Shown one piece after another: positions 1 through 64,000 of a DNA stretch of 64,000 nt (position 1 is the first letter of the stretch; every line of letters starts with the position of its first letter). This stretch comes from an uncultured Clostridia bacterium (GTDB taxonomy: Bacteria; Bacillota; Clostridia; Oscillospirales; Butyricicoccaceae), in contig CAJUJQ010000001.1 in the NCBI GenBank assembly GCA_910586575.1, positions 11,947 through 75,946 on the forward strand, given 5' to 3'. The translations under genes and the position numbers were made by a program. The notes beneath the pieces are model-generated. The model saw only the letters and a program-made list of their open reading frames with translations. It was not told the origin of the DNA and ran no database searches.

Positions 1-176
1 TTCAGTTTTGGACTCGCCCGCCATGTGCATCCCCCCTTAGGGCCTGGGAGCGTATGCTGAAAAATAACCGTTCCAGCAAACAGGAAAGTATTTGAAACGG
101 GAACCTGTATTCACAGACTGCCAGCCGCGCCAACGCAGCGCGGCCGGCCTCTTATGGATACAGGTTCCAAACCCTT

Positions 177-331
177 AGGAACTGTGAATCAATAAATTGT
201 GACAAGCGCGCCGCAGGATGCTTTCGCCAGACAAGGCGCGCTTCCGCAGGCAGGCTGACGCCTGTCAAAGAAACCGGGCGCAGTATGGGAAAATGCAAGC
301 GATTGTCGCGAGTTATTTTTGAACAGTTCCT
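177..331. mobile_element. MITE-like intergenic repeat, family B, copy 1 (155 bp)
   Basis: Perfect 9-bp terminal inverted repeats: AGGAACTGT at 177-185 and ACAGTTCCT at 323-331. About 90 % identical by eye to 49748..49901 in the same orientation. Lies 3' of cheY. No coding capacity. Confidence 0.6.
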
Positions 332-355
332 GAGCAGGGCGCGGAAAGCGCCCGA

Positions 356-721
356 TTACGGGTTGCCGACAATCGAAGTAACCGTCTTGAGGATGCGATC
401 GGGCTTAAAGGGCTTGACAATAAAATCCTTTGCGCCGGCGGTAATCGCGTCAATGACCATCGCTTCCTGACCCATTGCCGAGCACATCACAACATTCGCC
501 GCCGGGTTTGCGGCGCGGATTGCCTTCAACGCTTCCAAGCCGTCCATATTGGGCATGGTAATATCCATAATCACCAGGTCAGGCTTGATTTCATTGTACT
601 TGTCAACCGCATCCGCGCCGTCAACTGCTTCGTACAGGTCGGTATAACCGTTTTTGCTCAGGGTATCCTTGACGACCTTTCGCATAAACGCCGCGTCGTC
701 AACACACAGAATCTTAGCCAT
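356..721 (-). CDS. cheY: Chemotaxis response regulator CheY (single REC domain)
   Basis: 121 aa. MAKILCVDDAAFMRK...DLVIMDITMPNMDG...KDFIVKPF shows the typical REC acidic pocket, T/S and K. Sits directly downstream of fliM-fliY, as in Bacillus/Clostridium fla operons. Confidence 0.9.
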   Translation of the reverse strand: MAKILCVDDAAFMRKVVKDTLSKNGYTDLYEAVDGADAVDKYNEIKPDLVIMDITMPNMDGLEALKAIRAANPAANVVMCSAMGQEAMVIDAITAGAKDFIVKPFKPDRILKTVTSIVGNP

Positions 722-809
722 CGTTTTCTTTCCTCACTTTATCAGATTGGTGTCAAAATTTTCAGTTCTTAACCCCGTCCGGAAACCAGGGGAATGCCGA
801 ACAGATCTA

Positions 810-2132
810 CTATTTGAACGCAATGTCTTCCAGCTCCGGCTTATGCAGGATCTCACTAATCCGGATGCCGAAATTGTCGTCAATCACAACGACCTCACCG
901 CGGGCGATGCACTTGCCGTTGACGAACAAATCCACCTGGTCACCCGCCAGCTTGTCAAGCACCACCAGTGAACCCTTAGAAAATGCCAGGATATCCTGCA
1001 CCTTCTTGCGGGTGCGGCCGATTTCTACTGTGACCTCCAGCGGCACACCCATTATCAAATCCAAGTTCTGCGCCTGCTCCTCGCCGAGCGTTTCACCGTT
1101 TGCCAGCGTTGGCATGGTCGGGGCCTGCGTGTTGATCACCTTCGGCTCATGCGGCTGCTTCTGCGGCTGCGGCTCGGGCGGCTGCGGGGGTGGATACCCC
1201 GGCCAGCCATACGGCGGCATATAATATGGATACGGCATCTGCGCCATATCGGCAGGCATTTGCGGCATCTGCCCCATTTGCGGCGGCATGCCGGGCATCT
1301 GCCCCATTTGCGGCGGCATCCCCGGCATACTGGCGGCCTGCTGCGGCGCGCCCTGCTGAGACATCAATTTTTCGATTTCTTCCTGCGAGAGCTTGCCGCC
1401 GGACGCTGCCGGTTCCGGCGCGGGGGCTGGCGCTGCCGCACCCGACATCAGCTTCTCGATTTCCTCCTGCGAAAGCTTGCCGCCGGACGCCGCCGGAGCT
1501 GCGGGTTCCGGCGCGGGCGCAGGGGCTTCCTCCTCGGCGACGTCCAGCCCGAAGCCCGCAACCAGCTCTTTCGCTAGCTCGACCGACATAACGTTCATAA
1601 ACTCGCTCTTGAGGTCCGGCTCAATGTCAAGCGCAAACTTGACAACCACGATTGGCCCTTCCGGAGCGGGCAGCCGCTCCCTGCGGAACGCGTCCATATC
1701 GTCCAGGTCAAAGGTCTCCGGTGTGGAGATATTCACAACCTTGCCCAGGAAATCGGACAGCGCCGTCGAAGCCGCGCCCATCATCTGGTTCATGACCTCA
1801 CAAACCGCGCTGAGCGTCAGCTCGTCCAGCTGAAATTCCTCGTCCGGGGTCTCAGTCCCCATCAGGATATCAACAATGACCTTGATATCGGTCATTTTCA
1901 GGATCATGATATTGCTGCCTTTCAGGCCGCTCACATATTTGATTTCAACGCCAATCGCGGGTTCCATTTTCCCCAGCTCGAACTCCTCCGCGCTGACAAC
2001 GGTGACACTCGGCGTCGTAATATCCACCCGGTGATCGAGCATATTGGAAATCGCCGTCGCAGAAGATCCCAGGCTGATGTTTGTAACCTCACCAATCGCG
2101 CTGAGCTCCAATGGACTAAAAATCTTATTCAT
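810..2132 (-). CDS. fliY: Flagellar motor switch phosphatase FliY (CheC-like domain + long Pro/Ala/Met-rich linker + FliN domain)
   Basis: Two CheC-type sites: S11-x3-E15-x2-N18-x22-P41 and S108-x3-E112-x2-N115-x22-P138. C-terminal FliN/SpoA-like sequence: LDLIMGVPLEVTVEIGRT...VVLDKLAGDQVDLFVNGKCIARGEVVVIDDNFGIRI. Confidence 0.9.
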   Translation of the reverse strand: MNKIFSPLELSAIGEVTNISLGSSATAISNMLDHRVDITTPSVTVVSAEEFELGKMEPAIGVEIKYVSGLKGSNIMILKMTDIKVIVDILMGTETPDEEFQLDELTLSAVCEVMNQMMGAASTALSDFLGKVVNISTPETFDLDDMDAFRRERLPAPEGPIVVVKFALDIEPDLKSEFMNVMSVELAKELVAGFGLDVAEEEAPAPAPEPAAPAASGGKLSQEEIEKLMSGAAAPAPAPEPAASGGKLSQEEIEKLMSQQGAPQQAASMPGMPPQMGQMPGMPPQMGQMPQMPADMAQMPYPYYMPPYGWPGYPPPQPPEPQPQKQPHEPKVINTQAPTMPTLANGETLGEEQAQNLDLIMGVPLEVTVEIGRTRKKVQDILAFSKGSLVVLDKLAGDQVDLFVNGKCIARGEVVVIDDNFGIRISEILHKPELEDIAFK

Positions 2133-3135
2133 TTTCTGCTATGTCCCTTCTTTCAGCGTGATAATAAACCTGCTTGATTTTAACGGCCAGATGCTTGTCG
2201 CTGATGCCCATCATGCCGTCAAACCATTTTTTCCCGCCGATACGCAGGAATACTGCGCTGTCCTTTTTCTGGCTGAGGTCGATGACATCGCCCACGTTCA
2301 GGCCGTAGATATCGCGCAGCCGCAGCGTCGTCCGGCCCAGCTCAGCAACAACGTCCAGGCTGGAATCGCGCAGATGGCCCATAATCCGGTCGGAATGGTC
2401 CTCGCTGCTCCGGCGCTCGGGGGTATCCCTGCTGATTTTAGTAAAGATATTGGTCAGCATACTGCCAGGCAGAACCACACTCATGCCGCCGTCGCAGTTT
2501 GAGAATTTCAGCTTCATGTCCACCAGCACAACCGTTTCATCCAGGCCGATCAGGTTCACCAGCGTGGGGTTGGTCTCGGTGCGCTCATGTACAAAATCAA
2601 GGTCTATATAGTTGTTCCAGCTCTCGCCCATGCACTTGACAAACTCCTGGGTCAGGTTGTCATACAGGCAAAGGTCAAGGTCGGTATATTCGTAGTCGTC
2701 TGGGATTTCCTCCACATTGCCGACGCCGCCGAGCAGGCGGTCCATCATGCTCACCATCGCAGAAGTCGTGAGATACATGAGCATGGGCGCTTCGTCGTCC
2801 CCGCTGCCCTTCATGGCAAGATTGGCGACCGTCAGCACCGCCCCATCCTGTAGGGCGTTTGAAAATTCATAGTAACGCTGCTCCTCGACCGTTTCGACCT
2901 CCACTTCGCAGGTTGCGTGCAGCAGGCCGTTTATCCGCGTATTGATGATGCGGGAATAGTTATCGAAAATCCCGCGCAGCATCTTGAGCCGGTCCTTTGT
3001 GAATTTCCGCGGGCTTTTGAAATCATATTTCCGGTATTTTTTCTCCGGCGCTTCCTCCTTGGGAGGGGCCGCGTTCCCGCCGTGCATTGAGTTGAGCAGC
3101 GCGTCAATCTGGCTTTGCGATAATACCTCTGCCAT
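2125..3135 (-). CDS. fliM: Flagellar motor switch protein FliM
   Basis: 336 aa. N-terminal CheY-P docking peptide MAEVLSQSQIDALL, a FliM middle domain and a C-terminal SpoA-like part. Overlaps the fliY start by 8 nt. Confidence 0.9.
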   Translation of the reverse strand: MAEVLSQSQIDALLNSMHGGNAAPPKEEAPEKKYRKYDFKSPRKFTKDRLKMLRGIFDNYSRIINTRINGLLHATCEVEVETVEEQRYYEFSNALQDGAVLTVANLAMKGSGDDEAPMLMYLTTSAMVSMMDRLLGGVGNVEEIPDDYEYTDLDLCLYDNLTQEFVKCMGESWNNYIDLDFVHERTETNPTLVNLIGLDETVVLVDMKLKFSNCDGGMSVVLPGSMLTNIFTKISRDTPERRSSEDHSDRIMGHLRDSSLDVVAELGRTTLRLRDIYGLNVGDVIDLSQKKDSAVFLRIGGKKWFDGMMGISDKHLAVKIKQVYYHAERRDIAENE

Positions 3136-3165
3136 CTGCTACTCCCTTCCTGGTGTTTCCATCGG

Positions 3166-4002
3166 TTATTGATCCGGGCTGGTCTGTGCCGCGTCAGCTG
3201 CCGGGGTACCGCCTTCCCGTTGGGTATAATACTGCTCCACACTGCTGCCAAGCCCATCCAGCAGATTCCTGCCGGTGATGATAATCTCGACGCGGCGGTT
3301 ATGGCTGCGCCCTTCCTCGGATGTGTTGCTGTCCACCGGGCGGTGCTGGCCGAAGCCCTCGCTCAGGATACGGTCGCCGCCGATTTTACTGTGCGTCTGC
3401 ACAAAGACGGTCGCAATCGTCGCGCGGTTGGAGGACAGCCGCCGGTCGTTCCGCACATTATTCGGACGGCTCGGGTCAGCCTGCGCGGTATGGCCCATAA
3501 TGCGGATTTCATCGATGGAATCCGCCGCCTGATCAAACAGCGCACAGATATCGGTCAGGATCTGCTGCCCCTGCGGCAGCAGGTCATAGCGCTCCCCGGC
3601 GAAAAACACGGCGTCATCAAAAGAAATGAACACATAGCCGTCACCGCGGGTGGTTTCAATCCGCGCGCCCTGCTGGTTGTTCTGTGCATACTCAACCAAC
3701 GCCTGGTACAGTTGTTCGATGACATTATCAATTTGCTGCTGTTCCGTCGCAAGGCTTTCGTCAACCTTTTCCACGCTCATGCCCACATGGGCCTCGATGG
3801 CGGGACCCTGGCTGCCCGTCAGCTCGACCTGCACCGGTTCGGCGTCCGGGTTAAAGCTCTTGACCAGCGCCATCCATTTATTTTCATCAACGCTTGACAT
3901 GGAATACAGCAGTACGAAAAAACACAGCAGCAAGGTCACCATATCGCCGTAGGTATCCATCCAATTCGCGCCGCCGCCGCTGCTTTTCTCCCTTTTTTTC
4001 AT
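3166..4002 (-). CDS. MotB-like flagellar stator protein (OmpA/MotB C-terminal domain); no motA partner in window
   Basis: 278 aa. Single N-terminal TM with the conserved plug/Asp region (WMDTYGDMVTLLLCFFVLLYS). C-terminal OmpA-like peptidoglycan-binding motif (IMGHTA...NDRRLSSNRA...NRRVEIII). Confidence 0.75.
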   Translation of the reverse strand: MKKREKSSGGGANWMDTYGDMVTLLLCFFVLLYSMSSVDENKWMALVKSFNPDAEPVQVELTGSQGPAIEAHVGMSVEKVDESLATEQQQIDNVIEQLYQALVEYAQNNQQGARIETTRGDGYVFISFDDAVFFAGERYDLLPQGQQILTDICALFDQAADSIDEIRIMGHTAQADPSRPNNVRNDRRLSSNRATIATVFVQTHSKIGGDRILSEGFGQHRPVDSNTSEEGRSHNRRVEIIITGRNLLDGLGSSVEQYYTQREGGTPAADAAQTSPDQ

Positions 4003-4120
4003 TCTGCCGCCTCATTTCCTTCCTAGATTAAAGATACCGTACCGCCCTGACAAGAGCATACCCGCAGAATGGCACGCCAATACCGGCGGCCCTCAAACAG
4101 GCACCGCCGGTATCACAAAA

Positions 4121-4426
4121 TTACATACTAATGCGCATAATTTCGTTATAAGCATCCAACGCCTTGGTACGCAGCTGCGAAAGCATCTGCACTGAAAGCT
4201 CCGCCTTTGCGATTGCAATGGAGGAGGACGCCGGGTTTTCCAGCTGGCCGGTCGCCAGCAGGTAGTCATTTTTGGCAACCTCCTGCTGTGCCTGGTTGGC
4301 CTCCTGGATTGCGGAACGGAAAATATCGGTAAAGGAAAGCGCCGGAGCTTCCTCCTTGACTTCTGCGGGCTGCGCCTTCTGGGGCATGGTGCTCCAAATG
4401 GGGGAAATTTTAGAAATACTGTTCAT
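4121..4426 (-). CDS. fliE: Flagellar hook-basal body complex protein FliE
   Basis: 101 aa. C-terminal ...LATGQLENP...IAIAKAELSVQMLSQLRTKALDAYNEIMRISM is typical of FliE. Follows flgB-flgC. Confidence 0.85.
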   Translation of the reverse strand: MNSISKISPIWSTMPQKAQPAEVKEEAPALSFTDIFRSAIQEANQAQQEVAKNDYLLATGQLENPASSSIAIAKAELSVQMLSQLRTKALDAYNEIMRISM

Positions 4427-4468
4427 AACGGGGTTTCACCTCTCAAATTGATTCCTGTCCTGTTTTTA

Positions 4469-4924
4469 TCAGCGGCCAATCTCCAGGCCGCGCTGAAGCA
4501 CCGTTTTCAGGGTATTGAACGCGGTAACATTTGCGGAATAGGCCTGTGTCGCCGCCATCGCGTCTGCAATTTCCTTGACCAGCGTGACGTTCGGCATTTC
4601 GACATAGCCGTCCTCGTTGGCGTCGGGGTGGTCGGGATCAAAGGTAACGGGCAGATCGGACGGATCCTCCAGGATGTCGGTCACCCGCACGCCGCCCGCC
4701 TTTTCCGCGCCGCGGTTAGAAGCGTCCATCGCCGCCGCCAGCGCGCGCCGGAAGCCATCGCGGTCGGCTTCCGCCTCAAAGCGGACGACCTTGCGCCGGT
4801 ACGGCCCGCCGCCCTCGGTGCGTGTGGTGTTCATATTAGTGATATTTTCTGAAATCACGTCCAGCCGCAGCTGCTCTGCGGTCAGGCCGGAACCTACGAT
4901 ATTCATAATGCTGGCAAATGCCAT
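4469..4924 (-). CDS. flgC: Flagellar basal-body rod protein FlgC
   Basis: 151 aa. N-terminal SGLTAEQLRLDVISENITNMNTTRT and a C-terminal rod motif (YVEMPNVTLVKEIADAMAATQAYSANV). Confidence 0.9.
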   Translation of the reverse strand: MAFASIMNIVGSGLTAEQLRLDVISENITNMNTTRTEGGGPYRRKVVRFEAEADRDGFRRALAAAMDASNRGAEKAGGVRVTDILEDPSDLPVTFDPDHPDANEDGYVEMPNVTLVKEIADAMAATQAYSANVTAFNTLKTVLQRGLEIGR

Positions 4925-4943
4925 GTCGGTCTCTCCTTCCCGA

Positions 4944-5324
4944 TTAGCCGATTGCGGCCTTCATGATGCTCAGGTTGCCGGTAATCGACCGGTAGACCTG
5001 CGACAGCTGGTAAGCGGTACGGATCAGTTCCACGCTCTGCTCGGTCACGTTGACGCCGTTGTCGTTCAGGTGGACAGATTCGCCGTCCTCAAAAACCTCC
5101 CAGGTGGCGTTCTCGATGACCTCGCTGACCGCCTTGCGCGGATTGGCACTGCGCTGCGCCGCGCGAAGCTGCTGCTCGAACGATTCCTCAAAGGTCACGG
5201 TCTTGGTCTTGTAGTTCGGCGTTTCAGCGTTCGCGATATTGTCCAGGATAGCGCTCTGCTTGGCCCAAAGAAAATCGACCGAGCGTTCGAGCACCCCAAA
5301 GTTGCTGCCTGTCAAAACGTTCAT
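4944..5324 (-). CDS. flgB: Flagellar basal-body rod protein FlgB
   Basis: 126 aa. LDNIANAETPNYK motif and a C-terminal NGVNVTEQSVELIRTAYQL. Confidence 0.9.
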   Translation of the reverse strand: MNVLTGSNFGVLERSVDFLWAKQSAILDNIANAETPNYKTKTVTFEESFEQQLRAAQRSANPRKAVSEVIENATWEVFEDGESVHLNDNGVNVTEQSVELIRTAYQLSQVYRSITGNLSIMKAAIG

Positions 5325-5446
5325 ATCCTACATCCTTCCTGTGTTGATTCCTGCGGCCTGCCCAACGATGCGAACCGGCCTCACTTTTTGTATATGCGGT
5401 GCGGGACAATAAAATACCCTTACCGAAAATTATCCTATTTTCTATT

Positions 5447-5475
5447 ATCATACACTTTCCCGTCGAATTTTGCAA
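5447..5475 (-). promoter_or_regulatory. Candidate sigma-A promoter of the flgB operon
   Basis: On the minus strand: TTGCAA (5470-5475), 17 nt spacer, TATGAT (5447-5452). Lies about 120 nt upstream of the flgB ATG and just downstream of a terminator. Confidence 0.45.
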
Positions 5476-5570
5476 GGGGTTCGACAAAAAAAGCCTGCAC
5501 TCGACACAAGAAATTTTTGGGAGCTGCGGGCAAATCCCCCTCCCGCCCCTGCGCAGCCTGCCGCAAGGGC

Positions 5571-5610
5571 AAAAAAAACACGGCCCCATCTTTACAGGTG
5601 CCGTGTTTTT
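5571..5610 (-). terminator. Intrinsic terminator (bidirectional architecture) after the 205-aa ORF
   Basis: Stem ACACGGC/GCCGTGT, flanked by an A8 run (5571-5578) and a T5 run. On the minus strand this reads as stem followed by T8. Confidence 0.6.
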
Positions 5611-5625
5611 ACGCGTTTTATAGGA

Positions 5626-6243
5626 TCAAACCAACCCGCCGAGCAGCAGCTCTGCCGCCGTCATGGTGCCGCTCCGCAGCTTGCGGAGCATCGCCTCGTG
5701 CTGCGCCAGCTCCATATATTCCTCGTGCTGGCGGTGGCGGCGCTCCCAGAATGTTTCGTCCGTGTTGCTGCCATTCATCTTGTCAAGCAGCTCCATCAGC
5801 TCCTTTTCCTTGTCCAGGTCAATCGACTGGACGCGGAAGGACTCACGGTCCGCGCCGATGCAATAGGTGTTGTAGCTGCCCAGGTTGCCGAAAACAGGCG
5901 TGCTCCAAATATTTTCCAGCGTGGCGAGCACCCACTCCTCATACTCCGGATCGTCCTTCATCGCCTGAAAGCCCGCGTCGGAAATCTTAACCGACAACGA
6001 TTCGAGCGCACGGGTCGGGTCAACCGGGATGGCCGAAATCCGGCCGGAAATGTATTGCTTGTATTGGCCCAGGTTCATCTGGTCCCGCTGGAAGCCGGTA
6101 TCGGCATGTTCCTTTTTCGCGGTTTCCCGCAGCGCAATGTCAAGGAAGCTCATCCCGCCCGCTGCTGCCGCGCCCGTGGTCTTTTCAGCGACCAGGTTGG
6201 TCAGCGCTGCCGGCATCGCGCCGACGTGGATTGTCCTGCTCAT
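5626..6243 (-). CDS. Hypothetical protein (205 aa), downstream of and probably co-transcribed with the CZB-type MCP
   Basis: Long ORF with genome-typical GC3. Lies 68 nt after the MCP stop and is followed by a strong terminator. I recognise no family. Confidence 0.6.
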   Translation of the reverse strand: MSRTIHVGAMPAALTNLVAEKTTGAAAAGGMSFLDIALRETAKKEHADTGFQRDQMNLGQYKQYISGRISAIPVDPTRALESLSVKISDAGFQAMKDDPEYEEWVLATLENIWSTPVFGNLGSYNTYCIGADRESFRVQSIDLDKEKELMELLDKMNGSNTDETFWERRHRQHEEYMELAQHEAMLRKLRSGTMTAAELLLGGLV

Positions 6244-6311
6244 GGTTGTTCCCTCCTATCATAAATTGTTCTTTATATGCACAGTATTTTCCTGTTTTTG
6301 AGGCCCGTGGC

Positions 6312-7997
6312 TCAGCTGTTTTTCAGGCTGAAGCGCCGGACCTGCTCCTGCAACAGGCGCACCTGCTCGAAAAGCTCCGAGCTGACTGCCGCCGACTCCT
6401 CCGAGCTGGCGGAATTGCTCTGCACAACCGCGGAAATCTGGCTGATACCCTCGGTCACCTGCGCGATCGAAGTCGCCTCGTTCTGCACCGCCGACGCAAT
6501 GCCGCCAATCTCGTCGCTTGACTGCACCACCAGATCCAGCGCCTTGCGCAGCGTATCCGATACCTCGTCAACAATCCGGCGGCCCTTGTCCGCAGCCTCC
6601 ACCGAGTTTTCAATCAGCTCGCGTGTCGCCTTCGCCGCGCGGTCGGATTCACCCGCCAGGTTGCGTACCTCGCTGGATACCACCGCGAAGCCCTTGCCCG
6701 CAGTCCCCGCGCGCGCCGCCTCGACTGCCGCGTTCAGCGCCAGGATATTGGTCTGGAACGCAATATCCTCAATCGTCTTGATAATTTCGCCAATCTTCTG
6801 GGAAGCCTCCGCGATGTCCGCCATCGCCGAAACCATCTGCTCCATCTGCTCGCTGCTGAGCGTGACCTGTTCACGCGCCTTACGCGCGCTGCCCTGCGCG
6901 GTCTCCGCTGCTTCTACGTTGTGTTTCGCGTTGCGGGACAGTTCGTCCAGCGTTGCGAACATCTCCTCTACCGCGCTTGCCTGCTCGGTCGCACCCTGCG
7001 CCAGCGCCTGCGAACCGCTCGAAAGCTGCTCCGCGTTGCCGGACACCCGGTTCTCGGCCTGCGAAATCAAGCCCAGCGCCTGTGACATCTTGTCGGTAAA
7101 GCTCTCAATCGACTGCTCAATCGACCGGAAATCGCCGATGAACGGCTCGGTTGCCTGTACATTGAAGCTGCCGTCGGACAGCTGCCCCATCATCCGGTTA
7201 ATGTCGCTGACATAGCTCTCGATCAGCTTCAGCGAACCCTCCAGCGTATTGACGAGTTCGCCCAGCTCATCCTTGGAACGGTGCCCCAGGTCAATTTGCA
7301 GGTGCCCGTCCAGCAGCGGGCGGCTCTGCTCGGTTATCCGCAGGATGGGTGCGACAACACGCTTCACCACATACTGCACCAGGCTGATCAGCGAAACCAG
7401 CATCAGCACACAGGAGATAATCGCCAGCAGCTGCATGAGCTGAATCGCCGAACGCATCCCCTCCGCGCTCTCCGCGCTCATCGCCTCGCTGCGGGCCACA
7501 ATGCCGTCCAAGTGCCCGACCAACGTGCTCAGATTCACCAATATGGTCTCCTGATAGTACCGCCGCGCCGCCACGGTGCCGCTCTCCATCATGTCCAGCG
7601 CTTCGGTCGCCGACGCGTGCAGCTCCTTGTGCAGCGGCTCAATCTTGTCACGCAGCGCCAGGATTTCCTCGTCGTCCGTGCCCAAATCCCCGTAAATCCA
7701 CTTGCCCAGCGCACAGGCGGTCGGGTCCTTGCTGCCGGTGAACTCCGCGCCCGCGTACAGCGCGTTCGACAGGTTCGCCGACCATTTATAATGCGCAACC
7801 TCGGCGCTCAGCGCGTTGCTGTGCACCATGCTTGCCTCGGCGCTGCCCTCCTGGGTTGAGCGGATCCGTGCAATGCTGCCCATCATCACGGCAGCCAGCA
7901 GGATAATCGCGGCCACAGCCGCGCTTCCCCGGATCCATACGTTCCTTTTGATGCTTCCTCTACGTCCTAACATAAGTGGCACATCCTCCCAATTCAA
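6312..7997 (-). CDS. Methyl-accepting chemotaxis protein with extracytoplasmic CZB-like (zinc-binding 4-helix) sensor, HAMP and MCP signalling domain
   Basis: 561 aa. TM1 about residues 24-44 and TM2 about 184-210. Residues H69..H127 match Hxx[W]x22Cx[L]Gx[W]x22HxxxH. Conserved signalling hairpin EQASAVEE...[20 protein letters not shown]. Confidence 0.9.
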
Positions 7998-8073
7998 TCT
8001 CTCCCAGGGGCAAGATGCGTCCGCCCATGGTCTATGTTAAATTTCTTACAGCGTTCCGCGTCTCCCGCTACCC

Positions 8074-9288
8074 TCATCCCAGGTTATTGACCAGCTCGTC
8101 AGCGTCCGAGAAGCAGCGCATAAACAGGTCGCTGACCTCGTCCGCAGGGATCTCCACCGGGATTTCCGGCAAAAGCAGCCGCGGGTTCGACATCTCATAA
8201 AGCATGATATATTGCAGCCACGGGGTATAACCGTTTTCGGCAGTCCCCGCAAGCGCGTCCTTCATCTCGGCGTTCAGGTCAATGCCCGCCACCAGACGTT
8301 CCATCGGGGTATCGAGAATCCGGTCCAGCATGCTGAACATGCCCAGCAGGAAGCCATCGGCGCTGTCCAGCCCGGCACGCTCCATCATCCGCTCAATGAA
8401 CAGACCGCGCAGGCAGCCCTGCCGGATGGCCTCATCCGACGCTGTCGCGTTGTTTTCACGCGCCAGCAGCAGCAGCGCGTAGCGCCGCAGCTCGCCCTGC
8501 CCCATCTGAATGAGCATCCGGCGGATGTCCGGCAGGACGTTGCCGCCGAAATTGTCCTGGAAGCCCGCGCGCTTGAGCAGCAGGTAGGTCATCGCGGCGT
8601 CGCTCTGGATCATCTGCGCGCAGACGTCGAAATCCACGCTCGGCCGCAGCAGCTCGTTGAGCAGCCGCCCATAGGGCGAATCCACCAGCTTCGGGATCTG
8701 CTTGTTCATCAGCCGGGGCTTTTCAAAATAATACCCCTGAAACAGCAGGAACCCTAAATCCCGCGCCGCGTCAAAATCGGCCTGTGTCTCGATTTTTTCC
8801 GCCAGCATGGTCACCGGCACCTTTTTCAGTTTGCGCGCAAAACGGCGCTGGTCGTCCCGGCCAAAGCGTCGGAAATCCACGCGAACAATGTTGATTAGCG
8901 GCAGGATGGAATTATACTGCCCATGGCCGTCATAATCCTCCAGCACCAGGGTATAGCCCAGCTTGCGCAGCTCCTCCAGCTTGCGCGTGACCGCCGCGTC
9001 AATCGTGATATCCGCCATTACTTCAACCGCGACCTCCTTGGGGTCGGCCAGCCGCACGAAATCGTTCAAAATGAGGTTTTTCGTGAAATGGATATAGGCC
9101 ATGTGACCGTTGGTCAGCTTGGAAAAGCCAAACAGCGACATGGCCTCGGATAAAACATTGCGGGTCGCGGCATCCCCATCGGTGATAATGGACACATTGC
9201 CGCTGCGTGCATCACGATAAAGGAGCTCATAGCTCCGGATCTCTTTATTCAGGTTGTAGATCGGCTGTCGTGCAATATAGGCGTACAC
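8074..9288 (-). CDS. EAL + HDOD domain protein (c-di-GMP phosphodiesterase-like)
   Basis: QPIYNLNKEIRSYELLYR...LEDYDG...AEKIET...FQGYYF (EAL fold), followed by an HDOD-like C-terminal half. The start is set at GTG 9288, behind GGAGGAGG; the ORF track extends to 9336, so the start is uncertain. Confidence 0.75.
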   Translation of the reverse strand: MYAYIARQPIYNLNKEIRSYELLYRDARSGNVSIITDGDAATRNVLSEAMSLFGFSKLTNGHMAYIHFTKNLILNDFVRLADPKEVAVEVMADITIDAAVTRKLEELRKLGYTLVLEDYDGHGQYNSILPLINIVRVDFRRFGRDDQRRFARKLKKVPVTMLAEKIETQADFDAARDLGFLLFQGYYFEKPRLMNKQIPKLVDSPYGRLLNELLRPSVDFDVCAQMIQSDAAMTYLLLKRAGFQDNFGGNVLPDIRRMLIQMGQGELRRYALLLLARENNATASDEAIRQGCLRGLFIERMMERAGLDSADGFLLGMFSMLDRILDTPMERLVAGIDLNAEMKDALAGTAENGYTPWLQYIMLYEMSNPRLLLPEIPVEIPADEVSDLFMRCFSDADELVNNLG

Positions 9289-9348
9289 GCGGATGGCCTC
9301 CTCCGTTTTCGTTTTTGGGCGGGCGGGGCACCTCACGCCCCGCCTGGC

Positions 9349-11769
9349 TTAGTCTGCATTTTTATATTGTACGGTCACATCGTCATTTTCGGCAAGCACC
9401 TGGGTAAATTCGCAGGATTCACCATTATGCAGCAGCTCCACCGGGCGCTCCAAACGGCTGAAATCCAGCCCCGAGAATTGCAGGATATCCATAAAATAAT
9501 ACGGATCGCCGTTCGCCTTTGGGGGAAGCGCAAGGGGTTTGCCGTTCATGCGGATATTCAGCCCGGCGCGCGGCAATCCCAGCCCCGGAAGGTCGGGCAG
9601 CACCACCCTGGGGACGCCCCGCCGTTTGGGGGCCTCCGGCCTGGGGGCTGCCATCACCTGAGCGGGCGCTGGCGGCACTTCTGTCACAGGTTCCGTTTTT
9701 TGAGCAGGTTCCTGCGGTAACGGCGCTGCGGTCACAGGCTCTTCCTCCTGGACTGGCACTGACGGTTCCGGCGCTTCCATCACAGGCCCCGCCGCCTGTT
9801 CCGGCACGGATGCCTCTGCCCGCACAGACTTCACCCCTGGGGTATGCCGCACACGCGGTTTACGTTCCGGGGCAGTCCCCTCAAAGCGGAGCTGGCCTTC
9901 GAGCGGCGCGGAATCCTCGGCTTCCGGACGGGTCTCCTTCCTGGGGACGCGCTGCATTTTAACCGGGACATTCACCGCTTTTTCGCCGTCCGCCGTGCGC
10001 ACCACCGCCCGTGCCCGCAAAGGCTCTGCAAAGGACGCCGCCGGTTTTTGAAGCTCCGGCGCTCTTTCCGGCTCCGGCAGCGGCGCGGGCAAATCCGCAC
10101 CCGTCACGACGCTATCCCCGGTACGCAGCCGGTAGGACAGCGCCTGCGGCACGTCATTGACGGTCACGCCGCCTGTGAACCCATCGCCCAAGGCTTTGCC
10201 CAGCGTCTGCGAAGCGTTTTCCCCCGCTTTCGCCGGGGTAAAGTGCAGGCTGTCGCCCGCGTGCACCACCGCCGAAAGCTCGGCAGCTGCTCCGTTGAGC
10301 CGGATGACCGGCGGCGTACCGTGCCGCCCGCGCAGGAATACCCGCTCCCCGTTCAGGGTGTAGCTCAGGTTCGCGCCAGTGCGGCCCATCATGTCGCCGT
10401 AATTACAGCCGTTCATCAGCAAAATATCACGCACATTGAGCGTACCGCTGCGGAACAGCTTTGCGGGCAGGCCGTTCAGCGTGACCACGTAGCTGTCGTG
10501 AATCATGCCGAGCGCCGCCGAAACCGCAATGCCCAGCGGCGTGGAATACTCGGGGTCGTTCAGTCCAATTTTATCAGAATACGCGTTTTTTTCAAAATGG
10601 TTGCCCGCTATGGCGACGCGCGCGTCATCCATCCCGAGCGCCTGCGCGACGGCCTGCCGCAGCCCATAGAGCTTGCTGCCGCCGCCCGCAAGGAACACCG
10701 CCGAGGGCGCCGCGCCGTTCAGCTCAAGCACCCGTTCGGCAATCTCGCCCGCGAGCAGCTGCACGGCAGGCTCAATCATCTCGGTCAGCATTTCGGAGGT
10801 GCACTCGTGCGGCAAGCCAAGGATATCGGTGTACCGGATTGGCTCCGCGCTGCCGATTGCCATCTTGAGCGCCTCGCCGGTGCGGAAATCAATCAGCAGC
10901 TTTTTCATCAGCAGCTCGGTGACCTCGTCGCCCGCGACGGTCGCCATGGTGTACCCGGCGACGCTGCCGTCGCGGCAGACCGCGATATCCGATGTACCCG
11001 CGCCGATATCGGCAAGCACCAGGTTCAGCAGCCGGATGTCGGACGGGATAGCGGCATTTAAGGAAGCGATCGGCTCGAGTGTCAGGCTGGAAACCTCCAG
11101 CCCGGTCTGCGCGACGACCGTATATAAACTGTCCACCACCTCACGCGGGAGGAAGGTGGCAACCACGTCGGCCTCGAGCACGCGACCCCGGTGCCCGTGC
11201 AGCGTGGACATGGGGTAGCCGTCCAGCCGGTACTGCGACGCGGTATAGCCGACCATATAAAAGGTACCGTCCCCGCCGTCGGCGGCCACACTTTCCGCCG
11301 CCGAAACCGCGCCGGCTTCCAGCTGGTTGATGATTTCGTCATCCGCCTGCCGTGGCTCGGCGAATTCCAGCGTAAAGCTGGCCTTTGCCGACTTCAGGGC
11401 GCGCCCCGCAGCGGCAACGCAAACCTTTTTCAGCCGGATATGCTGGCGCGATTCCAGCCGGTCGATCACCTTGCGCGCAATCGCCGCGACCTGCGCAATA
11501 TCTTCAATCTGCCCATCCAGCATGGCGCGGCGCCCATGCTCTTCTTTTTCGATATCGAGGACCCGGAAACGTCCGCCCTCCTCGCGCCCAAGCACGCCGA
11601 CGATACTGCGCGTACCGATATCAAGGGCGAAAATCGTCCCTTCTTGCTGCACGGCAGCAGGCACAGGCTCCGCCTCCTTCCTGATTTCCGGCAGACGGAC
11701 GAGCGCCCCGGCGCGCATCGCTGCCGCTTGGGCAGCAGTGCGTCTGCCGGGGGTTGCCCGCCGCCGCAT
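9349..11769 (-). CDS. FtsA/PilM-like actin-fold (ASKHA) ATPase with Pro-rich linker and C-terminal beta-grasp-like modules
   Basis: 806 aa. Phosphate/adenosine motifs FALDIGTRSIVGV, LADIGAGTSDIAV and FLAGGGSKLYGL. The C-terminal 380 aa hold repeated xxLNG...DGD-type short modules and a long P/E/A-rich stretch. The ATG overlaps the stop of the upstream MCP (TAATG). Confidence 0.65.
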   Translation of the reverse strand: MRRRATPGRRTAAQAAAMRAGALVRLPEIRKEAEPVPAAVQQEGTIFALDIGTRSIVGVLGREEGGRFRVLDIEKEEHGRRAMLDGQIEDIAQVAAIARKVIDRLESRQHIRLKKVCVAAAGRALKSAKASFTLEFAEPRQADDEIINQLEAGAVSAAESVAADGGDGTFYMVGYTASQYRLDGYPMSTLHGHRGRVLEADVVATFLPREVVDSLYTVVAQTGLEVSSLTLEPIASLNAAIPSDIRLLNLVLADIGAGTSDIAVCRDGSVAGYTMATVAGDEVTELLMKKLLIDFRTGEALKMAIGSAEPIRYTDILGLPHECTSEMLTEMIEPAVQLLAGEIAERVLELNGAAPSAVFLAGGGSKLYGLRQAVAQALGMDDARVAIAGNHFEKNAYSDKIGLNDPEYSTPLGIAVSAALGMIHDSYVVTLNGLPAKLFRSGTLNVRDILLMNGCNYGDMMGRTGANLSYTLNGERVFLRGRHGTPPVIRLNGAAAELSAVVHAGDSLHFTPAKAGENASQTLGKALGDGFTGGVTVNDVPQALSYRLRTGDSVVTGADLPAPLPEPERAPELQKPAASFAEPLRARAVVRTADGEKAVNVPVKMQRVPRKETRPEAEDSAPLEGQLRFEGTAPERKPRVRHTPGVKSVRAEASVPEQAAGPVMEAPEPSVPVQEEEPVTAAPLPQEPAQKTEPVTEVPPAPAQVMAAPRPEAPKRRGVPRVVLPDLPGLGLPRAGLNIRMNGKPLALPPKANGDPYYFMDILQFSGLDFSRLERPVELLHNGESCEFTQVLAENDDVTVQYKNAD

Positions 11770-13568
11770 TAGTATTTATCGTAGGCGCCGTAGCTCACGT
11801 CCGCGCCGACAGGAGCTTCGTCATAGGACGGCTCGTGCGCAGCCGGACGGGGGATGAAACCGCCGCCCTGCTTGAGGGTGAAACGGCTCATCAGCTGGTC
11901 AAGCAGCTGCGCCTGGCCGGACAGCTCTTCGCTGGCTGCGGCGGTCTCCTCGCTGGTCGCGGAGTTGGTCTGCACGACTGCGGAAATCTGCTCGATGCCT
12001 TCGTTCACCTGGGCAATGGATTCTGCCTGATGGCCGCTCGCAACCGCGATTTCGCCCATCATAGAAACAGCCGCCTCGGTCAGCTCGCGGGTCTGTTCGA
12101 GCGCTTCCGCAACCTCGGAAACATAACCGCTGCCCTTTTCCACCGCGTGGATCGCGTTCTCAATGCGCGCCTGGGTCGCCTTGGAAGCCTCGTCAGACTT
12201 GCTGGCAAGGTTGCGCACCTCGTCCGCGACAACGGCAAATCCCTTGCCTGCGGAGCCTGCGCGCGCGGCCTCGACGGCGGCGTTCAGCGCAAGAATATTG
12301 GTCTGGAACGCAATGTCACTGATGGTGCCGATAATCGCGCGGACATCCTCCGCAGCGGTTTTAATTTCATCCATCGCGGAAATCATGTTGCGCATCCGCT
12401 CGTCGCAAACGCCAACCTGCGTACCAGCCTGATCGGCTTTCTCGCGGGAGGCCTGCGCCTTCTGGGAGTTCTCGTTGGCGCTCTGGGTAATCTCGGTGAT
12501 AGTCGCGGACAGCTCCTCAACGGCGCTTGCCTGCTCGGTTGCGCCCTGTGCCAGCGCCTGTGCGCTGTTGGACACCTGGTCGGAGTTCGCGGAAACCTGA
12601 TCGGAGGACTGCTGGATCTGTGCCAGCGCGTCGCTCAGGCTGTCGTTAATGCCACGGATGGAGTGCAGCACCGGCTCGAGGTCGCCAACGTAGGAATCGA
12701 CCGCGCGGCTGCGGATATCAAAGTTGCCCTTTGCCATTTCGCCAAGCAGGTAGCCGATATCGGAAATGACGCGGTTCAGGTCGTCAACCACATCGTGGGA
12801 AGCGGCGACCATGTCGCCGATTTCGTCTTCGCTGTCGATCTCAGGCAGCGGGGAGTGCAGGTCGCCCTTCGCCAGTGCCTGGAGACGCTTGACACAGTCG
12901 CCCAAAGGCAGCGCGATGCCACGGGAAATGGAGGCGGAAACGAACACGCCCAGCCCCATCGAAATCACAAGCAGCGCCATGACAATCGCGAGACAGAACA
13001 TGGTCTGCCGCGCCTGGTCCTCTTTCAGCTGGTCTCCCTGGCTGACCTTAAGTTCCAGCAGGGATTTCATATTATCATAGATCGTATTAAAGTCCTTATC
13101 AAGGCTGTTGAACATTTCGTCCTGAATCTGACGGCGCGCGCTTTCGCTCATATTGTTAGTGACGCGGCGCATCAAATCCTCAGCGGTCACAATATAATCA
13201 GCCCATGCGGCTTTTGCGGCGCTAAAGGAAGCCCTTGCAACGTCGGTTTCCAAAGAACCCTCGACCTCATCCAGATACAGGTTCACCTGGCTTACCAGTT
13301 CTTCCATTTCGCTTTGGGATTTCTGACGGATATTGGCATCCAGGCAGCTGATGGCGTCATGGACCTTACCATCGAGCTTCGCGAACTCACCCATGACCAT
13401 ACCGGTATCGCCCTGGGCGAAGCCGAAGCGGACCATACCGACGTCATACGCTTTCTGAATATTGCGCATCATGAGAGAGCTGACCACACCGGTGCAGCTA
13501 GCAAGCACGGTAACACCGCAGACGGCCAGCGTAATCCGCTGTTTAACCTTCATTTTTTTGAGTTTCAT
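11769..13568 (-). CDS. Methyl-accepting chemotaxis protein (4HB-type sensor, HAMP, MCP signalling domain)
   Basis: 599 aa with two TMs. [13 protein letters not shown]...[20 protein letters not shown]. Confidence 0.9.
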
Positions 13569-13624
13569 TGCAAAAACTCCCCTTCTCCATAAAAATAATA
13601 ACTACTTTCCGAGAGGCCCTGCCT

Positions 13625-13825
13625 CCCGCGCCGCAGCCCATATATTAATCCGCCGCCAAGTGGCGGTCAAATCCGGCAATCGCATGATCGGATTTGAAAC
13701 CCTACCCCGCCGCGCGGCAATGCATGGAGCGCAGGCCAAGCCGGTGTGCGGCCAAAGGCCGCATCAGCGAAGCCCCCTTGTCCAAAATCGGCAGATTTTG
13801 GCCGAAAAGCGGCCGCGTCACCGAA
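13625..13825. repeat. Intergenic modular hairpin repeat, family C, copy 1
   Basis: Long blocks shared with 40312..40530: AATCCGCCGCC..GGCGGTCAAAyCCGGCAATCGCAT..TCGGATTTGAAACC, GCAATGCATGGAGCGCAGGC, and the hairpin CCAAAATC-N4-GATTTTGG (13782-13801). Boundaries are approximate. Confidence 0.6.
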
Positions 13826-14225
13826 TGCGGTTATAGAACGACCGCTTGCCGTCAAGGCTCAGGCTGACCCGCCGGTCGAGCTGCGCAATGCGGTCCAGCT
13901 CCCGCCGGTTCCGTTCGCAAAGCTCGCGCAGCGCCGTCTCCTGCTCCTGCTCAGGCGCGCCCTCGGGCGCGTCCCCGCGCAGCAGGATACTCAGCCGCCG
14001 CGCGTCCTCCTCCGGCTGGCTCAGTACCCCCTGCCGCACGGTCTCTTCAATCTCTTGAAGCTCCAGCAGCGGCTCCTGCCGCATCCCGAGCAGCATCTTG
14101 GTCGATACCTCGTCCCGCCGGTCCACGGCCTGCGCAAGCTGCTGGGTCAGGTCATAAACCTCACCCAGCTTCATGTACGCTTTGCGCTCGCTCATACGCA
14201 GGCTCTCTACAAATTCCATATCCAT
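13818..14225 (-). CDS. Hypothetical helical protein in the fliT position (candidate FliT-like chaperone)
   Basis: 135 aa, acidic and helical. GGGGGTGAG SD. Lies immediately after fliS, as fliT does in Bacillus fliD-fliS-fliT. No sequence motif proves the assignment. Confidence 0.45.
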   Translation of the reverse strand: MDMEFVESLRMSERKAYMKLGEVYDLTQQLAQAVDRRDEVSTKMLLGMRQEPLLELQEIEETVRQGVLSQPEEDARRLSILLRGDAPEGAPEQEQETALRELCERNRRELDRIAQLDRRVSLSLDGKRSFYNRIR

Positions 14226-14234
14226 AACGGTGGC

Positions 14235-14663
14235 TCACCCCCCGGCTTCCTGTGTCCCGACCGGCGGCACCTCACCGCCGCGTCCCTCCGCACAGTTCTT
14301 GTTTGCCGCATGGAATGTGTCCCGCAGGTCTATCATCATCGGCCGTACCTTGTCAAGCTCATCCTTGTTCCGGCCGATCTTGATCCGGTTCATCTCATAA
14401 CTGAAATAATCGTACAGCCGGTGCAGCTCCCGGCTGATCGGATAGCGCATATCCAGCGTATCGTCCAGATACCGCAGGATCGCGATCGCCCGGTCAGCCG
14501 AATCATCAAGCAGCGCATAGTTTTCGTGCGTCAGCGCGATGTCACAGCGGGTCAGCTGCTTCACCAATCCGTCATACAGCGCCAAAAGCAGCTCATTCTG
14601 GTTCATTTCCAAAATATTCTGCCCCTGCTGGTCACGGTAGTGCTGGTACCCCTGATTTTCCAT
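14235..14663 (-). CDS. fliS: Flagellin-specific export chaperone FliS
   Basis: 142 aa. ELLLALYDGLVKQL...AIAILRYLDDTLD...LHRLYDYF is typical of the FliS 4-helix bundle. Lies downstream of fliD. Confidence 0.85.
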   Translation of the reverse strand: MENQGYQHYRDQQGQNILEMNQNELLLALYDGLVKQLTRCDIALTHENYALLDDSADRAIAILRYLDDTLDMRYPISRELHRLYDYFSYEMNRIKIGRNKDELDKVRPMMIDLRDTFHAANKNCAEGRGGEVPPVGTQEAGG

Positions 14664-14679
14664 AGATACTCCTTCCGGT

Positions 14680-17412
14680 TTAATAGCCGCCGCTGCTGCC
14701 GCCCATCAGCCCGGCCAGCGCCGAACTCTGGCTGTTCATCTGGAGCATCATCTGCTCCAATGCGGTGAACTGCCGGGTATAGTAGTCAATCCGGTCGGAA
14801 ATCGTTGCCTGTACCTTTTCAATCTGCTCCGTGAAACGGTCATACTGATCCTGGAACGCATTGTTGTTGATAGACAGCGGCGCGTACTGGGAACCCGCCT
14901 TGGAAATCAGGATGCCGGGGTTCGCGCTTGAGGTGTTCGCGTACTGATCGACAACCTTCTTCACACGCGCCATCAGGCCATCGGTCGCTGCGCCGTTCTC
15001 CCTGGTCTGCGCAAATGTGTCGCGCACACGGTTCGGGTCGCTGGCAATCGCGCTGCGAAGCTTTTCGGTATCAATTTCCAGTGTTGTCAGGCCGCCTGAA
15101 TAGTTGGTCTTAATGCCGATATCCTTCATCATCTGGGCAAATTCGGCATTATCCGAATAAGAGACATCCGGATCCATGCTGATGCCGGTAATCGCGTTGC
15201 GCAAAGCGCTGTGCAGGCTCGAAAGGTCGGTGTCGCCGAACAGGATGCCCTGTTTTGCCTTATCCTCGTATGCCTTGATTGCATCCTCGCTCATGCCTTC
15301 CTTGTCCTCGTCGGTCAGCGGCATGTAGCGGGTATGGTTGGTGCTCGATTTCTCAAGCGGCTGGGTTGCGTACTGCTGGCGGATTTCGGTGACCATCGCG
15401 TTATAGTCATCGACAAAGGTCTGGATAGCCTCGACAATCTTGTCGGCATCCGCTTCACTCTCGAAGGTAATCGGCTCAACGTCGCCGGGCTTGACTGTCT
15501 GCGTCAGGGGTTTGCCGTCCTCGCCCGTGGCCTGTACCAGCAGCGGGGATCCATCTTCCTTGTAAAGCAGATTGTTATCCTTATCCTTTGCCTGCACCAT
15601 GACGGGCACTTCCTTCTCGATGCCGAAAGTATCCTTCAGCGTTACCGTCATGCCGTCAAAATCAATCACGTTGGAATCACGGGTCATATCAATGGTTTCA
15701 CCGTTGACCGTGACATTCAGGATTGCATCCTGTCCCTTCTGGTACTGGCTCTCTTCAAGCTCAAGCTTGCCGTCGTCGTCCACCTTGCCGAACAGCTTTG
15801 CCAACTCACCGGACATTTCAATCTTGCTGTTCGAGCCGGTGTCTTTGGCGGCAATCGAGAACTGGTTGGAAAGCTTGGAATAGGAAGCGGTCACGCCAAG
15901 TTCCTTATCGCTGCCAATCCGGTTCAGCAGGCTATCAATCGTGGTGCTGTCATCAAATTTCAAGGTTTTGCCATTGATGGTCAGCTCTTTTTCCTTGATA
16001 ACCCGGGTACCGTCCTTATCAAGCAGGTAGCCTTCATCGTCAACCGTGTACTTTTTGCCTTCCCCGATTTCAGACGCGTCAACATCGCCCTTTTTCATAT
16101 AATCGAACTTGAAAATATCACCCAATTTAGTATTGGTATTCAAGTAACTGCTCAGGCCGTTGTCGCCCAAGCCGAGCACTGTGCTCGCGTCCGTCGTGAC
16201 AGACAGGGTATCGCCCTTCTTCGTCTCAAAGCTCAAACGGTTGACCGCCTTGCCGTCCACGGTTTCATCCTTCAAATTCACCTTGATTTTGTTCTCGCCA
16301 AACGCGTCGTTCAGCTCGTTTTGCAGCTTCTTTGTGAACTTCTCGTTCATCAGTTCCTTGCGCTTTTTCGCTACGATTTCATCTCGATCCGCAGCGTCTT
16401 TTCCATCAAGCTCCCCGCCAGGCTTCTGTGCTTCCTCCGCCCATTCGTCATATGCATCATCGACGTCCTTTTTCAAGCCCTCAAGCGAAATCGTCTTGCT
16501 AACGCCGTTGAACGTGACATTCATCGTTTTTCCGTCCAGATAAGCCGCCGCATCCTGCTTCTCATAGACCTTACCCACGCGGAAGGAATTCGTATCCTTG
16601 CCGACCTTGGAAATGCCCAGCTTCTGCTGGATGCCCTTATCGGCGCTGCTGATATAGACGCTGTTCCCGGCGTTGGACTTATCCGAGAAGCTAATTTCGC
16701 CGTCGCTGCCGACATTGACCTGGATACGGTCGCTGGCCTTGACATACTCGCCCGAGCCGGTGCGTACCAGCGCGTCGCTGAGCTTGTCGCGGATGCCTTC
16801 CGCCATTTCCTCGGCGGACTTATAAACATCCTTTTCGGTAAAGCCCAGGTAAACGCTGCTGCTGCCATATGTAATGGTCATGCCGCCCGACAGCGAACCG
16901 ACATCCACCTTTTCCGAAAGGTCAAAGGTTCCGACGCCGCTTGTCGTCAGTGCTGTACCGTCGAGCGTACCCGCAAATTTGCTCAGAAGCTCAGAATCCG
17001 ACACATTAGCGGTATACTTCGCCGATGTTGCAAGCTGCTTGATGTTGTTGATCGCAACTTTGCTGTTGGTACGCCCGGTAGCGCTGACGGCCGACGCATT
17101 CGCGCCCAGCACGGAATTTTTCACCGCGTTGTTGAAAAAGCTCATACTGGACAGGTTGGTGCCCGAGGTATAGGAGGTATACTTCCGATTCAGGTTTACC
17201 ATCTTATCCACAATGCTGCGCATCGCGTCCTGCTTCCACTGCACCCTGGTTTGCTGCTGTTGGAGGCCCTGGATCTTCTTTTGATAACCGGAAACCGCGT
17301 TTTCAATCAGAGTTTCGGTATCCAAGCCGCTCGCAAGGCCGCTGATTACGTTTCGATTGCCGTAAATACTGCTTGCGCTGCTGGAGCCACTCAGGCTGCT
17401 GATCGATGCCAT
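14680..17412 (-). CDS. fliD: Flagellar filament cap protein FliD (HAP2), enlarged (910 aa)
   Basis: N-terminal ISGLASGLDTETLIENAV...QWKQDA and C-terminal FliD_C-like region (DRIDYYTRQFTALEQMMLQMNSQSSAL). The start is moved to ATG 17412, 8 nt behind AAAGGAG; the ORF track starts at 17439. Confidence 0.9.
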   Translation of the reverse strand: MASISSLSGSSSASSIYGNRNVISGLASGLDTETLIENAVSGYQKKIQGLQQQQTRVQWKQDAMRSIVDKMVNLNRKYTSYTSGTNLSSMSFFNNAVKNSVLGANASAVSATGRTNSKVAINNIKQLATSAKYTANVSDSELLSKFAGTLDGTALTTSGVGTFDLSEKVDVGSLSGGMTITYGSSSVYLGFTEKDVYKSAEEMAEGIRDKLSDALVRTGSGEYVKASDRIQVNVGSDGEISFSDKSNAGNSVYISSADKGIQQKLGISKVGKDTNSFRVGKVYEKQDAAAYLDGKTMNVTFNGVSKTISLEGLKKDVDDAYDEWAEEAQKPGGELDGKDAADRDEIVAKKRKELMNEKFTKKLQNELNDAFGENKIKVNLKDETVDGKAVNRLSFETKKGDTLSVTTDASTVLGLGDNGLSSYLNTNTKLGDIFKFDYMKKGDVDASEIGEGKKYTVDDEGYLLDKDGTRVIKEKELTINGKTLKFDDSTTIDSLLNRIGSDKELGVTASYSKLSNQFSIAAKDTGSNSKIEMSGELAKLFGKVDDDGKLELEESQYQKGQDAILNVTVNGETIDMTRDSNVIDFDGMTVTLKDTFGIEKEVPVMVQAKDKDNNLLYKEDGSPLLVQATGEDGKPLTQTVKPGDVEPITFESEADADKIVEAIQTFVDDYNAMVTEIRQQYATQPLEKSSTNHTRYMPLTDEDKEGMSEDAIKAYEDKAKQGILFGDTDLSSLHSALRNAITGISMDPDVSYSDNAEFAQMMKDIGIKTNYSGGLTTLEIDTEKLRSAIASDPNRVRDTFAQTRENGAATDGLMARVKKVVDQYANTSSANPGILISKAGSQYAPLSINNNAFQDQYDRFTEQIEKVQATISDRIDYYTRQFTALEQMMLQMNSQSSALAGLMGGSSGGY

Positions 17413-17532
17413 ATAAAACCACTCCTTTATTACACGCATTTTTTTCTATGAAATTTTTGATTGTACGCTAACTTTTCCTGTAAAGTTATCGAATAATATA
17501 GTAGGAATCCGCAAAAGGTCCCTATATTTTTT

Positions 17533-17559
17533 ATATCGACATTTTTACGGAAAAAGTAA
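17533..17559 (-). promoter_or_regulatory. Candidate sigma-28 (FliA/SigD)-type promoter upstream of fliD
   Basis: Minus strand reads TTAC-N15-GTCGATAT. The same architecture (TTAC-N15-GTCGATAA) occurs upstream of cheA. The -10 resembles the GCCGATAA/T consensus. Confidence 0.4.
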
Positions 17560-17644
17560 ACGCCCCATTAAAATTTTTTCAGGTATGGAAGCCCGCGCCG
17601 CAGGCCGAAGCTTCCGAAAGGTTCAGGAAAGAGGTGCTCTGAAA

Positions 17645-18028
17645 ATGACAAATGAAAATGTACTGTCCGAACAGATCAAGGGCTCATTGGAGCAGGCGCT
17701 CCAGGCTGCGGCGGACGAAGCCGACGTTTCCTATCTCAACGTCATGCAGGCGCTGGTAGAGGACAAAGCCGATAAATATATCAAGACCGCCGGCGTGTGC
17801 CCCTGCCCGCGCTGCCGGATTGACGTAATTGCGCTGACGCTGAGCAAGCTGCCCTCGAAATACGTCGTGTTACAGCGCTCGGACACCGTGCCAATGCTTT
17901 CGGTTTACGAGAACCGCTACAGCGCCAACGTGCTTTCCCAGCTGATGGCCGCCTGTGAAATCGTCAAAAAGCATCCGCGCCACGGTACCGAGGATGAACC
18001 TTCCCGCGGTATCGCCTTTGTGCGCTGA
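17645..18028 (+). CDS. ComFB-like (late competence development protein ComFB family) small Cys-motif protein
   Basis: 127 aa starting at ATG 17645 behind GAAAGAGGTG. Signature ...TAGVCPCPRCRIDVIALTLSKLPSKYVV... is typical of the ComFB fold. Confidence 0.65.
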   Translation: MTNENVLSEQIKGSLEQALQAAADEADVSYLNVMQALVEDKADKYIKTAGVCPCPRCRIDVIALTLSKLPSKYVVLQRSDTVPMLSVYENRYSANVLSQLMAACEIVKKHPRHGTEDEPSRGIAFVR

Positions 18029-18116
18029 CTCCTTTTGTGCCGCCCCCGTCAGGGGGCGGTTTTTTTTCGCCTTCTCTTCCCGTCACGGAAAATGAGCTTT
18101 GCCGCAGAAGCCTTGT

Positions 18117-18330
18117 TATACTCGTGTGCGTTAAAGTTTGCCGTTCGGTTCGCCTGCGCGGCAGGCGGTCCTGCGCGGACAGCGCCAGAGGGACTCATCC
18201 CTCTGGACTCCCTTTCTCCGCTGCGGCGGGAATTGGAGCGGCAATCATCGTTGCTGCACCTTGCCCTGCCCGCCAAACGGATGGCGGGCAGGGTGGGTGA
18301 ATACGGCAAATCTTTTCATTCGCGAGTATA
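18117..18330. mobile_element. MITE-like repeat, family A, copy 1 (214 bp)
   Basis: Termini TATACTCGTG...CGCGAGTATA form inverted repeats matching 9/10. Essentially identical to 47000..47196 except for a 17-bp indel (GCAGGCGGTCCTGCGCG). Internal hairpins CCAGAGGGA-CTC-ATCCCTCTGG and CTGCCCGCC-N8-GGCGGGCAG. Confidence 0.7.
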
Positions 18331-18380
18331 GGATGGGCCGCTTGCCCCTCCCGCACAAAACGGCAGCAACAAAAAACCGT

Positions 18381-18614
18381 TCAGCCGTCCTTCTTCGGGA
18401 ACAGCACCTTGAGCAGCGCTTCAGGCGCGGCCTGCTCCCGCGCCGCGTCGCGGTTGACATCCATCGCGCTTACCAGCTCCTCGCGCAGTACGGGGATTTC
18501 ACGCGGGGCCTCAATGGCCAAGCGCGCTCCGCCCTCATCGACCCCAATCACCGTAATCCGGATATTGTCGCCAATGTGCAGCGCTTCGCCCGCCTTCCTG
18601 CGCAGGATCAGCAT
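18381..18614 (-). CDS. csrA: Carbon storage regulator CsrA (flagellin translation repressor type)
   Basis: 77 aa. MLILRRKAGEALHIGDNIRITVIGVDEGGARLAIEAPREIPVLREEL. Overlaps the fliW stop. Confidence 0.9.
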   Translation of the reverse strand: MLILRRKAGEALHIGDNIRITVIGVDEGGARLAIEAPREIPVLREELVSAMDVNRDAAREQAAPEALLKVLFPKKDG

Positions 18615-19057
18615 GGCGCACCTCCAAATTCCGACAGCTTGTGGCGCATCCCATATTCCCCGCCTTCCAGGATGACCTGTTCCGCCCGCCGCGTTTCATC
18701 GTTGATGACAACCGGACACTTCAGGTTCAGGGTGCTGTCCGATACCGGCTCACGCACCACGCACATCACATAATAGCACAGCTCCCGGCTGTCCGATACG
18801 CCCAGCCGTTCCAGCTCGTTCGGCTGGAGCATGGGCGCGTAAGCGGGGGTCACTGAGAAGGGGTTCATCACCACGAACGCAAGCGCCTCGTTTTCCACAC
18901 TTTGCAGGCAAAGCAGTGTGGACTCGCTGCCCTCGAAGGGCAGCAGCACGAACTTCTTTTCTTCCTCAAAGGCAAACAGCCCGGCGGGGAAGTCGAGGAC
19001 CTCATCGTCCCCGACCTCTATCTCGCCAAAATACTTGGTTTTTAAGATCAAGTCCAC
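18608..19057 (-). CDS. fliW: Flagellar assembly factor FliW
   Basis: 149 aa. FPAGLFAFEEEKKFVLLP...LCLQSVENEALAFVVMNPF is typical of FliW. Lies adjacent to csrA. Confidence 0.9.
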   Translation of the reverse strand: MDLILKTKYFGEIEVGDDEVLDFPAGLFAFEEEKKFVLLPFEGSESTLLCLQSVENEALAFVVMNPFSVTPAYAPMLQPNELERLGVSDSRELCYYVMCVVREPVSDSTLNLKCPVVINDETRRAEQVILEGGEYGMRHKLSEFGGAPC

Positions 19058-19072
19058 ACCTCCGGTATCTGG

Positions 19073-19690
19073 TTACGCCTGGATATCGACCGGCTTATAG
19101 TTCGGGTCGGCAGACGGCGGCACATAAATTGCCCCGCCAACGTACTTAATAATCACATCGGGCATCTGCGCCACCGAAATCTCGATATCACCCGGCACAA
19201 ACTCAAAGCTTGCGCCGTCAATCTTCCAATCGAAATTCAGCTTATCCATCTCATAGCGGATCTGCATTTCCCCGCCTTCCCAGTCGAGTTCTACGCCGCC
19301 CTTCGGCAAAAAGTCAAGCCCTACGTTCACTTCCATCTCCTCCTGCATCGGCTCGGCGGCGAACTGGGTGACCAGCTCTTCGCCGACCTTGGCATTAAGC
19401 AGCAGCTGCCCATGGCGCGCATAGGTTGCCGTCGCCTCATATGCCGCCTGCCTGCCTGCCTGCGCAGCCTGCACAACGCTGCGAATCGGGGTCGGCGAAA
19501 GCGAATTGCGCGCCTCAAAGGTATCCATCTGCACCTTGATTGGCCTGCTCTTAATGTTCAATCCCCCATCGTCACGGCTGATTTCCATTTCGGCCGTCCC
19601 CCGTTTGTACTCCAACCGGGCGTTTGTTGTTTTCATTTCGAGCTCAATCGGGACGGTCTTGATTTCAATCAAGGGATACATGGTCTTCAC
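19073..19690 (-). CDS. YviE-like conserved flagellar-locus protein (DUF6470-like)
   Basis: 205 aa between flgL and fliW, the position of yviE in B. subtilis. The assignment rests mainly on synteny. Confidence 0.5.
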   Translation of the reverse strand: MKTMYPLIEIKTVPIELEMKTTNARLEYKRGTAEMEISRDDGGLNIKSRPIKVQMDTFEARNSLSPTPIRSVVQAAQAGRQAAYEATATYARHGQLLLNAKVGEELVTQFAAEPMQEEMEVNVGLDFLPKGGVELDWEGGEMQIRYEMDKLNFDWKIDGASFEFVPGDIEISVAQMPDVIIKYVGGAIYVPPSADPNYKPVDIQA

Positions 19691-19740
19691 TCCTTTATAA
19701 AATATCCCACCAGAATTTATTTATGTGATGTCTTTTTTTG

Positions 19741-20916
19741 TCAGTTCATATAATCAATCAACGACTGTGACAGGATCGAGTTGCCAATCTTCAGCCCTGC
19801 GTTATAGCAGTACTGCGCCCATGAAAGCGCGGTAATCGCCTGCACCGGGTCGATGTCCTCGACCTCGTTAATGCGCTTTTCCAGCTCGTCGCGCTCGGTC
19901 GTCAGGCGCTTTTCGTTGGCGGTCAGGAATTTCGACTTGGTTGTAAGCTCGGTGAATTCCACGTGCATCTTGTCAACCGCAGTTTCCAGCTTCCGGGTCA
20001 GGTTGAACATCCGGTCATACTCCGGGGTGCCCTCGGGGAAGCTGCCGTCCTTATCGCTGGTGCTGATGAGCATGTTGCCGCCTTCCAGCATCAGGGACAC
20101 CACGTTCTTGGGGTCGCCGTTCTCGTCATAACCGAAATCCAGGAATTCCAGCCCGTTCAGCGCCGAATTGTATACGGTGGACGAGTTCGGCGTGCCGTCC
20201 GGGTTCTCCTCCATGCCAAGGCCGATGTCCACATAGGTGGTCTCCTTCAGCATCTCCTGAAGCTTCTGATACGCCGGGTTATCGACCATAATCGGTTCCC
20301 CGTTTGCGTCCAGCACCTCGCGGCCCTGCTCGTCGAGCTGGACAATCTTCGCGGGCTGGTTCACCGGGATGCCGCGGTAGCACAGCTGGTCCTGTTCGAC
20401 AGGGTTGCCCTCGCCGTCCACCGCGACTCTGCCGTCCGCACCCATCACCTGGCACTTTTTAATCTCAAAGGGGGCGTTCTTCCCATCCGCCCCGGCAAAG
20501 AGGTAGCGCCCGGCGTACTTCGCGTTCATAGACTCCACAACCGACGAAGCGCATTCCAGCGTGGACTGCCCCAGCGCCTTACGGCCGGAAGCGTCCGGGT
20601 CATTCAGCGCGCGGATCCAGGTGTCCTTCGTCGTATACTCAACCACGTCGTTCTGTACCAGGTCATAGGTCGAATACGCCTGCGAAAAGGTGCTCGCAAC
20701 CTCGTTGTTATTGCGGATGTGGGAGCTGGTCTGCCAGAAATCGCGCCGCAGCTTGAACGCCAGCGTCGCGGAGGAAGGATCCTCCGCGTAGCTGAGGAAA
20801 TTGCGCTGGGTCTGTACCTTTTCGCTCGCAATCCCAAGCGTTTTATAGGAATTCTGCAGGTTTTTGCGATAGCCGTGGAGCATACCGTTTGTCGTCAAAC
20901 GATACATTGTCGTCAT
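19741..20916 (-). CDS. flgL: Flagellar hook-associated protein 3 FlgL
   Basis: 391 aa. Flagellin-like N-terminus (RLTTNGMLHGYRKNLQNS) and C-terminus (AITALSWAQYCYNAGLKIGNSILSQSLIDYM). Follows flgK. Confidence 0.85.
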   Translation of the reverse strand: MTTMYRLTTNGMLHGYRKNLQNSYKTLGIASEKVQTQRNFLSYAEDPSSATLAFKLRRDFWQTSSHIRNNNEVASTFSQAYSTYDLVQNDVVEYTTKDTWIRALNDPDASGRKALGQSTLECASSVVESMNAKYAGRYLFAGADGKNAPFEIKKCQVMGADGRVAVDGEGNPVEQDQLCYRGIPVNQPAKIVQLDEQGREVLDANGEPIMVDNPAYQKLQEMLKETTYVDIGLGMEENPDGTPNSSTVYNSALNGLEFLDFGYDENGDPKNVVSLMLEGGNMLISTSDKDGSFPEGTPEYDRMFNLTRKLETAVDKMHVEFTELTTKSKFLTANEKRLTTERDELEKRINEVEDIDPVQAITALSWAQYCYNAGLKIGNSILSQSLIDYMN

Positions 20917-20934
20917 GTCTCAATTTCCTCCTTA

Positions 20935-23900
20935 TCAGATAGCCGTGCCGTTGATGAGCTTGTCGATCATCTCATCAAGCGTGGTCAGGTAGCGGCACGC
21001 GGCCGAGTAAGATTTGTTGTACTGCATCATGGAGATGGCCTCATCGTTCAGGTCCACGCCGGAAACGCTGTCGCGGTCCACCTCAATCTCGACCAGCGAC
21101 GCGGTGTCGTTGGCAAGGCGCTGCTGTGTCTCGCTGGTATCCTGGCCAAGCGTTGAATCGACTTTGGTCAGCATATCGGCAAAGGTGCCCTTGAAATAAT
21201 CCACATCCGAGTTGCCGTCCACGTTGCCCGGTTTGAATGCATCGTCCATATCGCTGAGCTTATAGGTGAAATTGTTGTCCTTGACAATCGAGACCATATG
21301 GCGGATATTGCTGTTCGCGGTGCTCTGGTCCAGTTCGCTGTCCTCGCGGCTCTGCATCACGTGCACCGAGTTGTTGCTCCAGCTGTGCGAAATCGAGATG
21401 TTCTTCGCGGTGATATTTGTCGGGTCGTCGTTGTCGCCGCTGTTGCTGAACAGCACGCCGCCCTTGTACTGCTCGCGCACCGTGCGGATGTCGCCGGTAA
21501 TAACGCGCTTGTCACCAATTACGAAGCGCTGGTCGCCTTCCACAGCGCGGCGGTAAACCTTTACATAAGGATCAGCTGTCACTGTACGGCGGTCACCCGC
21601 TACAACGCGCATATCGCCTGTCACGACACGTTTCGCCAAGTCCTCTTCCGGCGTATTGCCAACCTCGCCAATCCGGTCGCCGTTAGAATCCAGATAGTAC
21701 TCCTTACCATCATCACCGGTTTCCGTCTTGTAAGTTTTATAGCCGCCGTCATCGGGGTTTGGCGTAAGCGCATTCCCGTCTTTATCCACAAACACCGTCG
21801 GGTCGTTGGGGTCGGTCTGATAGATATTGTAGGTACCGTCAGCGTCCGGCTTGATGACCGTGCCGTTGGCATCGACATACTCATTGTCCGCGTTCCGCAA
21901 GAAATAAGTGCCGTCATCATTTTTCACAATAACATTGCCGTTCTTGTCAACCTCGCGCCCGTAAGCATCCGTCTTGTTGCCGGTATACGTGCCGTCCGCG
22001 TTCGGCTTGATCTCCCGCCCCTGGGTGTCGTAATACTTACCGTCCTCATCCTTCAGCGAATAGGTGCCGTCCTTATTATCCACAATGATATGACCATATT
22101 TATCCAGATAATCACCGGCATCGTTTTTGCTGAACACGGTATAACCGTCTACCGGATCCGGGGTAATCACTTTACCATCATTATCGATGTAGATGGGGTT
22201 GCCATTCGCATCTGTCGCAGTCGTGCCGTCCGGATTCTTTTGCGTCTGGAAGGTCTTGTATACGGTAAAGTCGCTTTCATTGACCGGCGTACCGTTCGGC
22301 TTAACCTCATTGCCATCGGCGTCTACGTAAGTGTAGCCCGTAATCACACGCGGGTCGCCCTGCGCACGGCGGTCAGCCACCACAACACGCGGGTCGCCCT
22401 TCTCGACACATTTCGCCAGGTTATCCGCCGTCAATTTCTCGCCAACCTTGCTAATCGGGTTGCCGTCTTTGTCTACATAATATTGTGCGCCATTATCGTT
22501 TGGATTCGGAGCGGTCTTGTAGGTCATGTACGAATCACTGTCCGGATTCTTTTCCACAACCTTGCCGTCCTTATCCGTAAATTTCCCATCTGCATTCACC
22601 TGATATGTATATGTACCGCTGGGATCTGCCTGGATGGGATCTCCCGCCGTATCAACATATGCGCCGTTCTTGTCTTGTATAAAGAACGTCCCGTCCTCGT
22701 TCTGCACAATCACGTTGCCGTTCTTATCAACATACTGACCGGCGGCATTTGTCAAATACGCCCTGTCTCCGGAGGTCATGTAATAGTTTTGCGGATTGAC
22801 GATATAACTGCCGTCCGGGTTGCGTTTCAGGTCGCCGTTCGCGTCCTCAAGCGAGTTGGCGTCATTAAGTGTCTCGGCAAACTTGCGCGCCATCGCGTCC
22901 CAAATCTTCTGATAATACGGGATGCCGCGTTTGCTGGTGGCGCACTTGTCTCGGATGATATCTTCGCTGGAAGCGAACTCGCCTTCTTCGGTCAGCATCT
23001 CGCGGGTTGCCTGAAGCGCGCCGAACAAATCGGTATCGGTCAGCTCCGTTTCGATATTGTCCGGGTCGGGCACCGGGGTAATGCCGTTGGAGACCAGCCG
23101 GATCCCCTGCTGCGCCGGGAATTCATTGGTCGAAAGCGGGCCGGGGCGCTCGGTCGTAAAAATCAGCTGCGTCCCATCCGCGCTGAGGGTGGCATAATCC
23201 GGGTCGATATCCGGGTCGGCGTTGTAAATGTCGCGGAACGCTGCCAGCTGCTGCTCCCGCGTCATATTTTCGGCGTTCTTGATAAATACTGAATAGCCGT
23301 TAATGTTCAGGTTGCCCGCGGTTTCCAGCGGTTTCCCATCGAACTTCATTTCGGTACCGTCCAAGTACGCACGGTTCGGCGAATTTTTCGGATCGCTGTT
23401 ATAGGCATCCATGAATTTCTTCAGCTGGTCAGCCAGCGGGTCGGCTGCTGTCGGATCAACCTTGATTGCCGCCGTGTAGCCGCCAATCGTCAGGTCGCCA
23501 TCCGCAGTCAGCGGAGTGACTGCCGTGGTATCCACCGCAGCCGGGGGTGTCGGGGTCGGTGTGGACTCCGACGCGGTAAAGATGACGCTGTTCTTTTCCA
23601 GGCTGATTGCCGCGCGGAACTTCGTGTTCGCCGGATCGGTATTGTACGCCTTGCAGAACTCGCGCAGCTGCATCTCGACGTTTTCAGCATCGGATTTGGC
23701 GGGGTCCGGGGCGCTGACCTGCGCGGTATAATCGCCAATCGTCAGCGTGCCGCCGCCCGCCTGGGGCTTCTCCATAACCGGGTCACTGGCAAACACCGCC
23801 GGTTTGCCGTCCACCAGCATCTTGGGCTTGCCCCTCACATCGCGCAGCGCGTCGAGCGTCACATCAAACAGCCCTTTGCACTCCGGCTCCGGGTGTTTCT

Positions 23901-24756
23901 CGGGCACGTTGACATCGGGAACGATGAGCTGTGTCGCCCATTTGCCGTCCACCAGCAGCATACCGTCATGGTTCAGGGTGCTTTCGTCCGCGCTGTCCAG
24001 CCGGATGGTCAGCTTTTCAACCAGCACGCCGCAGCCGACGTCCTCTTCCTCGTAAATCACGTTAATGCGGATAAACTTGGAAAGCTCATCAATTTTCAGG
24101 TTGCGGGTGTCGCGCAGCTCCAGCGCGTTGCTGCCGTGGATTTCCGCCTTGCGGATAGAATTGTTCAGGCTGCGGATATCGCTGAGCAGCCCGTTGACGG
24201 TCTTGACATCGGCTTGCAGCTGGTCCTTTGTATTCTTGTACAAATCCTCCAGCTTGCCCGCGTAGGTATTAAAATCGCTCAGCACTTGGGAAACCGAACC
24301 TTTGAATACGGTATCAAACGTATCCTCACCGGCGCCCGACGTATTATAATGGGTCAGCTGCTCAATCAACTCCTGAAAGTCGGCCTCGAAAATGCCTTCG
24401 TCGCCTTCGCCCTTGCCGACCTCGTCAAAAATCTGGGACAAGCCGTTCAGGCCGTCCAGTGTTTTTTCGTCCTTGCCGACCCGGGAATTCCCCGTGCGGT
24501 AGCGGATATCCAAATACGGGCTGCGAATCTGGGAAACGCCGGTCACCAGCACGCCGGAACCGATTTTCGGATCCCATTTAGAGGCGTAACGGTCCGCGCC
24601 GCCGACGTATAAGCTCGTCTGGTCAAGCGTCTGACGGGTATAACCCTTGGTATTGATATTCGTGATGTTATTGCCGGTTACCTGCATAGCCTTGTGGGAC
24701 GCGTAAATACCGAGCTTTGCCATCGTAAACGCACCAAAGGTCGAAACTGTACTCAT
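20935..24756 (-). CDS. flgK: Flagellar hook-associated protein 1 FlgK, giant form (1273 aa) with repeat insertions
   Basis: N-terminal rod/hook motif (GIYASHKAMQVTGNNITNINTKGYTRQ) and C-terminal FlgK motif (VSGVDLNDEAISMMQYNKSYSAACRYLTTLDEMIDKLI). Residues 336-536 and 640-1100 are repeat-rich insertions. Confidence 0.9.
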   Translation of the reverse strand: MSTVSTFGAFTMAKLGIYASHKAMQVTGNNITNINTKGYTRQTLDQTSLYVGGADRYASKWDPKIGSGVLVTGVSQIRSPYLDIRYRTGNSRVGKDEKTLDGLNGLSQIFDEVGKGEGDEGIFEADFQELIEQLTHYNTSGAGEDTFDTVFKGSVSQVLSDFNTYAGKLEDLYKNTKDQLQADVKTVNGLLSDIRSLNNSIRKAEIHGSNALELRDTRNLKIDELSKFIRINVIYEEEDVGCGVLVEKLTIRLDSADESTLNHDGMLLVDGKWATQLIVPDVNVPEKHPEPECKGLFDVTLDALRDVRGKPKMLVDGKPAVFASDPVMEKPQAGGGTLTIGDYTAQVSAPDPAKSDAENVEMQLREFCKAYNTDPANTKFRAAISLEKNSVIFTASESTPTPTPPAAVDTTAVTPLTADGDLTIGGYTAAIKVDPTAADPLADQLKKFMDAYNSDPKNSPNRAYLDGTEMKFDGKPLETAGNLNINGYSVFIKNAENMTREQQLAAFRDIYNADPDIDPDYATLSADGTQLIFTTERPGPLSTNEFPAQQGIRLVSNGITPVPDPDNIETELTDTDLFGALQATREMLTEEGEFASSEDIIRDKCATSKRGIPYYQKIWDAMARKFAETLNDANSLEDANGDLKRNPDGSYIVNPQNYYMTSGDRAYLTNAAGQYVDKNGNVIVQNEDGTFFIQDKNGAYVDTAGDPIQADPSGTYTYQVNADGKFTDKDGKVVEKNPDSDSYMTYKTAPNPNDNGAQYYVDKDGNPISKVGEKLTADNLAKCVEKGDPRVVVADRRAQGDPRVITGYTYVDADGNEVKPNGTPVNESDFTVYKTFQTQKNPDGTTATDANGNPIYIDNDGKVITPDPVDGYTVFSKNDAGDYLDKYGHIIVDNKDGTYSLKDEDGKYYDTQGREIKPNADGTYTGNKTDAYGREVDKNGNVIVKNDDGTYFLRNADNEYVDANGTVIKPDADGTYNIYQTDPNDPTVFVDKDGNALTPNPDDGGYKTYKTETGDDGKEYYLDSNGDRIGEVGNTPEEDLAKRVVTGDMRVVAGDRRTVTADPYVKVYRRAVEGDQRFVIGDKRVITGDIRTVREQYKGGVLFSNSGDNDDPTNITAKNISISHSWSNNSVHVMQSREDSELDQSTANSNIRHMVSIVKDNNFTYKLSDMDDAFKPGNVDGNSDVDYFKGTFADMLTKVDSTLGQDTSETQQRLANDTASLVEIEVDRDSVSGVDLNDEAISMMQYNKSYSAACRYLTTLDEMIDKLINGTAI

Positions 24757-24857
24757 AGTAAAACCACTTCCTTTTGAACTATAATTTCTGAACTGCTCTT
24801 CCTATTCATCCATATCCAAAACTTTTTCAAACGATACTGATTTTTACACAGCCGCGC

Positions 24858-25349
24858 TTACGCCTTGAAGTCCGCGCCGTGACCGCCGACGGGAGGCTCT
24901 TCCGCTTCCCGCTGGCGGGGGTGTGCCGCCGGTCGTGCCTGCGGCGCCTCCTGCTTGGCTGCGGCCAGCATCCGGTCCACCTGGTGCAGCACCCGTTCAA
25001 GCGCTGAACGCGCCGCGCCGGATGCCGACCGATAGGTTTCGTAAGCCGCGGTTAAGTCGTTCGCGACCGCGACCGTCTCCATGCGCAAAGCGTCCGGCGC
25101 GTGTGCCACCAGGCCGCTCAGCGGGATCGATTTCAGCCCCATCGCCGCCAGCGCATTCTCGCGCCGCTGCTCCTGGCCGCGAAGCGACAGGCTCAGCACC
25201 TGCTCCTGCCGGATGCAGTCGTCCACACCCTTTACATTGTCCGCGCGGACATCGGCCAGCTTGCGCTGCTCCAAATCGGTCAGCTGACGGATAATCTTAG
25301 CCTCTTCCCGTAAAATCTTCAAATATGCCTCAAACAACGCTTGATCCAT
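24858..25349 (-). CDS. flgN: FlgN-like export chaperone for FlgK/FlgL
   Basis: 163 aa, helical. LKILREEAKIIRQLTDLEQRKLADV is FlgN-like. Sits between flgM and flgK. Confidence 0.65.
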   Translation of the reverse strand: MDQALFEAYLKILREEAKIIRQLTDLEQRKLADVRADNVKGVDDCIRQEQVLSLSLRGQEQRRENALAAMGLKSIPLSGLVAHAPDALRMETVAVANDLTAAYETYRSASGAARSALERVLHQVDRMLAAAKQEAPQARPAAHPRQREAEEPPVGGHGADFKA

Positions 25350-25358
25350 GTCTTTTTC

Positions 25359-25643
25359 CTATGCCTCCCAGACGAACAGCAGGCTGCGCGCGATCGCATG
25401 GGGGTCTACCTGGTATTCCCCCGCGCCAACCTGCTCCCGCAGCGCCGCAACCGTGCCCGTCGTCGTCGCCGCCGCACGCACCTCCTGGGAGAGCTTGCCA
25501 ACCAGCTGTTTCTGGAACGAATTCTCACGCACGACCACCTGGTCAAATTTCCGTTCGGGTTCCGCGAACACCGATGTCCTCTGCCGGGGCTGCTGAAGCT
25601 GCCCCGCGCACCCTATCTGGCCCACACTCCCTGTGATCCTCAT
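25359..25643 (-). CDS. flgM: Anti-sigma-28 factor FlgM
   Basis: 94 aa from ATG 25643, behind AAAGGAGG. The C-terminal VAALREQVGAGEYQVDPHAIARSLL matches the FlgM sigma-28-binding region. Confidence 0.75.
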   Translation of the reverse strand: MRITGSVGQIGCAGQLQQPRQRTSVFAEPERKFDQVVVRENSFQKQLVGKLSQEVRAAATTTGTVAALREQVGAGEYQVDPHAIARSLLFVWEA

Positions 25644-25695
25644 CCGAACCGCGCCCTCCTTTCTTAGACCTGTCCGGACGGGGCCGCTTTTCGCC

Positions 25696-26724
25696 TCAGC
25701 CCCGCGCACGTGTCTTTAGATGCCGCAGCAGCACGCCCGCAACCTGGTCGCAGGACGCCTGCTCACATACCGCGCCCAGCTTTTTCGCCACGCCCGGCAT
25801 CCCATAAACTACACTTGACTTTTCATCCTGCCCAATCGTGAACGCGCCCTTCTGCCGCATTTTCAGCAGCCCCTTGGCGCCGTCCGCGCCCATGCCGGTC
25901 ATAATAATACCGACCATCGGGCAGCGCACATTCTCCGCCATCGAATCAAACAGCGCGTCCACCGAGGGCCGATGCCCGCTGACCTTGTCCCCGGGCGTGC
26001 AGCTGACAAAATAACCGCCCGCCGCCGTCCGCTGGACCCGGCACTGCAAATCCGCAGGCGCAACCAGCGCCAGGCCGGGCCGGATTTCGTCCCCGTTCTT
26101 GGCTTCCCGGACCTCCATGCTGCACAGCCGATTCAAACGCTCCGCGTACATCTGTGTAAAGCCTGTCGGCATGTGCTGTACAATGACCATCCCGGGAATA
26201 TCCGGCGGGAGGCGCTTCATGACTTCCAGCGTCGCCTCGGTGCCGCCGGTGGACGCGCCCAGACCCACAATAATCCGTGACCGCCCCAGCTGAAGCGCGG
26301 GGGCCGGCGCCGGCTCGGGCGCGGAACGCCCGCCGCGCACCCTGGCCTTAGCCGCTATGATGACCTTGGCCGTCAGTGCCTGAATGAACTGCTCCCGGCT
26401 TTCTGTGCCGTCCGGCTTGCGGACGAAATCGACCGCCCCCGCGTGCAGCGCGTCAAACACGCCCAGGTTCAGCGAGGAAACCAATACCGTCGGCACCGGG
26501 TACTGCGGCAGCAGCTCCTTGAGGAAATCGATCCCGCTCATGCCCGGCATCTGTACGTCGCAGGTCATCACGTCCGGCCGCAGCCGGAGCACCTTCTGCT
26601 TGGCGTCCAGCGCATTGATGGCAAAGCCGACCACCTCGATATTGGGGTGGCGCTTCAGCCCTTCAATCAGCACGCCGCGTGCCACAAGGGAATCGTCCAC
26701 TACTAAAACTCGTATTTTTGCCAC
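25696..26724 (-). CDS. cheB: Chemotaxis protein-glutamate methylesterase CheB (REC + esterase)
   Basis: 342 aa. REC domain (IRVLVVDDS...DVMTCDVQMPGMSG) and a CheB catalytic domain (GASTGG...VQHMP...GMGADG). Confidence 0.9.
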   Translation of the reverse strand: MAKIRVLVVDDSLVARGVLIEGLKRHPNIEVVGFAINALDAKQKVLRLRPDVMTCDVQMPGMSGIDFLKELLPQYPVPTVLVSSLNLGVFDALHAGAVDFVRKPDGTESREQFIQALTAKVIIAAKARVRGGRSAPEPAPAPALQLGRSRIIVGLGASTGGTEATLEVMKRLPPDIPGMVIVQHMPTGFTQMYAERLNRLCSMEVREAKNGDEIRPGLALVAPADLQCRVQRTAAGGYFVSCTPGDKVSGHRPSVDALFDSMAENVRCPMVGIIMTGMGADGAKGLLKMRQKGAFTIGQDEKSSVVYGMPGVAKKLGAVCEQASCDQVAGVLLRHLKTRARG

Positions 26725-26741
26725 GTTGCTCTATCCTCATT

Positions 26742-27539
26742 TTATTTCTGGAAAATCGACGCGCCCACGCGCCTGTACTTGGTGCCGGGGTCGAGGTTTT
26801 CCGACATGCTGATAATCAGGTAGCCGCCCGGTACCGTCGCTTCATAGAAGCGCTCGGCAAGTGCCTTTTTGGTTGCCTGGTCGAAATAAATCATCACGTT
26901 CCGGCAGAAAATCACATCGAATTTCCGTTTGAACTTAATCGGATCCATCAGGTTGAACTGCTGGAAAATCACGTTGTTTTTAATCTTGGGCGCAACCTGG
27001 AACTTGCCGCCCTCTGCCGGGACGAAATAATTCTTCTTCCAGCTTTTCGGCAGGGTGTCGGGCAGCTCATAAATCCCCCGGCGCGCCTTGGTCAGCGCCT
27101 CCATTGAGAGATCGGTCGCGAGCAGCCGGGTGTCCCAGGCGCTGGCCTGGGAACCCAGGTAATCCATCATATACATGGAAATATTATACGGTTCCTCGCC
27201 GGAGGAGCAGCCCGCGCTCCAAACCGCCAGGCACTTGTCACGCTTGTGTCTGGCGACGATATCGGGCATGATTTTGCCATTAAAGAAATCAAACGCGCCC
27301 ATTTCCCGCATGAAATAGGTATAATTCGTGGTCAGCTTGGAGAGCAGGTGGTTGATATCCTCGCTGTTCCCCTTGGTGAGCATATAATCCACGTAATCTT
27401 TGAACTGCGCGAACCCCTGGCTGCGGATGGTGTTGCTCAGGCGGCTGACAATCAGCTGTTTTTTCTGCCGCAGGTCGATGCCGTACTTGCTCTGCACAAA
27501 GTGGACGAGGCGGTTAAAGTCAGCATCGCTGATCGGCAT
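26742..27539 (-). CDS. cheR: Chemotaxis protein methyltransferase CheR
   Basis: SAM-binding VWSAGCSSGEEPYS-like motif (AVWSAGCSSGEEPYNI) and FDVIFCRNVMIYF. The start is set at ATG 27539, after the cheW stop and behind GAGGGGGGA; the ORF track extends to 27590. Confidence 0.85.
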   Translation of the reverse strand: MPISDADFNRLVHFVQSKYGIDLRQKKQLIVSRLSNTIRSQGFAQFKDYVDYMLTKGNSEDINHLLSKLTTNYTYFMREMGAFDFFNGKIMPDIVARHKRDKCLAVWSAGCSSGEEPYNISMYMMDYLGSQASAWDTRLLATDLSMEALTKARRGIYELPDTLPKSWKKNYFVPAEGGKFQVAPKIKNNVIFQQFNLMDPIKFKRKFDVIFCRNVMIYFDQATKKALAERFYEATVPGGYLIISMSENLDPGTKYRRVGASIFQK

Positions 27540-27564
27540 ACTCAGGGCACTGCCCTTCCCCCCC

Positions 27565-28050
27565 TCACTGCTCATGATAGAGGAACGCAATGTCGAGCAT
27601 CATGAGCGTGCCGCCATTTTCGGGGAGACTGTACATACCGGTCACCAGGTTGCCCGCGGCAGGGCCGCTCTGGTAGGGGACCGGCAAAATATTCTTCTCG
27701 TTGACGTCAATCATCTTATCAACGTCGTCCACCAGGATGCCGAGCTGCACGCCCTCATATTCCAGAACGATAATGCATCTGTTGTCCTCGGGCGGCTGGC
27801 TGAGCAGCCTGCGGAAATCGATAATCGGCACCATCAGGCCGCGCAGGTTGACCACGCCGCTGATGTGCTCGGGGAGCACGGGGATAAGCGTGATCTTCGC
27901 CTCGTTGATAATCTCCTTTACCACATCCGAATGCACGCCGAACAGCACCGCATTCGAGCGGAAAATCAAATATTTCTCGGTTTCTTCAATCGGTTTGGTA
28001 TCCATATCCACCGTATCCTGCTGCACGGCGAACAAAACATCTTCTGCCAT
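27565..28050 (-). CDS. cheW: Chemotaxis coupling protein CheW
   Basis: CheW fold: YLIFRSNAVLFGV...VNLRGLMVPIIDFRRLL...IIVLEYEGVQLGILVDDV. The start is set at ATG 28050 behind AAAGGGGG; the track start at 28080 is a TTG. Confidence 0.9.
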   Translation of the reverse strand: MAEDVLFAVQQDTVDMDTKPIEETEKYLIFRSNAVLFGVHSDVVKEIINEAKITLIPVLPEHISGVVNLRGLMVPIIDFRRLLSQPPEDNRCIIVLEYEGVQLGILVDDVDKMIDVNEKNILPVPYQSGPAAGNLVTGMYSLPENGGTLMMLDIAFLYHEQ

Positions 28051-28319
28051 TTGGCGAAGCCCCCTTTTTCTATCACTCAAACGAAGGAATCCCCGCGCCC
28101 CGCAGCCGCGCCGGAGGGCTGTGCCCTCCGGGCTTCCGCAGCCTTACTTTAGAAAAAGCCAATGAGCGTTTTCCTGCGCCCGCAGGCGAGGCCGGGAACC
28201 CTAAATTATTATCTTTGCCTTGCTTGAAATTGTCCGCACGCCCATTAGCGGGCCTTTTCCCACCGCCAGGCGCACTTCCAATGATCAAACAGGCTTCCCT
28301 GCGGAACCTTCCCGTTCCG

Positions 28320-30401
28320 TCAGCTCTGTGCCGCCGCATAAATGCTGGCGACATCCAGAATGATGCTGATGGTGCCGTCACCCAAAATGGTGCAGCCCGC
28401 AATGCCGTAATTCTTAATACCGTAATCGTTAATATAGGCCGGCAGCGGTTTCACAACCACCTGCTGCTGTCCGATCAGCTCATCGACAAACAAGCAGTAA
28501 GACTTGTCTCCCGACTCCACCCAAAGGATGATGCCGTCGTCAAAGCGGTCCGCGCCATCCGTCAGGTGGTAGAAATCCTTCGCCCGGATCACCGGGTAAT
28601 AATTGTCGCTCAGGCGGAGCATTTCGCCGTGCACCGCGTCATGGACGATATCCTGCTCGGTGAACTTGAAAATCTGGCGGATATAGTTAATCGGTACGGT
28701 AAAGATGGATTCGCCAACCGCGACCTCCATGCCGTCCATAATCGCCATGGTCAGCGGGATTTTCAGGGTTGTGGTCATGCCCCTGCCCTTTTCGCTGGAA
28801 ATGGTGACGCTGCCGCCCACATTTTCCACGTTGCTCTTGACCACGTCCATGCCGACGCCGCGCCCGGAATACTCGGTGACCTCGGTATTGGTCGAAAAGC
28901 CGGGCATCAGCAGGAAATTCAAAATATCCTTGTGCGAATACTCCACGCCGGGCTGTGCCAGCCCTTGGCGGAGCGCCTTACCGAGGATCGCGTCGTCGTC
29001 CGCGCCGCGCCCGTCGTCGATCACCTCAATAATGACCTCGCCGCCGGTGTGCCGCGCGGAAAGGATAATCTTGCCGACCGGGTTCTTGCCCGCCGCGATA
29101 CGCTCCTCGGCGTGCTCCTCAATGCCGTGGTCCATGGAGTTGCGCACGATGTGCATAATGGGATCGCTGATGCTGTCCACGATGGTCTTGTCAACCTCGG
29201 TGTCCTCGCCGACCAGCTCGAGCACGGTCTCCCGCTTGAGCTTCTTGCTCATATCGCGGACGATGCGCTTCATCTTCTGGAAGGTCGCCGAAACCGGCAC
29301 CATGCGCAACGACATGCTGACATCCTGAAGCTCATCGGTCAGGGATCGCAGCTGGCGCGCCGCGCCCGCGAAGCTGTCCAGCTTCAGCCCCTTCAAATCG
29401 GGGGACGCTGTGACCATCGACTCGGTAATCACGATTTCGCCTACAATCGCCTGGAGCGCGTCCAGCTTGCCCAGGCTGACACTGATAAGGCTTTCCTTTG
29501 CGTGCTGTGCCTGGGGCTGCTTTCCAGCAGCCGCCGCAGGCGCGGGGGCCGGGACGGGCGTGGCTGTCTGCTCCTTCGCCGGGGCTGCGGGCGCGGGCGC
29601 CGCCGGAGCCGGTGCAGGCTCTGCCGCAGGCGCGGGGGCCGGCGCAGGCTCCGCCTCGAAGTCAAACGCCTGATAGCTGCTCACGGTCGCCGTGCCGGTA
29701 ACCGTCGGCATGATGGACTCCCGCTCGTCCGCGGTACGGAAGCGCAGCACGAAGCCGTTCTCGACGATTACCGCCGCCGTTTCGGAATTGGTGTCCACAT
29801 CGGCGGGCACGAAATCGAAATCGGTCAGCCCGGATTCCCGGATGGAGTTCACCAGCATGAAAGCACGCAGGTTCTCCATGCCGCAGCCTTCCTCAAAAAA
29901 TACCTGCAATGCAAACGGGAATTCCGCGCTGCCGAAGGAAGCGCCCGCAGCCGCGCCGGCTGCCGCGGCTTCCTCCTCCGCCGCGCCCTCGTGGGGCTGG
30001 ATTTTTTCCTGGAAGTTGTTTACTTTTTCCAGCAAATTGTCGATATCATTAGTAGTGGGCTGGCCGTTTTCGATCTTTTCGACCTCGCCGCGGAAAAAGT
30101 CGATCGCCTGGAAGATCAGGTCGAACAGGTCCGGACGGAGGCTTTCGGGGATCACATCCATCGACTTCTCACGGATGATAAAGAACAGGTCCTCCACACG
30201 GTGCGCCACCGTCATCAGGGAATTGAACTCCATCATCGCGGAGGAACCCTTAAAGGTGTGCATAATCCGGAAAATCTCGTTGACCTCGTCCTCCGAAAAA
30301 CTGCTGTTCTTTTCAGCGGACAGGACGATCTCGTCGACCTGCTCCAGCAGCGTATTCATTTCAAACAAATACGCTTCCATCATATCGTTGCCCATAATCA
30401 A
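28320..30401 (-). CDS. cheA: Chemotaxis histidine kinase CheA
   Basis: 693 aa. Hpt P1 (IMHTFKGSSAMMEF), a Pro/Ala-rich linker, a dimerisation domain, an HATPase (DHGIE...DDGRG...GRGVGMDVV) and a C-terminal CheW-like P5. Confidence 0.95.
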   Translation of the reverse strand: MIMGNDMMEAYLFEMNTLLEQVDEIVLSAEKNSSFSEDEVNEIFRIMHTFKGSSAMMEFNSLMTVAHRVEDLFFIIREKSMDVIPESLRPDLFDLIFQAIDFFRGEVEKIENGQPTTNDIDNLLEKVNNFQEKIQPHEGAAEEEAAAAGAAAGASFGSAEFPFALQVFFEEGCGMENLRAFMLVNSIRESGLTDFDFVPADVDTNSETAAVIVENGFVLRFRTADERESIMPTVTGTATVSSYQAFDFEAEPAPAPAPAAEPAPAPAAPAPAAPAKEQTATPVPAPAPAAAAGKQPQAQHAKESLISVSLGKLDALQAIVGEIVITESMVTASPDLKGLKLDSFAGAARQLRSLTDELQDVSMSLRMVPVSATFQKMKRIVRDMSKKLKRETVLELVGEDTEVDKTIVDSISDPIMHIVRNSMDHGIEEHAEERIAAGKNPVGKIILSARHTGGEVIIEVIDDGRGADDDAILGKALRQGLAQPGVEYSHKDILNFLLMPGFSTNTEVTEYSGRGVGMDVVKSNVENVGGSVTISSEKGRGMTTTLKIPLTMAIMDGMEVAVGESIFTVPINYIRQIFKFTEQDIVHDAVHGEMLRLSDNYYPVIRAKDFYHLTDGADRFDDGIILWVESGDKSYCLFVDELIGQQQVVVKPLPAYINDYGIKNYGIAGCTILGDGTISIILDVASIYAAAQS

Positions 30402-30486
30402 GTTCCGCCTTTACTATATATTTTCCGGAAACCCCAGGCCGTCTGGCCTGTTGTCGGAATTGCGCTGATAAGCCTTTCATACTTAT

Positions 30487-30513
30487 TTATCGACAACTTC
30501 AGGGAAAAGGTAA
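30487..30513 (-). promoter_or_regulatory. Candidate sigma-28-type promoter upstream of cheA
   Basis: Minus strand reads TTAC-N15-GTCGATAA, about 85 nt upstream of the cheA ATG. Same architecture as the element upstream of fliD. Confidence 0.4.
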
Positions 30514-30559
30514 GCGCCCGCCCTAAAAAATATTTCATCTTTTCCAGCCATTCCCCTAT

Positions 30560-30588
30560 TTGCACTCGGGCGGCAAATCTGCTATAAT
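30560..30588 (+). promoter_or_regulatory. Candidate sigma-A promoter of the SLH surface-protein gene (long 5' UTR)
   Basis: TTGCAC (30560-30565), 17 nt spacer, TATAAT (30583-30588). This leaves a leader of about 230 nt before ATG 30823. Confidence 0.5.
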
Positions 30589-30822
30589 AGAGAAAGCAAA
30601 TACTGAAAAAGCAAACCATAAGGAGACCCAGAATGCCGATTCCCCAGGATACCGCCGCCAGCGGCGGATACATGCGGCCCGTCCCGGACAGGCCAACCCC
30701 CCCGCCCAACGCCCGCGGGCACCCGCCGTGGAAACAGGCGGTTCCGGCAGGCTGCTGCACGGCCCGCCCTACCCATGCCCCCACAGGGGCCGATACCATT
30801 TCCCGAAAAGGAGGACTCCAAC

Positions 30823-33800
30823 ATGCTACACCATAAGCCGCGCAGGAAACGGGGCGCGGCGCTGCTGCTCAGCGCCCTGATGCTCTTCGCTTCCGTCCAC
30901 TTCACCCCGCCCGCCGCGGCAGGGAACGAGTGGGTCATGGACTCGGTGAACAAGCTGACCAGCTGGGGCGTCATCACCGGGCGCGATACCGGCGACCAGC
31001 AACTCAACGCCGTCATCACCCGCGCGGAAATTACCGCCATGGTCAACCGTGCCTACGGCTATACCGAGGTCGGGGAAATCCCGTTCACCGACGTGCCGTC
31101 CTCAGCCTGGTACGCCGACGATATCGCAATCGGCTATAACACCGGCTATTTCAGCGGCACGACCGAAACCACCGCTTCCCCAGACGGCTCGCTGACACGC
31201 GAACAGGCCATCGCGCTGATGGCACGCAACCTGCGTTTGCCCGAATCCACCGGCGAGGTCACCCAGTTCACCGACGGCCGCACCTTCTCCACCTGGAGCA
31301 TGGGCTATATCAAGGCCGCCGCCGAAAACGGCCTCATCAACGGCTACTCGGACGGCAGCTTCCGCCCGAAGAACGAAATCACCCGCGCCGAAATGATCAA
31401 GCTGCTCGCCGATTCGGTCGGCCAGCTGGTCAACGCCCCCGGCACGCACACCCTGGGCGGCGTGGTCGGCAACGTCACCATCAACACCGCGGGCTGTACG
31501 CTGGTCGATACCACCATCGGCGGCGACCTGTACCTGACAGGCGGCGTCGGCATGGGCGGCGTGACGCTCGATAACGTCAACGTCCTGGGCCGCATCATCG
31601 TGGCGGGCGGCGGCGAAAGCGAGGGCGGCGGCGAGAGCATCGTGCTGCGCAACGTGAGCGCGCAGTCCATGCTCGTGGACAGCATGGCAGGCCAGTACGT
31701 TTCCATGAGCATCCAAAACGATACGCTCATCCCCGAAACCACGCTCAAGTCCAACGCCTTTATTGAGGACTTCTCGCGCGGCGGCATGGGCCTCCAGCGC
31801 ATCGTCATGGACGGCGACCCCGAGGCCGAGGAGCCGATGAACGTCACCCTGTCCGGCAACATCAAAACCGTGGTCAACCGCACCCCGGAATCCCACCTCA
31901 CCATCGGCGACGGCACGGCGGAAAACGTAACCATCGACGAACGCGCGGTGGACTCCACCCTGACCATCACCAATGACGGCGTGGTCGATACGCTGAACCT
32001 CGACGTCGGCATCGCGGTGGACGGCGAGGGCGCCATCGGCAACCTGTATGTCAACGCCCCCGGCGCCAGCACCTCCATGCTGCCCGACAACATTGTCATC
32101 CGCCCCGGCATCACCGCCAACATTGCCGGTACGGTCATGGATACCAAGCTCGGCGAGGAATCCTCCTCCGACCCGCGTATCCTGGCAGGCTACCCGCGCG
32201 CGGACGATATCGCTCCCAACTCGGCGCTTGCCGTCTTTTCGGGCAACAAGGCGGGCACCATCCATTACGCCGTGACCCCCGAGCAGTACGGCCCGGTTGA
32301 GGACGACGACATCCTGGTCAACCCGCCCACCTACGGCCCGACCTATACGGCGCGCGGCACCCTTGCCATCGCCAAATCGGAAACCGAGGCCTCGGTCCGC
32401 ATCAGCGGCCTGGTGCCCGACGGTACTTATTATCTCTCCGCCACGCTCGTGGACGCGCGCGGCGACCGCAGCCCCATTAAATGGGTGAAGTTCACCACGC
32501 CGGACAACACGGTGCCCAACTTCACCACCGGCTATCCGACGCTGAGCAAAATCACCGATATTGACGCCCAGCTGTCAGCAATGACCAACAAGGACTGCGA
32601 GATGTACTACGCGATTTACCCGCGCGGGAGCGTCGCGCCGACCGCGAACAGCTTCCTGAGCAATTCGCTGGAGGGCAATATCGCAAACGGCATCTTCAAG
32701 ATGAAGAAAAACACCCCGCTCACCGAATGGCTGACCGGCACCCCCATCGCGGGCGGCGCGGGCAGCATCAATGGCCTGCTCAAGGAGCTGACCGACTACG
32801 ACCTGTACCTGTGGCTGACCGACCGTGAGGGCGGCCTTAGCTCGGCGGTGCGCAAGATCCAGTTCCGTACCGTGGACGTGACCCCGCCCGAGTTCGTCAC
32901 CCTGCCTTACGTCACCAACGAGGCCGCGCGCGCGGTCACGCTGACCGGCTCGCTCAACGAGAACGGCACCATCTACTGGGTTGCCGTCCCCGAGGGCGAA
33001 ATGTACCCCAAGCCCGCCAGCAACCCCAATATTGACACCGGCGCGCACGCCGTCACCGTCACCGGCGGTACGGGCGGCGGCACCTACCGCACGGGCGACC
33101 TGGTCACCATCGTGCCCGAAACCACCACCAGCGACGTATTCTACCGCTGGTCGGTCGAACAGGGCGGCGTGACCGTCAGCATGGTCAGCCCGGACGGCGA
33201 TTCCCAGGTGGTACAGGGCACCGCAACCTTCCGGATGCCCGATGAAGCGGTTTCCGTCACCGCGTACTTTATCTCCAAGGAGGACGCCGACAACGGCACC
33301 GACAACCCGCGCCTCATTCGCGGCACGACCATTACCTCGGGCAGCGGCGTCGCGCTCGACAGCGAATATGCGAAATTGCAGGTGCGCAACGGCATGAACG
33401 CCTTTAAGCGCGGCAGCACCTCTGCCCGCGAGATGGCGGACTTCAACTTTACCGTCAGCGGCCTGGATCCGCAGACCCGCTACGATGTTTACTATGTCGC
33501 GGTGGATACGGCGGGCAACTTCTCCAACACCGTGCACAAAATCACGGTCAACACCCTGGACAATATCGCGCCCACGGCAACCCAGGAATTCACCCGCTTC
33601 GCCGACGGCGACACCGTGAACACCACCCACCCCTACGCGAACACCGATATCCGCCTCATCTTCAGCGAGGAGGTCACCACCACCCACTCGACCCGCAGCT
33701 TCCTCGAGCTGTACCAGGACGTGGTAGCCGCCCGCAACAACCCGGCGGAATGGGAAATCGCGCGGGAAACCCTGGGCAGCGCGCTCGCCAGCAGCATCCA

Positions 33801-36051
33801 GCTGTACACCACCGGCCTTGGCGGCAACGTGCCCCAGCCGGTCGGCGATGACGTCATCGACTTCCGCAAGGCGATTGTCGAGCTGGAGGACGACGGCAAG
33901 ATGGTCATCACCTTCCAGTCTACCTCCAACCCAGACAGCGACGCGCTCAACCTGCGCAGCGGCGCAACCTATTTCTTCCGGCTGAAGGATATCACCGATA
34001 CCTCAACCGCGCGCAACCGCATGGGGCAGACTGACCTGCCGCGCTTCACCACCATTTCAGCGCAGGTCTTCCTCCAGTCTACCAACACCACCACCATCAA
34101 CGGCTTCTATAACCCCGACCAGAGCGTACTGGAAGCCGATATCGCCTTCTCTCTCACCCCGCGCTCGACCTCGACCATGGACGACTCCGTGGACTGGGAT
34201 ATGCTGCTCTGGCTCAACCAGTCGGCGGACTTCGACCTGTACCGGCGCGTCGGCACCGGCAGCTGGTCGCGGCTCGGCTCGTACACCATTGATACCTCGG
34301 GCACAACCTCGGGCGGTATCAGCATCCGGCAGTATGACAGCGAGGGCAACTTCCCGCAGCTCAACCAGACGCTCAAGGACGACGGCACGGTCTATGAATA
34401 CGCCGTGCACTTCACCAAAATCGGCAACCTGGACGACCGCACCAGCTGGAGCCAGAACATGATTATGCAGGTCAACATCCTCGCGGGCGGTACGCCCGAC
34501 CTGCGCAACGTGGCCGCCAACGTCACCGACGGCTATGAGGAGGCTGTCAAGGGCGGCGAGGTCGCCGATATCGGCACGCCGGTACCCTTCCGGGTGCGCA
34601 AGCAGTTCGCCGACCAAAGCCCCCCGCACTTCGTGGGCAATTACCCGCGCTTCGAGCCGGGCGACACCAACGTCATTATCGACACCATGCTTGACCGCTC
34701 CGGCCCGATCTACTGGATGATCGCACCGGTCGGCGTCGTCCTCACCGAACACGCGGACGACCGCTCCAAGGTTGAATATGATCAAGTGCCCAATTACGGC
34801 GGCGCGGGCGATCCCCCGGCGCTCTACCGCCCGACCTACCGTCAGATCATCGACCCACGCAACAACGGCATCAGCAGTGACCGCATCCAATTCGGTACCA
34901 CAAACGGCGGCACCAGCGAGATTTCCTGGTCGGCCGAGAACCTGGAAACCGACACCGAGTATTTCGCGTACTTCGTCATCCAGGGCAACGGCCAGATTTA
35001 CTCCGATGTAATGATTTACGGCTTCAAGACCGAGCCGGTTATCGTACCGCATTACACCCTGACGCTGAGCACCCCGACCAACGTCACCATCACCGAGGAG
35101 GACAACCGGCGCAATTCGGTCAATTACAAGCTGATTGCAAGCACGGCGCTCAGCTCCTTCGGCGGCGGCATTCTCCAGCGGACGCTCAACGTCGGCAGCA
35201 GATCCATGACGGTGCTCGAAGCGCTGACCGGCGACGACCCGTCCGGCCTGTCCTACTTCGACGTTTACGCGGACGATGCGCTCAAGCGCGCTATGGCTCT
35301 TGCCATCCGCTCGCGCGATTCGGACGGTACCTCCATCATCGGCAACGGCAACGCCACCCTGCCGGGCATGGGCAACGAGACGGTCGAATGCGCCGAACGC
35401 TGGAACCTCTCGGAAGGCGTGCAGTACATCTTCCTGTCGGTCGGCCAGACGGTCACCTCGATCAGCTCCAACGACCCGAACAACACCGAAGCCATGGCCT
35501 TCCGCGCCATCGCCCCGGTTCGTTTGGACGATATCGAGGCGCCTAAGGTCATTATGACCCAGCCCGACTTCAACCGCACCGGTACCGGCAGCAATATGCT
35601 CTTCTCCGGCACCTGTACGGTCAACTTCAACGAAAATATTTACAAGTTTAACGGGAACGACAAGCCGCCTATCCCGATTGACACGGCACCGAGCCTCGTC
35701 CCGTCGCCCCCCGGCCCGCGTAACGACGACTTCGCAAGTATCCAGTCGCTTCTGGCGGTCTCCTCCCAGAACAGCAAGGTACAGCTCATTTACAATGTAG
35801 ACCAGTACCAGCACTATACCGCCAGCATTGCGCTCAGCTTCACCAACCTCCGGCTGAACGAGCCTAGCTCCATCACCTTTACCACCGACTTTACGGACGC
35901 GAAGCCGAACCGCCGCCAGACCCCGCTGACCATCACCCTGACGCCGCAGGCAACCCAGCAGGATGCCCAGGGCAACTGGATCTACGGCATCGTCGTCACG
36001 GTCAGCCCGGAATGGGACGCGCGCCCCGGCAGCGACACTACCAAAAAGTAA
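30823..36051 (+). CDS. Giant SLH-domain cell-surface (S-layer-type) protein, 1742 aa
   Basis: Signal peptide MLHHKPRRKRGAALLLSALMLFASV. Three SLH repeats (FTDVPSSAWYADDIAIGYNTGYFSG..., FTDGRTFSTWSMGYIKAAAENGLINGYSDGSFRP...). Then a beta-helix-like Gly/Val/Asn-rich stretch and many Ig-like-sized modules. The start is set at ATG 30823 behind AAAGGAGG. Confidence 0.9.
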   Translation: MLHHKPRRKRGAALLLSALMLFASVHFTPPAAAGNEWVMDSVNKLTSWGVITGRDTGDQQLNAVITRAEITAMVNRAYGYTEVGEIPFTDVPSSAWYADDIAIGYNTGYFSGTTETTASPDGSLTREQAIALMARNLRLPESTGEVTQFTDGRTFSTWSMGYIKAAAENGLINGYSDGSFRPKNEITRAEMIKLLADSVGQLVNAPGTHTLGGVVGNVTINTAGCTLVDTTIGGDLYLTGGVGMGGVTLDNVNVLGRIIVAGGGESEGGGESIVLRNVSAQSMLVDSMAGQYVSMSIQNDTLIPETTLKSNAFIEDFSRGGMGLQRIVMDGDPEAEEPMNVTLSGNIKTVVNRTPESHLTIGDGTAENVTIDERAVDSTLTITNDGVVDTLNLDVGIAVDGEGAIGNLYVNAPGASTSMLPDNIVIRPGITANIAGTVMDTKLGEESSSDPRILAGYPRADDIAPNSALAVFSGNKAGTIHYAVTPEQYGPVEDDDILVNPPTYGPTYTARGTLAIAKSETEASVRISGLVPDGTYYLSATLVDARGDRSPIKWVKFTTPDNTVPNFTTGYPTLSKITDIDAQLSAMTNKDCEMYYAIYPRGSVAPTANSFLSNSLEGNIANGIFKMKKNTPLTEWLTGTPIAGGAGSINGLLKELTDYDLYLWLTDREGGLSSAVRKIQFRTVDVTPPEFVTLPYVTNEAARAVTLTGSLNENGTIYWVAVPEGEMYPKPASNPNIDTGAHAVTVTGGTGGGTYRTGDLVTIVPETTTSDVFYRWSVEQGGVTVSMVSPDGDSQVVQGTATFRMPDEAVSVTAYFISKEDADNGTDNPRLIRGTTITSGSGVALDSEYAKLQVRNGMNAFKRGSTSAREMADFNFTVSGLDPQTRYDVYYVAVDTAGNFSNTVHKITVNTLDNIAPTATQEFTRFADGDTVNTTHPYANTDIRLIFSEEVTTTHSTRSFLELYQDVVAARNNPAEWEIARETLGSALASSIQLYTTGLGGNVPQPVGDDVIDFRKAIVELEDDGKMVITFQSTSNPDSDALNLRSGATYFFRLKDITDTSTARNRMGQTDLPRFTTISAQVFLQSTNTTTINGFYNPDQSVLEADIAFSLTPRSTSTMDDSVDWDMLLWLNQSADFDLYRRVGTGSWSRLGSYTIDTSGTTSGGISIRQYDSEGNFPQLNQTLKDDGTVYEYAVHFTKIGNLDDRTSWSQNMIMQVNILAGGTPDLRNVAANVTDGYEEAVKGGEVADIGTPVPFRVRKQFADQSPPHFVGNYPRFEPGDTNVIIDTMLDRSGPIYWMIAPVGVVLTEHADDRSKVEYDQVPNYGGAGDPPALYRPTYRQIIDPRNNGISSDRIQFGTTNGGTSEISWSAENLETDTEYFAYFVIQGNGQIYSDVMIYGFKTEPVIVPHYTLTLSTPTNVTITEEDNRRNSVNYKLIASTALSSFGGGILQRTLNVGSRSMTVLEALTGDDPSGLSYFDVYADDALKRAMALAIRSRDSDGTSIIGNGNATLPGMGNETVECAERWNLSEGVQYIFLSVGQTVTSISSNDPNNTEAMAFRAIAPVRLDDIEAPKVIMTQPDFNRTGTGSNMLFSGTCTVNFNENIYKFNGNDKPPIPIDTAPSLVPSPPGPRNDDFASIQSLLAVSSQNSKVQLIYNVDQYQHYTASIALSFTNLRLNEPSSITFTTDFTDAKPNRRQTPLTITLTPQATQQDAQGNWIYGIVVTVSPEWDARPGSDTTKK

Positions 36052-36073
36052 CCGAAAGAAGGGCACAGACACC

Positions 36074-36472
36074 ATGCGATATGAACTCACCCCCGACCTG
36101 GAAACCGGGAACGAACTCATTGACGGGGAACACCGCGAGCTTTTCTCCCGCATCAACCGCCTGCTCGACGCCTGCAGCGTCGGGCGGGGGCGCGAGGAAG
36201 CAGGCCCCGCGCTGGCCTTCCTGCTCGACTACGTCAACACCCATTTCGTGCACGAGGAGCAGCTCCAGCGCGAGTCCAAATACCCCGGCTACCCCGGGCA
36301 CCACACGTTTCATACAGGCTACGTGGCAAAGCTGCGCGAGCTTGCGGCGGAAATCCCGGCCACAGGCGCGACGATTTCCGACCTGAGTATGCTCAACCGG
36401 CACCTCGGCATCCTGATCACCCACATCCGCACCGATGACAAAAAGCTTGGCGCATTCCTGAAAAAGCGCTGA
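36074..36472 (+). CDS. Bacteriohemerythrin-like protein
   Basis: 132 aa. TGNELIDGEHRELF...HFVHEE...HHTFH...ITHIRTDD reproduces the His/Glu/Asp di-iron ligand pattern. Starts 22 nt after the SLH gene stop. Confidence 0.8.
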   Translation: MRYELTPDLETGNELIDGEHRELFSRINRLLDACSVGRGREEAGPALAFLLDYVNTHFVHEEQLQRESKYPGYPGHHTFHTGYVAKLRELAAEIPATGATISDLSMLNRHLGILITHIRTDDKKLGAFLKKR

Positions 36473-36480
36473 CCCGCTGA

Positions 36481-36512
36481 AAGCTGCGCCCCATCCCGGG
36501 GCGCAGCTTTTC
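36481..36512 (+). terminator. Intrinsic terminator after the hemerythrin gene
   Basis: 10-bp stem GCTGCGCCCC/GGGGCGCAGC with a 5-nt loop, followed by TTTTCTGT. Confidence 0.7.
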
Positions 36513-36616
36513 TGTCGGCGAATATCGTCCGGATTTATGCGTTTCGATGCCCGCACAGGCGGGTAGTTTTCCACGAAAGGGCTTTATATGCTGTTTCCTA
36601 CCTAAATTCATCCAAG

Positions 36617-36670
36617 CAAAAAAGCTCCCCTCGTGAGGACAGCCTTTCCTGTCCCACGAAGGGAGCTTTT
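36617..36670 (-). terminator. Intrinsic terminator after livF
   Basis: On the minus strand: AAGCTCCCTTCGTGGG...CTCACGAGGGGAGCTT stem followed by TTTTTT. Confidence 0.6.
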
Positions 36671-36677
36671 GCATTTG

Positions 36678-37388
36678 TTATTCGCCGAGATACGCAGCCT
36701 TGATGGCGTCGTTTGCCATCAGCTCCCGCGCCGGGCCGGACATGACGACCTTGCCCGTTTCCAAAACATAGGCGCGGTCGGCGATGGACAGCGCCTTCTT
36801 GGCGTTCTGCTCGACCAGGAGCACGGTCACGCCCTGCGCGCTGACCTCCTCAATAATCTTGAAGATTTCGCTGACAAACAGCGGGGACAGGCCCATTGAC
36901 GGCTCGTCCATCAGCAGGATCTTGGGCTTGCTCATCAGTGCGCGGCCCATCGCCAGCATCTGCTGTTCGCCGCCCGAGAGCGTACCCGCCAGCTGGGTGC
37001 GGCGCTCCTTCAGCCGTGGGAAGCGCTCATACACCATATCGAGCGAATCCGCGATTTCTGCCTTGTCCGATCGGGTATACGCGCCCATCATCAGGTTTTC
37101 ATACACGCTCAGATTGGAAAACACGCGACGCCCCTCCGGCACGTGCGACATGCCGAGCGACACAATCTTGTGGGACGGGGTGCGCGTCAGCTCCTGCCCC
37201 TCGAACTGCACCGAGCCGGATTTCGCGTGGAGCAGCCCGGTAACGGTGTGCAGGATAGTGGTCTTGCCCGCGCCGTTCGCGCCAATCAGCGCGACAACCT
37301 CACCCTGCCCGACCTCGAAAGAGGCGTCTTTGATGGCATGGATCATGCCGTAATATACGTTTAAGCCTTTGACTTCCAGCATTGCCAT
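36678..37388 (-). CDS. livF: Branched-chain amino-acid ABC transporter ATP-binding protein LivF
   Basis: MLEVKGLNVYYG...GANGAGKTT...LSGGEQQMLAMGRAL. The start is set at ATG 37388; the ORF track extends upstream. Confidence 0.9.
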   Translation of the reverse strand: MAMLEVKGLNVYYGMIHAIKDASFEVGQGEVVALIGANGAGKTTILHTVTGLLHAKSGSVQFEGQELTRTPSHKIVSLGMSHVPEGRRVFSNLSVYENLMMGAYTRSDKAEIADSLDMVYERFPRLKERRTQLAGTLSGGEQQMLAMGRALMSKPKILLMDEPSMGLSPLFVSEIFKIIEEVSAQGVTVLLVEQNAKKALSIADRAYVLETGKVVMSGPARELMANDAIKAAYLGE

Positions 37389-37404
37389 TGGTGTGCGCCC
37401 CCTT

Positions 37405-38163
37405 TCATTCGCCCAGATATGCCGTGACAACCTCTGGGTTGTGCAGCACCTCGGAAGGTGTGCCCTGTGCCAGCTCACGGCCAAAGTTCAGCACGTACAG
37501 ATATTCACAGATGCCCGCGACGAGCTTCATATCGTGCTCAATCAGCAGGACGGTCACGCCGTATTTTTTGCGCACCAGCTCGATGGTTTCCATCAGTTCG
37601 CCGGTTTCCTGCGGGTTCATACCCGCCGCCGGTTCGTCGAGCAGCAGCAGCTTGGGGCTGGTGCCCAGCGCCCGCGCGATTTCCAGCTTACGCTGCTGGC
37701 CGTAGGGCAGGTTCGCCGCCGTGAACTGACTCTTTTCCGCCAAGCCAAACACGCGCAGGATATCGAGCGCCCGCTCGTCCATCTCGCGTTCCTTTTTGCG
37801 ATAGCTGCCCAGGTGCAGGAAGCTCTCGGCAAGGGTGTAGCCGACCTGGTTATGCAGCGCGGTCTTGACGTTGTCAAGTACGGTCAGCTTGTTGAATAAG
37901 CGGATATTCTGGAAGGTACGGGCAACGCCGAGCCTACAGATTTCGTGCGGCGCTTTGCCGACCAGGTTTTCCCCGTCCAGACGGATGCCGCCGTCGGTGG
38001 GGCGGTACACGCCGGTCAGCATATTAAAGACGGTCGTTTTGCCCGCACCGTTCGGCCCGATGAGACCAACCAGGCCGCCTTTTTCGATGCTCATGCTCAG
38101 CGCATCGACCGCCCGCAAGCCGCCGAATGAAATGCCCAGCTGGGTAACTTCAAGCATCGGCAT
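37405..38163 (-). CDS. livG: Branched-chain amino-acid ABC transporter ATP-binding protein LivG
   Basis: 252 aa. GPNGAGKTTVFN...LPYGQQRKLEIARAL...LLLDEPAAGMN. Confidence 0.9.
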   Translation of the reverse strand: MPMLEVTQLGISFGGLRAVDALSMSIEKGGLVGLIGPNGAGKTTVFNMLTGVYRPTDGGIRLDGENLVGKAPHEICRLGVARTFQNIRLFNKLTVLDNVKTALHNQVGYTLAESFLHLGSYRKKEREMDERALDILRVFGLAEKSQFTAANLPYGQQRKLEIARALGTSPKLLLLDEPAAGMNPQETGELMETIELVRKKYGVTVLLIEHDMKLVAGICEYLYVLNFGRELAQGTPSEVLHNPEVVTAYLGE

Positions 38164-38164
38164 G

Positions 38165-39205
38165 TCATTCCACCTCCTTATGCCTGCCGGAGAACAGGCG
38201 TTCCTTGAGTTTCGAGTTGTTGAACAGCATCAGCGCAATCAGCAGGATTGCGTAAAGCAGCATACGGTAATCGTTCACCGCGCGCAGCAGCTCCGGGAGC
38301 ACAGTCAGCAGCGCCGCCGCAATAATCGAGCCCCAGATGTTGCCCAAGCCGCCCAGCACGACAAAAACCAGCACCAGGATCGACGTATTAAAGTCAAATT
38401 TGGCAGCGGTGACGGTGGAATAATTCATTGCGTACAGCGTGCCCGCCATGCCCGCAAAAACCGCCGACACCACAAAGGCAAGCAGCTTGTAACGGGTGAT
38501 GGAAATGCCGATGCTTTCGGCGGCGATGGCATTATCGCGCACGGCCATGACCGCGCGCCCGGTACGGCTGTGCAGCAGGTTCAGGATCAGCAGCAGGGAG
38601 ACCAGGATGAGCACAAAGCCCGCCGTAAAGGTGGAAAGCTTGGACACACCGCTGACGCCGATGGGACCGTTGATAATCATTTTGCCGCCCTCAGCGAGGG
38701 TGAACCTCTGTTCGAGCAGGCTGAAATGCAGGCCGTTTTCATCGCGGCCAATGTACAGCACATTGACGATATTCATAATAATCTGCCCAAAGGCTAAGGT
38801 AACAATCGCGAGATAGTCTCCCTTGAGACGGAGCACCGGGACGCCGACAATCACGCCCATTACTCCGGCAAACAGCCCGCCGGCGGCCATCGCAATCGCA
38901 AGGCGCAGCGGCGCGAAAGGAATCGCGTCGGCAAGCGTCGTGGTGACGACAATGCCGGTGAACGCGCCGACCGACATAAAGCCCGCGTGCCCGAGCGAAA
39001 GCTCCCCCAGGATACCGACAGTCAGGTTGAGCGATACCGCCATGACGATGTAAGCGCAAATCGGGACGAGCTGCCCCTTAAAGGAGCTGGTGATGTTGCC
39101 CGTCTGAATCATCACCTGTACAACGAGAAATGCTATCAGGACAATGCCAAAGGAGATGGTATAATCGCGCCGGTCGGGCGAAAACAATTTTTTCATAATA
39201 TCCAC
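38165..39205 (-). CDS. livM: Branched-chain amino-acid ABC transporter permease LivM
   Basis: 346 aa polytopic membrane protein with LivM-type GELSLGHAGFMSVGA. Sits between livH and livG. Confidence 0.85.
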   Translation of the reverse strand: MDIMKKLFSPDRRDYTISFGIVLIAFLVVQVMIQTGNITSSFKGQLVPICAYIVMAVSLNLTVGILGELSLGHAGFMSVGAFTGIVVTTTLADAIPFAPLRLAIAMAAGGLFAGVMGVIVGVPVLRLKGDYLAIVTLAFGQIIMNIVNVLYIGRDENGLHFSLLEQRFTLAEGGKMIINGPIGVSGVSKLSTFTAGFVLILVSLLLILNLLHSRTGRAVMAVRDNAIAAESIGISITRYKLLAFVVSAVFAGMAGTLYAMNYSTVTAAKFDFNTSILVLVFVVLGGLGNIWGSIIAAALLTVLPELLRAVNDYRMLLYAILLIALMLFNNSKLKERLFSGRHKEVE

Positions 39206-39206
39206 C

Positions 39207-40088
39207 TCACACTTTCTCGTTGCTGCGCTTGCCGAGCAGGCCGTCGGGCTTGACCAGCAGGACGATAATCAGCACGGCGAACACAATCGCGTCCGACAGC
39301 TGCATCGAAATGTAGGCACGGCTCATAATCTCAATAATGCCGAGCATCAGCCCGCCGAGCAGCGCGCCGGGAATCGAACCGATACCGCCGAACACCGCCG
39401 CCGTAAACGCCTTGATACCGGGCATCGAGCCGGTGGTCGGGACGAGCAGCGGATACGCCGAGCAGAGCAGCACGCCCGCAACGGCGGCAAGCGCGGAGCC
39501 AATCGCGAAGGTGACGGAAATGGTGGTATTGACGTTGATGCCCATCAGCTGCGCCGCGCCCTTGTCCTCGGAAACCGCGCGCATGGCGGTGCCCATCTTG
39601 GTTTTGCTGGTGAACAGGGTCAGGCCGACCATAATGACGATGCAGGCGGCAACCGTCGCGAGGGTGACGTGGGAAACAATCAGCCCGCCGTCAAAGAAGC
39701 TGACCGAGCCGGTACCGACCACCGAGGAAAAGCTCTTGGGGTTTGCCGTCCAAAGCAGGAGCGCGGCATTTTGCAGGAAGTAGGAAACGCCGATGGCGGT
39801 AATGAGGACGGCGAGGGACGCCGCCTCACGCAGGGGCTTGTAGGCAAGGCGTTCAATGACGACGCCGAGCACAGTGCAGGCAATGGCAGCAAAAATGACG
39901 GACACCAGCGGGGAAAGCCCAAGATAGCTGGTTGTGCAGAAGCTGACATACGCGCCGATCATGATTACGTCGCCATGGGCGAAGTTCAGCATTTTGGCGA
40001 TGCCGTAAACCATCGTATAGCCCAGGGCGATGATGGCGTACACACTGCCGAGGCTGATGCCGCTAATCAGGTTATTCAGGAAAGCCAT
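39207..40088 (-). CDS. livH: Branched-chain amino-acid ABC transporter permease LivH
   Basis: LivH-type N-terminus (FLNNLISGISLGSVYAIIALGYTMVYG...NFAHGD). The start is set at ATG 40088 behind GAGGTG. Confidence 0.85.
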   Translation of the reverse strand: MAFLNNLISGISLGSVYAIIALGYTMVYGIAKMLNFAHGDVIMIGAYVSFCTTSYLGLSPLVSVIFAAIACTVLGVVIERLAYKPLREAASLAVLITAIGVSYFLQNAALLLWTANPKSFSSVVGTGSVSFFDGGLIVSHVTLATVAACIVIMVGLTLFTSKTKMGTAMRAVSEDKGAAQLMGINVNTTISVTFAIGSALAAVAGVLLCSAYPLLVPTTGSMPGIKAFTAAVFGGIGSIPGALLGGLMLGIIEIMSRAYISMQLSDAIVFAVLIIVLLVKPDGLLGKRSNEKV

Positions 40089-40311
40089 GGTAAGGTAACA
40101 CCTCAAATCCGAATTAAAATTTCATCTTGTGGGGTGGGGCGGCGGCTTTGCGAACGGCTCTCAAAGCCGTCGTCCCGCCCCATAAGCGGTTATTTCAAGA
40201 TACGCTCAAAGGAGGGCGTACCAATGCGCACCCTCCTTTGGGTATCCAGAAAACTCTGATAATATATAGCAGGGATTTCCCAGCGGAGCCGCAAAGCGGC
40301 AAGCCAGAATC

Positions 40312-40530
40312 CCCCGCGCCGCAGCGCGCATCCAATCCGCCGCCGCGCGGCGGTCAAACCCGGCAATCGCATTGTCGGATTTGAAACCTTACGCCGGAGC
40401 GCAGTGTATTGCCCAAGGGGCAATGCATGGAGCGCAGGCTGAACCGATGCACAGCCGTCAGGCTGTGACAGCGGAACCCCCTCGTCCAAAATCCGCAGAT
40501 TTTGGACGAAGAGCAGGCGCGTCAGGCGCG
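40312..40530. repeat. Intergenic modular hairpin repeat, family C, copy 2
   Basis: See 13625..13825: same blocks in the same order, with an extra internal segment. Hairpin CCAAAATC-N4-GATTTTGG at 40486-40505. Lies between livJ-like and livH. Confidence 0.6.
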
Positions 40531-40537
40531 GCGCGAC

Positions 40538-41761
40538 TCAGTCCATGCCCACGTATACACCGTTCTCAATGACCATGCCCTTCGGGCTCTTGGATACGGC
40601 GCCGTCGGTCCAGGTCATGCCTTCGCCGGTCAGGCCGTCAAAGGTCATGGATGAGAATGCCTCAATCATCTTTTCACACAGATCCTCAGCGGACATGTCA
40701 GCCGTCGCGCCGGTCTGCTCAATCGCCTGCTTGAACGCGTAAACGCAGTCATAAGCGTCCGCCGCGAACTGATTCGGGGTTTCGCCGAACAGCTCGTTGT
40801 ACTTGGAAACAAAGCTCTTGGTGCGCTCGTCCTCCGCGTCCGCGTTGAACGGGGTCAGCAGCATAACGCCCTCGGCCAGGGAAGTGTCGAAGCCTTCCAC
40901 GGTCAGGATACCGTCCATGCCGTCAACGCCAAATACCTTCGGCTGGTAATCCATGCCCTTTGCCTGGGTCAGGATCAGGGAAGCCGGGGTGTAATAAATC
41001 GGCAGGTACAGCAGGTCAGCGCCCGCGTTCTTGGCCTCGCCCAGCTGGACAGAGAAGTCGGTCTGGCTGGCAGTGGTGAAGGTGGTTGCGGAAACGATTT
41101 CCAACCCCAGCTCCTTGGCACGCGCCGCGAAACGCTCATAAATGCCGCTGGAGTAAACTTCGTCGTTCTGGTAGATAACGGCAATCTTGGTGCCCAGGCT
41201 CTGCTCGGAAATGTAATCGGCAGACGCGGTGCCCTGGTTCGGGTCCATGAAGCACATCTGGTAAACATTGTCCTTGCCCTCGACAACCGCCGTCGAAGAA
41301 GCGGACGGGGTCAGCGCAAAAATGCGGTCATCATTGTGGCTGGTAGAAGTCGCTTCGGCAGGCTTGGAGGTAACGCCGCTCAGGGAGAGCTGCATGCCCC
41401 AGTCTTTGAGCGCGTTGTATGCGTTCTCAGCCTTCTCGGGGTCGTGCTCGTCGTCCTCGTAGTTCAGCTCGAACTGGACCGCGCCGCCCGCCGCGTTGAT
41501 TTCGTCAACCGCGATTTGCGCGCCGTTCTTGGCAGCGTTGCCGTAAATCGCAGCCGGGCCGGTCAGCGGGCCGTGGCCGCCAATCTTAAAGGTGCCGCCC
41601 GCTTCGCCGGAAGCGCCGGTGTCGCCTTCGTCAGCTGCCGGGGTGTTGTTGTCGGATGCGCTGTTGTCATCGGCTGCGGCGTCGCCGCCGGAATTGCCGC
41701 CGCAGGCTGTCAGGCTGAACACCATCATACCCGCAAGCAGCATTGCAAGAATCTTCTTCAT
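40538..41761 (-). CDS. Branched-chain amino-acid ABC transporter substrate-binding lipoprotein (LivJ/K-like)
   Basis: Lipobox MKKILAMLLAGMMVFSLTAC, a Gly/Ala/Asp-rich tether, and a type-I periplasmic-binding fold (KIGGHGPLTGPAAIYG...). ATG 41761 lies behind AGGAGG. Confidence 0.85.
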   Translation of the reverse strand: MKKILAMLLAGMMVFSLTACGGNSGGDAAADDNSASDNNTPAADEGDTGASGEAGGTFKIGGHGPLTGPAAIYGNAAKNGAQIAVDEINAAGGAVQFELNYEDDEHDPEKAENAYNALKDWGMQLSLSGVTSKPAEATSTSHNDDRIFALTPSASSTAVVEGKDNVYQMCFMDPNQGTASADYISEQSLGTKIAVIYQNDEVYSSGIYERFAARAKELGLEIVSATTFTTASQTDFSVQLGEAKNAGADLLYLPIYYTPASLILTQAKGMDYQPKVFGVDGMDGILTVEGFDTSLAEGVMLLTPFNADAEDERTKSFVSKYNELFGETPNQFAADAYDCVYAFKQAIEQTGATADMSAEDLCEKMIEAFSSMTFDGLTGEGMTWTDGAVSKSPKGMVIENGVYVGMD

Positions 41762-42038
41762 AACAATCCTCCTAAATGGTTGAAACTTTCCAATTGGATG
41801 GCGCTCCATGGGGCGCGCTCTCCAATCGAGAAAATTATACTACATTTCGGGACGGTTGTGCAGGATTTTTTCGCCCTTCCTTCATTTTTTGGAGAAACGC
41901 CCGATTCTGCCCCCGGCTGCGCCGCTTCCTTTTAGCAATTTCACAAACTTCGCGCGGCATGGTTGGCAGATTCCCCCGTTCCCCCCGTCTTTGGAGTCCA
42001 AATGCCCTCCCGTTTACAGATTGTTTTCATATCCATGC

Positions 42039-42067
42039 TTGACATATAATATTATACCACGTATAAT
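42039..42067 (+). promoter_or_regulatory. Candidate sigma-A promoter of the padR operon
   Basis: TTGACA (42039-42044), 17 nt AT-rich near-palindromic spacer, TATAAT (42062-42067). Confidence 0.55.
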
Positions 42068-42102
42068 ATAAGCATCAAGAAACCGGAAAGCGAGGTGGCG
42101 CA

Positions 42103-42417
42103 ATGGCATTCCCGATTGCCGCGGGCCTGCTGGACGCCGTGGTGCTGGCGGTCGTCGCCCGTAAGGGTACCTACGGCTACAAAATCACACAGGACGTGCG
42201 GCAGGTGATGGATATTTCCGAATCAACCTTGTACCCGGTGCTCCGGCGGCTGCTCAAGGACGGCAGCTTATCCACCTACGACCAGTCCATTGCCGGGCGC
42301 ATCCGGCGCTATTACCAGATTACACCCGCCGGGCTGGAAAAGCTCGCGGCGTACCGTGCCGACTGGATTGCCTACCGCGATTCGATTGAACGGGTGTTAG
42401 GGGGAGACGAATCATGA
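42103..42417 (+). CDS. PadR family transcriptional regulator
   Basis: 104 aa. YGYKITQDV...SESTLYPVLRRLLKDGSLSTY...RRYYQITPAG is the winged-helix PadR signature. Confidence 0.9.
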   Translation: MAFPIAAGLLDAVVLAVVARKGTYGYKITQDVRQVMDISESTLYPVLRRLLKDGSLSTYDQSIAGRIRRYYQITPAGLEKLAAYRADWIAYRDSIERVLGGDES

Positions 42418-43256
42418 CCGCGTATGAATACCTGAACGCGCTGCGGGAAGCCCTGGAGGTGCTGCCCGACGACGAGCGCATGAACGCAATCCGCTATTAT
42501 GAAGAATATTTTCTGGACGCCGGGCCGGAGAATGAGTCCAAGGTTATCGAAGAGCTGGGGACACCGGGGCAGGTTGCACAGAATATCCTGAATGAGTATA
42601 CCGATATTGTGCGCGCCACGCCGCGGCAGGAACCGGAGCAGCCCCCGCCGGAGGACGCACCGTCCCAAGGGGAGCCGATGCGGGCCGAGCCGCTCGGGGA
42701 GGACGAAGAACCGCCGCGCAGCTTCCAGGACGGCGGATTCACCCCGCCGCGCCGGTCGGCGCTGACAACGCTGCTCGCCATTTGCGGCGCGGTGCTGCTG
42801 GCGCTCATCGGCATCCCGATTCTGGGAGGGCTGGCCGCTGCCGCGGGCGGGCTGCTGCTCGGGGCGGTTGCCATGGTTGCCGGGCTGGCAGTCAGCGCGC
42901 TGGTGCTGCTGCTCGGGGCGGCCCTGGTGCTGGTCATCCTGCTGGTGCTGCTGCCGGTTTGCCTGATTGTGTCGGGCGTGGTTATTTGCGGCTGTTCGCT
43001 CTTCCTGTGGGGAATGCCCGCCTCCGCGCTGCTGACGCTGGGCTTTGGGCTTTGCCTGCTGGCGCTTGGGCTGCTACTCGCGGTCGGCTGCTTGAAGCTG
43101 GGCGCGGTTTCCTTCCATCCGCTGATGTCCGCCGCAGGCTGGTGCATCGACCGGCTCGGTCAGGCATGCCGCTGGTGCGTGGCGCAATGCAGGCGGCTGC
43201 TTCACTGGTGCGGCGACCTGCTGCGGCGCATGATGGATCGCCTGAGAGGGGTATGA
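42414..43256 (+). CDS. DUF1700/HAAS-type membrane protein (PadR-associated)
   Basis: N-terminal YEYLNALREALEVLPDDERMNAIRYYEEYFLDAG, then a charged linker and a multi-TM C-terminus. Overlaps the padR stop (ATGA). Confidence 0.7.
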   Translation: MTAYEYLNALREALEVLPDDERMNAIRYYEEYFLDAGPENESKVIEELGTPGQVAQNILNEYTDIVRATPRQEPEQPPPEDAPSQGEPMRAEPLGEDEEPPRSFQDGGFTPPRRSALTTLLAICGAVLLALIGIPILGGLAAAAGGLLLGAVAMVAGLAVSALVLLLGAALVLVILLVLLPVCLIVSGVVICGCSLFLWGMPASALLTLGFGLCLLALGLLLAVGCLKLGAVSFHPLMSAAGWCIDRLGQACRWCVAQCRRLLHWCGDLLRRMMDRLRGV

Positions 43257-43257
43257 T

Positions 43258-43431
43258 ATGATGAGATTGCTATTCCGAATCTGCACCGGGCTGCTGACGC
43301 TGGGTGTGCTTGCGCTGCTGGGCGGCGCGGTGGGGCTGGTGGTGCTCCTGCTGCTGCCCGTGGCGATTGTTTTGGGCGGGGGCGTGCTGGCTGTGTTCGC
43401 CGTGGCCTGCCTGCTGCTGCTGATTTTATAG
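43258..43431 (+). CDS. Small hydrophobic protein (57 aa, two predicted TM segments)
   Basis: ATG lies 1 nt after the preceding stop. MMRLLFRICTGLLTLGVLALLGGAVGLVVLLLLPVAIVLGGGVLAVFAVACLLLLIL. Below the 60-aa cut-off of the ORF track. Coding status is uncertain. Confidence 0.35.
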   Translation: MMRLLFRICTGLLTLGVLALLGGAVGLVVLLLLPVAIVLGGGVLAVFAVACLLLLIL

Positions 43432-43493
43432 GAATGTGAGATTGTATCGGATGATGGGTTTATCATACCGATAAGTGAAAGGAGCTGCTGAAA

Positions 43494-44411
43494 ATGAATC
43501 AACTGGTTCGTGCTTGTACCATTGTGCTGGCGGTTGGCGCGGCACTGGCTGTGGCGGGGGCCGCTGCCGGAGGGACGCTGTACAGTACCATCGACAGCGA
43601 GGGCATCCACCCCTGGAACCGTTTCTATCCGCGCCTGCGCTGGGAAACGGAATCGGAATATGAAGAGCGCACAGGCTCCTCGCGCGGCAACAGCGGTTCG
43701 GTGTGGGACGGCAGCCGGAAGGCGCCCCGCGCACTGGACGATATCGAAAATCCTCTTCCCGAGTTGACCGAACCACTGCCCGAAGTTGACCCGGTTACCA
43801 GGCTGAAAAAGATAGATTTCGAGCTGGGCGCGGGGAATTATACCATTGTCGAGGGTGATTCCTACGGACTGGAAGCCGACGGCGACTGGGTGCGCAGCGA
43901 CATTGACAACGGCGTATGGAAAATCCGCACCGAAAAGGTCTGGTCAAACCTGGGGCGGCACATCGACCGGAACTGCACCATCACCGTCCCGGCGGGCTGC
44001 ACCGTGCAGACGCTTGACTGGGTGGTCGGCGCGGCGAATGTGGAGGTTTCCGCACCGATCCATGCGGAAAAGGGCGATTTTGAAATTGGCGCAGGCAACC
44101 TGGAAATCGACAGCCTGACGGTATCCGGCAAGCTGGATATCGAGGTCGGCGCGGGCAACCTGGAAATCGGCAGCCTGACGGTATCCGACAGGCTGGATAT
44201 CGAAATCGGCGCGGGCTATGCCGGGCTTGGCCTGGCAGGCAGCTGGGAGGATTACCGCATTGATGCCGAGGTCGCGATGGGTTCGGTCACCATTAACGGC
44301 AGGGATTTGGTTTCCGGGCTTGCCGGCTCGGCTTCCAAGGGTGACGGCAAACGGAAAATTGACGCCGAGGTCGGCATGGGCGCGATTGACATTACGACTG
44401 AAAGTGCGTAA
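43494..44411 (+). CDS. DUF4097-like beta-helical 'putative adhesin' protein with N-terminal TM
   Basis: Repeated FE(L/I)GAGN..I...L.V....DIE(V/I)GAG modules, typical of the LiaG/DUF4097 proteins that accompany PadR-DUF1700 pairs. Confidence 0.65.
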   Translation: MNQLVRACTIVLAVGAALAVAGAAAGGTLYSTIDSEGIHPWNRFYPRLRWETESEYEERTGSSRGNSGSVWDGSRKAPRALDDIENPLPELTEPLPEVDPVTRLKKIDFELGAGNYTIVEGDSYGLEADGDWVRSDIDNGVWKIRTEKVWSNLGRHIDRNCTITVPAGCTVQTLDWVVGAANVEVSAPIHAEKGDFEIGAGNLEIDSLTVSGKLDIEVGAGNLEIGSLTVSDRLDIEIGAGYAGLGLAGSWEDYRIDAEVAMGSVTINGRDLVSGLAGSASKGDGKRKIDAEVGMGAIDITTESA

Positions 44412-44444
44412 AATAGGATTACTACGGAAAGGGAGGATTCAGTT

Positions 44445-44633
44445 ATGGAACCAAAACGGCTGTACCGCAGTGTCAATAACCGCATGATTTGCGGGGTATG
44501 CGGCGGCATCGCGGAATATTTCAACATCGACCCGACGCTCGTGCGCCTTGGGTTTGCCCTGTTTGCGTTCGGGGCAGGCTCCGGGGTGCTGGCGTACCTG
44601 ATTGCCGCTGTCATTATCCCAACCGAATATTAA
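44445..44633 (+). CDS. PspC-domain protein
   Basis: 62 aa. LYRSVNNRMICGVCGGIAEYFNIDPTLVRLGFAL matches the PspC domain. Confidence 0.8.
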   Translation: MEPKRLYRSVNNRMICGVCGGIAEYFNIDPTLVRLGFALFAFGAGSGVLAYLIAAVIIPTEY

Positions 44634-44640
44634 GGATCGG

Positions 44641-44668
44641 CCGTCCCGGTTTCCCGGGGCGGTTTTTT
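44641..44668 (+). terminator. Intrinsic terminator after the pspC-like gene
   Basis: CCGTCCCGG-TTTC-CCGGGGCGG stem-loop followed by TTTTTT. Confidence 0.7.
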
Positions 44669-44690
44669 CGCGCGGGGCTTCACTGTTCCC

Positions 44691-44741
44691 TGTGGATAAA
44701 TTTTGCACAGCTGTGGATAAGTCTGTGGATAATGTGGATAA
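44691..44741 (+). promoter_or_regulatory. Cluster of four perfect DnaA boxes (TGTGGATAA = complement of TTATCCACA), same orientation
   Basis: Exact 9-mers at 44691-44699, 44712-44720, 44724-44732 and 44733-44741; the last two abut. The cluster lies 135-185 nt upstream of the tepA-like ATG and overlaps a weak TGGATA-N17-TATAAA promoter-like element. Confidence 0.6.
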
Positions 44742-44876
44742 CTCCTAGTATAAATCCTGTGCCGATGGATTTACGCTATGTATATTCCTTCCGGGATTGG
44801 GCAAAAACCGTATAAAACCCGCCGGATTCCGCAGACTAAGGAAAGAAAACGGAACGTATCGAAAGGAGTCATCTTT

Positions 44877-45575
44877 ATGAGTGAGGCTGTGAATAATCCG
44901 CAGGAAATCCCAGCGCCCGCGCAGGATTCCATCGGCCAGACCGGCTCGATCACCGCGCATACCACAAGGGGCACCATCCACTGTATTACCATTATCGGGC
45001 AGATTGAGGGGCACATGGAGGCCCCCGCACAGACAAAAACCACAAAATACGAGCATATTATCCCGCAAATCACGGCAGTTGAGGAAATGGAGGATATCGA
45101 CGGGCTGCTGGTGCTCATCAACACGGTGGGCGGCGACGTGGAGGCCGGGCTTGCGATTGCCGAGCTGATTGCGGGCATGAAAAAGCCGACCGTCAGCCTG
45201 GTGCTGGGCGGCGGGCATTCGATTGGCGTGCCGCTGGCGGTCGCCGCGCGGAAGAGCTATATTGCCGCGTCAGCCGCCATGACCATCCACCCGGTACGGA
45301 TGAGCGGGGTGGTAATTGCCTCCCCCACCACCTATGAATATTTCCAGTCCATCCAAGACCGGATTGTCGGCTTTGTGACAGGGCATTCTCATATTTCCCG
45401 TGAATATTTCGAGCAGCTGATGATGGCAACCGGGCAGATGTCCACTGATATCGGCACGGTCATCGGCGGGAAGGAAGCCGTTGCATGCGGGCTGATCGAC
45501 GAGGTTGGGACACTGCACGACGCGCTGGAATCGCTGCACGAAATGATTCTCACGGAACGGAAAAAGAAACAATAA
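44877..45575 (+). CDS. tepA: TepA-like (ClpP-fold, SDH family) serine protease
   Basis: IHCITIIGQIEGH...KTTKYEHIIPQI...LINTVGGDVEAGLAIAELIAGMKKPTVSLVLGGGHSIGVPLAV...MTIHPVR closely resembles B. subtilis TepA. ATG 44877 lies behind GAAAGGAG. Confidence 0.8.
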   Translation: MSEAVNNPQEIPAPAQDSIGQTGSITAHTTRGTIHCITIIGQIEGHMEAPAQTKTTKYEHIIPQITAVEEMEDIDGLLVLINTVGGDVEAGLAIAELIAGMKKPTVSLVLGGGHSIGVPLAVAARKSYIAASAAMTIHPVRMSGVVIASPTTYEYFQSIQDRIVGFVTGHSHISREYFEQLMMATGQMSTDIGTVIGGKEAVACGLIDEVGTLHDALESLHEMILTERKKKQ

Positions 45576-45839
45576 TCTCTGGCCGCGCCCCCGGTTTGGC
45601 ACTATCGGTTATGCCCAAAATTGCGACAAGGTTTCGTTGATTCCGGGCCATTCCTTTGATAAAATAGGAATGAAAAAGGAAGATAAATGCGTGAGCGCCG
45701 GTCCCTGACAGCCCACTGCAAAGCCTGCCGTTGGCGCCCTCCGGGGCATTGCCTTACCGCCAGAGGTACGCCTTGCCCGGTGTGTTGTTTTCCCGGTTTC
45801 GCATATCCCCTTTGTGGAACAGAAAAAGGAGTGGTAAAC

Positions 45840-46997
45840 ATGAAGAACGCAATCCAATTCGGCGCAGGCAACATCGGCCGCGGCTTTATCGGCATGCTGC
45901 TCAGCCAGGCAGGCTACCACGTCATCTTTGCCGACGTGAACGAAACCATCATCGACCGTCTCAAAGCCGACAAGGGCTACACCGTCCATGTCATGGATAC
46001 GGAGGTCGAGGATGTCCCCATCACCAATGTGACCGGTATCCTGTCCAACGGCGACGAAATCGTCGATGAAATCGCAAAGGCTGATATCCTCACCACCGCA
46101 GTTGGCCTGCGTGTGCTCGGCTTTATCGCTCCCGCAATCGCGAAGGGTATCCAGAAGCGCTGCGCCGGCGGCGTGACCGCCCCCCTGAATATCATCGCCT
46201 GCGAGAACGCCATCCGTGCGACCTCTCAGCTGAAGGAACATGTTTACGGCAAGCTCTCCGACGCGGAGAAAGCGTACTGTGAGAAATACGTCGGCTTCGC
46301 TGACTGCTCGGTTGACCGGATCGTCCCGCCTGTCCGCACCGAAAACCCCGTCGATGTTGTTGTCGAGAAATACTGCGAGTGGAACGTCGAAAAGGCTTCG
46401 CTCAAAGGCGAAATCCCCAACATCCCCGGCATGAACCTTGCCGATAACCTGATGGCTTATATCCAGCGCAAGCTGTTCACCCTCAATACCGGCCACTGCA
46501 TCACCGCCTACAGCGGCGTGATGGCAGGCTATGACACCATCGACAAAACCATTGCCGACCCGCAGATTTATGAGCTTGTCAAGGGCGCCATGACACAGTC
46601 CGGCGATGGGCTTATCAAGAAATTCGGGTTCGACCGTGACGCGCATTATAAATATATCGATAAGATTATCAACCGCTTCAAAAACCCCTATTTGCAGGAT
46701 GACGTTGCCCGCGTCGGGCGCGAGCCGCTGCGCAAGCTGTCCGCCGACGACCGTCTCGTCAGCCCGCTTTCCACCGCGATGTCCTTCGGGCTGCCCGTCG
46801 ACCTGCTGATTCTCGGCATTGGCGCGGCCCTGCACTACAACAACCCAGAGGACGCGCAGAGCGTCGAGCTTCAGGAGAAAATCTCTGCCAAGGGCGTTTC
46901 CGGCGCGTTCGCCGAGGTGTCCGGCGTGACCGATTCCGCTGTGTTGGAACAGGTCGAAGCAGCATATAAGAAAGTGGAAAAATTATTTCAGAAATAA
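45840..46997 (+). CDS. mtlD: Mannitol-1-phosphate 5-dehydrogenase
   Basis: 385 aa. MKNAIQFGAGNIGRGFIG... Rossmann N-terminus and an MtlD-like remainder. ATG 45840 lies behind AAAAAGGAG. No mtlA, mtlF or mtlR nearby. Confidence 0.85.
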   Translation: MKNAIQFGAGNIGRGFIGMLLSQAGYHVIFADVNETIIDRLKADKGYTVHVMDTEVEDVPITNVTGILSNGDEIVDEIAKADILTTAVGLRVLGFIAPAIAKGIQKRCAGGVTAPLNIIACENAIRATSQLKEHVYGKLSDAEKAYCEKYVGFADCSVDRIVPPVRTENPVDVVVEKYCEWNVEKASLKGEIPNIPGMNLADNLMAYIQRKLFTLNTGHCITAYSGVMAGYDTIDKTIADPQIYELVKGAMTQSGDGLIKKFGFDRDAHYKYIDKIINRFKNPYLQDDVARVGREPLRKLSADDRLVSPLSTAMSFGLPVDLLILGIGAALHYNNPEDAQSVELQEKISAKGVSGAFAEVSGVTDSAVLEQVEAAYKKVEKLFQK

Positions 46998-46999
46998 GC

Positions 47000-47196
47000 T
47001 ATACTCGTGTGCGTTAAAGTTTGCCGTTCGGTTCGCCTGCGCGGACAGCGCCAGAGGGACTCATCCCTCTGGACTCCCTTTCTCCGCTGCGGCGGGAATT
47101 GGAGCGGCAATCATCGTTGCTGCACCTTGCCCTGCCCGCCAAACGGATGGCGGGCAGGGTGGGTGAATACGGCAAATCTTTTCATTCGCGAGTATA
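47000..47196. mobile_element. MITE-like repeat, family A, copy 2 (197 bp)
   Basis: Begins 3 nt after the mtlD stop. Same termini (TATACTCGTG...CGCGAGTATA) and sequence as 18117..18330, minus the 17-bp segment. Confidence 0.7.
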
Positions 47197-47568
47197 ATTT
47201 AAGCCCACTTCATATTTTGATTCCTTCAATCAATTTCCAATCATTCATTCCCCGCATGTGACTTCCCTTTTGCAAAAGCACCCGCCGGCATTCCCCACGC
47301 CGACGGGTGCTTTTTATCCGTTCGTTCCCATTTCCATGATCGGCGAGACGGTCAGCGTACCCTGTGCACCGAGCCGCACCGCGTACCCCAGAACCGCGCC
47401 CCGCGCGGCAATCCAAACCGCCGGCCACGGCGGCGGAAAAAGCCGCGACATGCGCGTGGCTTTTTTCACCTTACGCCTTTGCAAGTGACGCCCCACGGGC
47501 GGCGCGCAGACAAAGGCGCGAACCGCCGCAGCGGCCAAAGGCCGCTGCGGCGGAGTAAAATCTTCCTT

Positions 47569-47600
47569 AAAAAAATCCCCCCGAATCCTGATTCGGGGGG
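47569..47600 (-). terminator. Intrinsic terminator downstream of rpmB
   Basis: 10-bp stem CCCCCCGAAT/ATTCGGGGGG with a 4-nt loop. On the minus strand it is followed by T, then A, then a T7 run. Confidence 0.65.
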
Positions 47601-47669
47601 AAAGCGAGCGCGTCAGGCGCGAAGCGTCAATTCGGGGGGAAAGCAAGCGCGTCAGGCGCGAAGCGTCAA
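47592..47669. repeat. Tandem direct repeat, 2 x 39 bp
   Basis: TTCGGGGGGAAAGC(G/A)AGCGCGTCAGGCGCGAAGCGTCAA at 47592-47630 and 47631-47669. It overlaps the rpmB stop codon and shares the GCGCGTCAGGCGCG module with family C copy 2. Confidence 0.8.
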
Positions 47670-47854
47670 ATTGCTCTTTGAACTTTGCCGGATCGGAGGC
47701 ACCGAGTACAAACGTAGACATGGCACGGAGTACCATCGACTAAAGCCTTTACACGGCGGACGTTCGCTTTCCATGTCCGGTTGGAACGACGATGGGAGTG
47801 GGAAACCTTGATCCCAAAGCTGACACCCTTGCCGCAAATATCGCACTTTGCCAT
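47666..47854 (-). CDS. rpmB: 50S ribosomal protein L28
   Basis: 62 aa. MAKCDICGKGVSFGIKVSHSHRRSNRTWKANVRRVKALVDGTPCHVYVCTRCLRSGKV. Confidence 0.9.
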   Translation of the reverse strand: MAKCDICGKGVSFGIKVSHSHRRSNRTWKANVRRVKALVDGTPCHVYVCTRCLRSGKVQRAI

Positions 47855-47984
47855 TTTCCTGCACCTCCTTACTGTAAACGTTACGTAACAAATATCATAT
47901 TATCATATTTCGCCGGAAAATGCAAGCATAATCTTTCAAAAAAGATGAAAGGATATATTTTAGTCAAAATGTAGAACAGAAGGA

Positions 47985-48013
47985 TTGAAATACCGCGCGG
48001 ATTCGTTTATAAT
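47985..48013 (+). promoter_or_regulatory. Candidate sigma-A promoter of hprK
   Basis: TTGAAA (47985-47990), 17 nt spacer, TATAAT (48008-48013). Confidence 0.5.
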
Positions 48014-48052
48014 AGAGACATATTTATTAGTGGTAAGCAGGAGGAGCCCCCT

Positions 48053-48985
48053 ATGAAGTTAAAGGAATTCGGCGTACAGCTGGGCAGCCTGGTGCAGGAA
48101 TTTGGCCTGGAGGTCGTATACGCCCCCGAAAATTTTGAAAAAATAGAAATCACGAAGGACGATGTCAACCGTCCCGCCCTGCAATTGGCAGGCTATTTCG
48201 ATTACTTCGACCCCAGCCGCCTTCAGATTATCGGCAAGGTCGAAACCACCTACGTCGGGCAGTTTACCCCTGAACAGCGCCTCGCCGCGTTTGAAAAGCT
48301 GTTTTCTACCGGCATCCCCGCCCTCATCATTTCCCGCAATATCGATATTTACCCCGAATGCCTGGAAGCCGCGCAAAAACACCATATCCCGATTTTCCGT
48401 ACCAATGAATTTACCTCAACCATCATGAGCGCGATTATTGCCTCGCTTAAGGTTTCACTTGCCCCCATGATCCAGCTGCACGGCGTGCTCGTCGAAATCT
48501 ACGGCGAAGGCGTGCTCCTGCTCGGCGACTCCGGCGTCGGCAAGTCCGAAACCGCCATCGAGCTGGTGAAGCGCGGGCACCGCCTGATTGCCGACGACGC
48601 GGTCGAAATCAAGCGCGTTTCCGACAAAACCCTCGTCGGCACTGCCCCCGAGGTTATCCGCCACTTTATCGAGCTGCGCGGCATCGGCGTTATTGATGTG
48701 CGCCGCATCTTCGGTATGGGCGCGGTCAAGCTGACCGAGAAAATTGAGCTTGTCATCAACCTCGAAACCTGGGAAGAAGGCAAGATGTACGACCGCCTCG
48801 GCCTGGACGGGCAAACCACCAGCATCCTCGATATCGCCGTACCGTCGCTGACCATCCCGGTCAAGCCCGGACGCAACCTCGCGGTGATTATTGAGGTCGC
48901 CGCGATGAACAACCGCCATAAAAAGATGGGCTTCAACGCCGCGCAGGAGCTTCAGGAGCGTATGCTCAAGTCCTTCGGCGGATAA
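48053..48985 (+). CDS. hprK: HPr kinase/phosphorylase
   Basis: 310 aa. LHGVLVEIYGEGVLLLGDSGVGKSETAIELVKRGHRLIADD (P-loop) and IELRGIGVIDV. Confidence 0.9.
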   Translation: MKLKEFGVQLGSLVQEFGLEVVYAPENFEKIEITKDDVNRPALQLAGYFDYFDPSRLQIIGKVETTYVGQFTPEQRLAAFEKLFSTGIPALIISRNIDIYPECLEAAQKHHIPIFRTNEFTSTIMSAIIASLKVSLAPMIQLHGVLVEIYGEGVLLLGDSGVGKSETAIELVKRGHRLIADDAVEIKRVSDKTLVGTAPEVIRHFIELRGIGVIDVRRIFGMGAVKLTEKIELVINLETWEEGKMYDRLGLDGQTTSILDIAVPSLTIPVKPGRNLAVIIEVAAMNNRHKKMGFNAAQELQERMLKSFGG

Positions 48986-49013
48986 CCCAGCAAAGGAGCA
49001 TCAAAAATTACCC

Positions 49014-49748
49014 ATGCAGATTGTAGCAGATTTACACACGCATACCAATGTCACCACGCACGCCTATTCCAGCCTTTCGGAAATGGTGCACGCGGCGAAG
49101 GAAGCCGGGCTGCTCGCCCTCGCCATCACCAACCATGGCCCCGCAATGGACGACGGCGCGCATCAGTGGCACTTCGCAAACCTCAGCATTCTGCCCCGCG
49201 TGATTGACGGCGTTGTCGTCCTGCGCGGGATTGAATGCAATATCCTGCCGCCAATGGGCGCTGTTGACCAAATCGAATATAAGTATTATAAGGAGCTGGA
49301 ATATGTCATCGCGTCTTTTCATGACCCGATTTACAAGCCCGCATCCTTTGAGGCGCACACGGTCGCCATGGAAAACGTGCTGCGCGACCCCTTTATTACC
49401 ACGCTGGGGCACCCGGGCACGCCTTCCTTCAAGTTCGATTATGAGCGTATCATTTCCCAATGCAACGAATACGGCAAGATTGTGGAAATCAACAACAATT
49501 CCATCAACGTGCGGCGCGGCTGTCAGGAAAACTGCCTGGAAATCGCGCGGCTGTGCAAAAAATACGAGGTCCCGGTCGTTGTTTCCAGCGACGCGCATAT
49601 CACCTATCAGGTCGGCAAGTTCGATAACGCGCTTGCCATGCTGGAGGAGGCCGCGTTCCCGGAGGAACTGGTTGTCAATTCCAGCAAGGAGCGGCTTGCC
49701 GCGTACTTCCGTAAAATCCGTGGGCTGGAGCTGTTCCCGGAGGGATAA
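49014..49748 (+). CDS. PHP-domain phosphatase (YcdX-like)
   Basis: 244 aa. DLHTHTNVTTHAYS...AITNHGP...SFHD...GHPG...SSDAH reproduces the PHP metal-ligand His/Asp pattern. Confidence 0.8.
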   Translation: MQIVADLHTHTNVTTHAYSSLSEMVHAAKEAGLLALAITNHGPAMDDGAHQWHFANLSILPRVIDGVVVLRGIECNILPPMGAVDQIEYKYYKELEYVIASFHDPIYKPASFEAHTVAMENVLRDPFITTLGHPGTPSFKFDYERIISQCNEYGKIVEINNNSINVRRGCQENCLEIARLCKKYEVPVVVSSDAHITYQVGKFDNALAMLEEAAFPEELVVNSSKERLAAYFRKIRGLELFPEG

Positions 49749-49901
49749 GGAACTGTGAATCAATCAATTGTGACAAGCGTGCCGCAGATTCTTTTGCCAA
49801 ACAAGGCGCGTCTCCGCAGGCAGGCTGACGCCTGTCAAGGAAACCGGGCGCAGTATGGGAAGATGCAGGCGATTGCCGCAAGTTATTTTTGAACAGTTCC
49901 T
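49748..49901. mobile_element. MITE-like intergenic repeat, family B, copy 2 (154 bp)
   Basis: Starts on the last base of the PHP gene stop codon. TIRs AGGAACTGT (49748-49756) and ACAGTTCCT (49893-49901). About 90 % identical to 177..331. Confidence 0.6.
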
Positions 49902-50006
49902 AAAGGCAACAGCATACGGGCACGCCCGTCCGGGGGTGCAGGCTGGCACCCGGAAGGAGTCCGGGCAGGGCAAATCATGATACATGGCTAAGAGGAGGAC
50001 AAACAC

Positions 50007-50945
50007 ATGAAAATCGGCATTGATTTGGGCGGCACGAACCTGGTCGCGGCGCTCTGCAAGGAAAACGGCGAAATCGTCAGCAAACTGTCGGTACCTACCA
50101 AGGTCGGCGACCCGGAAGGGGTCAAGGCGGATATGAAAATGCTTGCCAAAAAGGTCTGTGACAACCGCGGCATCTCCTACAAGCATGTCACGAGCATCGG
50201 CCTTGGCGTACCCGGTTCGTTCATCAAGGAAACCTGTACCTTTGAGTTCGCAACCAACCTGCAAATGCGGAACGTATGCTTCGCGGAAGCGTTCAAGCCC
50301 GAGTTTGACGTGCCGGTCTATATCGACAACGACGGCAACTGTGCGGCGCTTGGCGAAGCCCTGCGCGGCGCGGGCACGGGCGCGCGCAACGTTGTAATGG
50401 TCACACTGGGCACGGGCGTCGGCGGCGGCCTGGTCATTGACGGCAAGCTGTATACCGGCTCGAACAATATCGCGGGCGAAATCGGCCATATGGTTATTGT
50501 CGCAGGCGGCGACCAGTGCAACTGTGGGCGGCGCGGCTGCATGGAGCGCTACTGCTCCGCAACCGCAATGATCCGCATGGCAAACGAAGCGATGGACGGC
50601 AGCGCCGACGAAAGCAGCCTGCGCGCGGTGCGCGAGCAGAGCGGCAAAATCACCGCGAAGGACGTTTGTGACGCGCGTGACGCGGGCGACGCGCTGGCGG
50701 AGCGTGTATTCGATAAATACTGCGATTACCTGGCCTGCGGGCTGGCGAACCTAATCAACATCCTTCAGCCGGACTGCATCGTGCTGGGCGGCGGCGTTTC
50801 CGGCTACGGCGAAAAACTCGCGGCCCCGGTACGCGAAAAGGTCGGCGCGGAGCAGTTCAAGGTCGGCGACAAGATGACCCCGGTCCATATTGCGACATTG
50901 GGCAATGACGCCGGGCTGATTGGCGCGGCAATGCTCAAGCGGTAA
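50007..50945 (+). CDS. glcK: ROK family glucokinase
   Basis: 312 aa. MKIGIDLGGTN, GEIGHM...CNCGRRGCMERYCS (ROK Zn motif) and LGGGVS. Confidence 0.85.
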   Translation: MKIGIDLGGTNLVAALCKENGEIVSKLSVPTKVGDPEGVKADMKMLAKKVCDNRGISYKHVTSIGLGVPGSFIKETCTFEFATNLQMRNVCFAEAFKPEFDVPVYIDNDGNCAALGEALRGAGTGARNVVMVTLGTGVGGGLVIDGKLYTGSNNIAGEIGHMVIVAGGDQCNCGRRGCMERYCSATAMIRMANEAMDGSADESSLRAVREQSGKITAKDVCDARDAGDALAERVFDKYCDYLACGLANLINILQPDCIVLGGGVSGYGEKLAAPVREKVGAEQFKVGDKMTPVHIATLGNDAGLIGAAMLKR

Positions 50946-50960
50946 TATCGATGAAACGGA

Positions 50961-50992
50961 CGCCGGGGGCAATCCCCGGCGCCCTTCTTTTT
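50961..50992 (+). terminator. Intrinsic terminator after glcK
   Basis: CGCCGGGG-GCAAT-CCCCGGCG stem-loop followed by CCCTTCTTTTT. Confidence 0.6.
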
Positions 50993-51089
50993 CGGGCAGA
51001 ACCCCGTTCTGCTGTTTCAGACATTGTGTTTACGCGATGCCGTCAGTGCTGCCGCAGCCAGGGCGGTTTCTTGGGAAAGGAGTGTACAT

Positions 51090-51512
51090 ATGAAAGTTTT
51101 AGTGATTGACGCGCAGGGCGGCGGGATTGGCAGGCAGGTCATTTCCGCCATCCGGCAAAGTGACGTTCAATCGGAAATTATCGCGGTCGGGACGAACACC
51201 ACCGCAACCTCCGCAATGCTGAAAGCGGGTGCGGACCACGGCGCGACGGGCGAAAATGCCGTTGTTGTCGGCGCGCGGAAAGCCGATGTTATCATTGGCC
51301 CGATTGGGATTGTGGTAGCGGATTCGATGTTTGGTGAGATTACCGCCGCGATGGCAAGGGCAGTCGGGCAAAGCAATGCAAAGCGGATTCTGATACCGGT
51401 CAGCCACTGCGACAATGTGATTGTAGGCGTTCGCGGCCTGAGCATGAAAGGCCTGGTCGATGAGGTCCTCACGGAATTAGCGCGCGGCAACGCAGGGGAG
51501 CAACGCATATAA
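51090..51512 (+). CDS. DUF3842-like protein
   Basis: 140 aa. MKVLVIDAQGGGIGRQVI...IAVGTNTTATSAMLKAGAD..GATGENA matches what I recall of the DUF3842 family. ATG 51090 lies behind GGAAAGGAG. Confidence 0.55.
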   Translation: MKVLVIDAQGGGIGRQVISAIRQSDVQSEIIAVGTNTTATSAMLKAGADHGATGENAVVVGARKADVIIGPIGIVVADSMFGEITAAMARAVGQSNAKRILIPVSHCDNVIVGVRGLSMKGLVDEVLTELARGNAGEQRI

Positions 51513-51642
51513 AAAGCTGTAATATTGACATATAGGAACGGCGCATAAGAGCTGCATGAGATTTGTCCCGTAAAATCTCATAACACGCTCTTTTGCGCCG
51601 TTTATTTTTCAGTTCACCGGGGAAACCCCTTTGGATTCCCGG

Positions 51643-52086
51643 TCAGACTTCAGGCACGCGCTTCTGCACCTCCGGCGGGACGGCAATCGGGCCGCACCCC
51701 GCGCACCTGGAACAGTCATGCATACAGTTCATGGGGTCGTCCGGATCCTCCTCCCGGCAGAGGGTGAGGACAGACGGGTCGCCCTGGCGCTCGCCAGTCA
51801 GGAACTTCGCAACAGCCTCCTCGCAGGAACCGGAAACCCCCGGCACCAGCAGCACGCCCAGCATTTCCAGCGCGTTGCGGGTGGAGATGCCCAGCCCGCC
51901 GCAAATCAGCACGTCAATCTGGTGCAGCCCAATCAGCTTGAGCATGGACGCCGAGCCAGTATCCGTACAGGGCAGCAGCTCCTTTGCGACCGGCTCCCCC
52001 CCTTCGGCGGTGACCATCAGGAAGCTTTTGCAGTCCGCCAGCGACTGCACCACCTGGCCGTTTTCATATGGGACAGCAATTCTCAT
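51643..52086 (-). CDS. NifB/NifX-family (dinitrogenase Fe-Mo cofactor biosynthesis-like) domain protein with Cys-rich tail
   Basis: 147 aa. MRIAVPYENGQV..FLMV...IDVLICGGLGISTRNALEMLGVLLVPG, plus the C-terminal CMHDCSRCAGCG. Confidence 0.6.
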   Translation of the reverse strand: MRIAVPYENGQVVQSLADCKSFLMVTAEGGEPVAKELLPCTDTGSASMLKLIGLHQIDVLICGGLGISTRNALEMLGVLLVPGVSGSCEEAVAKFLTGERQGDPSVLTLCREEDPDDPMNCMHDCSRCAGCGPIAVPPEVQKRVPEV

Positions 52087-52097
52087 GCCTGCCCCCT

Positions 52098-52919
52098 TTA
52101 ACCGCGCAGGGCTTCCAGCCCGGAAACCACGCCGCCCAGCGTGTCCGGCAGCTTCACACCCTCAATATTCCCCGCGTCAACCGCTTCGGACAGCCTGGGG
52201 TCAATCGGCAGGCGCGCCAGCACCGGCAAGCCGTATTCCGCCGCAACTTCGTCAATCCTGGATTGACCGAAAACATTGATTTTTTTGCCGCAGTCAGGGC
52301 ATTCCAGATAGCTGTAATTTTCAATCACGCCCAGAAGCGGGATATCCATCATTTTCGCCATCTTGACCGCCTTGCCGACAATCATCGAAACCAAATCCTG
52401 CGGCGAGGTCACCACTAGGATGCCGTCCACCGGCAGCGACTGGAACACCGTCAGCGGCACATCACCTGTGCCGGGCGGCATATCGACGAACATATAGTCC
52501 ACATCCTGCCAGACCACGTCCGACCAGAACTGCTTGACCGTTTCCGCAATAATCGGCCCGCGGTAAATCACCGGGTCGTCCGGATGCGCAAGCAGGAAAT
52601 TGATGGATACCATGTCAATGCCGGTTTCCGAGGTTTTCGGCAGGATGCCCTCCTCACTGGCTTCCAGCTGCCCGGTCACGCCGAAGGCCTTCGGGATGGA
52701 CGGGCCAGTGATATCGGCATCCAGGATTGCCGCGTGATAGCCCTTGCGGTTCATGGCAACCGCCAGCATGGAGGTAACAAGGCTCTTGCCGACGCCGCCC
52801 TTGCCGGAGACAACCCCGATAACCTTGTTGATAGAAGAATATTGGTTGGCCGCGACTTGCAGGCTCTGCGGTTCGCCGCAGCCGCCCGAGCAGCTGTCGC
52901 AGTTGTGGGAGCAGCCCAT
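52098..52919 (-). CDS. Mrp/NBP35/ApbC-family Fe-S cluster carrier ATPase
   Basis: MGCSHNCDSCSGGCG N-terminus, deviant Walker A VSGKGGVGKS, and a CPDCG motif near the C-terminus. The start is set at ATG 52919. Confidence 0.85.
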   Translation of the reverse strand: MGCSHNCDSCSGGCGEPQSLQVAANQYSSINKVIGVVSGKGGVGKSLVTSMLAVAMNRKGYHAAILDADITGPSIPKAFGVTGQLEASEEGILPKTSETGIDMVSINFLLAHPDDPVIYRGPIIAETVKQFWSDVVWQDVDYMFVDMPPGTGDVPLTVFQSLPVDGILVVTSPQDLVSMIVGKAVKMAKMMDIPLLGVIENYSYLECPDCGKKINVFGQSRIDEVAAEYGLPVLARLPIDPRLSEAVDAGNIEGVKLPDTLGGVVSGLEALRG

Positions 52920-53042
52920 TGGTAACACTTCCTTTTTTTCAATTAGCTCTAGTATACCGCATGACAAGGGATTTAGCAAGGGTTTCGCGCGAGAAAAAGC
53001 CGCCCCCCGCACCACAGCGCCAAAAGTTAGCCTTGACTACAT

Positions 53043-53072
53043 AATTCAGCCGCCCCTATAATATATTAAAAT
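53043..53072 (+). promoter_or_regulatory. Candidate sigma-A promoter of mntP
   Basis: TTGACT (53043-53048), 18 nt spacer, TATAAT (53067-53072). Confidence 0.5.
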
Positions 53073-53134
53073 GGATATGCAGACGGATTGGCGGCGGGCG
53101 TTTGCCGCTGCTTTCTTTGGAAGGGAGGACGCAT

Positions 53135-53695
53135 ATGCAGCTGCTTGAGCTGTTCCTGATTGGCACGGGCCTTGCGATGGACGCTTTCGCGGTCTCGGTC
53201 AGCAAGGGGCTTTCGGTGCGCCGCTACGCGGTCACGCAGTCACTTTGCTGCGGGCTGTGGTTCGGCGGCTTCCAGATGCTGATGCCGCTGGCAGGCTACC
53301 TGCTCGGCGTCGGCTTTGCGGGCTATGTACAGGCGGTCGCGCATTGGATTGCCTTTCTCCTGCTCGCGCTGATTGGCGGCAACATGATTCGCGAAGCCGT
53401 CTCCGGCGGGGAAGAAACGGTCAGCGCATCCTTTGCACCCCGGGCGATGCTGCCGCTGGCCGTCGCGACGGCGATTGATGCGCTGGCGGTCGGTGTGACC
53501 TTTGCCGCGCTCGGCACCAATATCCTGTCCGCAATCGCCATCATTGGCGGGGTTACCTTTGTGATTTCGGCGGCAGGCGTCAAAATCGGCTCGGTTTTCG
53601 GCGAACGCCATGCCGGCCAGGCGGGAATCCTGGGCGGGGCAATCCTCATCCTGATTGGCTTAAAGGTTGTTTTGGAGCATTACCGCATTTTTTAG
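53135..53695 (+). CDS. mntP: Manganese efflux pump MntP
   Basis: 186 aa. LAMDAFAVSVSKG ... ATAIDALAVGVTF: the duplicated DUF204 motif typical of MntP. ATG 53135 lies behind GGGAGG. Confidence 0.85.
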   Translation: MQLLELFLIGTGLAMDAFAVSVSKGLSVRRYAVTQSLCCGLWFGGFQMLMPLAGYLLGVGFAGYVQAVAHWIAFLLLALIGGNMIREAVSGGEETVSASFAPRAMLPLAVATAIDALAVGVTFAALGTNILSAIAIIGGVTFVISAAGVKIGSVFGERHAGQAGILGGAILILIGLKVVLEHYRIF

Positions 53696-53823
53696 CGTTT
53701 TTTTATATTTGCGCTTGCATCCCGCGCTTTTACGTAGTAAAATGAACAAGTAGTAAACATCCCGGAAACCGGGGTGGGAAAGTCAGGGAGGCTGCGGCCT
53801 CCTGTACGTAAAGGGGTAATTTT

Positions 53824-55314
53824 ATGCAACTGCAAGCAACCATCTGGACGCTGCTGCCGCCAATCATCGCGATTGCGCTGGCGCTGATCACCAAAGAGGT
53901 TTACTCCTCGCTGCTGATTGGCATCCTGTCAGGCGCGCTGCTTTATACCAGCTTTTCGCCACTGGCAGCGGTGGAAACCACCTTCGCCATCATGGGCGGC
54001 AAAATCGGCGGCAATGCCAATATCCTGATATTCCTGGTGCTGCTGGGCATCCTGGTCTCGCTGGTCACCAAGTCGGGCGCATCGCGCGCTTACGGCGAGT
54101 GGGCAAGCCGCCGGATTACCAGCCGCCGCGGCGCGCTGCTGGCAACCTCGGCGCTGGGCGCGCTGATTTTCGTGGATGACTATTTCAACTGCCTGACGGT
54201 CGGCACGGTCATGCGCCCGGTCACCGACAAATACAAGGTTTCCCGCGCCAAGCTCGCCTATATCATCGACGCGACGGCGGCGCCGGTCTGCATCATCGCG
54301 CCAATTTCCAGCTGGGCGGCGGCGGTCGGCTCCTCCATGCCGGAGGGCGCGAATATTGACGGCTTCAGCCTGTTCCTGCGCACCATCCCATATAATTTCT
54401 ACGCGCTGCTGACGCTGGCATTCATCATCTGGCTGATGGTCTGGGACAAGGATATCTTCTCAATGAAGCACTATCAGGACAAGCTCGGCGGCAAATCGGA
54501 CAGCATCAACACCGAAAGCTACGTGGTCGGCGGCATGGGCAAGGTCAAGGATTTGGTCGTGCCGATCCTGGTGCTGATTGTCTCCTGTATCGCCGCGATG
54601 ATGTACACCGGCGGCATTTTGGAGGGCAGCGGCATTGTCGATGCCTTCGCGAACTGTGATTCCTCAGCGTCGCTGGTGCTTGGCTCCTTCTTCACGCTGG
54701 TATTTACTTTTATCATGTATGTGCCGCGCGGTATCCTGACCTTTGGGCAGTTCTGCGAGTCCTTCACCGAAGGCTTCAAAGCGATGGTACCCGCCATTAT
54801 GATTCTCTGCCTGGCGTGGACGCTGTCGGGCGTCTGCTCCGCGGATTACCTGAACATCGGCGGCTATGTTGATTCCATCGTGCGCGGCAACGCAACGATT
54901 ATCATGCTGATGCCCGCGATTTTCTTCGTGGTGGCGCTCGGCCTCGCCTTTGCAACCGGCACTTCCTGGGGCACCTTCGGTATCCTCATCCCGATTGCGG
55001 TCATCGTATTCCAGAACCAGGTCAGTGAGCTGCTGGTTGTCACGGTGGCGGCCTGCCTGGCGGGCGCGGTCTGCGGCGACCATATTTCCCCGATTTCAGA
55101 TACCACGATCCTGGCTTCCGCAGGCGCACAGTGCAACCATATTGACCATGTTTCCACCCAGATTCCCTATGCGCTGTCGGTTGCCGCGATGTGCTTTGTG
55201 TCCTATCTGGTCGCAGGCGTTTCGGGCAGCGGCTGGATCGGTCTGGCAACGGGCGCCGTACTGCTGGTGATCTTCGCCGCCGTCATGATGGCACGCGAGA
55301 AAAAAGCATCTTAA
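53824..55314 (+). CDS. Na+/H+ antiporter NhaC-family transporter
   Basis: 496 aa polytopic membrane protein. FVDDYFNCLTVGTVMRP...YIIDATAAPVCIIAPISSW is typical of the NhaC family. Confidence 0.8.
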   Translation: MQLQATIWTLLPPIIAIALALITKEVYSSLLIGILSGALLYTSFSPLAAVETTFAIMGGKIGGNANILIFLVLLGILVSLVTKSGASRAYGEWASRRITSRRGALLATSALGALIFVDDYFNCLTVGTVMRPVTDKYKVSRAKLAYIIDATAAPVCIIAPISSWAAAVGSSMPEGANIDGFSLFLRTIPYNFYALLTLAFIIWLMVWDKDIFSMKHYQDKLGGKSDSINTESYVVGGMGKVKDLVVPILVLIVSCIAAMMYTGGILEGSGIVDAFANCDSSASLVLGSFFTLVFTFIMYVPRGILTFGQFCESFTEGFKAMVPAIMILCLAWTLSGVCSADYLNIGGYVDSIVRGNATIIMLMPAIFFVVALGLAFATGTSWGTFGILIPIAVIVFQNQVSELLVVTVAACLAGAVCGDHISPISDTTILASAGAQCNHIDHVSTQIPYALSVAAMCFVSYLVAGVSGSGWIGLATGAVLLVIFAAVMMAREKKAS

Positions 55315-55350
55315 CCCCTGCGAAAACAAGGCAGACAATTCCATCAGAAA

Positions 55351-55413
55351 CGCTCCCTGCGGCGCAGTCCCTGAATGAAACAATTCAGAAGACACGCCGC
55401 AGGGAGTGTTTTT
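55351..55413 (+). terminator. Intrinsic terminator after the nhaC-like gene
   Basis: 14-bp stem CGCTCCCTGCGGCG / CGCCGCAGGGAGTG with one mismatch and an inner hairpin, followed by TTTTT. Confidence 0.7.
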
Positions 55414-55646
55414 ATAACGCCGCATTTCATAATATTGGCAGGGGAGTAGCTTGACCCTCCCGCTGCTTAGGAACCGGCGCCGTTTTCAACCACAAGCAGC
55501 CGGGCACATCAAAAAAGCCGCCTCCCGCGAAGCTCACAAGAACCCCGCTGAAAGCAGCCTTTTTGAAAAACAAAAGGAAGAAAGTTCAAAAACAATCTTA
55601 GAAGGGAAAAACAAAAGAGGAAAAAGGGAATGTGTGTGGTGTACAG

Positions 55647-56153
55647 TCAGCGATAGCCGTCGGCCCAAAGCGGTGTGCTGGCCGCCAAGGACTTCTGTAC
55701 ATCCAGCACACGCTGGTTGGCGCTTCCGCGGAAGCGAAGCGCCAGGCTCTTCTGAGCCAGCTCGAACCGGCCGTCAACCACCAGGTCAAGCAGTGCAAGC
55801 AACGCCCGCATTTCTTCGCTGCCCTGAAGCAGCTCTTCAAAGGCATAGCCGGTGAAAGCCATCAGGTGTTTGCCATCCGCCTTCAAAGCCTGTGCCAGCG
55901 GCAGCAGTGCCCCGGCCTGTGCAAATGGCTCGCCGCCCGAAAAGGTCACGCCCGATACCAGCGGATTCCGCCGGATGTCTGCCAGCAGCGTCCCGATTCC
56001 GACCTCATGCCCCCCAGCAAAGTCGTGTGTCTCGGGGTTCTGGCAGCCCGGACAGTGGTGCGGGCAGCCCTGTGTGAAAATAACATATCGGATACCCGGC
56101 CCGTCAACAATCGATTCCCCGACTGTCCCTGCCAGGCGCAGTGCCTGTCCCAT
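55647..56153 (-). CDS. nrdG: Anaerobic ribonucleoside-triphosphate reductase activating protein (radical SAM)
   Basis: 168 aa. SIVDGPGIRYVIFTQGCPHHCPGCQNPETH ... VTFSGGEP. Confidence 0.9.
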   Translation of the reverse strand: MGQALRLAGTVGESIVDGPGIRYVIFTQGCPHHCPGCQNPETHDFAGGHEVGIGTLLADIRRNPLVSGVTFSGGEPFAQAGALLPLAQALKADGKHLMAFTGYAFEELLQGSEEMRALLALLDLVVDGRFELAQKSLALRFRGSANQRVLDVQKSLAASTPLWADGYR

Positions 56154-56155
56154 GC

Positions 56156-56350
56156 TTACGCGCTCTGGCTGTCAGACATGGAGCAGCAGGAGACGTTATG
56201 CTTGACGCGGTCGCGCTCCTCGGCGCGTTTGCCGTCGTTGAAGCGGTCGAGCGTGCCGACCAGATAGCCGGTGATGCGGCGGATGCGCTCAAAGCCGACG
56301 CCCTCGCCAATCAATTCGGTATCCATTTCGGTTACATGATTATCTTTCAT
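56156..56350 (-). CDS. Stand-alone glycyl-radical domain of class III RNR (C-terminal NrdD fragment, 64 aa)
   Basis: FERIRRITGYLVGTLDRFNDGKRAEERDRVKH matches the canonical NrdD C-terminus (RRxxGYL...FNxGKxxE..RVKH). Own SD AAAAAGGAG-N9-ATG. Lies between the nrdD large ORF and nrdG. Confidence 0.8.
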   Translation of the reverse strand: MKDNHVTEMDTELIGEGVGFERIRRITGYLVGTLDRFNDGKRAEERDRVKHNVSCCSMSDSQSA

Positions 56351-56417
56351 AATGGCATTCTCCTTTTTATCCGTCTCCCATGGGACAGCAAATATGTATT
56401 TCTATGATAAAACCTGT

Positions 56418-58736
56418 TTAGACCTTGTTCGGGTGACGGTCCTTTTCCTCAAAGGGGTCACCGTGGTAACCGATGGTGCCTGCATTCAGGTTTTTATACA
56501 GGCCCAGTTTTTTCAGCTTGGCGATGCTGACGCCCTCACCCTCACGGCGGCCGCAGCGCGGGCAGACGTCGCCGATAATGCCGGTATACCCGCAGACCGG
56601 GTCACGATCCACCGGATGGTTAATCGAGCCGTAGCCGACGCCGCATTCCTTCATGTAGCGCACCACCTGCTCGAAAGCTTCCAGGTTCTGCGTCGGGTCG
56701 CCGTCCAGCTCGATATAGCTGATGTGCCCGCCGTTGGTCAGCTCGTGATACGGCGCTTCCAGCCGGATTTTCTCAAACGCGGAAATCGGGAAGTACACCG
56801 GGATATGGAACGAGTTGGTGTAATAATCCCGGTCTGTCACGCCTTCCAGAATGCCGTACTTTTCCTTATCCAGCCGTACGAAGCGTCCGGACAGCCCCTC
56901 CGCCGGGGTCGCAATGACTGAAAAATTGAGTTTGTGCTTTTGGCTCTCCTCATCCATGCGATCGCGCATGTGCTTGACGATCTCCAGGCCGAGGTTCTGG
57001 GCCTCCGGGCTTTCGCCATGGTGCCTGCCGGTCAGCGCTTTCAGGCATTCGGCAAGGCCGATAAAGCCCACTGTCAGCGTGCCGTGCCTGAGCACGTCGC
57101 CGACCTTGTCGTCCGGGCCAAGCTTTTCCGAGTCAATCCAGATGCCCTCCCCCATCAGGAAGGGGTAATTGCGCACCTTTTTGTCCGCCTGGATGGCGAA
57201 GCGCGCCAGCAGCTGGTCGATAACCAGGTCAAGCTTCCGGTCGAGGTCCTCAAAGAAGAAATCAATGTCCCCATGGCTGCGGATGGCAATCCTTGGGAGA
57301 TTGATGGAGGTAAAACTTAAATTGCCGCGCCCCGTGACGATCTCCCGGGTGGGGTCATAGGCATTGCCTATGACGCGGGTGCGGCAGCCCATATAGGCGC
57401 ATTCGGTTTCCGGATGGCCGGGGCGGTAATATTTCAAGTTAAACGGCGCGTCCAAGAACGAGAAGTTCGGGAACAGGCGCTTTGCCGAAACGCGGCAGGC
57501 CAGCTTGAACAGGTCGTAATTGGGGTCGCCGGGATTATAGTTAACGCCTTCCTTCACCTTGAAGATGTGGATCGGGAAGATCGAGGTTTCGCCGTTGCCC
57601 AGGCCCTCCTCGGTCGCGATGAGCACGCATTCGGTGACCATGCGCCCTTCGGGGGTCGTATCGGTGCCGTAGTTGATGGAGGTAAACGGCACCTGCGCAC
57701 CGGCGCGGGAGTGCATGGTATTCAGGTTATGTACCAGCGCCTCCATGGCCTGGTGGGTTGCGTGGTATGTCTCGCGGACAGTGTGCTTCCGGGTGAACGC
57801 GGCGATTTTTTTTGCGGGCGCGGAATCATACTGCTCCGCAAGTAGGCGGACAATTTCCGCGTCAAAGCCGTTGGCATCCGACAGGCAGGGCCAGGAGCCG
57901 AGCGCCTCCTCTGCCCGGCAGGCCAGCTGGCGGCCGGTTTCCAAGCCGTCCTCCCGTTCGCAGTAGATTTCGATTGCCTTGCCGAGGTTGTCCCGGTAAA
58001 GCGAGCGGAAGGTCTTGGCGACGCCGGGTGCCAGCGAATAGTCAAAGTTCGGGACCGACTGCCCGCCGTGCTGGTCGTTCTGGTTGGACTGCATCGCGAT
58101 GCACGCCAGCGCGGAATACGAGCGGATGTCGTTCGGCTCACGGACGTGCCCGTGGCCGGTAGAGAACCCGCCGTGGAACAGCTTGACGAGGTCAATCTGG
58201 CAGCAGGTCGTTGTCAGCGTCAGGAAATCCAGGTCGTGGATATGGATATCGCCCTCACGGTGGGCTTTGGAGAATTTCGGGTCCAGGATGAACATCTCGC
58301 AGAACTGCTTCGCGCCCTCGGAACCGTACTTGAGCATGGTGCCCATGGCAGTGTCGCCGTCGATATTGGCGTTCTCTCTTTTGATGTCGTTTTCCAGCGA
58401 GGACTGGAAGGTTAAATCCTCATAAACCTTCATCAGACGGGTGTTCATCTCGCGGGTGCGGGTGCGCTCGTTGCGGTAAAGGATGTACTTCTTTGCCGTG
58501 CGCGCGTGCCCGTTTTCAATCAAGGTCTTTTCCACTACATCTTGTACATGCTCGACCGTCGGCGTCGTGGTTTCGGGGTCGGCATCGAGCGTTTCCCGCA
58601 CCAGCTCCGCGAGGTGACGCGCCATCTGGTAGTCCCGCCCGCCGGTGGCCTGCGCCGCGCGGAAGATCGCGCTTGCAATTTTTTCAATTTCAAAGGGGAC
58701 GCTTCTGCCGTCTCTTTTAATAATTCCGTCAACCAT
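56418..58736 (-). CDS. nrdD: Anaerobic ribonucleoside-triphosphate reductase NrdD, large fragment (ATP-cone + barrel + Zn ribbon; lacks canonical glycyl-radical tail)
   Basis: 772 aa. ATP-cone (IIKRDGRSVPFEIEKI...KKYILYR), the class III core and the Zn ribbon PVCGYTGIIGDVCPRCG. It terminates 36 codons later. Confidence 0.9.
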   Translation of the reverse strand: MVDGIIKRDGRSVPFEIEKIASAIFRAAQATGGRDYQMARHLAELVRETLDADPETTTPTVEHVQDVVEKTLIENGHARTAKKYILYRNERTRTREMNTRLMKVYEDLTFQSSLENDIKRENANIDGDTAMGTMLKYGSEGAKQFCEMFILDPKFSKAHREGDIHIHDLDFLTLTTTCCQIDLVKLFHGGFSTGHGHVREPNDIRSYSALACIAMQSNQNDQHGGQSVPNFDYSLAPGVAKTFRSLYRDNLGKAIEIYCEREDGLETGRQLACRAEEALGSWPCLSDANGFDAEIVRLLAEQYDSAPAKKIAAFTRKHTVRETYHATHQAMEALVHNLNTMHSRAGAQVPFTSINYGTDTTPEGRMVTECVLIATEEGLGNGETSIFPIHIFKVKEGVNYNPGDPNYDLFKLACRVSAKRLFPNFSFLDAPFNLKYYRPGHPETECAYMGCRTRVIGNAYDPTREIVTGRGNLSFTSINLPRIAIRSHGDIDFFFEDLDRKLDLVIDQLLARFAIQADKKVRNYPFLMGEGIWIDSEKLGPDDKVGDVLRHGTLTVGFIGLAECLKALTGRHHGESPEAQNLGLEIVKHMRDRMDEESQKHKLNFSVIATPAEGLSGRFVRLDKEKYGILEGVTDRDYYTNSFHIPVYFPISAFEKIRLEAPYHELTNGGHISYIELDGDPTQNLEAFEQVVRYMKECGVGYGSINHPVDRDPVCGYTGIIGDVCPRCGRREGEGVSIAKLKKLGLYKNLNAGTIGYHGDPFEEKDRHPNKV

Positions 58737-58806
58737 TCAGGATGTCGCCTCCGTGGGGATATTACTCATTGTATACCAGGTGTAGGGAGCCTTGTGTTCC
58801 GGCGGC

Positions 58807-58822
58807 TCACTATATCTTGTGC
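58807..58822. promoter_or_regulatory. NrdR-box-like palindrome 1
   Basis: TCACTATATCTTGTGC matches about 13/16 positions of the acaCwAtATaTwGtgt consensus. It lies just downstream of the nrdD -10 element. Confidence 0.55.
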
Positions 58823-58833
58823 CGGTGATTCTC

Positions 58834-58861
58834 ATTATACCACATTCCTTCGTACTGTCAA
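58834..58861 (-). promoter_or_regulatory. Candidate sigma-A promoter of nrdD (extended -10)
   Basis: Minus strand reads TTGACA (58856-58861), 16 nt spacer, TATAAT (58834-58839), with a TGG extended -10 (TGGTATAAT). Confidence 0.6.
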
Positions 58862-58932
58862 GTGGGAAAATGCATTTTTCCGCAAATCAGGGAAATTTTC
58901 CGGGTCGAGATTTTTTGACATTTTGATAACTC

Positions 58933-59014
58933 TGTGGATAACCTGTTGACAGCCTGTGGAATCCCTTCCCGGTGTGGACAGAACTGGGGATAAGGTGTGA
59001 ATGCCTGTGGACAG
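58933..59014 (+). promoter_or_regulatory. DnaA-box-like cluster upstream of nrdD (1 perfect + 4 degenerate)
   Basis: TGTGGATAA at 58933-58941 (perfect). TGGGGATAA at 58985-58993 (1 mismatch). TGTGGACAG at 58973-58981 and 59006-59014 (2 mismatches). TGTGGAATC at 58955-58963 (3 mismatches). All in the same orientation. Confidence 0.45.
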
Positions 59015-59114
59015 GCCGCGCGCGGGAAATTTTGCGCGGCAGCTGAAAAATTTCCCGCAGCGGCGGGCGCGTGCCCGGTGTGTCCCGCCGCCGTCCGCAC
59101 TGCCAGGGCTGGCA

Positions 59115-59130
59115 ACACTATATCTTGTGG
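59115..59130. promoter_or_regulatory. NrdR-box-like palindrome 2
   Basis: ACACTATATCTTGTGG matches about 14/16 of the consensus. It shares an identical 14-nt core (CACTATATCTTGTG) with box 1, 308 bp away. Confidence 0.5.
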
Positions 59131-59244
59131 TGGCCCTGCGGGCGCTGATTACGTCCGGTTTTCCCGCGCAGCCGGGCAAACACGCCCTTAACGCCAAGCG
59201 CACAGCTTCTAAAACCGTTCCCTTATAACACTTGCTTTCAAGGC

Positions 59245-59272
59245 AAAGAAAAGCCAGCCCTCTCAGGCTGGC
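59245..59272 (-). terminator. Intrinsic terminator after the ycxB-like gene
   Basis: GCCAGCC-N6-GGCTGGC stem. On the minus strand it is followed by TTTTCTTTG. Confidence 0.55.
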
Positions 59273-59299
59273 GAATAAACACAGGCTGCCGCCCTCCGC

Positions 59300-59836
59300 T
59301 CAAAGGACGGTTAATTTCCCCTCCCCCAGGCGCGCCCCGAGGTAAGCCCACAGGGCGTCCCCGTTCGGCTTCGCATCCTTGAGGGGCAAAATGAGCGCGC
59401 TGCCCGGCGCGACGTACAAATACACCGCCTCATCCGCGCGGTATGCCTGCTCGGCGGCCTCCCAGCGGAAGCGCTGGTCCACCGCGCCTTTCGCGGCCAT
59501 GACGATGCCGTCCGGCGCGTCGCTGAGCAGCACGGTATAAAACAGGCGCGGCTTGTCCAGCTTGAGCTTTTTCTGCTGCGTGCGCACCGTCTTAAAGAAC
59601 ATGCCAAAATACGCCATCGGAAGCCCCAGCCCGATCACCAGCAGCACCACCCCCAGCAGGTCGGCCTGCTTCCGGATGCCGCGCATCGCGAAGCACAGCA
59701 GCGAAAACACCAGGAACGCCGCCGCAAATTGCAGCGGCCTTTTCCAGATTTTCCGATACCGGAAATTGTCAAACATCGCGAAATCGCGGAAGGTTTTGTC
59801 GTCCATCATCACATCAATTTTCATGGTTTGCTGCAC
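59300..59836 (-). CDS. YcxB-like membrane protein
   Basis: 178 aa with two central TM helices and a C-terminal bPH-like part. FRDFAMFDNFRYRK... resembles the YcxB family as I recall it. Confidence 0.5.
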   Translation of the reverse strand: MQQTMKIDVMMDDKTFRDFAMFDNFRYRKIWKRPLQFAAAFLVFSLLCFAMRGIRKQADLLGVVLLVIGLGLPMAYFGMFFKTVRTQQKKLKLDKPRLFYTVLLSDAPDGIVMAAKGAVDQRFRWEAAEQAYRADEAVYLYVAPGSALILPLKDAKPNGDALWAYLGARLGEGKLTVL

Positions 59837-59849
59837 TTTAAGTTCCTCC

Positions 59850-60839
59850 TCATTCGCCGATCGCCAGGATTTCGGCGATCAAATCGGAATATTCTTCTGC
59901 GTATACCTCATAGACCGGGCTGCATGCCGCGCGGAAGCGCTCCCGCTCGGCCTCGCTCAGCGCGGTTACGGTTACGCCGCTGTCGATGCACTTCTGCCTT
60001 GCGTCCTGCTCGCGCTCGTTCCAGAGCTGCCGCTCGTACCGCGCCGATTCCCGCGCGCATTCGTGGATGGTTTGCACATATTCCGCAGGCAGCTCCGCCG
60101 CCGTTACGGCGGACAGGATCTGTACCTCGGGAATCCGGACATGCCCATCCAGCAGCACATAGGGCGCAACCCGGTAATGCTGTGTCGCTTCATAGGACGG
60201 CCAGTTGTTTTCCGCGCCGTCCACCGCGCCGGTAGACAGGCTGGAATAGACCTCGTTGTAGGGGATGGATTTGGGCGCCGCCCCCAGCGCCCGCACAACG
60301 TCCGACATATAGTCGGTCTCCTGCACCCGAATCACCATGCCGCGCAAATCATCCAGCGTCGTAATCCGCTCGCGGGTATAAAAATTGCGCACGCCCGCGT
60401 CATACCACGACAGGCCTTCCAGTCCGATTGACGCCAGCCCGTCAAGGAAACGGTCGCCGATTTCGCCGTCCAGCACCTCCCACATATGCCGGTTGTCCCG
60501 GTAAAGGTAGGGCATCGTCAGCACCGACAGCTCCCCGGCATGGGTCACCAGCTGCGCAATCGACACCCGCGCCAAATCAATCCCCCCGAACTGCACCTGA
60601 CGGATGACCGCGCTTTCATTCCCCAGCACACCGTCCGCGCAGACCGTGATTTTCACCGCGCCGTCCGTCCGCTCCGACACCAGCTCCGCGAAGTAATAGG
60701 CGCTTTGCGTCGTCGGGTAGTCCTCCGGCTGGTTCTCTGCGTAGCGCAGCAGCCATTCCGGCTCGTTCGTGCCGCCGCCCCGCAGCAGCAGCACCGCCAT
60801 CCCCGCCGCCGCCAGCGGCAGCAGCCATCTCCGTTTCAT
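59850..60839 (-). CDS. TRAP-type (DctP family) solute-binding protein, no DctQM partner in window
   Basis: 329 aa with a signal peptide. YAENQPEDYPTTQSAYYFAELVSERTDGAVKITVCADGVLGNESAVIRQVQFGGIDLARVS is a typical DctP-family N-lobe. The ATG overlaps the response-regulator stop (ATGA). Confidence 0.8.
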   Translation of the reverse strand: MKRRWLLPLAAAGMAVLLLRGGGTNEPEWLLRYAENQPEDYPTTQSAYYFAELVSERTDGAVKITVCADGVLGNESAVIRQVQFGGIDLARVSIAQLVTHAGELSVLTMPYLYRDNRHMWEVLDGEIGDRFLDGLASIGLEGLSWYDAGVRNFYTRERITTLDDLRGMVIRVQETDYMSDVVRALGAAPKSIPYNEVYSSLSTGAVDGAENNWPSYEATQHYRVAPYVLLDGHVRIPEVQILSAVTAAELPAEYVQTIHECARESARYERQLWNEREQDARQKCIDSGVTVTALSEAERERFRAACSPVYEVYAEEYSDLIAEILAIGE

Positions 60840-62308
60840 CCCTTTGCCCTCACCGCTTCCTGATATTCACTCGGCGTCTGCCCGGTCAGGCGGCGGAAGG
60901 TGCTGGAAAAGTACGCGCCATCCCGGAAGCCAGTGCGCGACGCAACCTCCCGGATGCCCAGCTTTTCCTTTTCCAGCAGGCGCTTGGCCTCCTCAATCCG
61001 CAGGCCGGTCAGATAGGTGACAAAATTCATGCCGAACAGACGCTTGAACAGCTTGCTGAAATAGGTGCGCGAGTAGCCCAGCGCACCCGAGATGCTTTCC
61101 AGTGTCACCTCCTCGGCGTAGTGCCGGAGCAGGTATTCCTTAATCCGCGCTTCGGTATCGTCGTCGCGCAGCGCGGGCTGGGGCTGTCCGGCAGGCTCCG
61201 CCAGTCCGGCGCACAGCTCCTGCGCGGCTTCGGACAACCCGTCCAGGCTGGTGCACTCCATCACCCGCGTGCGCGCCGCAGGAGGCACGCTGCCCGCCGC
61301 TTCCTCCATCCGCGCCAGCAGGTGCCGCTGACAGACGGGCAGGCTGAACCGCTGGAGCGTGAAATAATCGAACAGCAGCCGCACCCCGTCCGCGTCCAGC
61401 CGGAAGGCGGGCGGCTGCCCCAGTGCGAACGCCTCCGCGCCGTTCTCGCGCAGCCAGCAAACCGCGCCGTCCTCCCCTGGCAGCGCGGCATAGCAGCCGA
61501 AGCACGCCCCGGACGCGCGGTGCAGGCTGTGGAACGTATCGCTGACCGCGGCGGAAAGCCCGGCATGCATCAGTCGGCTGACCTTGCTGCAAAGGGCGGA
61601 AAGCCGGTCATACACAATCGCGGAAACGTCCTCCTCCAGCGCCGAAAACACCAGCAAAAAGATATATTCCGCGCGCACGCGCACCAAAATACGCAGGCGG
61701 GTTTCCCACTGCGCCCCGCGCACCAGCCCGGCGGCACGCCGCACGGAAAAGCCCTGCGGGCAGCGCATCACCGCGAACGCGCCGCTGGCTGTGCTCCCGG
61801 CAAGCGCCTCCTCGATTTCGCTGTCGAGCGCGCCGCTTGCCACGTCGAGCAGGGTGCGCTCATCCACCAGGTCGCTCAGGCGCGCGCGCTCGGCCTGGGC
61901 TTCGGTCAGCTGCTCCCGGGCCTGCTCAAGCAGCTTGAGGCGGCTTGCCGCCTTCTGTACCGCCGCGATCAGCCCGGTCTGGCTGAATGGCTTGAGCAGG
62001 TAATCGACCGCGCCCAGGTCAAGCGCTTCACGCATAAAAGCAAAGTCGCTGTAGGCGGTCAAAAAGATAATCTGGCAGTTTTCCCATTGGGCGCGCAGCC
62101 GCCGGGCGGCCTGTACGCCGTCCAGCACCGGCATCACCAAATCCAGGAACACCATATCCAGCCGGGGCAGGTCGCGCGCCTGCTCTACGGCGCGCTGCCC
62201 GTTTTCGGCCAGCACCAGCCGCGCGTCCGGCAGGATGGCGCGCAGGTTTTCGGCAATCGCGTTGCGGGTGACAGTCTCGTCCTCCGCAATCAGGATATGA
62301 TAGCTCAT
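60836..62308 (-). CDS. Two-component response regulator, REC + AraC-type HTH (YesN-like)
   Basis: MSYHILIAEDETVTRNAI...DMVFLDLVMPVLDG...DYLLKPF, and a C-terminal AraC HTH (LESISGALGYSRTYFSKLFKRLFGMNFVTYLTGLRIEEAKRLL). The start is set at ATG 62308 behind AGGAGG and overlaps the kinase stop (ATGA). The ORF track's N-terminal 131 aa is an Arg-rich artefact. Confidence 0.9.
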   Translation of the reverse strand: MSYHILIAEDETVTRNAIAENLRAILPDARLVLAENGQRAVEQARDLPRLDMVFLDLVMPVLDGVQAARRLRAQWENCQIIFLTAYSDFAFMREALDLGAVDYLLKPFSQTGLIAAVQKAASRLKLLEQAREQLTEAQAERARLSDLVDERTLLDVASGALDSEIEEALAGSTASGAFAVMRCPQGFSVRRAAGLVRGAQWETRLRILVRVRAEYIFLLVFSALEEDVSAIVYDRLSALCSKVSRLMHAGLSAAVSDTFHSLHRASGACFGCYAALPGEDGAVCWLRENGAEAFALGQPPAFRLDADGVRLLFDYFTLQRFSLPVCQRHLLARMEEAAGSVPPAARTRVMECTSLDGLSEAAQELCAGLAEPAGQPQPALRDDDTEARIKEYLLRHYAEEVTLESISGALGYSRTYFSKLFKRLFGMNFVTYLTGLRIEEAKRLLEKEKLGIREVASRTGFRDGAYFSSTFRRLTGQTPSEYQEAVRAKG

Positions 62309-63834
62309 AGGGCGTCCTCCTTGTTGTGATTTTCCGCCCAGGCAAGGGGCAGTTCCATACGGATACAGGTGCCGATATTGCGGCGGCTCACCACGCGGAA
62401 GGTGCTTCCGGGGCACAGGATTGCCAGCCGCTTGGCGACATTGACCACGCCGATGCCGGAATTCTGCCCGGCGGGCACATCCTCCAGGCGGTTGAGCCGC
62501 CTGCAAACGGCGGCGTCCATGCCGACGCCGTTGTCGGTGACGATAACACGAAGCGCGCCGCTGCGAATGCCGATTTTCACGCGGATGGAGCCTCCCTGCT
62601 CCTTGGGCACCACGCCGTGGGAGACGGCGTTTTCGACCAGCGGCTGAAGGGTAAAGGTGGGGATGCTGTACGCCTCCGGCGGGACCTCGCACTCGACCCA
62701 AAAGACCACGCGGTCGAGAAAACGGGACTCTTGAATGTACATATAACTGTACAGAATATCCAGCTCCTGCTGGATGGTTACGCGGTCCTGCCGGGTATAC
62801 AGGTTGTGGCGGAGCAGGACGGACAGCTGCTGAATCAGGGAAGCGGTTTCATCCGCGTTTTCCCGCTGCGCGGTCTGTGAAATGATGGTGAGCGTATTAA
62901 AGAGGAAATGCGGGTTAATCTGCTGCTTGAGCACGGCGAGCTTGGCGGCGGAGAGCCGGTTCTCGGCGTCGATATGCTCAAGCCGCTCCTCGTAAAGCTC
63001 GCGTGTCAGCTCTTCCTTTTCCTGCTGCGCGGTCAGCAAATTGCGGCAATCATCCTTCATACGGTTAAACGTGTGTGTCAAATCGCCGATTTCATCCACG
63101 CTGTCAACCACGCGGACATCGGGAATGTCCATCTGGTTGGCGGCAAGCGTCCGCGCGGCGTCGGCGAGCGCGATGACAGGCTGGATAATCTGTCCGGAAA
63201 ACCAGCGCTGCACCTGAAACAGGATCATCCCGGAAACGAGCAGCAGCACGGCCAGCAAGCAGGGCGCAAGGAAAAGGATCCGGCTCTGCACCTGATAGAG
63301 GGAATTCCCCTCCCGCAGGTTTTCCTGTATCATCTGTTCCAAATAGGTATCGATATAATCGCCAATCTCGACGATCTCATAATACTTGACATAGTAATCG
63401 GTGGTATGCAGCCCATAGCTCCCCATCCGGAACAACTCCCGCACCCGTTTCTCATAGGTGGCATAGGTGCGCAGGATGGCGTTTTTTAGCATCCGGGACT
63501 CCTCGCTCTGCCTGCGCGGGTCGTCAGGGAAGCGCCGGAACAGCGCCCACCCGCGCGCAAACTGGTCCTCTATCAGCCGCCGCGTCTCCTGATTCGGGGC
63601 GATCTCATATCCGGCAACCGCGCGCCCCAAATCGCTCATCGCCGTCATGGCGTCGCTTTGCAGGTAACTGGTATCAAACAGCCGCTTAAAACTGTAATTA
63701 TAGTAGGCAAGCGAAGCGGTACAGCTAAAGGAAATGACGAACAGCAGGCAAAAGGACAGCGCACCGACCGCTTTGGCTTTCATTTTGAGCGGCATTGCGC
63801 GAAGCCTTCCGGCAGCCGAAGCAAAGAAACTCAT
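62305..63834 (-). CDS. Sensor histidine kinase (YesM/LytS-type: 2 TM, HAMP, His_kinase, HATPase_c)
   Basis: 509 aa. QINPHFLFNTL phospho-acceptor box, LQPLVENAVSHG (N box) and DNGVGM...GIGVVNV (G boxes). Confidence 0.9.
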   Translation of the reverse strand: MSFFASAAGRLRAMPLKMKAKAVGALSFCLLFVISFSCTASLAYYNYSFKRLFDTSYLQSDAMTAMSDLGRAVAGYEIAPNQETRRLIEDQFARGWALFRRFPDDPRRQSEESRMLKNAILRTYATYEKRVRELFRMGSYGLHTTDYYVKYYEIVEIGDYIDTYLEQMIQENLREGNSLYQVQSRILFLAPCLLAVLLLVSGMILFQVQRWFSGQIIQPVIALADAARTLAANQMDIPDVRVVDSVDEIGDLTHTFNRMKDDCRNLLTAQQEKEELTRELYEERLEHIDAENRLSAAKLAVLKQQINPHFLFNTLTIISQTAQRENADETASLIQQLSVLLRHNLYTRQDRVTIQQELDILYSYMYIQESRFLDRVVFWVECEVPPEAYSIPTFTLQPLVENAVSHGVVPKEQGGSIRVKIGIRSGALRVIVTDNGVGMDAAVCRRLNRLEDVPAGQNSGIGVVNVAKRLAILCPGSTFRVVSRRNIGTCIRMELPLAWAENHNKEDAL

Positions 63835-64000
63835 ACAGACCCCTCCTGTCCCGATTGTACAACATCACGTTCCCCCACGCAAGGGAATTGCCCGCCTCCG
63901 GCGGAGGCAAGGGGCGCCCGACCCTCCGCAGGCATGGATGGGGGATTTCCAGCCGCCCAAAACCGCCGTCCCCCTTTGCAGGGGAGGGCTTGCTTCTCCC

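Follow-up and report, generated by a model that had tools for sequence, protein, structure and literature searches.

Biochemical work on CZB domains has so far dealt with cytoplasmic examples, with those of TlpD, DgcZ and McpA reading the zinc and redox state of their own cell. In such cytoplasmic CZBs it is the conserved cysteine that reacts with HOCl, and it also sets how tightly zinc is bound (Perkins et al. 2021, mBio, PMC8262984; Perkins 2019, PMC6715182), with the characterized domains binding zinc at sub-femtomolar affinity and TlpD holding its zinc so firmly that a chelator could not strip it (PMC8262984; PMC6715182). Zinc occupancy governs the activity of DgcZ (as quoted in PMC8262984), and in a 2026 preprint the CZB chemoreceptor McpA is given a role in both aerotaxis and redox taxis. 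The 2021 survey comprised 10,140 CZB sequences and set apart 384 of these (3.9%) as "periplasmic" CZBs of membrane-bound chemoreceptors, for which it provided the count and a sequence logo (PMC8262984). In this periplasmic subgroup the second position of the Cys motif holds Ala or shows little conservation, while soluble HOCl-sensing chemoreceptors are enriched in Arg at that position (PMC8262984). This survey was the only source on outward-facing CZBs, and no experimental study of the subgroup was found, in our literature search; a TlpD structure preprint, a McpA aerotaxis preprint and two gut-microbiota sensor-domain surveys make no mention of them.

Here we describe a methyl-accepting chemoreceptor (MCP) gene located at 6312..7997 on the minus strand of a 64-kb window, the window being the whole stretch of DNA that was analyzed. 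Since its CZB lies N-terminally between membrane spans and carries Ala at position 2 of the Cys motif, the protein is a straightforward member of the periplasmic subgroup of Perkins 2021, with the same placement between spans, the same Ala and nothing essential that differs. An earlier note on this DNA had presented an outward-facing CZB as a distinct input mode, which overstates its novelty, the type having been counted and given a logo in 2021. This MCP adds no new principle beyond that survey, and it is the family as a target for experiments, more than this one locus, that is of value. Unlike the cytoplasmic domains studied to date, an outward version would sample the environment directly.

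Gene Structure and Membrane Topology

The gene coordinates follow from the open reading frame list and the translation, and include the stop codon. Starting at TTG 7997 the product counts 561 aa, whereas starting at the in-frame ATG 7973 it counts 553 aa. As homologues are annotated with lengths of 546–558 aa, and as a GGGAGG box is situated 11 nt upstream of ATG 7973, the latter (M9) is probably the true start. Residue numbers throughout this text are counted from TTG 7997 (the 561-aa version), and 8 is to be subtracted from them when counting from M9; with M9 as the start, only the residue numbers of the earlier note shift. The protein contains two cysteines only, C95 in the CZB motif and C196 inside TM2. 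The GC content of the window is 55–61%, and two plus-strand open reading frames that overlap the MCP (6277..7215 and 7281..7859) were rejected as shadow frames, being without family matches and lying opposite a gene of 57–60% GC.

All features of the protein are encoded on the minus strand. A basic N-terminus is followed by TM1 (7866..7928, residues ~24–44, Kyte-Doolittle 19-mer mean up to 2.31), the predicted extracytoplasmic ligand-binding domain (7449..7865, residues 45–183), which is composed of three long helices and a short Cys helix, and TM2 (7368..7448, residues ~184–210, Kyte-Doolittle mean up to 2.59), after which comes the stretch KRVVAPILR. Next are HAMP (PF00672; 7239..7370, residues 210–253, E = 7e-07, 29.9 bits against a cut-off of 25) and the methyl-accepting domain MCPsignal (PF00015; 6426..6890, residues 370–524, E = 2.3e-40, 138.7 bits), with the hairpin-tip motif of the signaling domain at ~6743. 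NCBIfam matched only the generic signaling half of the MCP. Ahead of TM1, a stretch of 15 residues includes five K/R but nothing acidic, and the 15 following TM2 include three K/R, whereas the outer flanks of the sensor hold one and two K/R together with two and three acidic residues, so that the K/R count on cytoplasmic versus outer flanks is 8 versus 3. In established chemoreceptor architecture HAMP and the signaling domain are cytoplasmic, as is needed for coupling to CheW and CheA.

An AlphaFold2 model of residues M9–270, built from an alignment of 57 homologues, has a mean pLDDT of 90.1. In this model TM1 runs unbroken into sensor helix 1, and sensor helix 4, TM2 and HAMP AS1 form a single continuous helix. 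Foldseek searches with the model returned sensor-TM-HAMP fragments of NarQ as the best matches (5jgp and others, E = 1e-3 to 1e-2, probability 1.00); the E. coli chemoreceptor core unit and Tar ranked next. The NarQ match of this TM-containing model supports the predicted overall receptor layout only. Because the sensor is bracketed by TM1 and TM2, with HAMP and the signaling domain after TM2, and because the K/R bias and the NarQ-like model point the same way, the CZB sensor almost certainly faces outward, as judged from hydropathy, charge bias, architecture and the AlphaFold2 model. The protein as a whole is very probably a class-I two-TM chemoreceptor in which an N-in terminus, TM1, a sensor with a complete predicted 3His+1Cys site, TM2, HAMP and the methyl-accepting domain follow one another. 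Hydropathy, Pfam and the K/R bias agree with the topology proposed earlier (N-in, TM1 at ~24–44, TM2 at ~184–210 and HAMP after TM2), and the outward placement of the CZB, which had been put forward as refutable, is borne out by hydropathy, the 8 versus 3 K/R count and the NarQ-like model.

The Predicted 3His+1Cys Zinc Site

The CZB signature Hxx[WFYL]x21-28Cx[LFMVI]Gx[WFLVI]x18-27HxxxH matches residues 69–127 (HYKW...CALGKW...HKELH), corresponding to 7617..7793 on the minus strand. The four predicted zinc ligands are H69 (7791–7793), C95 (7713–7715), H123 (7629–7631) and H127 (7617–7619), with the motif tryptophans W72 and W100 likewise confirmed; residues and mapping, from 7793 down to 7617, are exactly those of the earlier note. 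In 200,000 composition-preserving shuffles of the MCP the motif did not appear once, and across all six frames of the 64-kb window it has this single occurrence. The Pfam search proposed in the earlier note returned CZB (PF13682) at 7596..7793 (minus strand, residues 69–134) with E = 5.5e-11 and 43.1 bits against a gathering threshold of 29.4, the match covering profile positions 1–64 of 64.

The ligands are invariant in alignments of 57 and of 24 homologues, and the full motif is kept in 119 of the best 120 of 1,103 relatives (see below for the searches). Residues that are invariant among sensor homologues without being metal ligands comprise L76-S-N-A-L-Y81, F86-T-G-S89, Y102, Q149 and L159-V160. 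At wider range, in 207 outward-facing CZB modules from 150 representatives at 50% identity, the H, C, G, H and H of the motif are each 100% conserved, and an Asp four residues ahead of the Cys, Asp91 in the window MCP, is conserved at 92%, where DgcZ has Ser. Near-universal positions across distant outward-facing modules (30–60% identity) are H, W, D, C, G, W, H, H and A.

A single-sequence phmmer search of the sensor against the PDB gave a chance match only (4ax2, E = 0.62). The profile of 24 homologous sensors, in contrast, had the CZB of DgcZ (3T9O) as its top match with E = 0.0016, sensor profile positions 10–118 being aligned to positions 5–118 of chain 3t9o_A. Sensor residues H69, C95, H123 and H127 align to 3t9o_A index 23, 53, 80 and 84, that is, to DgcZ H22, C52, H79 and H83, the offset in the index stemming from one extra N-terminal residue in the construct. 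Since the profile alignment spans 10–118 and takes in all four ligands, the whole sensor of ~140 residues, beyond the 59-residue motif, is by sequence comparison homologous to a solved CZB domain. By its Pfam match, its motif and this alignment, the sensor is a genuine CZB domain with a complete predicted 3His+1Cys zinc site.

The sensor was also modeled alone, yielding a pLDDT of 93.7 and a pTM of 0.85, with helices at positions 2–38, 52–57, 66–92 and 97–138 of the modeled stretch. Foldseek searches with this model found only the generic periplasmic four-helix-bundle sensors of MCP2201, Tar and Adeh_2942 at non-significant E values (at least 0.07), and DgcZ was absent from the top 50, where all matches were weak. 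The fold of the sensor alone does not tell a CZB apart from generic helical bundles, and its comparison leaves the CZB assignment made on sequence neither stronger nor weaker.

Relatives in Gut Clostridia

A word-indexed search with residues 1–215 identified 1,103 proteins (90%-identity clusters) at E <= 1e-3. All of the best 120 of these carry both PF13682 and PF00015, and the few of them that bear a name are annotated as "CZB domain-containing protein" or "HAMP domain-containing protein" and stem from Butyricicoccus, Dysosmobacter, Ruminococcus, Lachnospiraceae and Eubacteriales. Among the 119 close homologues that keep the motif, 116 have exactly one TM segment on each side of it. Exhaustive phmmer searching with the sensor alone, against 1.84 billion 50%-identity representatives, gave 900 matches at E <= 1e-3 and 152 at E <= 1e-10, and of the 99 full-length representatives that have the motif and two or more TM segments, 98 carry every CZB motif in the stretch from TM1 to the TM after it. 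The earlier note had suggested surveying CZB architectures for TM-flanked cases, and such bracketing is thus found in close (116/119) and distant (98/99) relatives alike. The sole exception among the 99 is a split TM1 call.

In a scan of one genome per prokaryotic species, 443 loci were found to encode a relative. The best 80 of these 443 are almost all from gut Clostridia, many of them from mouse-gut catalogues, the closest being from Butyricicoccus at 71% identity. Other hosts within the best 80 comprise Oscillibacter, Flavonifractor, Lawsonibacter, Acutalibacter caecimuris and Neglectibacter, as well as Enterocloster bolteae, Schaedlerella arabinosiphila (a homologue being carried by strain DSM 106076), Butyrivibrio, Coprococcus and Eisenbergiella. 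With more than 1,100 90%-identity clusters, 900 50%-identity representatives and 443 loci, the family is much larger here than in the count of Perkins 2021. On these searches, the outward-facing CZB subgroup is one that is catalogued bioinformatically and common in gut Clostridia. It is abundant in the motile, butyrate-producing members that live in the mammalian gut (Oscillospiraceae, Butyricicoccus and Lachnospiraceae). The homologues come from obligately anaerobic gut Clostridia, in keeping with the description of the protein in the earlier note as an anaerobe's chemoreceptor. Taken jointly with the class-I CZB receptor identity, it is highly likely that the host of the MCP is a gut Clostridia bacterium close to Butyricicoccus/Oscillospiraceae.

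The MCP is situated within a flagellar/chemotaxis cluster that includes fliY, fliM, motB, flgC, a second MCP of the 4HB type, an EAL protein and an FtsA-like ATPase. The gene string 4HB-MCP, FtsA-like, EAL, CZB-MCP and a 205-aa protein is conserved in the Butyricicoccus/Oscillospiraceae-like lineage, the same order being present in a metagenomic contig at 97% identity and in a genome at 59% identity. Around the CZB-MCP homologue of one Lachnospiraceae genome this order is not kept. We therefore rejected the conserved neighbors as a CZB-specific functional module and regard the string as lineage synteny within a flagellar locus. No solute-binding-protein gene is conserved beside the receptor in the loci compared.

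Candidate Inputs and Comparison with Known Receptors

As the most favored reading, with a probability of roughly 0.4, we propose that the sensor acts as a zinc-thiolate switch for external oxidants or the external redox state. Zn2+ would hold together H69 of helix 1, C95 of the short Cys helix and H123 and H127 of helix 3, as in DgcZ and TlpD, and in the reduced gut lumen the C95 thiolate would stay bound to zinc. Oxidants at the cell surface (O2-derived ROS, HOCl, H2O2) would then oxidize C95, upon which zinc would be loosened or released and the packing of the bundle would change. Because helix 4 is continuous with TM2, such a change would be relayed by TM2 and HAMP as far as the kinase-control tip, with an effect on the activity of CheA, and an obligate anaerobe could in this way steer relative to oxidizing zones. 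While the domain identity, the conservation of the ligands, the topology and the membership of a large family are results of the analysis, zinc binding, the oxidant reactivity of C95 and the direction and kind of tactic response are inferred in this scheme, as is the Zn/Cys redox role, for example toward HOCl, that the earlier note proposed.

A redox input is favored on three grounds: in characterized CZBs a very tight zinc site is capped by the Cys, which reacts with oxidants; CZB chemoreceptors have been connected with aerotaxis and redox taxis; and obligate anaerobes, as the hosts are, would plausibly benefit from detecting oxidants at the cell surface. The Cys motif of the window MCP is C-A-L-G-K-W, position 2 being V, I, T or A among homologues; with Ala, Val, Ile or Thr in this place, and not Arg, the Cys chemistry of outward-facing CZBs may differ from that of the soluble HOCl sensors. 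The cytosol buffers zinc, and the space outside the cell lacks such a buffer. For this reason the logic of TlpD, DgcZ and McpA, which read the labile zinc pool of the cell, may not apply to an outward-facing CZB.

The same consideration opens the way to the main rival of the redox reading, namely that the receptor senses external metal directly, with the predicted His3Cys site cycling, as external free Zn2+ rises and falls, between the apo form and a form loaded with Zn or another soft metal, so that the cell would move to or from zinc without oxidation of the Cys, for instance in response to host nutritional immunity or sulfide-controlled zinc solubility. We consider this unlikely, even though the predicted zinc site is complete and the domain faces a compartment without zinc buffering, which makes metal sensing more plausible here than in cytoplasmic CZBs. 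The control of DgcZ by zinc occupancy speaks for such an input as well, and the Asp at Cys-4, being 92% conserved and absent in DgcZ, could tune affinity or exchange. Set against this is the tightness of the known sites: with affinities in the sub-femtomolar range and the zinc of TlpD beyond the reach of a chelator, a CZB would serve poorly as a reversible sensor unless its affinity were far weaker.

Alternatively, zinc could be purely structural and do no more than hold the bundle together; the signal would then be a small molecule, or else a solute-binding protein loaded with its ligand, docking elsewhere on the sensor dimer as in Tar-type four-helix-bundle sensors. The model of the sensor is as close to Tar, MCP2201 and PcaY-type sensors as to anything, many of the residues invariant in close homologues lie outside the metal ligands, and a gut-Clostridia sensor screen, which found no ligands for 4HB domains, suggested signaling via binding proteins (10.1101/2025.02.11.637667). 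Across distant modules, however, only the metal ligands and their neighbors are near-universal, which suggests that the metal site is the functional core, and the receptor has no conserved solute-binding-protein gene beside it; we deem a purely structural role unlikely, slightly more so than direct metal sensing. Finally, that the CZB is an ordinary cytoplasmic one, for instance with TM1 not inserted and TM2 re-entrant or amphipathic, is conceivable insofar as orientation is read from hydropathy, charge bias and architecture, but is most improbable given the strong hydrophobicity of both segments (19-mer means 2.3 and 2.6), a HAMP and signaling domain directly after TM2 that must meet CheA and CheW inside, a charge bias that agrees with N-in, the match of the model to the NarQ sensor-TM-HAMP fragment and the two-TM bracket in close and distant homologues.

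Returning to the zinc-thiolate switch, a broader extension of it, which we regard as possible but doubtful, is that outward CZB sensors are the surface oxidant and oxygen detectors of flagellated, obligately anaerobic gut bacteria and bring about negative aerotaxis or ROS avoidance via the TM2-HAMP relay. Equally tentative, and held jointly with this oxidant-detector reading, is the view that the single-module form of Clostridia represents the smallest version of a modular family in which sensors of 2 to 5 modules are made as well. If true, no chemoreceptor before this one would have been known to sense redox outside the cytoplasm, and gut inflammation would have a direct bearing on how butyrate-producing commensals swim. 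The sensor domain is small, confidently predicted and easy to express, making an external CZB input directly testable.

Compared to known systems, the best solved sequence relative of the sensor is the CZB of E. coli DgcZ (YdeH; PDB 3T9O and 4H54), the loop lengths of which equal those of the sensor. DgcZ is cytoplasmic and without membrane spans, its CZB standing N-terminal to a GGDEF cyclase with c-di-GMP as the output, whereas the window MCP is a transmembrane receptor with control of CheA as its predicted output. Tar- and NarQ-type sensors share the layout of TM1, helical bundle, TM2 and HAMP, but they have no sequence relationship to the sensor (Pfam 4HB_MCP_1 has no match on the window MCP), and their dimer interface is where organic or anionic ligands bind, a His3Cys metal site being absent. 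H. pylori TlpD and S. Typhimurium McpA belong to the same Pfam family as the window MCP, have its zinc ligands and likewise signal to chemotaxis, with the Cys being the oxidant-reactive residue in both. In TlpD and McpA, however, the CZB is cytoplasmic and C-terminal, coming after the methyl-accepting domain in proteins without TM or HAMP, whereas in the window MCP it is N-terminal, lies between two TM helices and would signal via TM2 and HAMP in the manner of a classical sensor.

Start codon and gene neighbourhood of the CZB chemoreceptor

The minus-strand open reading frame encoding the chemoreceptor with the outward-facing CZB sensor has TTG at 7997 as its first start codon. The ATG at 7973 is probably the better annotated start, since it lies 11 nt downstream of a GGGAGG box and yields a protein of 553 amino acids in agreement with homologue length. 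The gene lies within a conserved string (5626-13568) that comprises, in order, a 4HB-type MCP, an approximately 800-residue FtsA/PilM-like ATPase, an EAL protein, the CZB chemoreceptor, a 205-residue protein, flgB, flgC, fliE, motB, fliM, fliY and cheY. This string is common to the window, a 97%-identical metagenomic contig and a genome in which the CZB chemoreceptor is only 59% identical (loci L001 and L003). The 205-residue protein following the chemoreceptor is without any family match. The EAL-type protein upstream (8074-9336, minus strand, 420 residues) gives a weak and partial match to Pfam EAL (35.4 bits, profile positions 113-236 of 236), which is consistent with a degenerate EAL domain.

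In a Lachnospiraceae locus (L002), the homologous CZB chemoreceptor P0041 is adjoined by redox genes, these being a GlpA-like FAD dehydrogenase set, an Fe-S-domain-containing aldo-keto reductase, a thioredoxin and a thioredoxin-reductase-like gene. These neighbours are suggestive of a redox role for the chemoreceptor, but at one locus only.

Tandem CZB modules in relatives

Many relatives found by phmmer with the sensor alone, P0141, P0150, P0174, P0144 and P0162 among them, carry, unlike the protein in the window, tandem complete CZB modules with a period of about 91 residues between TM1 and TM2. By strict motif count over 98 full-length representatives, 52 proteins have one module, 34 have two, 11 have three and one has five; in multi-module relatives, CZB stretches numbering 5, 4, 3 and 2 were confirmed by Pfam. 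The mBio survey of CZB domains (Perkins 2021, PMC8262984) makes no mention of tandem arrays.

A conserved aspartate before the predicted zinc-ligand cysteine

Besides the predicted ligands and the core-motif Gly and Trp, just one position is near-universal across 207 outward-facing CZB modules: the Asp four residues N-terminal of the cysteine (Cys-4, in D-P-T-x-C), which is kept in 92% of them. In the window this is D91 (7725-7727, minus strand; numbered from the TTG at 7997), ahead of C95. This Asp may serve, specifically in this subgroup, as a second-shell residue or an additional ligand. DgcZ, the E. coli protein with a solved cytoplasmic CZB domain (3T9O), has Ser at the Cys-4 position, whereas the outward-facing modules have Asp.

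Follow-up and report, generated by a model that had tools for sequence, protein, structure and literature searches.

The window analysed here is a 64,000-nt stretch of a contig from an uncultured Clostridia bacterium. Its minus strand carries the genes of a class III ribonucleotide reductase (RNR) in the order nrdD-large (772 aa), a 67-nt gap, a 64-aa small ORF (nrdD-small) and nrdG (Table 1). A promoter-like site, TTGACA-16-TATAAT with a TG extension, lies about 98 nt ahead of the nrdD start. The nrdD leader also contains a palindrome, CACAAGATATAGTG, which we take to resemble the NrdR box consensus and label a putative NrdR site. The large ORF ends in CPRCGRREGEGV, followed directly by SIAKLKKLGLYKNLNAGTIGYHGDPFEEKDRHPNKV and the stop codon; GEGV (aa 733-736) closes the canonical part of the subunit.

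Within the spacer, a Shine-Dalgarno sequence (AAGGAG, 56365-56360) is followed after 9 nt by the ATG of nrdD-small, the start of which reads MKDNHVTEMDTELIGEGVGFERIRRITGYLVGTLDRFNDGKRAEERDRVKH. In a consensus scan, the minus (coding) strand of the spacer showed neither a promoter-like nor a terminator-like site. The small protein has a variable head (aa 1-14), a second GEGV (aa 15-18), the loop RRITG28YL (Gly28 codon, 56269-56267), the helix LDRFNDGKRAEERDRVKH and a C-terminus that contains Cys and evolves fast. The nrdG start codon lies 2 nt past the nrdD-small stop codon. Its translation contains a CPHHCPGC cluster motif (CX3CX2C), scored 137 bits against TIGR02491 (cut-off 126) and matched Pfam Fer4_12 and Radical_SAM. 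As judged from the sequence, the candidate promoter, nrdD-large, nrdD-small, nrdG and the candidate terminator are one operon. GC content at 56300-56450 was 0.41, compared to 0.54-0.68 in the flanks. These observations bear out the original prediction of an NrdD in two pieces, with an AT-rich junction and a 64-aa glycyl-radical ORF that has its own Shine-Dalgarno sequence, down to the coordinates and spacings.

Table 1. Features of the split nrdD locus, in window coordinates
Feature	Position	Strand	Evidence
Sigma-70-type promoter-like site (candidate)	58834..58861	-	Consensus scan, 12/12 matches
Palindrome CACAAGATATAGTG in nrdD 5' leader	58808..58821	-	Read from sequence
nrdD-large, 772 aa: ATP-cone, alpha/beta-barrel core, Zn ribbon	56418..58736	-	ORF and profiles
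Upstream repeat copy, GEGV codons, aa 733-736 of large subunit	56529..56540	-	
Pseudo-GRD tail, aa 737-772, SIAKLKKLGLYKNLNAGTIGYHGDPFEEKDRHPNKV	56421..56528	-	hhalign, shuffle control, pN
Intergenic spacer, 67 nt	56351..56417	-	Sequence
nrdD-small, 64 aa, predicted glycyl-radical subunit	56156..56350	-	Pfam NRDD and NF005497
nrdG, radical-SAM activase, 168 aa	55647..56153	-	TIGR02491 NrdG, E 5e-40
Terminator-like hairpin and T-run after nrdG (candidate)	55522..55542	-	Consensus scan

Position of the break and its conservation

The Pfam family NRDD (PF13597, 562 positions) was divided between the two ORFs, with positions 1-531 on the large ORF (E 1e-192, alongside an ATP-cone match at E 7e-22) and positions 533-562 on the small ORF (E 7e-8). 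NCBIfam NF005497 (746 positions) covered the large ORF with positions 2-715 (1095 bits, cut-off 764) and the small ORF with positions 711-745. The 5-position overlap is the GEGV duplication. We found no radical glycine motif (RxxGY) on the large ORF, which stops at profile position 531/562; the motif sits on the separate 64-aa ORF as RRITG28Y. The small ORF matched NRDD alone, with no match to PF01228 Gly_radical (E up to 0.1).

The closest solved structure to the large ORF was Prevotella copri NrdD (PcNrdD; 8P23, E 3e-181), which aligned as far as the CPKCG Zn motif. C451 of the large ORF (AYMGCRTRV) aligned with PcNrdD Cys416 (chain residue 420) and was invariant in two alignments of relatives. 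By this alignment, Cys451 is the predicted thiyl-radical cysteine on the finger loop. The predicted Zn site, HPVDRDPVCGY...CPRCG, aligned with the PcNrdD Zn motif. The profile region of the small ORF aligned to PcNrdD chain residues 708-738, placing G28 at the radical Gly711. The break lies past the Zn ribbon and ahead of the glycyl-radical loop. The following elements of canonical NrdD (P. copri 8P23, T4 1H7A, E. coli) were present and could all be aligned: ATP-cone, barrel, Cys loop, Zn site, Gly loop and C-terminal helix. Compared to these single-chain enzymes, the Gly loop and helix lie on a second polypeptide, and the first holds an apparently non-functional paralogue. An AlphaFold2 model of both pieces as one chain, built with 15 rows at >=76% identity, was too poor to use (pLDDT 52.6, pTM 0.42).

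We observed the same 772/64/168-aa operon in six independent assemblies of the source organism, and the identical small protein was recorded in 254 collection blocks. The original prediction had proposed a conservation check in related genomes, and among the 80 species-level genomes with the highest similarity, 70 proved to be split alike (6 were fused). Cultured isolates among the split genomes include Succinivibrio dextrinosolvens DSM 3072, Acutalibacter caecimuris and Scatolibacter rhodanostii. Butyricicoccus pullicaecorum and Hydrogenoanaerobacterium saccharovorans yielded large-subunit homologues whose length (772-777 aa) is that of the split form. The split occurred in records labelled as several phyla; some of these labels, taken from MAG bins, may be incorrect. 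The best 120 small-ORF homologues were all standalone (53-73 aa). A 50%-identity library gave 2060 small-ORF matches, and nearly all of the best 150 were 54-196 aa long. A broader protein profile search returned mostly one species cluster.

RxxGY in a GRD context was absent from the large subunits of all 70 split loci and of the window. The gap between the pieces ranged from 1 to 298 nt (median 38), and the small ORF fell into the three frames relative to the large ORF at 24/23/22 loci. A Shine-Dalgarno sequence and start codon preceded the small gene in 69/70 loci; the head of its product varied from 6 to 30 codons. nrdG followed the small gene in 61/70 loci and overlapped or abutted it in more than half of those. 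Among 25 small-ORF homologues, 29 columns were invariant. Synonymous sites were saturated (pS 0.26-1.0), and pN was 0.00-0.10 for the small core, 0.07-0.32 for the tail and 0.07-0.16 for the large core. Where measurable, dN/dS of the tail was ~0.1-0.3. By these substitution patterns, purifying selection acts on the small ORF and on the large-subunit tail.

The small gene also occurred on its own. Among the best 80 viral-contig loci, ~70 had it with neither NrdD nor NrdG within ±3.5 kb. Its neighbours in viral contigs L088, L094 and L141 included terminase genes and a DNA methyltransferase, joined in L088 by RusA and a replication initiator. Solo copies were present at orphan chromosomal sites as well. 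In the GenBank phage collection, the mini-gene was found in only 9 unannotated faecal fragments, with no precedent in an annotated or cultured phage. The phage-like contigs that carry the small gene alone suggest that supply of the small subunit matters, and they fit a subunit that would act in trans.

The GEGV repeat and the large-subunit tail

The two repeat copies, GGTGAGGGCGTC (56540-56529) and GGCGAGGGCGTC (56308-56297), are spaced 232 nt apart as predicted and are identical at 11/12 nt; the direct repeat extends to 13/15 nt. A short repeat such as this 12-bp pair could arise by chance. We consider it meaningful because GEGV is retained in both pieces of ~70 other genomes. Among relatives, G733 and E734 were invariant, and G735 and V736 nearly so. 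Comparative sequence evidence indicates that the repeat is the GEGV that heads both copies, maintained by protein-level selection across many genera.

The first 108 nt of the segment between the repeats code for the conserved tail. We aligned tails with small-ORF cores using hhalign and obtained a probability of 88% (E 3e-6, collinear over 37 columns) with GEGV included and E 8e-4 without it. The tail-GRD score was 16.9, compared to 6.8±1.6 in a column-shuffle control (0/300 shuffles as high). Pairwise Smith-Waterman scores without GEGV were marginal (z 0.1-3.7), so profiles and the shuffle control were needed. MAFFT by itself placed the small proteins on the large-subunit tail and not on the small ORF. 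Tail position 10 is Leu, where the radical Gly would be. These data indicate that the large-subunit tail is a duplicate (paralogue) of the glycyl-radical C-terminus that has since decayed.

The 232-bp segment had originally been read as an insertion flanked by a direct repeat; foreign DNA bracketed by a target-site-like repeat is a reading that does not survive the homology of its first 108 nt, a conserved, decayed GRD paralogue. The spacer occurs once in the window and is thus no repeated mobile element. Across 55600-59300, Rfam (E up to 10) gave a single chance lncRNA match and neither an intron nor any other RNA family, and the 67-nt gap contained no homing-endonuclease or other ORF. A split by a mobile element (intron, intein or homing endonuclease) was rejected, as the gap has no ORF and the 'insert' shares homology with the GRD downstream of it.

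GRD homology beyond GEGV was detectable for type-A tails only, and type B and type C tails, each taken alone, gave no significant match to the GRD. Tails vary greatly in length and sequence from clade to clade, were never shorter than 11 residues across split loci, and are mutually homologous between types. Derivation of type B and C tails from the GRD would follow by transitivity, through this homology to other tail types. Every tail type shares its first 9-11 residues in register, which suggests a common origin, and GEGV with this 9-11-residue segment occurs in both the large and the small pieces. On the sequence evidence, a partial tandem duplication is the most likely start of the split. 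An ancient duplication of the nrdD 3' end, from GEGV onward, would have left two copies: in the first, the radical motif disappeared and a stop codon arose, and the second acquired a Shine-Dalgarno sequence and a start codon. In a neighbor-joining tree of large-subunit cores, the six fused relatives interleaved with split clades, so a single origin requires re-fusions or a rooting error; the tree leaves one versus several origins unsettled.

A two-subunit reductase and its alternatives

Our preferred reading, to which we assign a probability of roughly three in four on sequence evidence, is a naturally two-subunit class III (anaerobic) RNR with its radical cofactor supplied in trans. The original prediction had named a functional two-piece enzyme of this kind as one of its readings, and the comparative data fit it. 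The 88-kDa large catalytic subunit keeps the ATP-cone, barrel, Cys451 and Zn ribbon and is missing the radical glycine; the 7-kDa small protein carries Gly28, the equivalent of P. copri NrdD Gly711, and the C-terminal helix. With no radical glycine motif on the large subunit, the small protein would be obligatory and not a back-up. In the proposed mechanism, NrdG would place the radical on Gly28, and the Gly loop of the small protein would then enter the large-subunit barrel beside Cys451. The retained stub, GEGV-x-[LIV]-E-[KR]-[LIV]-x-x-L, may serve as a docking or recognition element of the large subunit. It is always at least 11 residues long and therefore reaches the radical-Gly position. 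We modelled this role on residues 696-733 of oxygen-cleaved pyruvate formate-lyase (PFL), which bind YfiD; rescue of PFL by YfiD requires this retained stub (PMC8683613). The P. copri NrdD GRD is a highly mobile unit (PMC11226230).

Oxygen irreversibly cleaves glycyl radical enzymes (GREs) at the radical glycine. The split enzyme could be viewed as a genetically 'pre-cleaved' NrdD, in which oxygen damage would hit only the cheap, replaceable small subunit. (Pro)phages of gut anaerobes might bring only the small gene, an auxiliary 'radical cartridge' to drive host dNTP synthesis. For this wider scheme, a widespread obligate two-component NrdD with an exchangeable ~5-8 kDa radical protein, stub docking and a (pro)phage 'radical cartridge', we put the chances at about even.

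GrcA/YfiD of E. coli and Y06I of phage T4 are likewise small standalone copies of a GRE C-terminal radical loop and helix. They would share with the split NrdD a presumed activation by the cognate radical-SAM activase and insertion in trans. In GrcA/YfiD the partner still retains the duplicated strand, and the N-terminal part is variable (PMC8683613); the GEGV segment present in both NrdD pieces and the variable head of the small protein may be a parallel. Phage versions also exist in both, as T4 Y06I and here in phage-like contigs. Unlike the PFL-type GrcA/YfiD (~127 aa), the small protein is NrdD-type (Pfam NRDD, not PF01228), is 44-73 aa long and is encoded between nrdD and nrdG in the same operon. 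The GrcA/YfiD partner has its own intact radical domain, for which the spare part is a back-up after oxygen cleavage, whereas NrdD-large is without the radical glycine. The spare-part analogy drawn in the original prediction is thus apt as a likeness and fails in that the small protein would be obligatory here.

Split RNRs are known from other classes. Class II NrdJa/NrdJb of Pseudomonas aeruginosa and Thermus phage phiYS40 is also encoded by two consecutive ORFs (PMC9669993, PMC3653736), with a C-terminal functional module on the second polypeptide and conservation within a subclade. Its detached module consists of IscU-like and Zn-finger domains and not a radical cofactor, and no pseudo-copy of it has been reported on the first piece. 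The class I NrdA-a/NrdA-b of Aeromonas phage Aeh1 is a functional RNR from a gene in pieces, as we propose here, and the new C- and N-terminal tails at its break are essential for assembly (PMC3045599), a precedent under which the NrdD tail and head could act in docking. The Aeh1 gap holds the mobE homing endonuclease gene, whereas the 67-nt NrdD gap holds no ORF; the 'new' NrdD tail, unlike those of Aeh1, is a decayed duplicate of the downstream piece; and Aeh1 is a single phage, compared to at least 70 species-level genomes with split NrdD. nrdD is a known interruption target in phages (PMC3653736), including the T4 group I intron I-TevII, Lactococcus phage 949 nrdD-a/b, the Clostridium phage c-st intein and Aeromonas phage phiAS4. 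These are introns, inteins or unexplained recent fragmentations at other positions; the break described here has no intron match and appears ancient, position-specific and conserved.

We weighed the two-subunit reading against three alternatives. Neutral gene fission, in which the Gly loop binds the barrel tightly enough, the tail is a decaying remnant and replaceability confers no advantage, is possible but rather unlikely. Other RNRs tolerate fission (NrdJa/NrdJb, PMC9669993; Aeh1 NrdA-a/NrdA-b, PMC3045599), tails differ greatly between clades in length and sequence, and types B and C show no detectable GRD similarity. However, a decaying remnant does not agree well with purifying selection on the tail (dN/dS ~0.1-0.3 where measurable) or with its fixed register and minimum of 11 residues. 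Persistence of the split in records labelled as several phyla also weighs against neutrality, as do the solo genes in phage-like contigs. On the question of benefit, the sequence data fit both: the split may provide an adaptive 'replaceable cartridge' or may be neutral.

A single fused NrdD might still be made by ribosomal bypass at the GEGV codons, programmed frameshift, RNA splicing or protein ligation, and such a product would hold the junction-spanning peptide CGRREGEGVGFER. The matched repeats, 232 nt apart, resemble 'take-off/landing' sites, and deletion of the segment would restore a canonical protein like that of the fused relatives. We nevertheless regard recoding or splicing as very improbable. 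No intron family matched, and the junction RNA was not unusually structured (folding z -1.5). The tail and head are conserved as protein, 69/70 small genes have their own Shine-Dalgarno sequence and start codon, and both phage-like contigs and orphan chromosomal sites have the small gene by itself. The gap of 1-298 nt with three equally frequent frames indicates no fixed frame relation. A recently inactivated nrdD or a sequencing or assembly error, both raised at the outset, would account for a stop that is premature relative to canonical NrdD and for a junction that is AT-richer than its surroundings. This explanation is barely credible and was refuted by the breadth of conservation (the same split in ~70 species-level genomes, isolates included), the identical architecture in six independent assemblies with the small protein in 254 collection blocks, and the strong purifying selection that acts on each piece. 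The operon, nrdG included, is also intact and has a consensus promoter-like site.

A replaceable radical module is known only for PFL, and its existence in other GREs is a question that has been asked (PMC8683613; PMC13450708); a 2026 review names formate lyases alone among GRE classes as having known spare parts (PMC13450708). We found no description of a split NrdD radical subunit in the openly searchable full-text literature. If our reading is correct, the small protein would be the first autonomous glycyl-radical cofactor outside PFL, and the first that is essential and not a repair part. The split operon and its relatives would represent a natural, conserved NrdD-type radical module, which makes the question testable, and cultured isolates such as Succinivibrio dextrinosolvens DSM 3072 allow direct testing. 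A ~40-70 aa peptide would be a minimal NrdG substrate, and the two pieces would form a natural complementation system to study entry of the radical domain into the barrel and its exit. The copies on phage-like contigs point to a possible auxiliary metabolic gene of gut viromes that has gone unrecognised. Surveys that require a C-terminal Gly motif would count these organisms as having no active class III RNR. In current annotation, the large subunit is recorded as a complete NrdD, and the small one as hypothetical or as 'anaerobic ribonucleoside-triphosphate reductase'.

Position of the break in nrdD

Re-reading of the window sequence confirmed the coordinates and sequences that the original prediction had assigned to the split nrdD. 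The two 12-mers that encode GEGV (56540-56529 and 56308-56297) were 232 nt apart and 11/12 identical, and the extended match covered 13/15 nt. GC content was lowered to 0.41 at 56300-56450. A construct that fuses the large and small pieces into one chain would read ...CGRREGEGVGFER....

In profile searches, the large ORF matched positions 1-531 of Pfam NRDD (562 positions) and the small ORF matched positions 533-562; for NCBIfam NF005497 (746 positions), the corresponding ranges were 2-715 and 711-745. The overlap between both ORFs in NF005497 is the duplicated GEGV, and the searches locate the break to within 1-2 residues. The alignment of the large ORF with the closest solved structure, Prevotella copri NrdD, extended as far as the CPKCG Zn motif (chain residue 706). 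The small-ORF profile aligned to chain residues 708-738, which equates Gly28 with the radical Gly711 (numbering of PMC11226230). Taken together, the profile and structure alignments put the break within the glycyl radical domain (GRD), downstream of the Zn site and ahead of the buried Gly loop.

By consensus scan of the window, a promoter-like site with 12/12 consensus matches precedes nrdD by ~98 nt and a terminator-like hairpin lies 3' of nrdG; the coding strand of the gap between the two nrdD genes has neither a promoter-like nor a terminator-like site. We observed that the promoter-like site had the form of a perfect extended sigma-70 promoter (TTGACA-16-TGgTATAAT). It is followed, in the nrdD leader, by a palindrome, CACAAGATATAGTG, which we take to be NrdR-box-like. 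The promoter and palindrome suggest normal RNR-type regulation of the split operon.

Features of the split nrdD operon and of related loci (L, individual loci with relatives, L087-L166 being IMG/VR viral contigs; P, proteins; coordinates without an L-number are those of the window)
Feature	Position	Strand	Description
Promoter and palindrome	within 58808-58861	minus	nrdD leader
nrdD-large ORF	58736..56418	minus	772 aa; ends ...CPRCGRREGEGV, 36 more residues and stop
Spacer, nrdD-large to small ORF		minus	67 nt; contains AAGGAG-N9-ATG
Small ORF	56350..56156	minus	64 aa; MKDNHVTEMDTELIGEGVGFERIRRITGYLVGTLDRFNDGKRAEERDRVKHNVSCCSMSDSQSA
nrdG	56153..55647	minus	starts 2 nt past the small-ORF stop codon
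C-terminal Cys pairs	56159-56197 (small ORF aa 52-64); tails of L010, L016, L019, L022, L029, L033, L045, L046, L069, L074		
Viral mini-genes, examples	L088:3501-3644; L094:3501-3689; L141:3501-3656		just upstream of terminase genes
Orphan cellular small GRD genes	L023:3967-4138; L039:3934-4147; L075:1503-1704		no nrdD/nrdG within ~4 kb
Second family	L017:3806-4219; L149 (match 3501-3638); L161 (match 3501-3683); P0386; P0329		

Spread of the split and constraint on both pieces

The exact 64-aa protein was recorded in 254 blocks of the assembly collection. We observed the same 772/64/168-aa gene order in six independent assemblies (three NCBI MAGs plus ENA metagenomes), which rules out the assembly error for which the original prediction had asked a check. 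The best 120 small-ORF homologues were all standalone (53-73 aa, 69-98% identity), and the best 120 large-ORF homologues were all 772-795 aa long. A representative library at 50% identity yielded 2060 small-ORF matches (737 at E <= 1e-10), and nearly all of the best 150 were 54-196 aa. A species-level scan with one genome per species gave at least 597 genomes with a match. Upon classification of the best 80 loci, 70 were split alike, 6 were fused and 4 had the small gene away from any nrdD; the split is conserved in related genomes.

Cultured isolates with the split include Succinivibrio dextrinosolvens DSM 3072, Acutalibacter caecimuris and Scatolibacter rhodanostii; Butyricicoccus pullicaecorum and Hydrogenoanaerobacterium saccharovorans also have homologues of the large subunit whose length is that of the split form. 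Split records are labelled Oscillospiraceae, Lachnospiraceae, 'Bacilli' MAGs, Succinivibrionaceae, Muribaculaceae, Desulfovibrionaceae and others, and some of these MAG labels are possibly binning errors. Besides Clostridia, the loci L004, L012, L018, L019, L022, L029, L032, L034, L039 and L046 carried the labels Fibrobacter, Desulfovibrio/Mailhella, Succinivibrionaceae, Muribaculaceae and Spirochaetaceae. Such broad labelling points to one of two causes, binning errors in the MAGs or extensive horizontal spread of the operon between anaerobes of the gut and rumen.

Between genera, synonymous sites were saturated (pS 0.26-1.0), and pN was 0.00-0.10 for the small-ORF core, 0.07-0.32 for the large-subunit tail and 0.07-0.16 for the catalytic core. 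These comparisons show that both pieces are under protein-level constraint, and both are probably translated. In a 25-sequence alignment, 29/64 positions of the small protein were invariant, including G15, E16, G17 and F20 through L34 (FERIRRITGYLVGTL); its C-terminus was fast-evolving (dN/dS 0.4-1.3 in most pairs). A Shine-Dalgarno motif and start codon preceded GEGV in 69/70 split loci. The gap between the large and small genes was 1-298 nt (median 38), and the small ORF occupied all three frames relative to the large ORF equally often (24/23/22). As a general mechanism, read-through, a fixed frameshift and a conserved bypass are thereby excluded. In 61/70 split loci nrdG lay downstream on the same strand, and in the majority of these 61 it overlapped or abutted the small gene.

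We also observed that Cys pairs recur at the extreme C-termini of the small subunit (VSCCS..., CDCS, CSLC) or of short large-subunit tails (NCCK, CDC, GCICTG). C-terminal Cys pairs re-reduce class I and class II RNRs, of which the pairs seen here are reminiscent.

Nature and history of the 232-bp segment

The 232-bp segment consists of 108 nt of large-subunit tail, the spacer, and 57 nt that encode the small-subunit head with its GEGV (aa 1-18) and the first base of the next codon. The sequence comparisons show that the tail derives from a copy of the glycyl-radical C-terminus and has since diverged. In the window, the tail GEGV-SIAKLKKLGLYKNLNAGTIGYHGDPFEEKDRHPN aligned with the small subunit GEGV-GFERIRRITGYLVGTLDRFN-DGKRAEERDRVKH. 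Profile-profile comparison of 16 tails with small-ORF cores, GEGV included, gave a probability of 88% (E 3e-6), collinear end to end; without GEGV, the match still spanned 30 columns (E 8e-4). When columns were shuffled as a control, again without GEGV, the shuffles scored 6.76±1.59 (maximum 12.8) against an observed 16.9, which 0/300 reached. A MAFFT alignment (A2) put 17 standalone small proteins on residues 733-767 of the large subunit and not on the near-identical small ORF appended to the first row; G733, E763 and R767 were invariant and E734, G735, V736, Y747 and E764 nearly so. This placement was unplanned and is an independent indication that tail and small protein are homologous.

The tails fall into several types. 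Type A, the window's type, is a long pseudo-GRD, type B reads ...ELRKxYPxMPxFxGIE, and short, Cys-rich tails make up types C and D. Neither type B nor type C was detectably similar to the GRD on its own. Across the 9-11 residues that follow GEGV, all types were nevertheless homologous to one another in register (B vs A 14.8, C vs A 20.3, C vs B 14.5; 0/100 shuffles reached each score). At the radical-Gly position, the tail has Leu or Val in the window's clade. Four lineages (L018, L072, L073, L077) still read xGY in register, with K/N-G-Y opposite the radical T-G-Y (e.g., VLKKLKGYSK). These tails may be less-decayed intermediates, or conceivably they would still be an activase substrate.

The original prediction had read the segment as an insertion flanked by a direct repeat, and had raised splicing of the junction. 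An RNA-family scan found no match to an intron or other RNA family at the junction, so splicing was not borne out; by folding, the junction RNA was not unusually structured. No further copies of the spacer were found elsewhere in the window. The repeat formed by the GEGV 12-mers is no fresh target-site duplication; it is where both copies begin, a conserved motif that protein-level selection maintains. The simplest history would be a single, ancient tandem duplication of part of nrdD, its 3' end from GEGV on, after which copy 1 would have decayed and copy 2 gained a start codon. Six fused nrdD genes (...CGRREGSEGIGFERIRR...; CGRxEGxEGIGFERIRR; L047, L058, L062, L066, L071, L076) were interspersed among the split clades when catalytic cores were placed in an NJ tree. 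A deletion between the GEGV repeats could have re-fused these genes, fission could have happened several times independently, or the NJ tree could be wrongly rooted.

Proposed function and standalone small genes

We propose that NrdG would act on the small protein and make the radical at its Gly28, and that the Gly loop would then enter the large-subunit barrel beside Cys451, the thiyl-radical Cys. The stub that every large subunit keeps may aid docking of the small subunit. After GEGV, this stub was at least 11 residues long in every large subunit of the split loci and thus spans to the position of the radical Gly. Such docking would mirror PFL/YfiD: YfiD contains a second copy of a strand that is still present in oxygen-cleaved PFL, the disordered N-terminus of YfiD is needed for binding, and PFL without residues 696-733 no longer binds it (PMC8683613). 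By analogy, the large subunit resembles a genetically 'pre-cleaved' NrdD. The GRD of P. copri NrdD is highly mobile and invisible in the dATP-inhibited state (PMC11226230), and on physical grounds a detachable Gly loop is therefore plausible. Two benefits are possible: oxygen would destroy a 7-kDa peptide only, and allosteric inhibition could release the cofactor.

The small subunit would work like GrcA, YfiD and Y06I, yet it is not a member of that group, being NrdD-type, obligatory and operon-encoded. Split NrdJa/NrdJb and Aeh1 NrdA-a/NrdA-b are likewise RNR genes in pieces, but here the break is without a mobile element. Introns, inteins and unexplained fragmentation have been described for phage nrdD (PMC3653736). 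Spare-part proteins were raised as a possibility for other glycyl radical enzymes (GREs) in 2021 (PMC8683613), and a 2026 review names formate lyases as the sole GRE class that has them (PMC13450708). The open-access RNR reviews and phylogenies consulted make no mention of a split NrdD.

The small gene also occurred on its own. At least 568 IMG/VR stretches had a relative, and among the best 80 loci (L087-L166) we observed 72 small ORFs without an NrdD Zn motif upstream, 2 split operons and 3 fused genes. The viral small ORFs had a median length of 57 aa. One of the 72 had nrdD-large ~2 kb upstream; around the remaining ones, tblastn detected neither NrdD-large nor NrdG over ±3.5 kb. For several loci, the neighbouring genes were examined for phage character. 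L088 has the order DNA methyltransferase, replication initiator, RusA, mini-gene, and terminase small and large subunits; in L094 and L141, the terminase large subunit lies downstream of the mini-gene. PHROGs lacks a family for the mini-protein, which matched nothing there except the final 33 positions of phrog_487, the NrdD family, and among GenBank phages the mini-gene occurred in 9 unannotated faecal fragments only. The standalone mini-gene looks like an unrecognised phage auxiliary gene, an analogue for NrdD of what T4 Y06I is for PFL, and its presence alone on phage-like contigs argues that supply of the small subunit matters.

Among the 4 cellular loci with the small gene away from nrdD, L039 has it next to DUF5131 and ParB genes, a setting that looks prophage-like, and L075 next to Fe-ADH and ThiF genes. 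A second family (~94-137 aa), encoded away from nrdD, has another, distinct N-terminal domain of ~50 aa (...VDG[DE][YF]VD...) fused straight to PFERIRRITGYL...RVKH, with no GEGV. Its L017 member lies between ftsH and a ribosome-hibernation-like gene. The architecture of this family recalls GrcA, which likewise joins an N-domain to a GRD.
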